A stretch of DNA of 63,461 bases, counting the filler, from Olpidium bornovanus S191 (taxonomy: Eukaryota > Fungi > Olpidiomycota): the NCBI GenBank assembly GCA_017911155.1. It is 31 parts of 31 records of this genome, joined end to end, with 100 filler letters (N's around TTAATTAATTAA, not from the genome) between each part and the next. Parts side by side here need not be neighbours in the genome. Positions count along the whole stretch, not along the records: positions 27,817 to 29,705 come from JAEFCI010012104.1; 30 more parts are not named here. One strand, given 5' to 3'. The notes below the pieces were generated by a model. That model did not search any database. It was not told the DNA's origin and saw only the letters and a list, made by a program, of their open reading frames with translations. Each line of letters opens with the position of its first letter. The stretch's first letter is position 1. A program made the translations under genes and the position numbers. Of the stretch, positions 1 to 63,461 are shown in pieces.

Positions 1-79
1 CCGTGGCCCTGCTTATCCGCCTGGCGAAGGCTCATCGGCGCCGTCCGCCACTCGCGCGGCGGGTTCGTCGTCGGCATAT

Positions 80-862
80 TTGCCTTACCGGGGATACTAC
101 CCGTATTCGCCGGCGGCATGGTACGATCCTTACGGTCCCTACTATTCGCATCGTCCCAGGGAATACTACGATTGTGCCGCGTCACCTGTTCATCCCGCCG
201 GATATGCCGCCCCAGCCGGTGCGGAGTACGCGCATCAAGCTCCCCTGCCGGAAACGCGCGAAGACGAGCGGGCGATGATGTCGAAGCCGGAGACACCCGC
301 GGCGGAAGCTTTGCCAACCTTGGAGCAGCGGCGACCGCCGGCTACGGCGGCTGCCGCGCACGCTGCTCTGCATCCGCTGGAGATTACACCGACAGGTTCG
401 GGGGCCGAAAGGACGGTATATTCGCCGCCGCAGCTGGAGCCTTACCCGGTCGGAGGAAGGGGCGCCCTGCCCAGGTACCTTCCCCCGCCGCCCCAGCACA
501 TCTACGGTTACCCTCCGATGTTTTCACCGGCCCGCCGGTACGGGTACGATGACGGACGGGGGTGGCGGTCGCCTCACATGGGACCGCGGTCCTCGGCCGC
601 CGACTGGCAACGCCAGCCACACCAGGCCGGACAGGTCGAATGGCCTCCGCATCTCCCGCCCCCTCAGTCCGCCGGCTGCGCGGCTCCTCCCACCGCGGCT
701 CCTCCCCCCCCTCCATGGTTGACAAGGTCAGCGCTGCTGGCGCCGCCCGTGACCGGGCAAGCAGCCGGATGGAGCGAAGCTGCTTCCGGACGGCCGGGAC
801 CCGCGGGCCCTAATGGTCCTCCGCCGCCGAACGACTCGCCACCAAATTACGGTCCTCCATGA
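80..862 (+). CDS. Pro/Tyr/Arg-rich low-complexity coding region, probably the 3' part of a larger gene
   Basis: Open 260-codon frame with YYPYSP/RYGYDD-type composition. No recognisable domain; the track start is not an ATG. Confidence 0.35.
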   Translation: MPYRGYYPYSPAAWYDPYGPYYSHRPREYYDCAASPVHPAGYAAPAGAEYAHQAPLPETREDERAMMSKPETPAAEALPTLEQRRPPATAAAAHAALHPLEITPTGSGAERTVYSPPQLEPYPVGGRGALPRYLPPPPQHIYGYPPMFSPARRYGYDDGRGWRSPHMGPRSSAADWQRQPHQAGQVEWPPHLPPPQSAGCAAPPTAAPPPPPWLTRSALLAPPVTGQAAGWSEAASGRPGPAGPNGPPPPNDSPPNYGPP

Positions 863-871
863 ACTTACTCC

Positions 872-1062
872 CCCACCGTCCCACCCCCGAAAGCATATGT
901 TCTCGCACACTTTTCTAGATATTGCGAGAACGTCAACTTCTCCCCTCCCCCTCCTCCCAAATTTTGGCCCCCACCCTCCCACCCCCGAAAGCATACGTTC
1001 TCGCACACTTTTTCTAGATATTGCAAGAACGTCAACTTCCCCCCCCCCCTTCCAAATTTTGG
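872..1062. repeat. Two tandem ~100-bp units, each with a GTTCTCGCA...TGC(G/A)AGAAC inverted repeat
   Basis: CCCACCCCCGAAAGCATA(T/C)GTTCTCGCACAC...AGAACGTCAACTTC...CCAAATTTTGGCCC occurs twice. Confidence 0.9.
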
Positions 1063-1408
1063 CCCTAGACCGAATACCGGATTATTATATAGTTCGCCAA
1101 AAAAAGGACAACGGCGAAGTAAAATTATTAGAGTTCGCGGTCCCGCGTTTTTTCAGACGGTCGCCCCCCTCCCCTCAACCTTCCCACCCACCCTTCTTCC
1201 CCTTGCCCCCCGCCCCGTTCCCGGCTCCTCCTCTCGACTTACTCTATTCGACCGAGAAAGCACCGCTGTAAAGCCGTATTTTTTCCGGGTCTATTTTTTT
1301 GTTGTTGTTGTCCGCAGCGGGAGAAGGGAAGATGGTGGGGGGGGGGGGAACCCGAAAATTGATTTTGATAAGAGCGCAACGGACAGATCGTCCATTTTTT
1401 TGTTGGGA

Positions 1409-1545
1409 TGTTCTGACAAACGAAGGCCTGTGCTCTTTAGCTGAAAAAAGTTGGGGTGTTCTGACAAACGAAGGCCTGTGCTCTTTAGCTGAAAAAAGGT
1501 GGGGTGTTCTGACAAACGAAGGCCTGTGATCTTTAGCTGAAAAAG
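1409..1545. repeat. Three tandem 48-bp repeats
   Basis: TGTTCTGACAAACGAAGGCCTGTG(C/A)TCTTTAGCTGAAAAA x3, near-identical. Confidence 0.95.
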
Positions 1546-1605
1546 ATACGACAAAATGTGAAAAGTACGCCTTTGGCCCGGCCATAACCCCTGATTCTAT
1601 CACAT

Positions 1606-1660
1606 GACCCTAACCCTGGCCCTGACCCTGACCCTGACCCTGAAGCCCTAACCCTGACCT
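1606..1660. repeat. Degenerate telomere-like hexamer run (CCCTAA/CCCTGA/CCCTGG)
   Basis: GACCCTAACCCTGGCCCTGACCCTGACCCTGACCCTGAAGCCCTAACCCTGACC, internal to the contig. Confidence 0.7.
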
Positions 1661-1862
1661 TCGCCCTGGAATTCTAACACTGGGTCAATTTTCTTCACCC
1701 TCAAATCCATTCCTGTTCTTCACCCTATCTGCGGTTGACCCCCGATTGTCGCCCTAAGTGTAGAGAATTTTGCGCTTTATATCCCTTATCTCTTATGACG
1801 TGTAAACCACTGTACAGTCGTCCCTCTCATACTTTATAGTCCCCGTTCTGGGTGAAATGTAT

Positions 1863-2001
1863 TGTTACGGAGGATAAATCAGTCACGTGACCACAGATTT
1901 GACGACAGTGATATTCCACCTTCCCTCTTCATATTTTTTCCCGTAACTCCCACAAAATTCACACAATATAAGAGAAAAGAACGCGAAAGGTTATGAGCCC
2001 A
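1863..2001 (+). mobile_element. Putative short 5' LTR (~126 bp from TGTT) followed by a half-tRNA-iMet primer-binding site GGTTATGAGCCCA (1989-2001)
   Basis: The PBS is complementary to the anticodon stem-loop of fungal initiator tRNA-Met, as in copia/Ty5. The LTR limits are inferred from LTR length elsewhere in the window, and it ends in AA rather than CA. Confidence 0.6.
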
Positions 2002-2009
2002 ACGCGACT

Positions 2010-2490
2010 CTTCTGACCACCGCCGCAGCCCGCAGCCGCCGCCGGCCGCCGCAGCGCCTTCACCGCTGCCGCGCCATCGCCGCGCTGCCGCCCTTCTTCG
2101 CCGCCGCGCAGCCGCCGCCAACCGCCGCCGCGCAGCCGCCGCCCACCGCCGCCGCTGCGCGCCCGCGCGCCGCAACCGCCGCGCAACCACCGCTGCGCGC
2201 CCGCCGTCGCCATCGCTGCGCAGCCGCCGCGCCGCCGCCCATTTTCGCAGCCGACGGCCGCCGCCGCCGCTCCGCCATCGTCGAGCCGCCGCCTTCTCTG
2301 CGCAGCCGCCGCACCGCCGCGCATCTGCGCGCCGCCTCCACCGCTGCGCGCCCGCCGTCGCCATCGCCGCGCGCCGCCGCCCTTCTTCGCAGCCGCGCCT
2401 TCTCTGGGCAGCAGCCGCGCGCCGCCGCCCTTCCGCGCATCTTCGCTGCCGCGCGCCGCACGCATCCATCCTCTCTGCATCGCCGCGCAC
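2010..2490. repeat. GCC/GCGC-rich simple-repeat tract (putative retroelement 5' UTR)
   Basis: Imperfect GCCGCCGCGCAGCC repeats lie between the PBS and the gag ORF. Confidence 0.8.
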
Positions 2491-2563
2491 TCGGCATCGT
2501 TCTGTGACCGTGTTTTACTGCTCTCCGAGGCCCTTCTTTTCCGGCCCCGCAGCTTGAACTAGC

Positions 2564-3773
2564 GTGACCATGAGCGGTTCGACCCGGCGCAACGCCGGTC
2601 TACCAGGCCGCACTGAAGGTGAAACTGAGCATGAGTACGTCCTACGAGTCCAGGAAAGAGCGCGCGACGCAGCCACTACTTCTTCCCGACAAAAACTTCC
2701 ATTGCGGCATGCGTCAGACCTTAATGACGCTGCAGCCGCCGAAGACCAACGATCTCAAGGAACCTCCAATAACAACGCCGAACTTCAGACTCTGGAAAGG
2801 CTCCAAGCCCTGGGACTCGCTCCTAGGTCCCGGCTGTCTATACCAACAAGACGGGCTGACCCGGAATCGCCCATGGAAGACACCGGCAATGTGTATGACA
2901 ACACTGCAGAGAGGCCGCCATCACGGAAACTGCCAGGTAGTTTTCCAACACCTCAAGGCCCCCAAGAACGTGCTGAATCTGTTGTTGAGAGCGACAACGA
3001 TTCCTACCACATTCCTGACGAGCTTCTGTATAGGGACTCTTCAATGCAAAGGACCAACACCCGCGACCACCAGAAGAAAGTAAGGCTGGCAGAACAAGAG
3101 TCTGACCCTGACTCAGCCCGGTTGGTTGCCCGGCTTGAGAATGAGGGCAATGGCTCTTGCTTTGCCAAGCCCGCATCTCGGGTGAGTCGGTCCACTTTGC
3201 ATTCTGCTGGAGAAGATGACGATTCTGAGGGAACCGATGATAATATTCCTCGTCCGAACCTTCCCTGTCACACTGCAAATCTACGTTACAAACATTATTC
3301 ATCGAGGCCATACAATGAGCACCCTGAGGACGACGATGATGAATATCGAGCTTTCCTGGAGTTCAAACAATGTTGTCACCGTGAAAAGTACTCCCCAGAC
3401 TACCGGAAAACGTATCCACCATACTGGCCACCGACAGCGTCGTCACAGGAGAATTGGTCGATCGCGATGCTCTAAAGGGGATTCAGGCCGATATACCGAA
3501 ACTCTCTGGTATCGAGAGTGCATCAAAGATTTTCTCTTTCATCGATCGAGTTGACTCGTATGCCGACATCGCTCATCACAGCGATGAGATTCTCATAGCC
3601 ATCGTCACCGCCAAATTTACAGGCGACGCCGCGACCTGGTGGACAAAGCACAAACATGAGTACTCTCGTGATCATTCTCGGCGGATATGCACTTGGTCTG
3701 AACTGAGGTCTGCCTTACGCAGTAAAATTTATACCTGCAGATGCAGAAAATCGAGCTTGGAGACAACTTTTTA
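2564..3773 (+). mobile_element. LTR-retrotransposon gag, frameshifted and truncated by the contig end; Ty3/gypsy-type capsid region
   Basis: ORFs 2564-3475 and 3454-3773 overlap in different frames. IPKLSG...FIDRVDSY...AKFTGDAATWW...TWSELRSAL fits the Retrotrans_gag/Ty3 capsid pattern. Confidence 0.75.
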
Positions 3774-3873
3774 NNNNNNNNNNNNNNNNNNNNNNNNNNN
3801 NNNNNNNNNNNNNNNNNTTAATTAATTAANNNNNNNNNNNNNNNNNNNNNNNNNNNNNNNNNNNNNNNNNNNN
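3774..3873. other. Synthetic contig spacer N44-TTAATTAATTAA-N44 (first of 30 identical spacers; last at 62195-62294)
   Basis: The same 100-bp structure recurs 30 times. TTAATTAATTAA puts stop codons in all six frames. Confidence 0.99.
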
Positions 3874-4084
3874 CATGTCAAACCTGTCGAGGACGTGGCC
3901 GACCGCCTCCGCGGCCGCCTGAGCCCTGCCGGAATTTTCCCGCCATTCCGCTATTCGGCTCTTCGACACCGTTCTGCCCAAGGCGTCCTGGCCGGTGGTG
4001 GCCACGAGCGCATCCTCCGGGGTCAGGTCGCGCAGCGCAACAAAATACGGCTTTATCTGCTCGTCTCTGAAAAGCAGCTCAACC
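3874..4084 (-). CDS. Unidentified internal exon (VELLFRDEQIKPYFVALRDLTPEDALV...VLDRFDM)
   Basis: Open frame with protein-like composition, preceded by a pyrimidine tract and CTAG acceptor; runs off the contig. Confidence 0.35.
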
Positions 4085-5304
4085 TAGGGAAACGCAAAGA
4101 AAGCGCACGGCAAGCCGCGGGCGGAAAGACGAAGTAAAAAAAAGGAGAAGAGGAGTAAGATGAGAAGAGGGACGAGCAGGAAGGAACGGGGAATAAATTA
4201 ACAGAGAGGCCGGCGCCGACCGGAAGGGGCGAAAAAGATATGGATTTAATCGGGAAGACAGAAATGAACGCAGTTAGCGTCCTTGGGCAGGTAACGAGGG
4301 CCAGTCCGGCCGGCAAACACGCAGCATCATGCGAGCAGCGCCTTTTTTTTCTTTCCTGAACAATTGCGCAGGGGATAGCGCGGCAGGACAGGACAGATCC
4401 TGCAGCGGGCCACCAGCGTTCGTGAATTTACAGTTTGAGCCGCCAGAAAAACCAAAAAAAAAAACGCGCGCACTCACCTCGGGGTGACGGGCAGAGGGCT
4501 CGAAGATCGGCCGCGGCGGCAACAAAAGCGCGAGCGGGCCCCCTCCGGAAAATCGAAACCCCGCGCGCGCCCGCGCGCGTAACTACTCTCGGTGGGAAAC
4601 AAGTCATTTTACCTGGGCTTTCGCGAGCATGTTCTGGCCGACGCGGCCGAACGACACCGGGTTCTCGTCTGAGCCGTTTTTGGGGTGCAGACGAGCCGGC
4701 AGGAACGCGGCGGGCAAAAAAACGCGTTTTTTTGTGTTTTTTTTTTTTTTTTTTTTTTTTTCCCGCGACGGTTCGCGCGAGGTCAGGATACGTCGGCAGC
4801 GCAGGGAGATCGGCAGGACGGAAGCGGAAGGGGAAGTCTCCGCGGAGAAAACGACCCGAAAAGCGAAGGGGGTTGGGGGGGGGAGGGGGGGGGTTCGGTC
4901 GTTCTCCGGCCGGGGAGAAGAGGAGATGGGAGGGGGGTATCGCGAAGAGGGCCGGGGAGGCCCGCACGTCCCCCTCTCCGGAGATCAGAGCGCGCGCGCG
5001 TGGGGGTTTTTTTTTTTTTTTTTTTTTTCTCCCCGTCCGGCAGGCGACTCACCCGACGGCTCCTCGTCCGACATCCGCGCGGCGTGTGTGGAACAAACGG
5101 CGGCGGCGGAGGGGGAGGAGGGTGCTTGGGTGTGTGCGTGCGTCGGGGGAAAGGGGGAGGAGGAAAGGGCGGGGAGGGAGGGGGCTTTAGCGGGGAAGAA
5201 GGGGGGAAGGAGGACGCGGAACGGGGTTTGGCAAAGCACGCGGGCCACAGCAGGAGAGCAAGAGGGAAGACGCGAGGCGGGGGAAAGGGAGGAGGAGGAG
5301 GAGG

Positions 5305-5445
5305 TGTAGAATATGAGTTTTGAGAGGAGCTCAAAGAGCTTCTGTATTCCGCCGATCTGCCGGGTTCTACATAGATGGAAAATCTCCGGGCGGGTGCGCG
5401 CAGTGCTACGGTAGCTCGGTTCTTTATTTCTAACACCCCTCCTCA
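5305..5445 (-). mobile_element. 3' LTR (5305-5435, 131 bp, TGTTAG...ATTCTACA) with polypurine tract GAGGAGGGG
   Basis: The PPT directly abuts TG; TG...CA termini; lies about 110 bp downstream of the RNase H stop. Confidence 0.75.
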
Positions 5446-5546
5446 CTAAGCACACTAAGACGCCCATGGTCAAGCTAAACTTCGCCATTTTCGTTATTTC
5501 ACCTTTCCCTTCTTGACGCCATGGCGGTTTCTCGTCTGTACTTTTC

Positions 5547-7411
5547 TCAACCCAGGTATGATCCAACATTGATCATATCCCGGAACTTGACGAACTTTGG
5601 ATCATTTAGTGGCTTTGTCAGGAGGTCTGCTGGATTATCGGCGGTGGTAACGCGTTCGATTGTAACCATGCCATCTTGCACGCATCGACGCAGATGATGA
5701 TACTTGATGTCAATGTGCTTTGAGCGTCCTGACGTTTTGACATCCGCGGCCAGTTCTGCTGCACCAGAGTTATCGATCATGAGTTTTGTGGCTTTCGTAA
5801 CTGTACTCGGCTCGATGCTCTTCATCATGGCTAGAATCCATTGTATATCCTGTGCAGTTGTAGAGCCTGCAACGAATTCTGCTTCGCACGAAGACGTTGC
5901 AATACATGTCTGCCGTGCAGAATGCCAAGAAATGTGTGTTCCACAATAGTTGACAATGAATCCTGTTGTCGATGCTCATGTTTCATGACATCCAGCCCAG
6001 TCTGCATCACAGTAAGCTTCCAGCATCCGGTTGGTGTAAGAGTCTGATCCTGAGAATTTTAGGCCCAGGTCCTTTGTTCCTCTCAAATAGCGTAGGACCC
6101 GCTTGACAGCTGACCAATGCCTCGGCTGTGGTTTTGCACAGAATCTTCCCAGGAACGACGCCGGAAATGCCAAATCCGGGCGCGTCATCGTGGCCAACCA
6201 GAGTATGGATCCAATCACTTCTTTGTACTTTTTTTGTCAGTCCTTCTGTGCCTGTCTCATCTCTCGCTGGCAACGAAAGTGCTTCAACAGCGCCACTCTC
6301 CAATGGTGTTGACACTGGTTTGGCATCCAACATCCTGTGTCGCTCAAGAAGCTGCTCAATGTAATGTTTCTGGTCCAGAACTCGCTCTCCATCCGAGATT
6401 GTGACTCGGACTCCAAGAACGAAGTTTAAGTCTTCTCCATCAGACATCTTCAACTTTGATTCGAATGTCCTCTCAAATGTGTCGATAACTTTTGTGTCAG
6501 GTCCAGCCAGTATAATATCATCCACGTAGACCGTGATGACTAACTCGGCTGTGGCCATATCGGTCTTTTCCTCGGTCTTGTGCAGGACGTACACGCACGG
6601 TTCGGATGCTAGCTGTCGTAGTCCAAGCATGGTGAATTCATCATGTAAACGACAATTCCATACGCGTCCGCTTTGTTTCAAACCATACAACGCCCTGCGT
6701 AGACGACAAACTTGATTGCCCCTGTGCTGGAATCTCTCTGGTTGCTCCATGTAAATTTCTTCCGTCAGCTCTCCATTCAGGTATGCGAGCGTGACATCCC
6801 GTTGTCGTATCGTCCAGGCACGTCTGGTTGCCACTGCAATGATCATCCGGAATGCCGCTGCAGATACCACTGGAGAGTATGTCTCGTTGAAGTCCACTCC
6901 CAGGGGTTGGGTGTAGCCTTGGGCGACAAATCTTGCACGATACTTGTTGATGGTACCGTTTGGATTCAGTTTCCGCTTGAAGACCCATTTCCCATAACTC
7001 GTTGATTCTTTGGTCATGCGACTAGTTCCCACGCTGGGAAGCTGGTCAGTTTGTCGATTTCCAGTTGCATTGCTTGGAGCCATTGTTGCGCTTCATTGCT
7101 ATGCACTGCTTCTTGGTATGAGCAGGGTTCCGGTTGATGGTAGCTCTCAATGGCTGTCATCATTGCGTAGGTTTTGTTTGATTGGGATAACATAGCTTCT
7201 TCGATTTCAGGCGGTGTACGCAGGTTTTCATCTTCTTGCAGAATTCTTTGACGTCTTGCGCATTCCTGGTGAGCGAGGACAGTTCTTCCCAGCTCGGCGG
7301 AATGGTCTCATCTTTCCATTGTACCTTGAGCTTGAGGTTCCCTCTATTTGTGTATTGGTATGTGAGGATCCGTTGTACCTCGTAAGTCGATTCTTCCGCA
7401 AGTTCATGGAG
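5547..7411 (-). mobile_element. Degenerate Ty1/copia pol: reverse transcriptase (RVT_2) and RNase H
   Basis: KWVFKRKLNPNGTINKYRARFVAQG, QRDVTLAYLNG, ALYGLKQSGR, VYVDDI, TRPDLAF, YCDADWAG, RSKHIDIKYH. One frameshift near 6218 and an in-frame TGA near 5976. Confidence 0.96.
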
Positions 7412-7601
7412 NNNNNNNNNNNNNNNNNNNNNNNNNNNNNNNNNNNNNNNNNNNNTTAATTAATTAANNNNNNNNNNNNNNNNNNNNNNNNNNNNNNNNN
7501 NNNNNNNNNNNCCGCTTTCACGTCTCTTTCTGACGACCGGAAGGGAGTCTCTCTCGGCACGAGCGCGAGCGGAAAAAAAAAAAAAAAAAAAAAAAAACAA
7601 A

Positions 7602-7645
<44 letters not shown>

Positions 7646-8099
7646 GGGGGGGGCTGGAGGCTGGCGGACGCCATCCATGGTTACGGTTTTTCCATTAGCA
7701 CTGTTTGAACATGGAGGTTGACTTTGAAACCACACCCCGGGACACACAGGTACCTACCCAAGCTGGTTCAAGGCTCGTTCAAAAGGCCTCGTCGAGGCTT
7801 TTAGAATGAGTCTAAAACCACTTGGTTTAGGTCTTTTCCCGTCAAGCTGCAAGGGTTACAAGTCACAAAACGTGTTAGCGCGGTGAAAATTCGTGAAATC
7901 CCGCGGTCGAAGCATGGTGGTCACCATGGTCGCCATGGCCGCCCGACCGCGCAAGGACGAAAGGAAGAAAGGAAGGTGCAGAGGGCGTTGACGGGGAGGA
8001 GGGGGGGGAAGGGGGGGGCGTGGGGGGAGGGCTGGAGGCTGGCCGACGCCATCCATGGAATCTGGATGGCGGCTTAACTGCCGTGAGGTGCTTGTGCCG

Positions 8100-8690
8100 T
8101 TAAAAACTCGGGAAGCGGGTGGCGGGGAAGATGGCGAAGGCGAAGCCGCTACGGGTGCCAGAAGGCGAAGCCGAGCTGCGGGTGTCGGAAGGCGTAGCCG
8201 AGCTGCGGGTGCCGGACGGCGTAGCAGAGCGGCGGGTGCCGGAGAGCGGCGCTTCGGCGAAAAAGCGGCGGTGACCGCCGGCGGCGGCTGCGAGTGGCGG
8301 CGAAAGCGGCGGCGAACGCGGCGGCCGGAAAGCGGCGGCGAAAGCGGTGGCGAAAGCGGCGGGGAACGCCAATGGTGAAGCGTCGACGGGGCCGGGGCGG
8401 AGCGAAGCGTCGACGGCGGAGCCGCGGGGATGACAGCTTTGGGGACGGCACTGCGGGGACGGCTGTCAGAGTCCGCTTGGGCTCATAACCTGTTCCATTT
8501 TTTTTTTTCGTGACGTGCGAATCTTCTTTTTTTTTTTTGCGACGGGCCCATCTTTATTTGACAGGCTCTTCTTCTTCTTTTTTGTGACATGCACATCCCC
8601 TTTTTTTGTGCAACTGCGGATCTTTTTTTTTTGGAACATGCGGATCTTCTTTTTTGTGCGACTTGCGGATCTTCGGTTTTTCCAACAGGG
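8100..8690 (-). mobile_element. Second copia-type 5' end: LTR-like block ending ...GGAACA, PBS GGTTATGAGCCCA (8478-8490), then GC-rich simple repeats
   Basis: CA directly precedes the PBS. Post-PBS sequence resembles that at 1989-2020. The LTR 5' limit is ambiguous (8638 or 8687). Confidence 0.6.
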
Positions 8691-11600
8691 TGTTCTTTTA
8701 AAGGGCACATCTTCTTTTTTCGACGTGGAAATCTTCATTTTTTTGCAACGTTGAANNNNNNNNNNNNNNNNNNNNNNNNNNNNNNNNNNNNNNNNNNNNT
8801 TAATTAATTAANNNNNNNNNNNNNNNNNNNNNNNNNNNNNNNNNNNNNNNNNNNNCAGGCCGCCGCCGTGCTTCGGCTGAAAGGGGCCGACGGCTCGCGC
8901 GGGGCGGGTTGGGAAGAGCCCTCCGGCGCCGGCGCCGTCGTCTGCCAGCAGACGGTCCAACGGCGAAGCGCGCATGGCGTACTGATGGGATCCGCCCGCT
9001 AGCATATGCGGGGGCGAGGAGGGCTAAAATCAATACTAAAAATGGGGGGGAAAAAAAAAAAAGAAAAGAAAAAAAAAATAATTTAAATTTCGCAAACACA
9101 GCCGAATACCCTTTTTCCCTTCCCCCCCCCCCCCCCCCGCGCCTTCCCGCGGGCGTTGTGCGCGCGTCGTAATTCCCGCTGTTGAAAGGGGGTTTGGGAT
9201 GCGGGAGGGGGGGGAAGCGCCAGAGGCAGCCCAGCCCGCGACCCCGCGCACCCACCCGGCGCGGCCCAAAAAACCCACAGAACCGGCCGCAGGCGTCGTC
9301 AGGGGCGTCGCTCAACTCGAAGCTCGTCGACACTAAAATGTCGCCGGTGCTTGTCAAATACGGGAACGCGATTCGGAATTGCGCGCCGTCTCGCCTCCGC
9401 ATAGCACACGCCGACCTTGCGAAAAACCGCCCGGAAGAAACGGTGACTTGTGAGGCCGCGATTTCCCTCGTTCGTGAACCGGCGCGTGCCGCAAAGCGGT
9501 ACTCAAAACGCCAGAACCGCCCGACTGCGGGTGGATAAAGGAAAGGGGGGGGGAAGGGGGAGAAAGGGTGGCAGGCTGAGCCGAGAGGCCTGAGCGAAAA
9601 AAAAATGAGAAAAATCCTCTTCGATGACCGGAGGCCAAGTCAATATGAACGATAAAAAGACACACCGGGAGCCCGTCAAAAAATAAAGCAAAGGCTTCCG
9701 TTGCGCCCGTTGCGCACGCTGCGAAGGGCTAAACTAGGATTTATCTCGCTTATTACAAGCACCGTCGGCCGTTAGGGTTAGGGCTGCGCCCTTCCTAAAG
9801 TGTAATGTGAATACTATTACCGTAGTCCCCGCGCGTTATCGGCTCCTGTAATGTTGCCGAGGTTGATCTTGCGCGTGTTAACCGCGTGATCGCTCTTTCC
9901 GGGATATTTGAGCGCAGCTTTTCGAGATAAGTCATGNNNNNNNNNNNNNNNNNNNNNNNNNNNNNNNNNNNNNNNNNNNNTTAATTAATTAANNNNNNNN
10001 NNNNNNNNNNNNNNNNNNNNNNNNNNNNNNNNNNNNGCAGAGGAAAAAGTGCACTAATTAGAAGCTCTTCGCCTACATTTCAGGAGCCATCCAAAGTACA
10101 AGGCCTGGTACGTCGCAGACGTATTCACCCAGGAAAAGGGCTTCTAAAAAGACATGGTCGCCAGTGATCACTTTTACTGTACTCTGTCTGCCGGCCACAC
10201 GATCACGACATTCAAGAGGTCAAGAAGCGCATTCGCCGTGAATCTGATATCCCCTGAGTCGACCTTTCCTTCATCGCTCGTAGGGATCCATCTGGCCGGC
10301 CATCCAGATGGAACATTAAGCCTTTTCGCCAGCGGCGTACATCCGCTCTATCGCTGACTATCTGCGCCTCTCAGACTGCATGGCCGTTTGGACGCCGGGG
10401 AATCTTGAGCGTGTTTTCGACCGCGAATATCCCATGGAAGACATTCTCAAAAACTGCCCGTCCAGACCCTCGTAACCGAATTTCTTCTGTCTCCGCCAGT
10501 TTTACTATCCTCGTATGCCACCGGTACCCTCACGCGGGGGCCGAAACTGCAACCAATTCTCTCACACTACCCCCCTTCAGTACCCTCGGGAACACATCCG
10601 CCTCGTTTTTGCCGAACACGAGCATCGGCCTTAGGCGGACGGCCAGCCCGCCGCACCCTGCGAGGTTGCCGCCGCAGTTGCGCATCGTCGGAACAAATGC
10701 GCCATGTGGCAGCGGCATTGGGGAGATCAAAGATCCGCAAGGGCACTTCCCTTCGCCCCCCGTATTTTCGTGTGCTCGGTTGTTGTGCCGGACTTGTCTT
10801 CGATCCGGCTGCCTGTCAGCAGCGCACGCAGGCTGGCAACCCCGAGGTCCTGGGGCCAGGCAGCGCCCGCGTACGAACGCCGTTGCCCCACGGGCAAGAG
10901 AAACGATGGGGGGCCACGCTACAACTGGCCTGCTTTCTGGAGCCGCTTGGTCTCACGTTCACTGCAGACCCCTCCGACTCCTTTCAGGTTCTCGACGCGG
11001 CTTGCCCTTGGCCGCCAGCAGGAGAGACGGCCCGCAACCGACCATTACGTGCGCTCCCGCTTTTGCCCACATTATTGCAGGCCGGGTTTACGACGGCATA
11101 CCGCACATCTGCTCCGCTGTCCACAGCAACTCCGCAAAGTAGGACGGGGAGAGGGCGCCGCCTGACAAGGCATGCGCACGGCGGGCCGCGGTCGCGTTTC
11201 GTTCGTTCCGGGGCGCGCGCAGACGCGTCGTCGTGGCGCTGTTCGGGGGGCGGGGGAAAGGGGGGCCAGGGGCGGGGCGTGTCCAAAAAGGGGAAATGGG
11301 CGGCGGGGGCGGGGGGGGGGGGGGGGGGGTGGGGGGGGGGGGGGGGAAGAAAGCGGGGAAGAGCAGCGCGCGTGACGAGGAGAAGAAGGCCGGCGGGTCG
11401 GGGTCCGTCGCCAGAAGGTGTCCGAAAAGGCGGGCATCCTGCATTGGAAGAGAGACCGACCCGCGCGCACTCAAGCAGGCGCCTTGACGCGCGTGCCAAG
11501 GGTGCGATAGGGAGGCCGCGCAGTATCGCTTCCTCTTTTTTTATTTTTTTGTGGGTTTTCATTTTTTGCTCTGAAGCTCACTCTTCTCTCTGCCTTCTGA

Positions 11601-12189
11601 GCGCAGCAGCGCCTTTTCTCCTGACTCGGCCTTGCGAGCCTCCGGAGCCGGGAAAGCATTCGCGCGCCGCTTCCCTTCCCCCCTTCGCACGGCCACGGAC
11701 TGCACTGCGCGGCGGCGACCATGGCGCGCGCANNNNNNNNNNNNNNNNNNNNNNNNNNNNNNNNNNNNNNNNNNNNTTAATTAATTAANNNNNNNNNNNN
11801 NNNNNNNNNNNNNNNNNNNNNNNNNNNNNNNNCATGAAGACCCCACAACCACCCTCACTGCTGCTTTGCCTGAAGCACCGGGCGGCCGCTTGTCTTGAAA
11901 TTCATAGAACAGACCGCGTTGAGTGCGTTGGATATAGTTGTGAAAGTTGGGTGTACGCACTATAAATTAACTCTTCGAATAAATGATGTGTTTGGTTACC
12001 GATCGCTGCTAAAATATTTTTTTGGCGGAATCAAGCAGGAACCAAACAGAAAAGTCACGTGCAAATGCGGAGTGAAGGGCGAGTGATTGGGTATCGGAGG
12101 CGGGGAAGAGGGAAAAACGTGAGAAATGCTTTTAGAAGCCATGGGTGCGGGGGAGGGGGGAGGTGGCGGAGAGCGCGCGCGCGCGTTTT

Positions 12190-13316
12190 TCAATCGCGGG
12201 CTGCGCCGCGCCGGCCGCGCTTCTCTCTCCGAAGGAGGGTAGCCAGCGCGTTTTGCACAATGACGACAGTCCACACGGAGTTGAGCAGGCCGAACACGGC
12301 GGCGTTGATCGCGGTGCCGTAGAAAACGACGGGGCCGGCGGCGCGCCACTTCTCGAGGTAGGCGGCCCAGGGCGCCGCGGCCGGCGACACGGGGCCCCCC
12401 TGGTGCGACACCGAATACCAGACGCCGAACGGGAGGGCCGGTAGGCGCAGTGCCAAGAACGCGAGCGCCCTGACCGCCAGCGCGGCGCTGTACGCCGGCG
12501 ACTCCTTGTCGCCGAACCGCCGGATCAGCCAGATCAGGTTGTGCGGAACCACGGTCAGCTCGCTGATCCCGAAGACGACGGGAAAAAAGGCTCCTCGCCT
12601 GAAGTACTGGAATCAGAAAGTTTTCGCGCCGAAAAAAAACGCAATTTGGGACGACGCCCGACGGGCGGACGACACCGGGAGTCAGATCCCGCAAGGAGGA
12701 TTCACGACACAGCGGATAACCGCACCCCCCCCCCCACTTCCCCTTCCGCGCTCGCAAAACCACGTACCAGCACCGCCGAGCACCCGGCGAGCCCGAGAAC
12801 GTGATGAGCCCAGATGTCCAGCGGTACCTTTGACTGTCTGGCCATGACGGAAATGTCGTACAGCGTGTACCCGATCAGGCTGCAGAAGAGGAAGTCGAGA
12901 GCCGGCGGCCAGGCGGAGAATGCGTCGGCCTCAAACGCCCTCTCCACAAAAACCAGCCAGAACGACAGGAAGCCGATGATTACGCCGTTTACGATCGACG
13001 GGATCCTGGCGAAAGGGGAGGAGGAGAGGGGGGGGCGATGGGGAGGTGGGGGGAAGAGAAAGAAGGAAAAAAAAAGTTTGAGTGACGCGTGAATTCCACG
13101 CGCGAAAAACCGCACCCCCCCGCCACCGTCTCCTGAGAAACGGCCACCACGAACCACCCACTTCTCCGGGACCTCTATGCGGTCCGTCGCGGACAGGCGC
13201 GCCAGCCTCTTTGAATCGAGCCTCGGAACCATAACAGCGGCGGCGACGGCGTGCAGGCCCAGGTAGAACAGCGTCGAGCCGAGAACCAGCTGAACCTGCA
13301 GCTGCAGGTCCTCCAT
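12190..13316 (-). CDS. TLC (TRAM/LAG1/CLN8)-domain membrane protein, TMEM56/CLN8-like; 3 exons (13316-13162, 13005-12768, 12606-12190)
   Basis: GT-AG splicing gives one frame with GYTLYD, IWAHHV and ISELTVVPHNLIW motifs and several hydrophobic helices. Confidence 0.8.
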
Positions 13317-14820
13317 CTCGGCAGCAGGGGCTTGGTGGGGGGGGAGGGGGCGGGTTCACTGGGTCGCGAGTCGAAGCGAGCGGACGGGGACGGCTCTGCT
13401 CCGCGGGGAGGAGAGGGTTCGCGCGGGGGGGCGGGTGGCAGCGGCGCGCGCGGGTGAGAGAAAGACGGCGGCGGGGCGGCCGCGGAGGGAACAGGAGCGG
13501 CGGGCACGCGCCGGCGCCGAGAGGCACGTACACACAGGCTATATGGCGGGGAAACGGGGCGCGCGTCTGCGGCGCCAGCGGAGGGAATTTGCGGTTTCGC
13601 ACAATTTTGTTCGTTTGGGTTCTTCTGTGACCTCGGATATTACTTGCAATTTCCGGGAAGGCACTTCCCCCCGGCCCCCCCCCCCCCCCCCCCCCCCCCC
13701 TCCCCCCCACACCCAAAGGGGCCGAAGCAAGCGCGGTGGCGCGGAATCTTCACTTAACGCGGTAATGCGCTGCCGTGATTTGGGAAAGTTTTGCTAAACC
13801 TCCTCCGCCCTTATGGGTGTCGAGCGGGACCAATTGGAAGAAAATTTCTTCTTTCCCTCCGTCGGACCCCGACGAACAGCAGCGCGTTGTTTTCTGCTGC
13901 CCCGATGGTGACTTTTGGTGTTGACGAGAGGTGTCATTTCCGGCACTCAAGCATTTCCACCCCCCCCCCCTTCTACACAATGGGATTTTAAAACTTTTCA
14001 TGATGTTGGTATGCCCGTTACCGCATTTGCCTGACCGGCCATCGTCGACCCCGTCTAACCGACTCCGCACTCGCGGCCGAGACAGCAGTATGTCAGCGGG
14101 TATTTTGCTGCAAGCCGTGTGCTGTGAACCGCGCCGCAACCGCCCACCTGAAAATTATTCGCCAATCGCAACGGTCGGCGGTTCTTTGTTCGCGAAAATG
14201 TGCGCTTCGCTGCCCACGCTGTCAAGCTTTTGCCCACCGACGAACTGCTCAGCCATGAGGATTCTGGGGTGTTCTCGCCGAATGGCTCTTCTGGATCGAT
14301 ACGACGAGCCCTTGCCACAGGCCATTGAGAGCTTCTGCTACCTTTCAAACTGAAATCTTTGCGAGGCGCTTCTGGAACCCGTCGCTTCTGCTTTTTTCTT
14401 CCCCGGCTTTGCGATCCGCCGTACGGACGTTCGCCCGGGCTTGTTCTAATCCAGGCAAACTTTTCCTTCCAATTTATCATTTGGTACTTCTCTTTGACCT
14501 TGGCCTCTCTTGTGGAACACTCTCCAGTTTTTGGCGCTGACGTTACCCCTCGATTGCTGCGATAAAGTGGACGAGGCCGCACCCAGTTCCCGGGAATGCG
14601 GAGCTGTTTGGGCCTCGGCTGACAGTTCTCGAGGAAGAGGTATGGCCTGCTCCGCGACGGAGACCGGCAGATTCGGGGAAGGCCGCAGAGGCTGCAACTT
14701 CGGGATTTACCAAGGAGAAGCCCCGCCGAGAGCGTCTTCGAAGCGAGCTTCAGGAGGGGTTCAGTGTCGACTCTTTCGTCGAGCAGCGTTTTCTGCGTCA
14801 GGAGGTATCGATGTCGTGGG

Positions 14821-14942
14821 CGGAGTTTTTGGCCTTGTGCGCTGAAGAAACAGGGGGCGTCCCCAGTAGCATGATGGGGGGCGGAGTTTTTGGCCTTGTG
14901 CGCTGAAGAAACAGGGGGTGTCCCCAGTAGCATGATGGGGGC
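14821..14942. repeat. 61-bp tandem duplication
   Basis: CGGAGTTTTTGGCCTTGTGCGCTGAAGAAACAGGGGG(C/T)GTCCCCAGTAGCATGATGGGGG x2. Confidence 0.95.
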
Positions 14943-14959
14943 GGTTCGGCGAAGGCAGG

Positions 14960-15376
14960 TTGCCCCGAGCCAAGAGGGAGACGTGGCAAGAGTGGGGGCC
15001 AATGGAAGGTGAATTGGCGGGCGAGAGTGAGCATGAACAGGGAACGCGCATGTATCGTGCCGAGGTGCGGGAAGATACAAGGCGCGTTAACGTCCGCAGG
15101 GCGAGCGAGTCGATCTGGGCACGGCTGGTGTCGGAGACGCTGGTCTACGTACCAGCTATCGGGCAAACGGTGGCCGCTCTCGTGGATTCCGGATTGGAGA
15201 TCAAGCTGGCCGAGCGGTGGCTTGCCGAGGAGGCGGGTTGGCACGTGATCCTGGCTCCGGGGTTGACCGCACACACGGCGTTGTCGAAAAAGGATATCTA
15301 CGGGGCCTGCCCGGATGTCCCTCTGGTGGTTGCGGATCTTCAGACAAGGCACCATGTGTTTGTTCAGAATGACTGA
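14960..15376 (+). mobile_element. Ty3/gypsy-type aspartic protease fragment
   Basis: WARLVSETLV...ALVDSG(L)EI...IYGACPDV...HHVFVQ. It has the retropepsin D-S-G motif and resembles proteases of fungal/plant gypsy elements. Confidence 0.75.
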
Positions 15377-16182
15377 AGGAGGGAATTTCTTGTTCATCCT
15401 CGGCGTCAAGGTAACCGACCTCGGTAGGCGCGGACTCTACTAGACCAGGGACACTTCGCCCGGCAGTTACTAGAGAAATTCGGAATGATAGATGCCAAAC
15501 CGGCGCCCACGCCACTGTAATGGAACCCGATGAAGACCCTTTTGTCTGAAGAAGAGGACACAAGCGCTAAAACAGCGGATGCCAAGCGTTACACGGAGGC
15601 GGTGGGTTCCCTGATGTGGCTGTCAATCATGACGCGCCCGGACATCGTCCTCGCCGTTTCCTCTCTAGTGAGGTTCACGACCAAACCGACCGATCGCTAC
15701 TGGGCCACTGTCGCGCATGTTGCGATACCTCTGTGGCACAATCGATTACGGAATTTTCTTCTGTGGACCAATGAATGATGACGCCCTCACGCTGTTGGCA
15801 ACCTACAGTGATGCCGACTGGGCAGGATGTCGTCAGACGCGTGCATCAACGACGGGAATTATTGCCCTCTACCACCATACGCCGATATCTTGGAGGTCCA
15901 CGCGTCAGAAGTGCATCGCCACTTCCGCTTGTGAAGCCGAATTTGTCGCTGGATCAGCAGCGGGGCAAGAGACTCATTGGGTATGCGGCGTAATACATCA
16001 CATCATCCCCACCGCTACGACAGAGCCGACTACGCTCCTGATAGACAACAGTGGGGCAGTAGATCTGGCAGGGGACGCCAAAGCAATTCGCAGAAGCAAG
16101 CATATAGACATCAAATACCACCATCTTCGGTGGTGCGAGACCAACGGCATCGTCAAGGTCCATCACGTAGCCTCCGCGGAAA
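15361..16182 (+). mobile_element. Degenerate Ty1/copia RT C-terminus and RNase H
   Basis: FRMTEGGNFLFILGVKV, MTRPDIVLAV, YSDADWAG, CIATSACEAEF, RSKHIDIKYH, with frameshifts and stops. Confidence 0.93.
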
Positions 16183-17563
16183 NNNNNNNNNNNNNNNNNN
16201 NNNNNNNNNNNNNNNNNNNNNNNNNNTTAATTAATTAANNNNNNNNNNNNNNNNNNNNNNNNNNNNNNNNNNNNNNNNNNNNTCTCCAGCCGCGCAGTGC
16301 GTGATGTTGCTGCTTGCATGAGCAGTAAGGCGCCAGGCGCTTCCGGTTTTGGCTTGACGACGGCGCCGCAGAGACGACGGTGACAGGCGCAGGCGCGCGC
16401 GGGGGAAGCGGGTTGGGGGCAAGCGGGCTGGGCGGTGGCGGAAGTGAAAGCAACGGACGACGACGACAGCGAAGCGGGGGCGAACTGCTGTTGGATGTTG
16501 ACAGATATGCAGAGCATGCACATACAGAATTTGCCCATCAATGGTCGGGCAATGGGCATACTGTCCCTGCAGTTCCTCAGGGAACGCAGGCGTCAGCTAA
16601 TCATGGTCCTTCGAATTCATCACCCGTTGATGACAACGGTGATGGTCGAGTCAGAATCTCTCCACGGTGTGTTCGACGCACACTGCATTAGCTTTCGTGA
16701 AGTACGTGGCCATGCTCTGGGCAGGCTCTTGTCGAAACGGGGCATCCTTCAAAGCAAAAATTTGTTTTGGATTCAGCGCGCAGGATGACGCTTACAGATC
16801 TCGCAAGTGCAGCAAGTAAAACAGAAAGGCCGCCTAGCACGCCAGGCCATGCACCACTCTGAATTCCATATCCGGCATGGGCTTAAATCTCGATGTCGAG
16901 GCACCAGAATAACGGACGACAAACGGATCTGAGCCCGCAGCGGCACCAAAACTTACTAGCACTCAGGAAGGACACCTGCTCACGGCTTCTGCATAAAACG
17001 GTGGCATGGACCGTTTCCCTGCGTCGTGGTTAAGGGTTGGCGTGGCCTTCTACCTGAACGTCTCGGACACACACCCATTGGCCTGCGCAGGGAGGGGTGG
17101 TGTGGGGCTCTTGGTGGGAAGTGGGCTGGGATCAGTAAAGAGAATCAGGGTGCTTTCAGATCCGCCAACTGCCCGAGGCAATGGGGGATCCTCGGGATGT
17201 ACCACCCATCTTGTAAAAAAAAAAGTCATATCCGGTGGTCCGCGAGGGACGCTACCCCGAAATGATTAAACTTGAGCCCGGCCCTAATCATTGCCGAACA
17301 GCAAGGTCGGAAATGCCGCTGCCGTTAGCGCGTCTCCGTCGCGAACACCAGGTGCACATGACCCCCATAGGTATGGATAAACCGATATTTCCAGGCTGGA
17401 TATCTGCGGACTTCGAGAAGTCCGAGGGACAAGCGGGTGATCTATCTGCGGCGCACGGGCCATAATCATGCAAAATTATTTTTAAGATGAGGAGAAAAAA
17501 GATGGTGCAAAGAGACACATTCCTTTCCACACTTCGGAAACTATGTCCGCATCGACAACATGC

Positions 17564-19589
17564 TCACAGATTCATCAAATTTCCGGATCTGGTCGCTTTG
17601 AACAGCGAGACCTTCGCTGGCCGCGGCTCGTCCTGTTCGGCTTGCTGATCAAACTCGGCCTTTTTTTCAAAGATTGCGACCATTAGCTGCGGCACGCGCA
17701 ATAACGCACGAGGTGAAACTCGCCATTCCCACGCCAACCCACGTATCCGACGACTTCAGTCGTTGCGTCTTCAGGCGTTCGGGAATACCCGCCTAGTTCT
17801 GCAACGAGGTTAGTTCGAAGCTGAGAATGCCGGGTCTTGATTTCTCGCATAAGCATCTCGTCCTCCACGTCGGACTCGGAGACTGGCTCCACCTTCTCCT
17901 TCTCGACCACCATTGCGCTCATTACACCAGAACGGTTCGACCTTTCGCGGATCTCACCCACTACAGAGGGTACTGCTGCCGATGCCTTGTCTCTGCGCGG
18001 TGTCCCACTAGGCTTTCGAAGTTCGCCCTGTTCGCTATCCGTTCCAACGCCGATCAGCAATTCTGACATATTATGGCCCCAGTTGACGACACCGACAATT
18101 TTTTCGCTGCTTTCGGATGCGTCCGAATCCCTTGACACCATGTTCCGGGAAATTTGAGGAGAGGCGCCCGCAGCACGCTTTTCCGGCGGTCCTCGACCCA
18201 ACGGTTCTTCGACCGCAGGGTGCGGATCGGTCGCAGCGACTGCAACTGTTGAAGAGAAAGTCACGGTTTTCTTTCTACCGAGAGATGCCACAGAGGATGG
18301 CCCGTCTTGTAAAGCAAGACTGTCGGCAGAATTCGGGCAATCTGCTCCGCCGGTCGCAAATTTTGTCGCCTCTTCCATTCCCGCCTGCATTGCGCGCATC
18401 CTCTCTCGTAGTCGTTCCATCTCTGCGCGCATTTCTTCCCGTGTTCCCTCTTCCTCGTCCGTGTCACTCGCATCTGAGCCGGATGACCCAATCCTGCGAT
18501 CACCTTCGCTTTCCTCCGATGCCTCTTCGTCCGCCGCGTGAAGCTCAGCTTCTTCTTTTTCGTACTTGTCGAACAACCGCAAGTAATTATTCTCCCAATC
18601 CTTAACGGAGCACGCCTGCGACGTTTCAACAATATCGTTCTCGGCATCTTTAACTTCATCCCAGGAATGGAGTTAGCGAGCTCGCACCGACCACCCCATC
18701 CGCTTTCACGACAGGCAAGTCGGCGGCAAACCTGGGACAGGCCGTGCCTTCTCGGCACCTGGCACAATATCCTCCCTGATGTCAACGATGGGCAGGCCTT
18801 CTTCGTTAAGCTGACGGAACATCCGGAAGAGGGACGAAAAAAAAGACGTCAGAAAAGCACTTGGCAACAAATTGCATATCAAACAACTCACTGCGACTCC
18901 TGCCGTGTCCAGGGCAAACGCCGGGTTGACCCCAACTTTAGCCTGCAGGACCTCCACGTCTTTCTGACATTTCTTTATGGCTTCCTGGATAACTGACGTC
19001 ACATACAAAGCAACGGCAGGAGCAAAAGGGAGCGGGTTGGTCAGCGAGGAGTCGAGCGGGGAAGCGGGGTTAGAAAACACGCTCAAAAGAACGGGCAGAA
19101 ACAATTTAGCGACGCGCAAAGTCTACGCGCACATTCTCGCCGTCTCACGGAAATATCAAACGCCTGCTTCGCGGAGCGTTCCGCGTACCAGTTGTCGCCC
19201 AGGAGGACAAGCACCTCGTTCGTGTGCACGAGTTTTCCTGGCATGAAAGCGTACTTTCCAAAAGGAACCTACGGAAAAGGGAGGGACCGAGGAGGAACGA
19301 ATTTAAAACAGGCGTGGGTATGTGTTGGCAATCATGGGGAAGGGGGATTCACGGCTACCGTCACTGGCCGCGAGGTCTCGTCTGGCAGGGTGGTGAGAAG
19401 GTCCCCCAGGCGGCGAAGCTCGTCGTCGTACTCCTGCCACTTGACCAGCGCGGCCTGGGAGGCAGCGTAGGCGGCGGCGAGCCGCGAAGTGTACAGCTGC
19501 AGCTCCGCGGGTGTCGGTTCCGGGGCGGCGTTCGCGGACGCACACGGGTGTGACGCGGACGCAGGCGCCGCCGCAATTTTGGCCGCCAT
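17564..19589 (-). CDS. URI1: Unconventional prefoldin RPB5 interactor (URI1/Bud27), multi-exon
   Basis: Alpha-prefoldin hairpin VPFGKYAFMPGKLVHTNEVLVLLGDNWYAERSAKQA, an acidic middle region and a C-terminal URI box PAKVSLFKATR. Confidence 0.92.
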
Positions 19590-20634
19590 CAGCCCCCGCA
19601 GCGGTGCTGTTCCTGCTGACAGGAGGTTGGGGCGAAGGGGGGTCGGTCGTCGTGTGCAGGGTGCCGGTTTGGAGAGACAGGCGACTTCCCTCCGCCGCGG
19701 GCGTTTCCGCGTGAGGGTCGGCAGCTCCCGCGGTGGCCGCGCCAAAAAGGGTTTTCCGCCGCGCCGGCGCACAAACCGCCCGCCCGCGAAATCAACGTAT
19801 CGCGAACCACCCGCGAATCAGCGCGTCGCGAAAACCACAGGCTTGCGCGCAAAACGTCAACGTCGCTTGTGATCCATTCGGGCGGCGAATTGCACTCTTG
19901 CAAAGTCGACAGTGATCAGCGGATCTGCGAACTCACGAACGCGACTTCATCCCACCCGTCGACCAGGTCGCTTTCCCCTGGCAACGTTGCGATGCAACAT
20001 TAAACGCCTTGGCATCACCGCCTCCGACATCAAAACCAACCTTTCATTTTCACTGTCGGCAATATAGGCAAACAACAGCGAAGAGCTCGACGCGTCGTTC
20101 CCGCCCTTGGTGTGTTTAGTTGTTTCTTTCTCTGCTGTGCGCTGGAGATCGCCAGGTCACCGCCGGATCGTTGGCGCATTCTCTTTCTGCCCGTCCCTGC
20201 CCTCCGGTCGGTAGCCACGAGCTCCTCGGTTTTTAGATGATTTCAGACCGAGCACTTTATCAACCAACATGTTGGAAAGTTGACTTGCCTGGTGTAAGAT
20301 CTCTATTTTTATAGGAAAGAGTTTGTCCGAATTATCCCAAACAAGTTGCCAATCAAGGTCATGCAGCTTCGCTTCAAAATAAGAATGGATGCCTGAAAGA
20401 CTTGTCGCTTACCATGATGCTTCTTTGCTGTTCTCTGCAAACCGAGGTTTATTTCTGCCTCCTAGAGGTGCATCGCCTAATGTCGTAGGAATTTTCCTTC
20501 AGGATGTTCAAACCAATATGGAAGCCCCTGGCANNNNNNNNNNNNNNNNNNNNNNNNNNNNNNNNNNNNNNNNNNNNTTAATTAATTAANNNNNNNNNNN
20601 NNNNNNNNNNNNNNNNNNNNNNNNNNNNNNNNNC

Positions 20635-20844
20635 ATGAATTTTCCGACAGAAATAATTCAACTGGTATGGCAATTCTTAGATAATAATTCCAAATCAGCT
20701 TTCTTGTTCACGTCAAAAGGAATACTCCAAGCACTGGCACCCTATTGCCTCAAAAAAACAATCTGCAAGAAAAGCTCGAAACTGGCAAAATTTTACCAGA
20801 GTCGACTGATGTCGTCGATGCGGCGACAAAGATGTTCACTTTGA
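20635..20844 (+). CDS. Short F-box-like ORF or fragment
   Basis: MNFPTEIIQLVWQFLDNNSKSAFLFTSK fits the F-box pattern (xP.EI..I..fL); the sequence is locally AT-rich. Confidence 0.4.
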   Translation: MNFPTEIIQLVWQFLDNNSKSAFLFTSKGILQALAPYCLKKTICKKSSKLAKFYQSRLMSSMRRQRCSL

Positions 20845-21819
20845 CGTGCGATCTTTCGCCGCGGCCTGTCACCTCACTGATTCCTGCCCAGGAGCGCCAA
20901 ACTTGTCGGCTTTGATCCACGGCCACGCTGATCATCGAGGCTGACAGAGTGAGCAGGCGCGATCGGTTGCTGGCTTGTAGAGAGTGCGGGGCGATCTGCC
21001 GGACGGGGAAACGCGCCAAGTCATTTCGCGACCTTGCAGCGAAGAGCAGAAGCGAAGCGAATCGAGGTGACCATGACTGTCGCACGGGGAGAATCGAAAA
21101 ACATTACGATGACGGCGAAGCCCGGCGAGGTAGCCGACGCTACCGCAAGCCGGAGTTCCGGTCAACCGAGAAAGGGCGAGGCCTAACAAACGTTCCGATG
21201 CATGAAAGTTAATTCTGTTGCAGTTGCTCGGGGGGTTTGGAGTGTGGGGGGGTTTCGGCGCGAGCCTGTGTCGGCGACGGGCACTGCATTCCGGCCCATT
21301 TTTATACATCAACGGAGAGATTTCGATTTGCATATTCCCGCCGTTTCTCCATTACCGCCTGACAGTTCGCTCCCTGCCAGCAGCAACTTCTCTGTTGAGC
21401 TTTCGTGCTTCAACGCTTTCGAGTTTGGACAGCGTCGGACGCCGCTGACTCCGGAAGCCTAAGGTCCGCACAAGCTGCCGCAGCAAGGCGCCCTGCTCCA
21501 CGCGGTGGCAAGAGGCACTTGTCCCCTCGTCACCCGGCGACCTGCCTCTAGCGAACCCACCACAGGAAGCTGCTCACTCACCTCGGTGTACGTTCCCCAC
21601 TCGCTCGTGCGGCCACCCCCTCGGGCGGCGCCGTTATCCCCAACCGCGCCAACCGACGCCGATCTCCACAAGCAGCAGCTTCGCGCGGCTTGTGTACGTG
21701 TGCGGTGCGTGGGCGGTGGAGTGGCCGGCGGAGGCGGGGTGGGGGGAAGAAACAAACCCGCACGGCAAACGTGCCGTTCGGCACCGCCGACAACATCAAA
21801 GACCAACCACGCGGACGCC

Positions 21820-21824
<5 letters not shown>

Positions 21825-21886
<62 letters not shown>
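21825..21886. repeat. (CT)n microsatellite at contig end
   Basis: About 30 CT units. Confidence 0.98.
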
Positions 21887-21986
21887 NNNNNNNNNNNNNN
21901 NNNNNNNNNNNNNNNNNNNNNNNNNNNNNNTTAATTAATTAANNNNNNNNNNNNNNNNNNNNNNNNNNNNNNNNNNNNNNNNNNNN

Positions 21987-23579
21987 CAAAGCCGCATCGT
22001 ACGGTCAGCAGAGCTCGAGATGAACGCCGGCCCGTACGGGTACAGCGCCAGCGACGTGACCGCCTTGCAATGCTCGTGGAATTTGTGCACGAGAGCGTTC
22101 GACATGTTCCAGACCTTGACTTCCGTGTTATCGTTCCTGTCAACCGGCCTGTTCTGCGCGCACAACAGCGCTTTCCCGAGTAAAAAAAAAAAATCCACGG
22201 TTTGTCGAACTCACTGCTTCCGTCGGCAAACCCGGTGATCTTGTAATCGAACTTTGGGAAATGAAGTATGGCCGTGACCTGCCGATTGGACGGGTACGGT
22301 AACCGGTCGACCTGCTTGCCTTCGGCGCTGTGATAAACCTACGATGCTTCAGGATTGTTTTCCCTATCCTCCCGGGAAAAAAGAAAAACCAAATGCCTGA
22401 TCCATGAAGCAAAACCCACAAGTATCTTGGTGTTGATCACCACGTATATCAGCGACAACTTTTCGACGAGATACACGCCCCAGATCCACTCGTCATCCGG
22501 CAAACCCGTTTCGACCGTAAACTTCTCTCTCGCTTCAATGCGCGCCACGTTTCTGCCGGATACCGGAGATACGTGTTAATGGATGCGGCGTTAGAGTGTT
22601 AAAAAGGTACCGTGCCCGGACAGGTAAAAAAGCAAACAGTGAAATGCACCTGGTGACGGTCGCCTCCATCGCCCAGACCGTAATGTGGGAAGCTCCCGCA
22701 GTCACCAGCTCGCTGCTTTCTTCGTTGAACCGCACTCTGCGCGCCTCCACTTTGATCAATAATTCTAAGATGCCCCCGGAGGCACGGTTTCCAACCGCCC
22801 AACCACATCCGGCGAGCGCTTACATAAAGACCGGCCTCTGCGATTTGAAAAATGCCGTGTACTCAAATTTGGCGTTGAAGAGCTGCGGGGTTGGTACGCG
22901 CAAATACGTGAGCGGGCGCGGCACGGGCCGGCGACCCCGCACCTTTTCGAGATCTCCTGCCCCGACCATTTCACACCTTGATCTTGTTATCATGACAGCA
23001 GGCGGCGTACATTCCGAACCTCCGCATGAACACGTACTCGGTGACGTCTGTGGTGATAGCGATCGTCTTTGCGGGCGGGCAGGGCACACAGGCGGCGCCC
23101 GGGGCATTCGGCGCCCGGCCGAGGTCCCAGTTGTGAAGAGATCCGGACCTGTCCATCGCGGCGAGCACGCGGTAAAATGCGGGGTTGGCCCAGTCGAACT
23201 CCGAGTGCTCGACGTCGCCGTCTTCGCCGTCAGCGTCCGTCCGCCCGCTCGTGGACCCGATGACCTTCGCCATGTCCTTGCCAATTGTGAAGTTCGGGGG
23301 GACCTTCAGGTGGCACGAGATGCAGACGAAGGGGCTGCGGTTTTTTATGCTCCGCACCAACTGAAAGCCCTGCTGCATCGTCAGCACGTGCTGCCTGCCG
23401 CCCTGCTGCAGCTGCTGGTCGGCCTCTACAACGACATTGTCGGAAGCGGGTGCGGCCGGCTCGTCCACTTCGTCCTCGATGTCGCTACTGGCCACATGGA
23501 GCTGCCGTCCTAACCCGTCGTTTTTCGAGTCCGCAACGCCGCCGGGTCCGGGCGGATGGTGCCCATCTCGGCCGCCCAT
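21987..23579 (-). CDS. WD40-repeat protein, possibly WDR87/WDR97-like; multi-exon and partial
   Basis: EVKVWNMSNALVHKFHEHCKAVTSLALYPYGPAFISSSADRT is a WD40 blade. Other exons include FNEESSELVTAG and LPDDEWIWGVYL. Confidence 0.75.
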
Positions 23580-24108
23580 CCCGTCTACTTGCAGTGTTCT
23601 ATTCGCCTGTGGTGCGAAATTGGGCCCCGCCGTTCCAATGATCTCAGAAGAGCCCTGTTGAAAACGTCTCAGAATGTGCGCTGCTGCTGGTCGCCGTTGA
23701 GTGCAAGGCTATGGCGTGATCAACGTTTTTCCTCTCGGGATTTGCCTAGTTACGGCTGATGGGCAGCTTTGGCCAAAAGGATCTCTGCCTGGTTACGGCG
23801 GATGGCCAATTTTTGCAAGACGCAGTCTTAGACGGCCACGGAGACGATGGTAACAGGCGGCTGCGTAGCGCCGCTGTTTTGAAGAACATGNNNNNNNNNN
23901 NNNNNNNNNNNNNNNNNNNNNNNNNNNNNNNNNNTTAATTAATTAANNNNNNNNNNNNNNNNNNNNNNNNNNNNNNNNNNNNNNNNNNNNAGGGCACGCC
24001 AAGCGTGATCTTCGCAATCCCGGGCAGCCTGCGACGCCTGAGAGCCTCGGCCTCCTCCGCAGCGAGGTCCCGCGACTCCTGGCGGCGGGAGACGAGACTG
24101 CGCGGCGC

Positions 24109-24750
24109 ATGGTGCTGGAATGGTACGGCTACCTGCGGCAGCTCGAATCCCCCGCCTCCTCCAGCCCCAGCGCGGTCAAGCGGAGGTCGACGGGCGAACC
24201 GTCCATCCCTGCAGCCGGTAGCGCCTACAATCGGTTACGCGGCATGCCCGACCGAGAAGCGCTTGTCAAAATGGTGGAGGAGGCAGTGGAACCTTTCAGG
24301 CAAGAGAACGATTCGCTACGGCGGCGGCTTGAGCAGAAGGTCCAGGCCCTCGAGGAAATGGAGAATAACCACGAGGTTAGGGATCGGACGGGGTGTGCTG
24401 AGATTTTTGTAATATGTTCCGGGATGCCTTCCCACTTACCTGCGACACGCCCGTGAAAAAAAAACGTACAAACTCGGTGCTTGGATCCTACCCCTCCTCA
24501 CCTCCCCCACCTCTGCCGCGTGCCGCCGTGTACGCCCCGAACCCGCGCACAGCTGTCCCGGCAGCGTTTCAACCGCCTGTCGCTCGTGGGCTACCGCAAA
24601 CTGAAGGGCATGGCTGCCGAAAAGCACGCGCTCGAAGAGGAGGTCCTTCGGTTACGGAACCGCGTCCAGGCTGTCGCGTCCGCGGTCATGGTCCCGTCGA
24701 CACCTTCCACGCCGCCCGACGCGCGGCATGCGAAGCCCGCCCCAATCTGA
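24109..24750 (+). CDS. C-terminal exons of an unidentified coiled-coil protein
   Basis: FRQENDSLRRRLEQKVQALEEMENNHE, an intron, then AEKHALEEEVLRLRNRV and a stop at 24750. Confidence 0.5.
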
Positions 24751-25328
24751 GTTGGATAACAAAACTCCCTGCTGTTCGGGGATGATCTCACGGCCTCAAC
24801 TGCAGTGAATATATATTTTTATATTATATACCAGGCTTTCTGTTATTTGATACCCCCACGTTTTTTTTTTTTGCTCTTCCCGTGTACACACATAACACCT
24901 GCCGCTTCGCTTCTCTGCATTCTTCCCAAGTAGGAAAGTTCAAACGCGTATTCTGTGTTTATCTCATTTCCGGCCCGCCCCTCCGACCCGCCCCTCTGCC
25001 ATTGTTCAACTCCTCATCCCGGCCACTGCAGACGCTTCGCGTTTCCTTTTTTATTTTAGTTTTTTTTTTGTTTTGTTTTTTTATTTTGATTTGAGATCCA
25101 GCGTCTTCCCTTTTTTCCCAGACGCCCCCCTCTTTTTTTTTTTTTTTTTTCCCAGTGAAAATGGACCAGAAGGCACCGGCCTCCTAATTCCCCAAAATAT
25201 CCAGCGGAAGATTTGCAAAAGCTCATGANNNNNNNNNNNNNNNNNNNNNNNNNNNNNNNNNNNNNNNNNNNNTTAATTAATTAANNNNNNNNNNNNNNNN
25301 NNNNNNNNNNNNNNNNNNNNNNNNNNNN

Positions 25329-27368
25329 CTCTCGCAGAAAAACGCGTTCTCGCCGTCAAGGACGTCTACGCCCGCGAATTGCCTGAGGCAACTTGCCAAC
25401 GACGGCGGCGAAGAAAACGGCCGCGGCGCGGCGTCGAGAGAGCCCATGATACTCTCGATGAGCGTTGCGCGAGCCGGGTCCGCGGTCGGGGCGGGCCGAC
25501 TCCGGATTGCACCGTCATCCGGAACGTTCGTAGAAGCCGCCGTGCAGTTTTCCGACAACTCTTCCGCCGCACAGCCGCCGTTTGCGATTTCGCTGACGCC
25601 TGCCCTGTTCTGCTTCTTCTCCACAACCTAAACGGCATCAGCGGATTTAGTACAAGTTGGTCGATAGAACGGCTTCGTTTAGCTGAAACGTTTCTTTTTT
25701 ACAACCTTTTGCCTGGCTGCGGTCATTTTCCTACAGGCAGCGGAAAAGGCAGCGCGGCTCGGAATTGGCACGGAAATATCAAAGAAGGGCTCGCGTACGC
25801 AGTATAGCTGTGCACGCGCAATAGGAATTGAGCCTCCTTCTCGTCTGAATTGGAACGCGCGCGCAATAAAGGCGAGCTCTCACCGCCTTGCAATGGTCGC
25901 AGACGACCAGGCTGGCTAACGTTCCACCAAAGCATTCATCGATTTTTGTGGAACGACGTGCCTTTTGGGGGCTCCCTGTTTCCCGCATCTGCGATCGCGA
26001 AACCTCAATCCTCAGAACAGAAACGTCATGTTTGCCGGATCAGCTGCTCGGGACCAGCGCCCACCTTGACTTCGTCTTCCCGGATGCCGTCCAACAGCAG
26101 CCGTAGAAACTCGTGAGCGTCCTGCTGGTCCATGCTCCCATAGCGCTTCCAGCGCTTCGTCACGGCAGAGAGCAAACCTCGCGGCGACGCGTGCTCTGAA
26201 TGGACCTTGCGCACCCGTTTGATTATCGCGGCGAGCTCAACGGACAGCGGTGAATCCATGTTGACGACGTCCGCGGTCAGACGGTCCGCCAGCGAATCAG
26301 TCCAGCAGAGGGCCTACCAACCGCAGGGTCGGGCGGGTGGTTAAGCGCCTTTTCTCCGCGGCCCCGTTGCCGACTGAAACGCATTTTTTTTTTCTGTTCG
26401 CACTAACGATTGGTTCTACCTGCAGCGTCGAGTTCATGAAACAGGTGTTCCCCAGATTTGCGAACCCCGGTATTAGCGGGGACTTCCGACGCGCCGCCTC
26501 GCTAACAGAAACCTTGCTGCCTTTCGCGGACGCCACCGCACCGGGGCGCGTTTTCCTCTCGACGACTGACGGTGGCGCAGCGAATGCCGGTCCGGCCTTC
26601 TCCGACGGCACTCCCGGACCGCGGTCGACATCCAGGTCTGCCAGGGCATTCCTGGCGAGTGCGCACCACTCCCTGACGACCTGCGGCTGCTTTTGCCCGC
26701 TACGCTCGCCCGAGATGTACGCGCCGCAGCCAAAACACCAGCACTGCCCGCTGGCCGCGTCGAACGCGTGCAGGTGGCCGGTAGCGTCCCGGACGTGACC
26801 GGACGCGTGCTCCAGGCGGGAGCAGTGGACCTTGCCGCAGTGCAGGCATATCCAGGGTGACGGGGCGGCGGCCTGGCTTTCTCGGGGATCTGGACAGCCC
26901 TTCACACACGTTTCGGGACCGGCGTTCGGTCGAGGCGGAAGCGTCGGGATGAAAATTGCGGTTCGCGGAAGGTCCGGCAGGCGGAGAAGCGCGCACAAGC
27001 CGAGAACATACAACGCACGTGGTGTTCTTGAGTTTCTTCAACGATTTCTTCACGTCCGTCACTTTCAACAGCTTCACGTGAGGGCACTTTCCCCCGCTTC
27101 TGGTTGCCGGCCCGGCGGCGGGGGCGGCCGCCGCTCCGGAGCGCACCGGCGCAGAACACGAGTCGCGGCGCGCGGCGACCTGGTCGCCCGGTCGCGCGCA
27201 CACCTCGCTGGTATTGATGCAGCCGGGCGGCGGCGCCGTCGGCGTCGTCGTTTCCGGTTCTGGGGAAGCGGGTCCGGCGGCGACGCGTTCGCCGGCACCA
27301 GCGGCGGCGTCTCCCGGGGCGGCCGGGGCGGGCCCACGGGGACTGTTTCCCCCGGTCGCCTTTCCCAT
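25329..27368 (-). CDS. Ubiquitin-specific protease with zf-UBP domain (USP16/USP45-like); 5' part
   Basis: CPHV...WICLHCGKVHCSR...H...CWCFGC (zf-UBP); GFANLGNTCFMNSTLQ Cys box; QQDAHEFLRLLLD; FGGTLASLVVCDHC; LDGENAFFCE. Confidence 0.92.
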
Positions 27369-27653
27369 TGCTGGTGGGTGCACACAGCGCGAGGTCGCCG
27401 GGCGCGAGGGCCGCGGAGGGAAGGGGCCGGCCGGGAGGAGGGCGCGCGCGCGTGTTTTGGGCTTTCGCGCAGACGGGCGTCACCCACGACGTCGCGGGGA
27501 TTCTGCAGCGCCAATCGGCGAGGGGAAGAGAGCCCGCAGAGGAATCTCTCTCGCAGGAACGTTTGCGCGTCGGCTTCGACCTCCCTCCGCGCGCCAACCA
27601 AACCCCGCACCGTCGAACGGGGGCAACACCCAGGTCAACGCGTCGCGCGGAAG

Positions 27654-27691
<38 letters not shown>

Positions 27692-28316
27692 GGGCCCTCT
27701 TTTCCCTCCCCCCCCCNNNNNNNNNNNNNNNNNNNNNNNNNNNNNNNNNNNNNNNNNNNNTTAATTAATTAANNNNNNNNNNNNNNNNNNNNNNNNNNNN
27801 NNNNNNNNNNNNNNNNCATGTCCCTGGAAGGTTGCCGCAAAATCCGCCTTGGAGGACGAAAAAAGAAACGAACACGAGAAACGGGACGCGGAACAAGGGA
27901 AGCGCAGCTGTTCACCGTAACAAAAACACCGTGGAACTTGCATCTGCAAGAAGCGAGTGTAGAACCAGCGATCAGGTCGATGGCGCTGAGATTCTAACCT
28001 CCGCCTGAGTTCTGGATGGAGGTGTCGGTTGATGAGTGTCAGCAAAGGAGACCGGCAAAGTCACGACGTGATCTCACATCGAAGTCTGCACATCAGGGAT
28101 CGTCTCATTCGCTGTGGGCAACGGGAAGCGCGCAAAGCTGTTAATTAGCAGAAACAAAATTAACTTCGTTGAAATCGCAGCGGTCGCCGTCAGACACCCA
28201 CAAAAAACTCAGAATCCGCAACGGTCTCAAGCAATTAACACCAAACGAAACGACCAGCTGCGCTTCTCTAATTTGTCGCAAACCACATCTGTTCCCTCCG
28301 GCCCCTGGTGTGATTC

Positions 28317-28675
28317 GCCGCAAAACAGAAAACGGAAGTTTCAGGCTAAGCTCCCCGGAAATAAACAGAAAGTTTTTTCTGGGGCACTCTCTAGACTGCA
28401 CACATCCCTTGCAAACTGCTATAGAAACTCTAGCCTTTTTCAGCGCGCAATCCAGTAAAAATTCTTTCCCCTTCCCTTCTTGCCGTTGGCTCATAACGTG
28501 GTTTGCCGCAAAACAGAAAACGGAAGTTTCAGGCTAAGCTCCACCGGGATAAACAGGAAGTTTTTACTGGGGCTCTCTCTCCACTACACAGACTCCTTGC
28601 GCTGCTGTAGAAACTGTAGCCTTTTTAGCGCGGAATTCAGTAGTAAAAATTTTTTTCCTTTCCCTTTTTGCCGTA
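28317..28675. repeat. Diverged ~188-bp tandem duplication covering the 3' end and 3' flank of the peptide gene
   Basis: GCCGCAAAACAGAAAACGGAAGTTTCAGGCTAAGCTCC at 28317 and 28505; similarity continues to TTGCCGT in both copies. Confidence 0.9.
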
Positions 28676-28849
28676 AAAGCCTTTTTTGCGGAAACCTTTC
28701 TTGCCGAAACCTTTTTTGCCGTAGCCCTTCCCCTCTTTGTAGTAGCCGCCGGAAGGAAAAGGCTCCGGGGCGGGATCGGGGTTGGGCTCCGCACACGCCA
28801 CCTGGGCGAGGACGGTGACGGCGAAGCCTATGATGACGGTGAACTTCAT
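28637..28849 (-). CDS. 70-aa secreted prepropeptide: signal peptide, six X-Pro dipeptides, then a cationic Gly/Lys/aromatic repeat peptide
   Basis: ATG-to-stop intronless ORF MKFTVIIGFAVTVLAQVACA-EPNPDPAPEPFP-SGGYYKEGKGYGKKGFGKKGFRKKGFYGKKGKEKNFYY. Confidence 0.85.
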   Translation of the reverse strand: MKFTVIIGFAVTVLAQVACAEPNPDPAPEPFPSGGYYKEGKGYGKKGFGKKGFRKKGFYGKKGKEKNFYY

Positions 28850-29865
28850 CCTTCCGAGAGTTTAAGGGAACGCGACCACCCGCAAAACAGGGGGTTCTTT
28901 ATTTCCTGCAACGGGGCGTTAACAAGTGGTTCAGAAGCGCCGGGTTCGCGGGGAAAGAGTTCCCGGTTCAAGACAATGATTTCATTCAAAAACAATCCCG
29001 GCTTCGTTTGGTTTTTGCGGAAACGTTCGCGCGGAAGCAAAATCCGCTTTTTCCGATCTCAGCCAGCTCGTTCATCCTTCAGTCGGAATCGGCAGGTAAT
29101 AAAAAAAAAACACACTACAATAAAACCATTGTCCATGTTACCTCTTGGGCAATGGATTTTTGTCGGGCGGGGCTTGGGGGCAAGCCAAACCGCAACGGCC
29201 GTCGGCGGGGTTTTATACGCCTCGGGAGCGGGCGGCACGAGTTTCTGACCTGGGCAAGACTGGGTCGTCTTTGTCAGCCCCCGTCCCTGCGGCGCCAGTT
29301 CCTCAAAAGGTCGCGTCGCCGCGAAAAAAAAAAAATAAACTTGACGAGCTGGTTTTCCGCAAAAGCACGCTGCCCTGGGAAAAACGGGACGAGGTAGGCC
29401 GGGCCCCTTTTTCCCCTGCTGCCGCGCGCGACCTTCCCCGCGCGGCGCACGTTGTCTCAACCTGTGGCGGAACGGATCGCCGCCTTTGGATCGCCCGACA
29501 TTTGCAGGGGCAACGAACTTGAACGCGGGGGGCGTGCGGCGCTCATGTCGGTCTCCCTCGAAGCATTCCCCGCTCCCCTCCCCTCCCCGCCCCTCCCCGC
29601 TCCGCCCCACCGTCCTCCCGACCGACCCGCAATCATGGGTGCTTCGGGCCGGTCACCGACCGCACTCCGCACGCCTTTGTCCGCCGAAGTTCGCACATCA
29701 GATGGNNNNNNNNNNNNNNNNNNNNNNNNNNNNNNNNNNNNNNNNNNNNTTAATTAATTAANNNNNNNNNNNNNNNNNNNNNNNNNNNNNNNNNNNNNNN
29801 NNNNNCCCCCTCCTCTCACTCCTGCCCGCCTGCCCGCCCCTTCCCCCCCGCCCTATCCGCTCACC

Positions 29866-30130
29866 ATGAGCAAGTACTACGCAGTCAAGGAAGGCAGAAA
29901 CCCGGGGATCTACGACAACTGGTGAGAACCTTTCCTTCCCCCCCGCGCGGAAACCCAGGCGCCGCTTTTGCCGCTCCTTTGACATCTCTCCCCCGCGCGT
30001 CCCCCTCGCCGGCCATCCCTCCCACGCGCGCGCGCGTCTCAGGGGCGACGCGGGTTCGCAGGTAATCGGCCATCCCAATAACCTGCACAAGAGCTTCAAA
30101 AGTCTCTCTGAGGCCGAGCGGTTTATGGGC
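29866..30130 (+). CDS. RNase H1 N-terminal hybrid-binding (Cauli_VI) domain exons
   Basis: MSKYYAVKEGRNPGIYDNW / GDAGSQVIGHPNNLHKSFKSLSEAERFMG, joined across a GT-AG intron (29922-30042). Confidence 0.85.
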
Positions 30131-30769
30131 TGTACGTCGCCGACCAAGCGCTTCCGGTTGTTGGAAAGAATGCGGGCGGACGTGACACCGCCCTCCTATG
30201 ATGGCCCTCTCTCGTTGTCTCGGCCTGCGCCAAACTGCCCTGAAAAGAAAAACACAAAGGGCCGTGCTTAGATTCGAGTCGGCCCGCGCCACTTAACGCA
30301 ACATTGCGCCTTATGTCACCGGCTTGGCGCAGCTTTCTGACGCAGTTTTGCGGCCCCGATTTCTTTCACTAGCCTCCCCCCATGAGCACGGCAGCGGGAG
30401 CAAGCACTTGGAGTCCACGGTCAAGCAGGAATTCTTTGATTGCAGGACGACCGTCACGGAACAGAAGCCGACTGGACCGCAGAGGGACTCGGCTGCGACA
30501 GGCTCTTCAATTTGAAAAGCATCCCGCTCGTCAAAATCACTGCAGGAGATGAGACTCGTGCTCAATATTTTATATTTTTTTTTTTTTGTTTTCTCTTCCT
30601 ATTAAGACACCGGCATGTGCAGGCCGAACTTCCTTCGTAGTTGACGTTGGCATCGCGCCGAGTGTTAGTGAAGCGGACCGACCGGTTGCGTCGAGCGCGC
30701 GGTTTTGTCTGCGAGGTTTTTTTTTCACTGGGAAACGAAAGCGCTGCTGAGTATTCCGAGCACTTTGAC

Positions 30770-30873
30770 AAACCTTAAAAAAAAATAACTCCCCGGTCTC
30801 CAGCGGCTTGCCAATGATCATAAACCTTAAAAAAAAATAACTCCCCGGTCTCCAGCGGCTTGCCAATGATCAT
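30770..30873. repeat. Perfect 52-bp tandem duplication
   Basis: AAACCTTA9TAACTCCCCGGTCTCCAGCGGCTTGCCAATGATCAT x2. Confidence 0.95.
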
Positions 30874-31304
30874 CACTGCAACCCCACACGCGGCCCGAAC
30901 GCCCCCGAGTCCTTCCGACAGCAGTATGCAAATGCGCCGGGGATTGACAGAGGCAGCATTTTGCGGTGCCGGGAGAAGCCGGCCAGCGCGTCCTCGCCGG
31001 AAGACGCCGGAGTTGCGGGGGAGCCCGGATTGCAATGGCCCCCGGGTCTTTTTGCACATTTAGTTTTTTCTTAATTCATTTTTTTGATTTTTTTTTTTTT
31101 TTTTTTTTTCCCTTTCCTTCCTCGCTCCTTCCCTTCGTTCCCTTCGTTCCCTTTTCCTTCCCTTCCTCCTCCTTTTTCCGCCTTTGCCTCCGCCGCACCC
31201 GACCGCGGGACGAGTCTCGCCCGGCGAGAACGAAACCCAACGAACCGTCCAACTAGACCGTTTTCTCGTCTGTCCCGTTCGCTCGCTGCTGGCCGCCGGC
31301 GGCC

Positions 31305-33322
31305 ATGGAGTACGACCTGAGCTTCCACCGCCACCACCACCGCGACTCCCGCTCCCGCTCGCCCGACGTGCCCGAACACTACACCCGCGTGCACGACCAC
31401 CACGACGACTACCACCTCGCCGGCGGCTCCGGCGGCAGCCACCACCGCGGCGCGGCGGCGCCCGCGGCAGGCGCGCCCGGCGGCGGTGGAGGAGGAGGCG
31501 GTGGAGGAGGAGGAGCCGCGGCCGCCGGGGCGCCCCACCACCACGACAGGGACGGCAGCGCGAACGGCAGCCTGAACACGTCCAACAGCGTCAGCCACCA
31601 CCGCCAGCCGCACCAGCTGCCGCCGCCGCCGCCCATGCAGCAGCAGCAGCAGCAGGGACCCCACTCAGCGTACGTGTCGCGGCTAGGGCGTTCGTGAACT
31701 ACCCCGCACCCTTCCCTTCCTCCTTTTCGCATCTCCCACTACCACGCTCTACCCCCCGCTCCTTTCCCGTCCTCCCCCACTCTCCGGCTTTCCGTTTCCG
31801 GCTCACCGCAGCCACGGCCAACGGTCCAGCACCTTCAAACGCGCGGGCCTGACCCGGCCACCGGGAAGAGCCGCGTCGCGACTGCTGCGTCCAGGCTCTC
31901 CTTTCTGCCGCGTCGTCGTCACGCGGCCGCCCGCCGCGCGCGGCGGACCGCTTTCAAATTCCAGCCCGCACAGCATTTCAGACCGAATCCCCAGCTTTCG
32001 CAGCACGTTGCTTTCAGCCTCGGCCGCATGTACGGCTTAAAAGCGTTCCCCCCCCCCCCCTTCCCCCACGGGACCTTTTGCTCCACCACGTGCTAACGGC
32101 AAAAACAACCGCGTCCGCGACTTCAACTTCGGTGCCGCAAAACGGGACAACTCCACCCTCCACGCCGCCCTCGTCCCCGGAAAAACCATCTTTTCGACCC
32201 GGGGTTGCCCGTGACGTGCAACTTCGAACCTCGTGGGCTTCCGCTCAGGCCTTCTACCGGGAGCGTCGTTTTTGTGACTAACCTCAGCAGCAGGACTGTT
32301 TCGAGCGACCTGGAGGCCGTCCTGTCCAAACACGGAGCCGTACGTCCGTGGCCTTCGGTTTGGAACGTCGGCCGCTGAGGTTCCGTGACGAATGACTGCT
32401 GTACCTTGCGGCGGCTCCTGCCGGTGTACTCTTTTACTCTTTCGTTCCCCAAGGTAACCAAGGTTTCTGTGATCACCGATCCTCACACCCGCGAATCCCG
32501 CGGTTTCGCCTTCGTCACTTTCGATAATCCCGACGGCGCTGAGAACGCGGTGCAGAGCGCGAACGGGATCGAGCTGCACGGACGGACGATGAAGATTGAA
32601 ATTGTACGTCGCATCCACCCGATTCTCGGCAAATTCCCAGACGAGCCTTTTTTTATGTACCGCGTTGCCCCAGGCACCTCTGACATTTTCGCGCTTGCCT
32701 CGACCCAGGCGCGCAGCACCCGTCCTCGTACGCCGACTCCCGGCCGCTACGTCGGAGATGTGGGTTCGAGTTCGGTCATTCTTCATATCCTCTTGTATTT
32801 GCCTCCTAACCGGGTCGCCGTCTGTCGTGCTGCTTTCCACCGTGCATAATCAGGAGAAGCGCCGTCCACGGGGTGTGTCACTGCCATCCGATGCCTGTTT
32901 TGATGAGGAACTGTTCGCGCGTGCTGACTCCGCGCATGACTTTTGGCTCCCCAGATCATCTTTATGTTCCTTTGAGGCGTCCCGTTATGGACTATCGCGA
33001 CAGCTACAGGGAACCTTACAGGGACCCCTACCTGGATGCATACGCTGATCGTGACCCTTACCGCAGGCGTCGGTCCAGCCCGCCGGCGCAGCCGGTCGCC
33101 TACGCTCCTCCGGCGCGATATCCCGACCGTTATGCTCCGCCGGCGCGTGACCCGTACGTCGCGAGCAGGAGCGTATACGACCGCCGCTCGCCTCCTCAAC
33201 AGCCTCCGATTTACGCCGACGATCGGTTGTACGACCGCCGCCCGTCCCCCAGGCCGTACTATTCTCCGGCCCCAGCCCTGTCCTACAGTTACGACCACTA
33301 CTCAAGGCCGCCGCGCTACTGA
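31305..33322 (+). CDS. Transformer-2-like SR-related RRM protein, multi-exon
   Basis: VFVTNLSSRT...DL, DPHTRESRGFAFVTF (RNP1), ARSTRPRTPTPGRYVG and an Arg/Asp/Tyr/Pro-rich tail. Confidence 0.88.
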
Positions 33323-33465
33323 AATTTTGCAGCCCTAGGGCTGCGAAACGTTCCCCGCGGGGAGAGTTCAGACTTCCAAATGATGCCGCCCCGGGACACT
33401 CGACCGCGTTCTCCGTTTATTCACGTCCGGGCGACGGGATGATTATACGATGCAGAAGAGGCAGC

Positions 33466-33497
<32 letters not shown>

Positions 33498-33604
33498 ACG
33501 CCGGNNNNNNNNNNNNNNNNNNNNNNNNNNNNNNNNNNNNNNNNNNNNTTAATTAATTAANNNNNNNNNNNNNNNNNNNNNNNNNNNNNNNNNNNNNNNN
33601 NNNN

Positions 33605-33960
33605 CATGAACTTTCTTGAATTTGACAGAGCATCGCTCGACGTTTTCAAAAGGATGCGGAACGCCATCGCATACCGGCTGTAGTGTTCAATGAAGGTGAT
33701 CGCGTACTTGGACTCGTCAATTTCGACTGCGATAAGTCCGATGATATCACTGCTGATCGCCGCAAAGGTCCGATGATATCACAGTTCCTGTCGCGTTTCG
33801 CTCCGTGGGTGACGGAAAGTGCGTTTTGTTCTGCAAGGAGGCAGCTCTGGTTAAAAGCTTCTCGTGCCTCCAGTGGAAGGAGGACAAAAAGGCGGGGGCC
33901 GCAACCAGCACTGCAGAAGGTGAAACTGAGTGATGCGGATGAATGATGGAACTATTCGCA
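33605..33960 (-). mobile_element. Degenerate Ty1/copia integrase fragment
   Basis: SCLLAEQ..., DIIGPL and KYAITFIEHYSRYAM...KTSSDAL match the rve N-terminal part. It contains a short internal duplication (GTGATATCATCGGAC x2). Confidence 0.75.
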
Positions 33961-34028
33961 TTGCGGGAAATTTCATCGAAAATCCTGAATTCCACCAAGG
34001 GGACACAGAGGATTTCCTGCTGAGCACC

Positions 34029-34187
34029 TGTGCAGAGGGCCTAGAAGGGAGGAAGGGAGAGGCAAAACCGCTTACATAGAGCCCACCTTAAACAAACTGG
34101 GGAGATGCCGTGGGGTATAAATCGAGGGCGGAATCCTAGTCTCCCTGTCCCCCATCTCGCCCGCTATCTCACATATAATGTCTACAA
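34029..34187 (+). mobile_element. Possible solo LTR
   Basis: TG start, purine-rich block, TATAAA at about 34116 and an end TCTACA like the other LTRs in the window. Boundaries are unverified. Confidence 0.25.
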
Positions 34188-35039
34188 CGCGCCGAATCCA
34201 TAGATGTACTTTAACTAGCACCTGACAATAGGATTAAAAAAGTCATCAAAGTTTGTGCGGCATACAATGCCTCCTGTTCATCGAAGCAGGAATTCTCAGT
34301 GTGCACGCGTATTGTACCTTTTCCGCGTGTTCCCGATAGAGAAAACTAACCCCACTGGCTCCGATAGTTATCGAAGTATACGCCTGCCGGACGCGACAGG
34401 AGGTCGCCGGAGTTGAGCACGCACAAGGGGATGACGTCGTGACCGGCTGCAGGATGGAAATGGCACGCACGGAAGCCAGCGCTGGGAAAACCGGAAATCA
34501 ACTCCGAATGGGCCGGCTGAATCGCGTGGACGCAAAGAAGACCCCGGAAAACCGCCGGGGCTCCCGGAGCTGTCCCTTGGAATCAGTGCCAGGTAAAACT
34601 ATTGGACATCCTGAAATTTCTGGGCGGAATTCCTGTATTCGGAATTTTCGACCGAGGCAGTGGTCTGCGGACTTGCACAGGACGGATTTACGAGACACAC
34701 GCATTTCCGGTTGACGAGCAGTCTATCACTCCAGTTCACTAAATTCTAGGCAATCTCAATTGGCCTTCGTGCTCCTGCCGGCTCACGTACCAGGGAGACT
34801 TCCACTCCCCTGAGTGCCGTGGAGGCGACATCTTCCCAAACGGCTCCGGACTCGATGGCGGGGAAGCTCCGAGGACCCAACGGCCCGGAGGCGCAGCTGC
34901 GCGAGTAACGTGGTCGGCGGCGGCCCATTTTCGGCGTCGCAATCGGCCGAGGCGGCAATATCTGGTGCGGCCTTGCGCGCGTCTTCATCGTCGTCGTCGT
35001 CGAAGGCAAGCGTTCCCGGCCGCCTCCAAGTCCACTGCG

Positions 35040-35591
35040 GCGGTCACGCCCACCACGGGCTTTGGAGCCCTCAACAATCCCATCCGGGAAGTCGGCGACG
35101 TCGCGGGCGGCAGCGCAAACTCGGCCAGTAATTTTGGTTCAGGTTCGGGGGGCCTTCTCAGAGCTCCCGCCGAGCGGTTGCGACGCCCTGTCTGGTCGCG
35201 GAGCGGAAAACCGCTTCTGGAACGCTGCTGGGTGATGCCCGGCGACACGATCCAACTTACCTTGCGCCTCGACCGGAGGATCCGGCCCAGGGAGTTTGTC
35301 CTGCACCAGGCCCAGGTCGACTCCGCGGCCGCGCCGCGAAACGTCAAATTTTTGGCGCGTGAGCTCCGCGTTGACGTCCTCATCGTCGGACGAGCTAGTC
35401 GTGGATCTTTTTTCTCTCGACCACGCACCGTATGACGCCTCGATTCCTGGCCCCCAGAGACGCGTCTTGGAACAAGGAGACAAAACCGCCGGCAACTGCG
35501 GCGGCCGCAACGAATTGAGAAGTAAATCTCCTCCAACCTCGGGAACCCGCTGCAAACGCACCTGTGCAACTTTTCCGTCCACGACTGGTGA
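35040..35591 (+). pseudogene. SUN (Sad1/UNC-84)-like C-terminal domain with an apparent frameshift
   Basis: RCWVMPGDTIQLTLRL...AAPRNVKF...YDASIPGPQ...ISSNLGNPLQTHLCNFSVHD follows the SUN motif order. The last motif is out of frame behind a TAA. Confidence 0.5.
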
Positions 35592-36328
35592 GCCGCGTGA
35601 ACCGAAAGCTTGCGATTTTGTATTTTTTGTTTTCGCCGTGTTCAGCCCGGCCGAACATTATGTTTTTGTGACGCGGAAAAGAATAAAGACGCCTCGGGGG
35701 CAAAACAAACGATCGCGAAAGGGACACGGCGTAATTTGTGACCAAAACAATATTTGGGGTTTCCCCCCGTTTCTTCTGGCTATCGACTGTACTCGGTCCA
35801 GGCATTTTCCGGCCTTTTTTTGTACCCCGGACGATTTTACTATCCAATTCCGTTTGACAGTCATTATGCGAGGCGCTTTGTTTTACAACCTTTGCAAACG
35901 GGTGTTTTTTTTTACCTCGGAGAAATTATGTCACCCTGCTCCAAAGTACCCGGATTGCTCCGGACACACCACCTCCCGGCGCGCCTCTTTTTCCCGGGGA
36001 GTGTTCGGGGGTTAATTTATAACGCGCAAACCAATCAAAAAAAATCTCGGGTAGTATCGAGCTCCTTTGTCCATCTCAGGGGCAGGGGGCGGCTTCTCGC
36101 TGTACGTGAAACTTTCTTCCATGNNNNNNNNNNNNNNNNNNNNNNNNNNNNNNNNNNNNNNNNNNNNTTAATTAATTAANNNNNNNNNNNNNNNNNNNNN
36201 NNNNNNNNNNNNNNNNNNNNNNNACGTAGACCCGCCCCCCGGGGGGGCCGCTCTTTTGCACCCCCGTTGCGGGGGTGTGGTTTTTTTTGCCCTCTTTTTT
36301 CGGGGGGATTTTGCCAAAGATGTGGGGG

Positions 36329-36369
<41 letters not shown>

Positions 36370-49269: not shown

Positions 49270-51094
49270 CAAATACCATTTGATGGATCATCTCAACGCA
49301 CTCAGGAAGTACCTCCTGCTGGGCCAGGGTGATTTCGTGCAACACTTGATGAATCTGATAGGGTACAGATTTTTGTTTCTACTTTCCATGGGGTTAATCA
49401 GGTTGATATTGAACGCCTCCGCCCCGCAGGCCGACACTTGACCAACCTGCCAACACAATATTCCGCCACAACCTTACCGGTACTCTGGAAACTGTCATTC
49501 GGGGGGGCCTTATCCATCACGATAATCCAGATATACTGAAGCGCCTGGATGTTCGCCTTCTGGAGGTGCGGTAATTAAGGGCCAAGCTAAGACGGCCTAT
49601 TTTGCGCTCTTGTGTGCTTTTTGCTGCCCTCTGACAAGGGCTTTTCTTTTCCGCAAGGCCTCAAAATACGAAACGGGGTGGGATGTGTTCTCGCTCGATT
49701 ACCACGTGGACTTGCCAATCCGCACGATCCTCAACTCGGCCACGATGCACAAGTATCTCCGGCTGTTCAACTTCTTATGGCGGCTGAAGCGTGCCGAACA
49801 CGCGCTAGAGGCGGGATGGAAAAGACAGATGACGACGGCCCACGCGCTACGAGGCGTTCACGGCATCGCCAACGACCTACACTCGTGCTGCGTAACCTGC
49901 GGGGAGATGGTGCACTTTGTGTACCAGATGCAGTACTACATGGTCTTCGAGGCGAGTGTCAACATACTTAAGAACTTTCTATATTCTGTGCACTCGGCTA
50001 AACTTGCTCTTTTTCTTGACGACGTTTAGGTACTGGAATGCTCATGGGACGAGCTTGCTAGATACGTTGAGCAACGAAGGGGAGACCTGGACGACTTGAT
50101 TGCCGCCCACAACACGTACCTTGATAACATTCTCAAGAAAGCCCTGCTGGTTTCAGGGACAGCTGAGAATGTCCAAGCGCAGTTTATTGGACTTTTTGAA
50201 ATCATCTTCAAATTTCGGAAAGCACAGGTATGGATCATATACCACCTCTTTTAACCGTATCGAATACTTTCCAGCGCGTTATTCTCTGCTTCCTGGTGTT
50301 TTTTCGTCGGGAGAATGGCGGCTTGCCTATTTCTTTTATGAGCGGACAATCTCGCGCCTTGAGTCCTCAGTTGGTAACTTTCATCCATTGCTGTCTGCTT
50401 CTGCAGGACGCGCTCTACGACCACGGCTGCAGGCACGTCGAGCGCCGGGCGCGGCTTAGCCAGAAAGCCTACCAGCGTACTCTGCAGGGGAAGTGGGGTC
50501 TGACCGAGGACGACGAGTACGACGAAGGACTTGTCGGCGAGCTGGCTGAGGAGGACGAGCGGGAGCTGGAGGAAATTCGCGGCAGTGTCGCGACGATTTC
50601 GAAGCAGTTCCGGGTGGGTGACGGCTTCATTTGCGTCGGCACAGCTTGTAGCGGGAATATGGCGGCGCGTAGTTCTTTAGGGATCCCGCGCCCGTCGGAG
50701 AACCTAGCGAAATATCCTTGGGAATTGACTGTACGTTTTTCATATATGCCTCAAATTCTTTTGTCCACCACAGAAATCTCTTTGTACGTTGCTAAAATCC
50801 CTCTCGCACAACCAAGACATGAACGCCAAGTCTTTGGCAGTCCGGCTGAATTACAACGGTACGATGGCTGTCACACGTCTTCCAGGGATCCGGCGCCGCT
50901 GCGTCGTTGGCGAGCATCCGTTGACGATTTTTTGCGCCTGTCAGAGCACTATCTCGAGCAGCAACCGCCCGAGCAGTAATCGTTTTTTCACACCCACGTA
51001 TCCAGCAGTGCTGGGCTTGTGCGAGGATTCAGTTTTGAGTAAACACTTTTCTTCGAGGATATGGATGAAGATCGAAGACAGCGCTGGGCGCTAG
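49270..51094 (+). CDS. TUBGCP3: Gamma-tubulin complex component 3 (GCP3/Spc98), 3' part, multi-exon
   Basis: [82 protein letters not shown]. Confidence 0.93.
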
Positions 51095-52138
51095 TGCCGG
51101 GCGCAATTCAGCGGGATAACCTGAATGCAACACACGGTGGTACATGCCGACAGACCCTGATCGACGAAACCAGCGAACCGAGGGCCCATGATCTAGAAGC
51201 ATGGCGGCACGCGGCAGCACATGCTGACATATCGAAGCAGAATGCCGTGCCGTATAAAGCACGATGCTTGTAGCAGAACACGCCACGACTGACAAAAAAG
51301 AAAAAAAGAAAAACGAATTGAAAAAGCGAATCATGCGAATTGACCCCGGCTAGTCGACGAAGAGGTTTTCTCTGCCAAGGTTGGCAGAGGTTACGGATGA
51401 AAGCGACGAACTTTTTACGCAGATGCGAGCAAAGCTCCCCTTGGCCACCCAAAATCCAATTCATACCGTCACGGCAAACCTCGAACGGGACAACAATCTA
51501 AGGCCTTAACACCTAAGCCACTGGGAGCCCCAACCCGGGGTTAATCATATACGAGCAGGTGCATCTCTTTTGTCGGCGGTCCCAGCTACTGCGAGACCCT
51601 ACACCCCGGGTTAACCCTCGACGACGGGTACACCCCTCTTCGCTGACGACAAGGCGAGTGTCTTCACCGCCCACAGCGCGCGGCCACGCCTTCCAACGAA
51701 CTGCCCAGAAGATAAGAAAACCATTTGAATTGGCTCGTGCGAAAGGACGGCCTCGGCGCGGTTTTCTCCGATGGCGTTTTCTTCTTCACGTCCGAGGGAA
51801 CCGCTCGCGCATTTTCGCGGGGAGCTCTGCAGGGAGTTCCGCGGGGTGGGGGGGGGAGTGGGGGGATTGAAGCCGAGCCGAAGAAGGCGAAAAGGAGAAC
51901 TTTTTATTCTGTATTCGGGGCGTTTGTTTACTAGTTTTCCTCTGGCCCTATTTTATATGGCGGTGACTAAGGACTCTACAAAGGGGCGACAGGGGTTGGT
52001 GGGCGCAGTGCGTCCGAGCTCGCTCCCCCCTTTATTTTCTAACAGGGGGAAGGGGGAGCAGTGCCTGGAAGAAAGCCAAAACAAACGACACCTCGTCCTC
52101 TCAGCCCCCTTACCCCCCCCTCTCCCGCTCCCCACCTC

Positions 52139-52260
52139 CACGCGTTCTTTGTTCGTAACAATCCACGCGTTCTTCGTTCGTAACAATTCATGCGTTCTTC
52201 GTTCGTAACAATCCACGCGTTCTTCGTTCGTAACAATCCACGCAGTCGTAGTTCGCAACG
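52139..52260. repeat. 25-bp minisatellite, 4 full units plus 1 degenerate
   Basis: CA(C/T)GCGTTCTT(C/T)GTTCGTAACAAT(C/T) in tandem. Confidence 0.95.
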
Positions 52261-53336
52261 CCCAGTGCGTTCGTAATTGAAACGCACGTTGCATCTTCCG
52301 GCCTAGGACNNNNNNNNNNNNNNNNNNNNNNNNNNNNNNNNNNNNNNNNNNNNTTAATTAATTAANNNNNNNNNNNNNNNNNNNNNNNNNNNNNNNNNNN
52401 NNNNNNNNNCATGTGCACCGCGCTCGCCGTGAAGGGCGGCCGGTTGCTGGCCACGAGAATTTCAGTGCGAACAGGTTGGTTATTGCAGATGCCGTTTTTT
52501 CGCAGGCTTCCCGACGTTTATTTGGCCCCGCCAATTCCGTCAAAACCTAACGAGAGCCGATTTTGGGTTCGTAACCGTAGTGACCATTGCCGGCGCTGTC
52601 CTTTTCTTGATTTTCAGTCTGGCGTATCTGTATCAGGTAAGCTCCCCGGCGACTTTTGGCAAGTCGCAAGCGAGCCGGATGCGCATCTGACACTGCCTTT
52701 TGACTCGTCACTCCCGCAGGCCTGGGTGTGCAACGTGTAATCTCCCTTGCCCGCCCGCTGTTCATAGTTTAAAATATATGTGCACTTGTGGACTTCCGCC
52801 GTCTGTTGGGGGCCGCTGGTTGGAGACGCGTGGACTTGGTTGCGTATTTTACCCGCCGGCGTCTGCCAGATTCCCGGTTTTTCGTGGACCGGCGCGACAG
52901 CACTCCGAGCAACGGTGTGTTGTCTCTGCGTCTCCGGGTGCCTCGTGGCGAATGTAGGAGCACCACGCGTAGCGTGAAGGGCGGCTGCGGAGACAGCGCG
53001 GCTCCTCGCTGTGCCAGCCACGACGATGGGGGTAATCCCCTATTTTTTACGCCCGGTTCGGTTTTTTCGCAAGCGCCGCAAAGTGATTGGGCGCCAACGA
53101 ATTGGACGAAGCATTTACAAGACCGCAAAAAGGCCGGCCGACAGAGTCCAGTGATGTCTGATGAGATTGGCCGCCGACCATCCATTTCCGTCTGGAAATC
53201 GCGAAAACGCCGGGATAAAAACGAATGGGAAATTATTACGTGTCCAAGTGTGCTGGGGGGGGGAGGGGTAGAAACATGAGCTCTATTATATGGGAACAGC
53301 GCGCTGCGAGACGCGGTTTTTTTTTTAAACGAAAAA

Positions 53337-53378
<42 letters not shown>

Positions 53379-53547
53379 GGGGGTAGGGGGGGGGGGGAGG
53401 GGGGGGGGGGGCGGGCGCNNNNNNNNNNNNNNNNNNNNNNNNNNNNNNNNNNNNNNNNNNNNTTAATTAATTAANNNNNNNNNNNNNNNNNNNNNNNNNN
53501 NNNNNNNNNNNNNNNNNNATGGTAGCAACGCAGAAGATCTAGACTCC

Positions 53548-53578
<31 letters not shown>

Positions 53579-54271
53579 ATCCTGCTCGACGGAGAATACG
53601 CTGCCGCCTCGGCAGTCAAAAAAGCTCTGAAAAGCAAGTTTGTAAGCGCGCCCATTCGCGAACTCCTGCTCATTGGAAGACGAGACACGTTGGGCGTGGT
53701 TATTTGTTTTTTTTTTCCTCTTTTCGTTGATTTTTTCTTTGGTTTGAGCTGTTGCGGCGGGTGGGGGCGGGTGGGCAATGTCCCCTTTGTCACACAGGCA
53801 AGCAAGTCCAGGCCGCGGGGAGGAGGGGAAGAGGGGGAAAGGTGGAGCTTGCCCACTCCTACCCGCCGGCTTTCCCCGGAGGAGCCGGGTGCGGAGTGGG
53901 GGGGGGGGGGGTGGGGGGTGGGGGGGGGGGGGGGGGTTTTTCCCCGGGGGGGGGGGGGGGGGGGGGGAAAGAAAAAAGGGGGGGAGGGGGGGGGGGGGGT
54001 GAGGGGGGGGGGGGGGGGGGGGGGGGGGATATTTCTCCCGGGAGGAGGGTGCGAGGGAGGAAAGAAAGAAAGGGGCGGGCGGCCTTTCTCTCGTCTTCCT
54101 CTTCGAACCCTAACAACCTTACGTTTTTTTCCGCTTCCCCTAACCGCGCTGCGAATTGCGCGGTTGCCAACCGACCGGAACGAGGGTAAGAAAAAAAGAA
54201 AGAGAAAAAAAAAAAAAAAGGGAGGAAAAAACAACCATGGCCAACGGAGAAGCGCTCGCATTCCAGCAGTA

Positions 54272-54608
54272 ATGTCCCGAACGCAGGCAAACGGGTCAAA
54301 CGTTCCGCCGGCGCGACGGCCACCCCGCACCGCCGCCCGGCCACCCCGCCCCACCCGGAGGCAGCAGCAGCAGCAGCCCGCGGACCGGTGGAACAGGGCC
54401 GTCCTCTTCGCCGCCTTCGTGCTCGCATACTTCGCAGCGGGCGTCCTCGTCGCCGCCGCACTGCCCGGCCTGTACGGCGCCGCGAACGCATCCGGCACCC
54501 CGCCGCCGCTTCCCGCGCCAGTCCCTCCGACCGCCGAGGCGAACTCGACAGTGACTTCCCCGGCGGCGGAGGCGGCCGCTGACTCCGCCCCGCAGTCCCG
54601 GCCAAAGG
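54272..54608 (+). CDS. First exon of a putative type II membrane protein
   Basis: ATG, a basic tail, one hydrophobic helix (AVLFAAFVLAYFAAGVLVAAAL), a Pro/Ala/Thr stem with NAS and NST sequons, then a GT donor. Confidence 0.5.
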
Positions 54609-54983
54609 TCAGGAGGAGCCTTTTGCTTCGGTTGACAGAAATGAGGGAGCAGCGTACGTTCCTCTTTCCCGGATTACTCGTGCGTCTCGGTATCGCGACG
54701 GTGACCCGAACGGTAACGTCCTCGTGTTTCGCAACCCGCCGCAGTTGCCGAGTTCCAGCCGCTGGAAACCTGCGATGCCCCCATCTACTGCAAGCCTGCT
54801 GCCGGAGCGAACTGGTATGCGGGAGACGAGCAGGTCGTCGTGCAGGTAGGTCCGTCAAGTCACCGCCGGCCGGTGCTGGCATGNNNNNNNNNNNNNNNNN
54901 NNNNNNNNNNNNNNNNNNNNNNNNNNNTTAATTAATTAANNNNNNNNNNNNNNNNNNNNNNNNNNNNNNNNNNNNNNNNNNNN

Positions 54984-55309
54984 ATGCTGTTGTTTTTTTC
55001 TTTCGACGAGGGTTGGAGCCGTGCCGCGGCCGCCCCCCCCCCCCCCCCCCCCCCCCCCGGTGCGGAAATGCCGAAGGCCATCTTTTCGGATTTTCTGAAA
55101 GAATTAATCGCCTCCACTCTTCGCCCGAAATCTCTCGGTCTTCTCCGCCCCCACCTTTTTTCCTGCCCGCAGGATACTACCCGCCGACCCCCGCACCCCA
55201 GCCGGGCTACGCCCTGCCACCCCAGCAGAAAAAGTCCGACAAGGAGGCGCTCTGTTACGGCTGCGCCCTCGGCGCCTGCCTCTGCTGCTGCCTCGACGGG
55301 CTGTGCTGA
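54984..55309 (+). CDS. CYSTM (cysteine-rich transmembrane module) tail-anchored protein, 3' exons
   Basis: GYYPPTPAPQPGYALPPQQKKSDKEALCYGCALGACLCCCLDGLC*; final exon 55173-55309. Confidence 0.85.
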
Positions 55310-56663
55310 GGCCCGGGCTGCCGCCCGCTCCTTAAAAAAATCCGGGGGGCGGGAGTGGGTGAGGGGAGGGAAAGAAAGAATACAAAGAAAATCCGGCAGT
55401 CGGATTCCCCCGCCGGCTCCTCCTTGATTCGTCGGCTCGCAACCTCCCGCTCGCAGCTTTGCGAGCTTTCCCCGACACGATTTGAACACATTTTACACTC
55501 GCCCCCCTCGCCCATCCCTCCCCCCCACACACCTCTCCTCCCCCGCTTCCCCCTATCACCCGGGGCGCAATTATTACGACGCGCCGCGCCTTTAATTTTT
55601 TTTTTTTTTTTTTTACTCGAGGGCTTCCAGGTTTTTCCCGCAGATATTTGGCATCGTTTTGTTTGGTCACTCGTTTCCACGCCCTTTTTTTTCATCTCTT
55701 CACTGTATCTCCCCTGCATTTGCCCATTTTACGGCTCGACCGGACGCGCGCCATCCTGCCGCCACCCTCGTTCCCCGCGCTGCGGCTTTTTTCACGCGGG
55801 AAAACGTGTATAACAACTCAACGGGGTGCAAAGAGATAAACATCCGAAACACAACGTCCTCGTTGCCGTCCCGGCCCGTTAGGTGCACAGACGGGCGCTC
55901 TGTCGACCCGTATTCCACAATTTGTTTCTCCCGGACGTGCCTGAAAAAGAAAACAAAAAATTAACGTTGTCTGCCAGTTTGCTTGCTCTCTGACTCCGCA
56001 CAAGGTCCAAAATGGCCGCTATTGGTTAAGTCTGAGGCCCCCCCCCCCCCCCCCCCCACCCACTTCCTCCCCCCATAAGGCCTGATTTCTGCGCTTCGCA
56101 CGTCTTCGGCGTCTGCTGCGTGTGTGTTCGTGCGCGTGCGCGTGTGCGCTTGGGAGGAAGAGTGGGCCCGTGGAGGGTTTGATCCCGGCGCTGCTCTGCA
56201 GCACAACGCGAACATGGTCGTCTTGCTTGGGAGCGGAATTTAAACGACCGCGTTTTGCCGCACCCATCTTGCTGAAAATTCCAAGTGGAAGAGGGAGCCA
56301 AAAAAAAAAAAATTTGCCGCCCAGGAGGGGGTATTGGACATTCCTGCGCAAATCGCATCGAAAACGACAAAAAAAAAAAAAAAACAAAACACAAAAAATA
56401 AATGCGGCGTGTCCTTCTCTCCTCAGCGACGTGCGTGGGGGTGGGGGCGGGGGTGGGATGATGGTGGAAATTTTTTGTTTTTTTCCTTGTTGCCGAAGAG
56501 CGGCGCCCAATTGTTCAGTTCCTGCGTTCCCAGTGGATCATCGTCGGCCGCGCAGGCATCACGNNNNNNNNNNNNNNNNNNNNNNNNNNNNNNNNNNNNN
56601 NNNNNNNTTAATTAATTAANNNNNNNNNNNNNNNNNNNNNNNNNNNNNNNNNNNNNNNNNNNN

Positions 56664-57512
56664 CGGTGGCAGTCACTGCGGAGCACGGTTCTTTGATCGC
56701 ATCCATGGCTCCAGCGCTGGGCGCTGATATTGTGAACACTCGGAAGCGTAAGAGGGAGACTGCAGGTCGTTGCGAGAAATCTCTTTCACCTGGACCGCGG
56801 GCACGCCGGTTACTGAAGCGCGGAGCGGCCAACGGTTGCGATGCTGTGAACGGCTCTAGCGCGCGCTGGAGAGGCGGGGATGTTCCGGCCTCCTCGTCCC
56901 CTTCCTCGTCCTCCACGTCGTCCAACGGTAAGTCCTCTAACGGGCGCCGGCTGGGCTCGTCAGGAGAAGCTACGGAAACGAACGTGGACGACGTGCACGT
57001 GAAGGATACTCCACCCTCTACCAAAACAAAGGGACGGGCGGGGCCAAACAGATCGTCGCGCGGAAGAGGAAATTCGATGCCGGTGACAGAAGAGAAGAGG
57101 CGAAGTCTTCTGGAACGGAACCGAAGAGGTTCGTGAGTTCATTGCAATCTTTTATGCCACCTGATACATTCACAAAAGTTCGGCTCATTACGGCTTTTCC
57201 GACGTCTTCCGGCCTCACGTACCACTAGCGGCGCTAAAGTGCCGACAGAGGAAGAAGCAGTGGCAGCAGGCGCTCCAGGAAACAGCGGAGAAGCTGACGT
57301 GCGAGAACGAGCAGTTGCAGGAGCAGGCAACGAAGCTGCGGGAGGACATTCTGAACTTAAAGGCACTCTTAATTGCCCAGAAGGACTGCCCCGTCGCCAA
57401 GGCCAACGGCGTCGTGGACGGCAACGTCATCAACGGGACCGGTGCCCTGCCGCAATTTCCGATTTTCCCCCCGGTAACGGTCGTCCGTTCGACGCCTCCG
57501 CGGCGCAGCTGA
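56664..57512 (+). CDS. ATF/CREB-family bZIP transcription factor (Atf1/AtfA-like), 3' part
   Basis: EEKRRSLLERNRR/AALKCRQRKKQW, a leucine zipper and LLIAQKDCPV; intron in the basic region. Confidence 0.92.
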
Positions 57513-57799
57513 CGCGCTGCGAGCTGCCCGGCGAGCAGTGGGAGCACGCCTGCGAACAGGAGGACATGTCGCGGCAATTTCGGAAGAACAGGTGCGGGCG
57601 CCGTTTCAGGCACGGACAATGGCGGTTTCTTCCCCTGCTGCGCCATGGTGGAGGCCAGTCTCGGCGGCAGGCTCGCAGGAGGCAATTTGTTGTGGCTCCN
57701 NNNNNNNNNNNNNNNNNNNNNNNNNNNNNNNNNNNNNNNNNNNTTAATTAATTAANNNNNNNNNNNNNNNNNNNNNNNNNNNNNNNNNNNNNNNNNNNN

Positions 57800-57869
<70 letters not shown>

Positions 57870-59096
57870 AAAAACAAAAAAGGCCATCTTTTCCATTCTC
57901 GCCTTTCTGTCACGAGTAACAGTGAGGCGAAGTAGCCTGCACCGTTGGAACCCCCCCACCCAACCCCCCTTTACAGATCTCGCGCAAAGGTTTCCGGGAT
58001 CTGTTTCCTTTTTTCTCACGCATGGGGTTTGCGGAGGGTGTTGCCACGCGACGCGCCCCCGGAACATTTTTCCAAAAAGAAACAAAAAAAGGGGTTTTCG
58101 AGTACTTTCTTTCCCTCCGCCCCACCCCACCTGCAAAATTGCCAAGAAAACGCCTGTCCCTCTCTCCCGCTCCCACTCACGTCGTTTCCATCCACCCGCC
58201 CGTCACGTCATTTCTGTCGTAAACCTCATCACTTTCTCACGCCAGAAAGCAACATTCGGCCGCCCCTAACCCCCCAAAAACCCCCAACCTCCATCCCCCT
58301 GTCCCTCCTCCCCTTCCAACCGGACACGCCATCGCGCGCCGAATGTGTGACGATGCGTTATTTTGCGTTTTGTGACTTGCAGAACGGGGCGGGGAGGGGA
58401 GGGGAGGGGAGGAGGGGGGGGGAAGGGGGGGAAAAGCGAGGGTGAGACTCTTTCGATGATTTCCGAAAGTTTTCTTCTGACCCCCGTAGTTCGCAACTAA
58501 AATTTCTCTCATTCGGCCTCCTCCCGCGGGCCACCGATCTCTCAGCACAGAAAAAAAATAAAAAAAAAACAAACCGAAAAGAAGTCTTCGAGGCATTTTT
58601 TTGTTCAAGTCTCGAAAAACCGCCTGTCGCAGGCCCCCTCCTTCGTCCGTCGGAGCGCGCGCGAGCGCGCTCACCCAACGATTAAAGGAATCCAAAATGG
58701 CATCCCTGAAAGGCACGTTTCACGTCGGGGAGGCCATTGCTTATCGACGGGCAAAATAAGACGGACCGTTCCTCTTTAAAATAGTTAGGCGACCGCCTTC
58801 CCTCTTCCCCCGCCGCACCCCCCGCCATAAATTTGCGACCGGCGGAAAAAGGGGGGCGAGGGGGGGTTGGTTCGCAAAGCGTTCGGCCTCTTACGAGAGA
58901 TGGTTTTTTCTTCCACCGTCCGGTCCTTTCCCCCGCCTTCCTCTTCGCCCCTGAAAACCGGTTTTCTTTCTGTCAGATAAGCGTTTCAAGAGCGTGTTTC
59001 GCCTAGGACCGGGTCCTGCCACCCATTCGTTCCAAGCGGTAAACAAAATGACCTCGCGTTTTTTATTTTTTTAGTTGGGTCCGACGGCGCAGGGCC

Positions 59097-59130
<34 letters not shown>

Positions 59131-59298
59131 CCTTTTTTTTCTCTTTTTTTTTTTTTTTTCTCTCTTTTTTTTTTTTTTTTTTTTCCTTTTTTTTTTNNNN
59201 NNNNNNNNNNNNNNNNNNNNNNNNNNNNNNNNNNNNNNNNTTAATTAATTAANNNNNNNNNNNNNNNNNNNNNNNNNNNNNNNNNNNNNNNNNNNNTC

Positions 59299-59772
59299 AT
59301 GTGTCAGCCCGTGGTTGGTTCTCTTGGCGGCACCTCTGCTACGCCGGTCGGGTACACGATGTATTCTTTCGACAACACCGGCGTTAAGCCTGTGGGTATC
59401 GCGCAGACGGCGAATGGCGCTCCGGCTGCCATCAGTAGTGGCGGCAGCGCTGCAAATCTCAGAATTGTTACCAGACCGGGGCGGGCGGCCGATGGGTCTG
59501 GGTGGAACCAGAATGAAGGCAACAACAACAAGCGCAGTGCCGAGGATGCCGGTCTCCCGAACCAGCACGATTACCACCGGCTCCCGCCGCTAACCCCCCT
59601 GCCCTCCGTGGACCAGCTCCTCGCGGGCGCCCCGCCCACCGCGGTCGCGGATGCCGGCGGGCCGCCCGCAGAGTCGCTTTACGAAAGGCTCCTGGCCAAG
59701 CGCCAGAACCGCAGCCGGAGGGGCGGCAGCCAGGGCCAGAGAGACGCTGACCAGCCGGCCGTCCAGATTTGA
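59299..59772 (+). CDS. C-terminal exon of an unknown low-complexity protein
   Basis: 157-codon open frame ending in a stop, followed by a T-rich tract. Confidence 0.45.
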   Translation: MCQPVVGSLGGTSATPVGYTMYSFDNTGVKPVGIAQTANGAPAAISSGGSAANLRIVTRPGRAADGSGWNQNEGNNNKRSAEDAGLPNQHDYHRLPPLTPLPSVDQLLAGAPPTAVADAGGPPAESLYERLLAKRQNRSRRGGSQGQRDADQPAVQI

Positions 59773-59951
59773 ACGCGATGCCACACGGCAGCCGCTCATA
59801 TCCGTGCTCTGGAACGCGCAAGGCACAATTGCGATGTAGCGGAACCAAGCTTAAGCATATCAACCCTATTTAGCCACATTCACATGTCCCATTTCACATC
59901 CTTAAGTCCCAGTTTGGCCTATTTCCGATTGCTCTTTTTTGGTTTTTTTTC

Positions 59952-59988
<37 letters not shown>

Positions 59989-60848
59989 GCCCGTGCGGCG
60001 CCACCCACGCCACTTTGTCTCCCCGTCGAAGGCGTTTTTTTTTCTGGCAGATGGGCTGTTGAACGCCTAGGCATCTGTTCGATCATTTCCCGTTAGTTAT
60101 CTTTAGACGCCGCGCTGTAATCAGATCCCTGCCAGGCAAGTGTTCTTACTAGGCTGGTTCTCCACCCCCGCCTCCATCCATGACCACACTGGGAGCAGCG
60201 TTTAAGGTGTACCACGTGTAAAATTTTTAAGGGGTTGCTTCCGAACGGCAAGAGAAATTACCAAAAGCCGAATACCAGCTCATCCGGATAGTCTGCGCAT
60301 GGTGCTGTGGGCATCCAATTGCCATCTTCATCTCCGGCAGACAGTCACGACTCACCAGTCCCAGCCCTCCAGCGTGAGAAAAGTGCCTGGCCGTAAAGTG
60401 CGGAGATACCGTACCTCGCTGTGGGGGCACCGATGTATCTCGCAAGCAGCACACGACCGGACATTGCGTTCGCCGTGAACCTGCTGGCCTTTCACAGCGC
60501 ATGATAAATGAGGAGCGCCGGCAGCCGGGTTGTTCGCCCGCCGCCGGTGTTGCGGTTCTGCTCTCTTCTTCCCGTCTTCTTTCTGTTCTGTCTGCTGTTC
60601 GCCGCCTCCTGGCAGTAGCANNNNNNNNNNNNNNNNNNNNNNNNNNNNNNNNNNNNNNNNNNNNTTAATTAATTAANNNNNNNNNNNNNNNNNNNNNNNN
60701 NNNNNNNNNNNNNNNNNNNNCATGGCAAAGAAGTGTAGAATAGCCGTCAAAAGGCTCAAGGGAAAAGCTTTTCAAGCGGTAATGCGACACGCCTGACGGG
60801 CATCAATGCGCTCAACGTGTCAACGCTTGAGCTGCACGGCTAACTCCA

Positions 60849-61989
60849 ATGGCGCTGACCCTGGCAACGTACATTTGGTGCATTCTGCGCAAGGCTGAGC
60901 CACTTTTGGACGCCGTCCAGCGCATCAGCCTCACTGGACACAACGCGTGCCTAACACCTGAAGCGAAGTTCATGCTGCCGCTCGTGAACACCGCGGGAAA
61001 ATTGGAGGTAACAACGCAATTTTGCCAGAGTGCCACCATGACACTCGAAAGACGTGCTTCGTTCCCCGTCCGCACGGTGATTTCCTTCCCGTCCAGCCAG
61101 GGCTGCGAACACATGACAGTAAAAAGCCGTTCTCTGCGTCGCGTTGAAAGGCAGAAGGTTGTCTCCGACACGCGGCGGACGCGTACACGTTGTCTGCAAT
61201 GGCGTTTCAAGCGGGACGGAAGCACATTCAGTCCGTAGAATTGTTGGCGAAAGCGCGGGTACGCGACCGTCGCGCGAGACGGAGCGAGCAAACGCGTCTG
61301 CACCGGTTTTTGTTGACACCGGGCGGACAGTGTGCTGTTTTGTTCGCCTCTTTAAATCCTCGTTTGCTTGCTTCCGCAGCGGATCTTGAAGGGTTGCTTT
61401 TTGGAAACGGAGAAGCGGTCACGCTCGCAGGCAACTGCGGGCGATGGAGATCAAGGCGTTATTGTCTCTCGCGAGCCATCTGTGGCCCAAGCATTATTGT
61501 TGCTACGAAGGGCAAAACTGGCCGCCCTCGGCGCCGAAATCCATTACATAAATGGCCGCGAACCGGCAGCGGTGCCGCTGTTTTTTGAAGCAGGTAAGGG
61601 GGTTCGCTTACCGACTTGGAACCGCCGTTTGAAGGTTGCCACTGCCGATCGTGGAGATCCTGACGCAGATGAACGTCCCAACCACTGTTAGCCGACCTCT
61701 GGTCCGAGTACCGCAAGCTCACCAGTGGTGAAGCTGAGGCGAAAGAACGTTTGGAAGAAACGCAGGATGAAGCCGATCTCGACCCTTGGCTTGCAAAACA
61801 GGGAGCTGCCGCGTTTGCCGGGCACGTGGCTTCCCACTCGGCGACAATCGGCGAAGCGTTTTTGTTCCATCGTGACCAAGCGGACCGTCTCGCCGACATG
61901 TTCATAACCTGTCTGGGTGACCAGACGGAGTACTTCCGCAACGTGGCGCTCAACGGGTTGCAGTTCATCATTGAAGCATGCGGCAACAG
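60849..61989 (+). CDS. Internal exons of a helical-repeat protein, possibly the Sec7/MON2 family C-terminal region
   Basis: Several GT-AG-bounded exons. LADMFITCLGDQTEYFRNVALNGLQFII loosely resembles Sec7/BIG HDS-region helices. Confidence 0.35.
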
Positions 61990-63397
61990 GTGAGCCGCAC
62001 GAGCCTAACAGAGGATTTTTGTGCGCCTTGGGAGACTTATTTATTTCGGTTCTTCACACCTGCTTGATGATTGCCAATCGTTTCGGTTGTTGCGTCAAGT
62101 ATCGGTCGCAAGTACTCGTCGATCGTGCGATCTCTTTTCGAGACGTATACCGCGAGGCAACAGGCAGTTGAAACGAACCCGGCGGACGAAGCAGNNNNNN
62201 NNNNNNNNNNNNNNNNNNNNNNNNNNNNNNNNNNNNNNTTAATTAATTAANNNNNNNNNNNNNNNNNNNNNNNNNNNNNNNNNNNNNNNNNNNNGCAAAC
62301 GACCCCCCCCTGGTGAAAAAAACCGCCGTCCGCCTCACCCCGACCGCGGGGGCCGAAAATCCCGGGAAAACCAGTTTTAAGGGAACCTCCGGGACCCGAG
62401 AGCGCCCGTTTTCCAGGTCGGCAACAACGTGGCTCTGAGGAACACACGCCCGAAATTCGGTTGTTCCCCCCCGCCGGCCGCTCTATTTTGTCCGCGCTTT
62501 GTTGCGTCCCGGTGCGATACCGCGTTGTCCCGTGTCCTTCCGGTCTGCCCGAAAAGAGGAAAAACCCGCTGAGCGTTGAGGGACAAATCAAAATGCCTTT
62601 GAATCAGATCCGGGTCGCCGTACAGGTCCAGGGAGCGAATTCCTGCTGGCTTCTTGACGTCCCGGGACCAGACAAAACGCCCTCCGCGTCCACGGCCCGG
62701 TCCACCTCCAAAAACTGGGAAAGCCAAAATGACGGCCGTAGGCTCGTCCTGCACGCACCGCGGCGGCAGCGCGCAGGTTCCCGCCGATCAAGCTCAGCCC
62801 CCCACCCCAAAGCTCCCCCTCTTCTCCATATCCCATTTCCCTGCGCGATTGGCGTGTACGTTACGCAAACCACGGGGGGAGGCCCCGCGCTGCGCGATTT
62901 GCACGGCTGTGTAAAGGGCGTCGACATACAACGGGCGGCGGGGGACAATTGCGAATCCACTACGCGAACGGCGAGATAAGCCGGATCAACGACGGCCGCG
63001 GGGTGCTTCGGGGGAACCCTGCAACGTACAAACAGAGACGGGACAGACGGTAACTGCGTTAAGCGAACGGGGGGGCTCTCGGCTGGAGTTCGGCCGCGCA
63101 CGCAAGCCGGGCGCGAAAAACTGGAGGGGAGGCCCGGCTGTCCTGTCCCTTCGCGGGGGGGTGCGGACCGGGAGATTTGCGTACCGAGGTATATAATCAT
63201 TGGTATCCACAAAACGTGAACGACCTTCTTGCCGAACTGCGTCACCCTGCAGGGACCCCAGAAAATCAGGGGGCGAGAAAGAGAGGTGAAGCGACAGTGG
63301 TTCGGCGCACGTGAGCTGCTTTTCGACCCAGTGGCCACAGCAGCCGTCGGCTTCGGCCTGGGAAGGCGTGTCCCGGGGCGGCGCAACGAAAAACGGT

Positions 63398-63432
<35 letters not shown>

Positions 63433-63461
63433 CGCCCCCCCCCCCCCCCCCCCGCGCACCC

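Follow-up and report, generated by a model that had tools for sequence, protein, structure and literature searches.

A candidate secreted prepropeptide of Olpidium bornovanus S191 with an in-register X-Pro run and a lysine-, glycine- and aromatic-rich repeat tail

Does a short stretch of the genome of Olpidium bornovanus S191 encode a small cationic peptide that is secreted and released from its precursor by the removal of X-Pro dipeptides, and, if so, what kind of peptide would this be? The question is raised by an open reading frame (ORF) on the minus strand at positions 28637–28849 of the window, that is, of the whole 63,461-nucleotide stretch of joined genome parts from which it was taken. 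Our analysis is an unspliced reading of the single piece that carries this ORF (27817–29705, 1889 nt; JAEFCI010012104.1). The original prediction described it as a melittin-style prepropeptide, and its translation was recovered residue for residue, as 70 codons followed by a TGA stop (28637–28639) in a single exon. The product can be divided into a signal-like N-terminus, a run of six X-Pro dipeptides and a basic, repetitive tail. Five codons before the ATG the frame is closed by a TAA (28862–28864, minus strand), so that the ORF has no 5′ extension unless it is spliced. The ATG stands in a reasonable context, with A at −3, and a TATA-like box, AAATAAAG, is found on the same strand 48–55 nt upstream of it (28897–28904), where it may act as a promoter element. 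About 85 nt past the stop there is an AGTAAA, near which a transcript of the gene would be expected to end. An extension by splicing at the 3′ end was also considered and is unlikely, since the last 55 nt of the coding sequence contain no GT and the downstream copy of this region, described below, sits behind a stop.

Residues 1–20 (28790–28849, minus strand) are predicted to form a signal peptide, both by the usual rules for n-, h- and c-regions and by structure modelling. The n-region is Met-Lys, the hydrophobic core comprises 13 residues, and the c-region, QVACA, places an A-x-A motif directly before the expected cut, while the AlphaFold model of the prepropeptide has a helix at residues 3–19 with pLDDT values of 76–82. 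Cleavage would thus fall after Ala20, at A-C-A|E. An alternative site, V-L-A|Q, after residue 15, would leave the X-Pro run out of register, and on the sequence this site appears less likely than the one after Ala20. The pairs V17-A18 and C19-A20 are themselves X-Ala dipeptides in the same register as the X-Pro run, a point on which the earlier description is corrected.

Directly after A-C-A, at residue 21, begins the run EP NP DP AP EP FP (codons 21–32; 28754–28789, minus strand; net charge −3), which may be a pro-piece or else a Pro-rich spacer. It had been claimed that exactly six X-Pro dipeptides follow the predicted cleavage at VACA|E, and this is what we find, with the whole run in register with that site: Pro occupies every second residue, none is placed at P1′, and the series ends at Ser-Gly. 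DPP-IV/Ste13-type enzymes do not cut at Ser-Gly, which is an established feature of their specificity. Both the layout and the register therefore hold for the proposal that the segment is suited to stepwise removal by a dipeptidyl aminopeptidase, and we consider such trimming plausible from the sequence and from analogy with processed precursors. The run is not a repeat at the DNA level, as its six Pro codons differ at the wobble position (CCC, CCC, CCC, CCG, CCT and CCT) and Tandem Repeats Finder (TRF) reported no tandem array in it. The further suggestion that an acidic pro-piece keeps the peptide inactive fares poorly, because a charge of −3 set against one of +11 in the tail makes masking by charge unconvincing.

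The remaining 38 residues (codons 33–70; 28640–28753, minus strand) consist of 12 Lys, 1 Arg, 2 Glu, 11 Gly, 6 Tyr, 4 Phe, 1 Ser and 1 Asn. The tail contains no Cys and has a net charge of +11, a pI of 10.1, 29% Gly and ten aromatic residues, in agreement with the composition first given for it. The account of the tail as built from GKKG(F/Y) repeats also stands: a five-residue repeat is its dominant periodicity, and at the DNA level TRF reports a 15-nt (five-codon) in-frame tandem repeat of 3.6 copies at 28665–28721 (minus strand), with units GxGKK, GFGKK, GFRKK and GFYGKK. The only indel among these units is of 3 nt. Of the six minimal changes between them, four are synonymous and affect third codon positions, while the remaining two are Tyr/Phe and Gly/Arg; as a sign of coding, this wobble-position bias is suggestive but weak (about p = 0.1). 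Aliphatic residues are absent altogether (no Leu, Ile, Val or Ala), as is Trp, and the maximal helical hydrophobic moment of the tail, 0.38, was reached by 772 of 2000 shuffled sequences. Outside the signal helix the AlphaFold model is coil, with pLDDT values of 56–65, and the tail is accordingly predicted to be disordered.

Whether such an ORF is a gene at all has to be weighed against the rival explanation that it is spurious, a chance open frame without any product in low-complexity, motif-laden and duplicated intergenic DNA. Positions 28584–28794 are open in all three minus-strand frames and in one plus-strand frame, and where several overlapping frames are open, an open frame alone means little. 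The longer ORFs of the piece (114–183 aa) look like noise and are plainly non-coding, which favours a spurious origin for this one too, and a pick from a very large scan favours rare coincidences. The prepropeptide ORF nevertheless stands apart from the others in two tests. As a null we used a first-order Markov model of the piece, from which 3000 simulations yielded 11,606 ATG-initiated ORFs of at least 60 aa, and scored them with a crude signal rule, which asked for basic residues in the n-region, for 12 consecutive uncharged residues averaging at least 2 on the Kyte-Doolittle scale, and for small residues at −1 and −3. Only 0.14% of the simulated ORFs passed this rule, and among the real ORFs of the piece the prepropeptide ORF alone did so; its signal-like N-terminus is, moreover, not of low complexity. 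Runs of at least four X-Pro dipeptides occurred in 0.25% of the simulated ORFs, and runs of at least six in none of them. The GC content at first, second and third codon positions is 0.49/0.41/0.69 over the whole ORF and 0.66/0.47/0.81 over codons 1–32 (permutation p = 0.013). When 96-nt windows on both strands are compared, the phase-specific GC contrast is highest at the third positions of the prepropeptide ORF. Such a marked third-position excess is confined to this ORF, the ten other ORFs of at least 60 aa on the piece having flat profiles. Chance is, on these figures, an unlikely source of the ORF. No further region of the 1.9-kb piece is convincing as coding sequence.

The DNA around the 3′ end of the ORF has been duplicated, which the proponent of a spurious frame may count in favour of that view and which suggests an unstable locus. 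A tandem duplication of 188 nt, with units that are 83–85% identical, takes in the last 12 codons together with about 140 nt of 3′ flank. The unit that includes the end of the ORF occupies 28498–28674, as delimited by self-BLAST and repeat analysis, and the downstream copy, from self-BLAST, occupies 28310–28497 (both on the minus strand). The coding remnant of the downstream copy (28440–28490) reads ANGKKGRGKNFYWIAR and then a stop; it lies behind an in-frame stop and is therefore a dead fragment, 188 nt downstream of the part of the tail that it duplicates. At the duplication junction, CGGCAAA is common to the coding repeat and the unit end, a microhomology that suggests slippage or unequal exchange. 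A block of 38 nt is identical in both units (28317–28354 and 28505–28542), in spite of the overall identity of some 83–85%; either gene conversion or conservation as a 3′ element could account for this. A structured RNA in the duplicated 3′ flank was rejected (z-scores of +1.2 and +0.9), and the block shows no notable RNA fold. Short matches had also hinted at a tandem gene array of 1.2–1.6 kb, but self-BLAST shows the 188-nt duplication only. At the left edge of the piece, a stretch at 27828–27872 weakly resembles the coding tail in inverted orientation (self-BLAST, 71% over 45 nt, E 0.03) and may be a remnant, now decayed, of a second, oppositely oriented copy.

A further feature of the piece is the 8-mer CCGCAAAA, which occurs at seven sites in 1889 nt against 0.34 expected, a count that was reached in none of 3000 simulations. 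The sites are at 27835, 28318, 28506, 28880 and 29357 on the plus strand and at 29020 and 28691 on the minus strand; five are left after the ORF and one duplicate copy are removed, and GTTT or GGTT often precedes the motif. On the sequence, it may be a regulatory site or the core of a dispersed repeat. One site falls within the coding repeat, so that a repeat unit of the supposed gene contains a motif common in the non-coding flanks too, and the over-represented motif, like the 15-nt repeat tail and the 188-nt duplication, lends some support to a spurious frame. The idea that the coding repeat is simply a copy of the flank motif is, however, weakened, given that the exact match is restricted to the Arg-containing unit and that the repeat consensus, CGGCAAAA, is one base off CCGCAAAA. 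Elsewhere in the piece we noted a C-rich tract with periods of 5, 10 and 15 (CCCCT/CCCCG units) at 29567–29619, within a stretch of 71% GC, and two homopolymer runs, A10 at 29101–29110 and A12 at 29324–29335.

Searches for relatives were blank. A Pfam scan of the prepropeptide at E values up to 10 returned no family, Melittin included, and a word-index search of 5.8 billion proteins returned no relative; an exact-sequence look-up found neither the prepropeptide nor two neighbouring ORFs on record. Phmmer gave no hit at E ≤ 0.001 among 1.84 billion protein representatives, a search in which the composition filter of HMMER may hide relatives of low complexity. The ESM Atlas had no match for the whole prepropeptide or for residues 21–70, back-translated scans of metagenome and prokaryotic genome contigs held no relative, and the sole match among PDB sequences, a designed helical repeat protein aligned to the signal region (E 0.008), is meaningless. 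The one hit of these scans on a viral contig was rejected as a relative: it is a 406-aa phage protein, encoded on an IMG/VR contig (L001:1906–3126), that carries NPDPAPEP by chance in its acidic C-terminal tail. At the nucleotide level, the 28-nt core of the conserved 3′ block was not matched in metagenome, prokaryotic genome or viral contigs, and Rfam had nothing in the piece. Comparison of the piece with plasmids and of the prepropeptide with phages gave no match, and a literature search for peptide strings of the prepropeptide and for CCGCAAAA found neither. The statement that no described family is recognisable thus holds across Pfam, phmmer, the ESM Atlas and the metagenome searches. For a peptide of 70 residues, half of it of low complexity, such blank results indicate that no described family fits, and undiscovered relatives are possible.

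The absence of any relative and of a recorded gene call is what a spurious frame would predict, and without a homologue or paralogue in any search conservation gives the gene no support; in addition, the tail is low-complexity DNA. Taking these points together with the signal-like N-terminus, the X-Pro run and the third-position GC excess, and after allowing for the very large scan, we judge from the sequence that the ORF is probably a real, single-exon gene for a secreted peptide. A spurious frame is an unlikely explanation, though one that still has to be reckoned with.

The reading that we prefer, which we put at about even chances, is that of an orphan, lineage-restricted secreted prepropeptide from which a disordered, sticky polycation, rather than a peptide of the melittin type, is released by X-Pro trimming. 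It draws on sequence features, the structural model and analogy. Signal peptidase would cut after Ala20, and a dipeptidyl aminopeptidase of the DPP-IV/Ste13 type would then strip EP, NP, DP, AP, EP and FP in turn and halt at Ser33-Gly, freeing a polycation of 4.4 kDa with a pI of about 10. The freed peptide would be intrinsically disordered, with Gly between its aromatic residues and Lys beside them, and would most likely bind anionic surfaces or polymers through multivalent electrostatic and cation–pi contacts; cell walls, matrix, microbial envelopes and nucleic acids are candidate targets. Such a peptide could act in the wall as an adhesive or a coacervate, or could be an antimicrobial of the Gly-rich, non-helical kind, and would not be a pore former of the melittin type. 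Judged by analogy, an adhesive or matrix role is a tentative suggestion, an antimicrobial role is possible but on the unlikely side, and a host-directed effector role seems improbable.

Two other explanations share with the preferred reading the premise that the gene is real, and overlap with it to that extent. The first concerns the fate of the X-Pro stretch, which might be retained in a real secreted peptide as a rigid, acidic, Pro-rich spacer, or, if the sequence came from a plant or alga, serve as a hydroxyproline glycosylation module of the kind found in arabinogalactan peptides and Lys-rich arabinogalactan proteins (AGPs). Alternating X-Pro motifs are common as linkers, and the NPDPAPEP of the phage protein shows that this very motif also exists in a plain acidic linker that has no connection with secretion, which weighs against the pro-piece and favours a spacer. 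Tick GRP77, too, combines an acidic N-part and a basic C-part without trimming (PMC11794139). A retained spacer does not, on the other hand, account for a run whose first residue coincides with the predicted signal cleavage and which is in register with it. As for the glycomodule variant, AGPs are defined by Ala/Ser/Thr-Pro glycomodules and a C-terminal GPI-anchor signal, X in these arabinogalactan modules being typically Ala, Ser or Thr. Here X is E, N, D, A, E and F, and the protein ends in KEKNFYY, without a hydrophobic C-terminal GPI signal. That the stretch is retained in either form appears decidedly unlikely, while trimming, provided that the gene is a real secreted-peptide gene, seems by analogy slightly better than an even prospect. 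The second, a promembranolytic antimicrobial peptide held inactive by its acidic X-Pro pro-piece and made membrane-active through stepwise trimming by a DPP-IV/Ste13-type enzyme, can claim the signal peptide, the in-register run, the charge of +11 and a precursor laid out like that of promelittin (Kreil 1980, cited by PMC5778000), but is highly doubtful, because a tail without aliphatic residues, with 11 Gly, a shuffle-level helical moment and a coil prediction is unlikely to form pores as an amphipathic helix, because a pro-piece of −3 cannot mask such a charge, and because the Pfam scan at E values up to 10 gave no match.

Returning to the sticky polycation released by trimming, we may ask what its discovery would add. 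As it stands, the locus is one more orphan candidate for a small secreted peptide on a short contig, of moderate interest and holding no surprise for the specialist. If expressed, it would offer a compact, easily synthesised 38-mer with which to examine post-signal dipeptidyl-aminopeptidase pro-pieces outside insects and Yarrowia, a test of whether a microbial eukaryote uses Lys/Gly/aromatic repeat peptides for adhesion, coacervation or antimicrobial action, and a clean example of a very young gene formed by in-frame repeat expansion. It may even found an undescribed class of secreted, X-Pro-trimmed 'sticker-and-spacer' polycations of microbial eukaryotes, possibly of early-diverging fungi, acting as an extracellular glue, coacervate, wall-crosslinker or non-helical antimicrobial and arising by recent expansion of the 15-nt unit, with motif-rich non-coding DNA as the possible source of a de novo origin; this is a speculation to which we attach a low probability.

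Among known systems, the candidate may be assigned on its sequence to the small, repetitive cationic peptides that are secreted with a pro-piece of the dipeptidyl type, and it has no sequence family. Armadillidin, the ctenidins, the acanthoscurrins and the shepherins are Gly-rich, cationic, repetitive, non-helical antimicrobial peptides released from precursors, and the tail presumably resembles such Gly-rich repeat peptides. They are, however, dominated by His, Arg or Gly and contain far fewer Lys than this tail, and no sequence relation to them was found.

With promelittin and other hymenopteran prepropeptides processed by DPP-IV (the processing precedent being that of Kreil 1980, again as cited in PMC5778000) the ORF shares its order of parts, namely a signal, a Glu/Asp-rich run of X-Pro and X-Ala dipeptides and a short, cationic, Cys-free peptide. 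The sequence features of precursors processed by dipeptidyl aminopeptidases, a class drawn by function rather than homology, recur in it: an N-terminal secretory signal by the n/h/c-region rule with A-x-A, and a dipeptide run that is in register and terminates at a non-substrate residue, as in promelittin. There is no sequence similarity to the promelittin type, and the six dipeptides here are all X-Pro. The mature peptides also differ, in that melittin forms an amphipathic helix, whereas the tail described here is repetitive, non-amphipathic and made of Gly, Lys and aromatic residues. The label 'melittin-style' therefore suits the precursor layout and does not suit the mature peptide.

The fungal Ste13 systems, which include the Yarrowia lipolytica protease AEP (Xpr2), alpha-pheromone and the KEPs, are alike in that a Golgi dipeptidyl aminopeptidase removes X-Ala and X-Pro dipeptides, Ste13 itself taking off XP and XA (PMC9769878). 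In AEP, as here, the X-Ala/X-Pro stretch directly follows the presequence (PMC10095220), although what comes after it there is a large pro-domain, which has a Lys-Arg site, and an enzyme. In KEPs and alpha-factor the motif comes after Kex2 sites, and core peptides are repeated between KR or RR sites (PMC9769878). In contrast to all of these, the present ORF has no KR or RR in its 70 residues, only KK pairs and one RKK, and would yield a single product, so that it falls outside the KEPs as they are defined (PMC9769878).

In composition and patterning, the tail is closest, by analogy, to the Gly-spaced cation/aromatic proteins that act as adhesives or coacervates, such as tick GRP77, mussel foot proteins 3 and 5 and sandcastle-worm Pc-1/2, which are likewise small, secreted, basic and disordered, with Gly-spaced aromatic residues beside cationic ones. 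Its composition, five-residue periodicity and coil prediction place it in this class, which is a compositional one. Mfp-5, for instance, is a small protein with much Gly, Lys and Tyr/DOPA (PMC9783952), and GRP77, which carries a signal peptide, joins an acidic N-part to a Gly-spaced cationic/aromatic C-part, undergoes phase separation through cation–pi contacts, and is adhesive (PMC11794139). Lys exceeds Arg in the tail, whereas Arg is the main driver in GRP77, and the peptide is shorter, at 38 aa. The ORF has no homology to any member of this group, of which all known examples are animal proteins.
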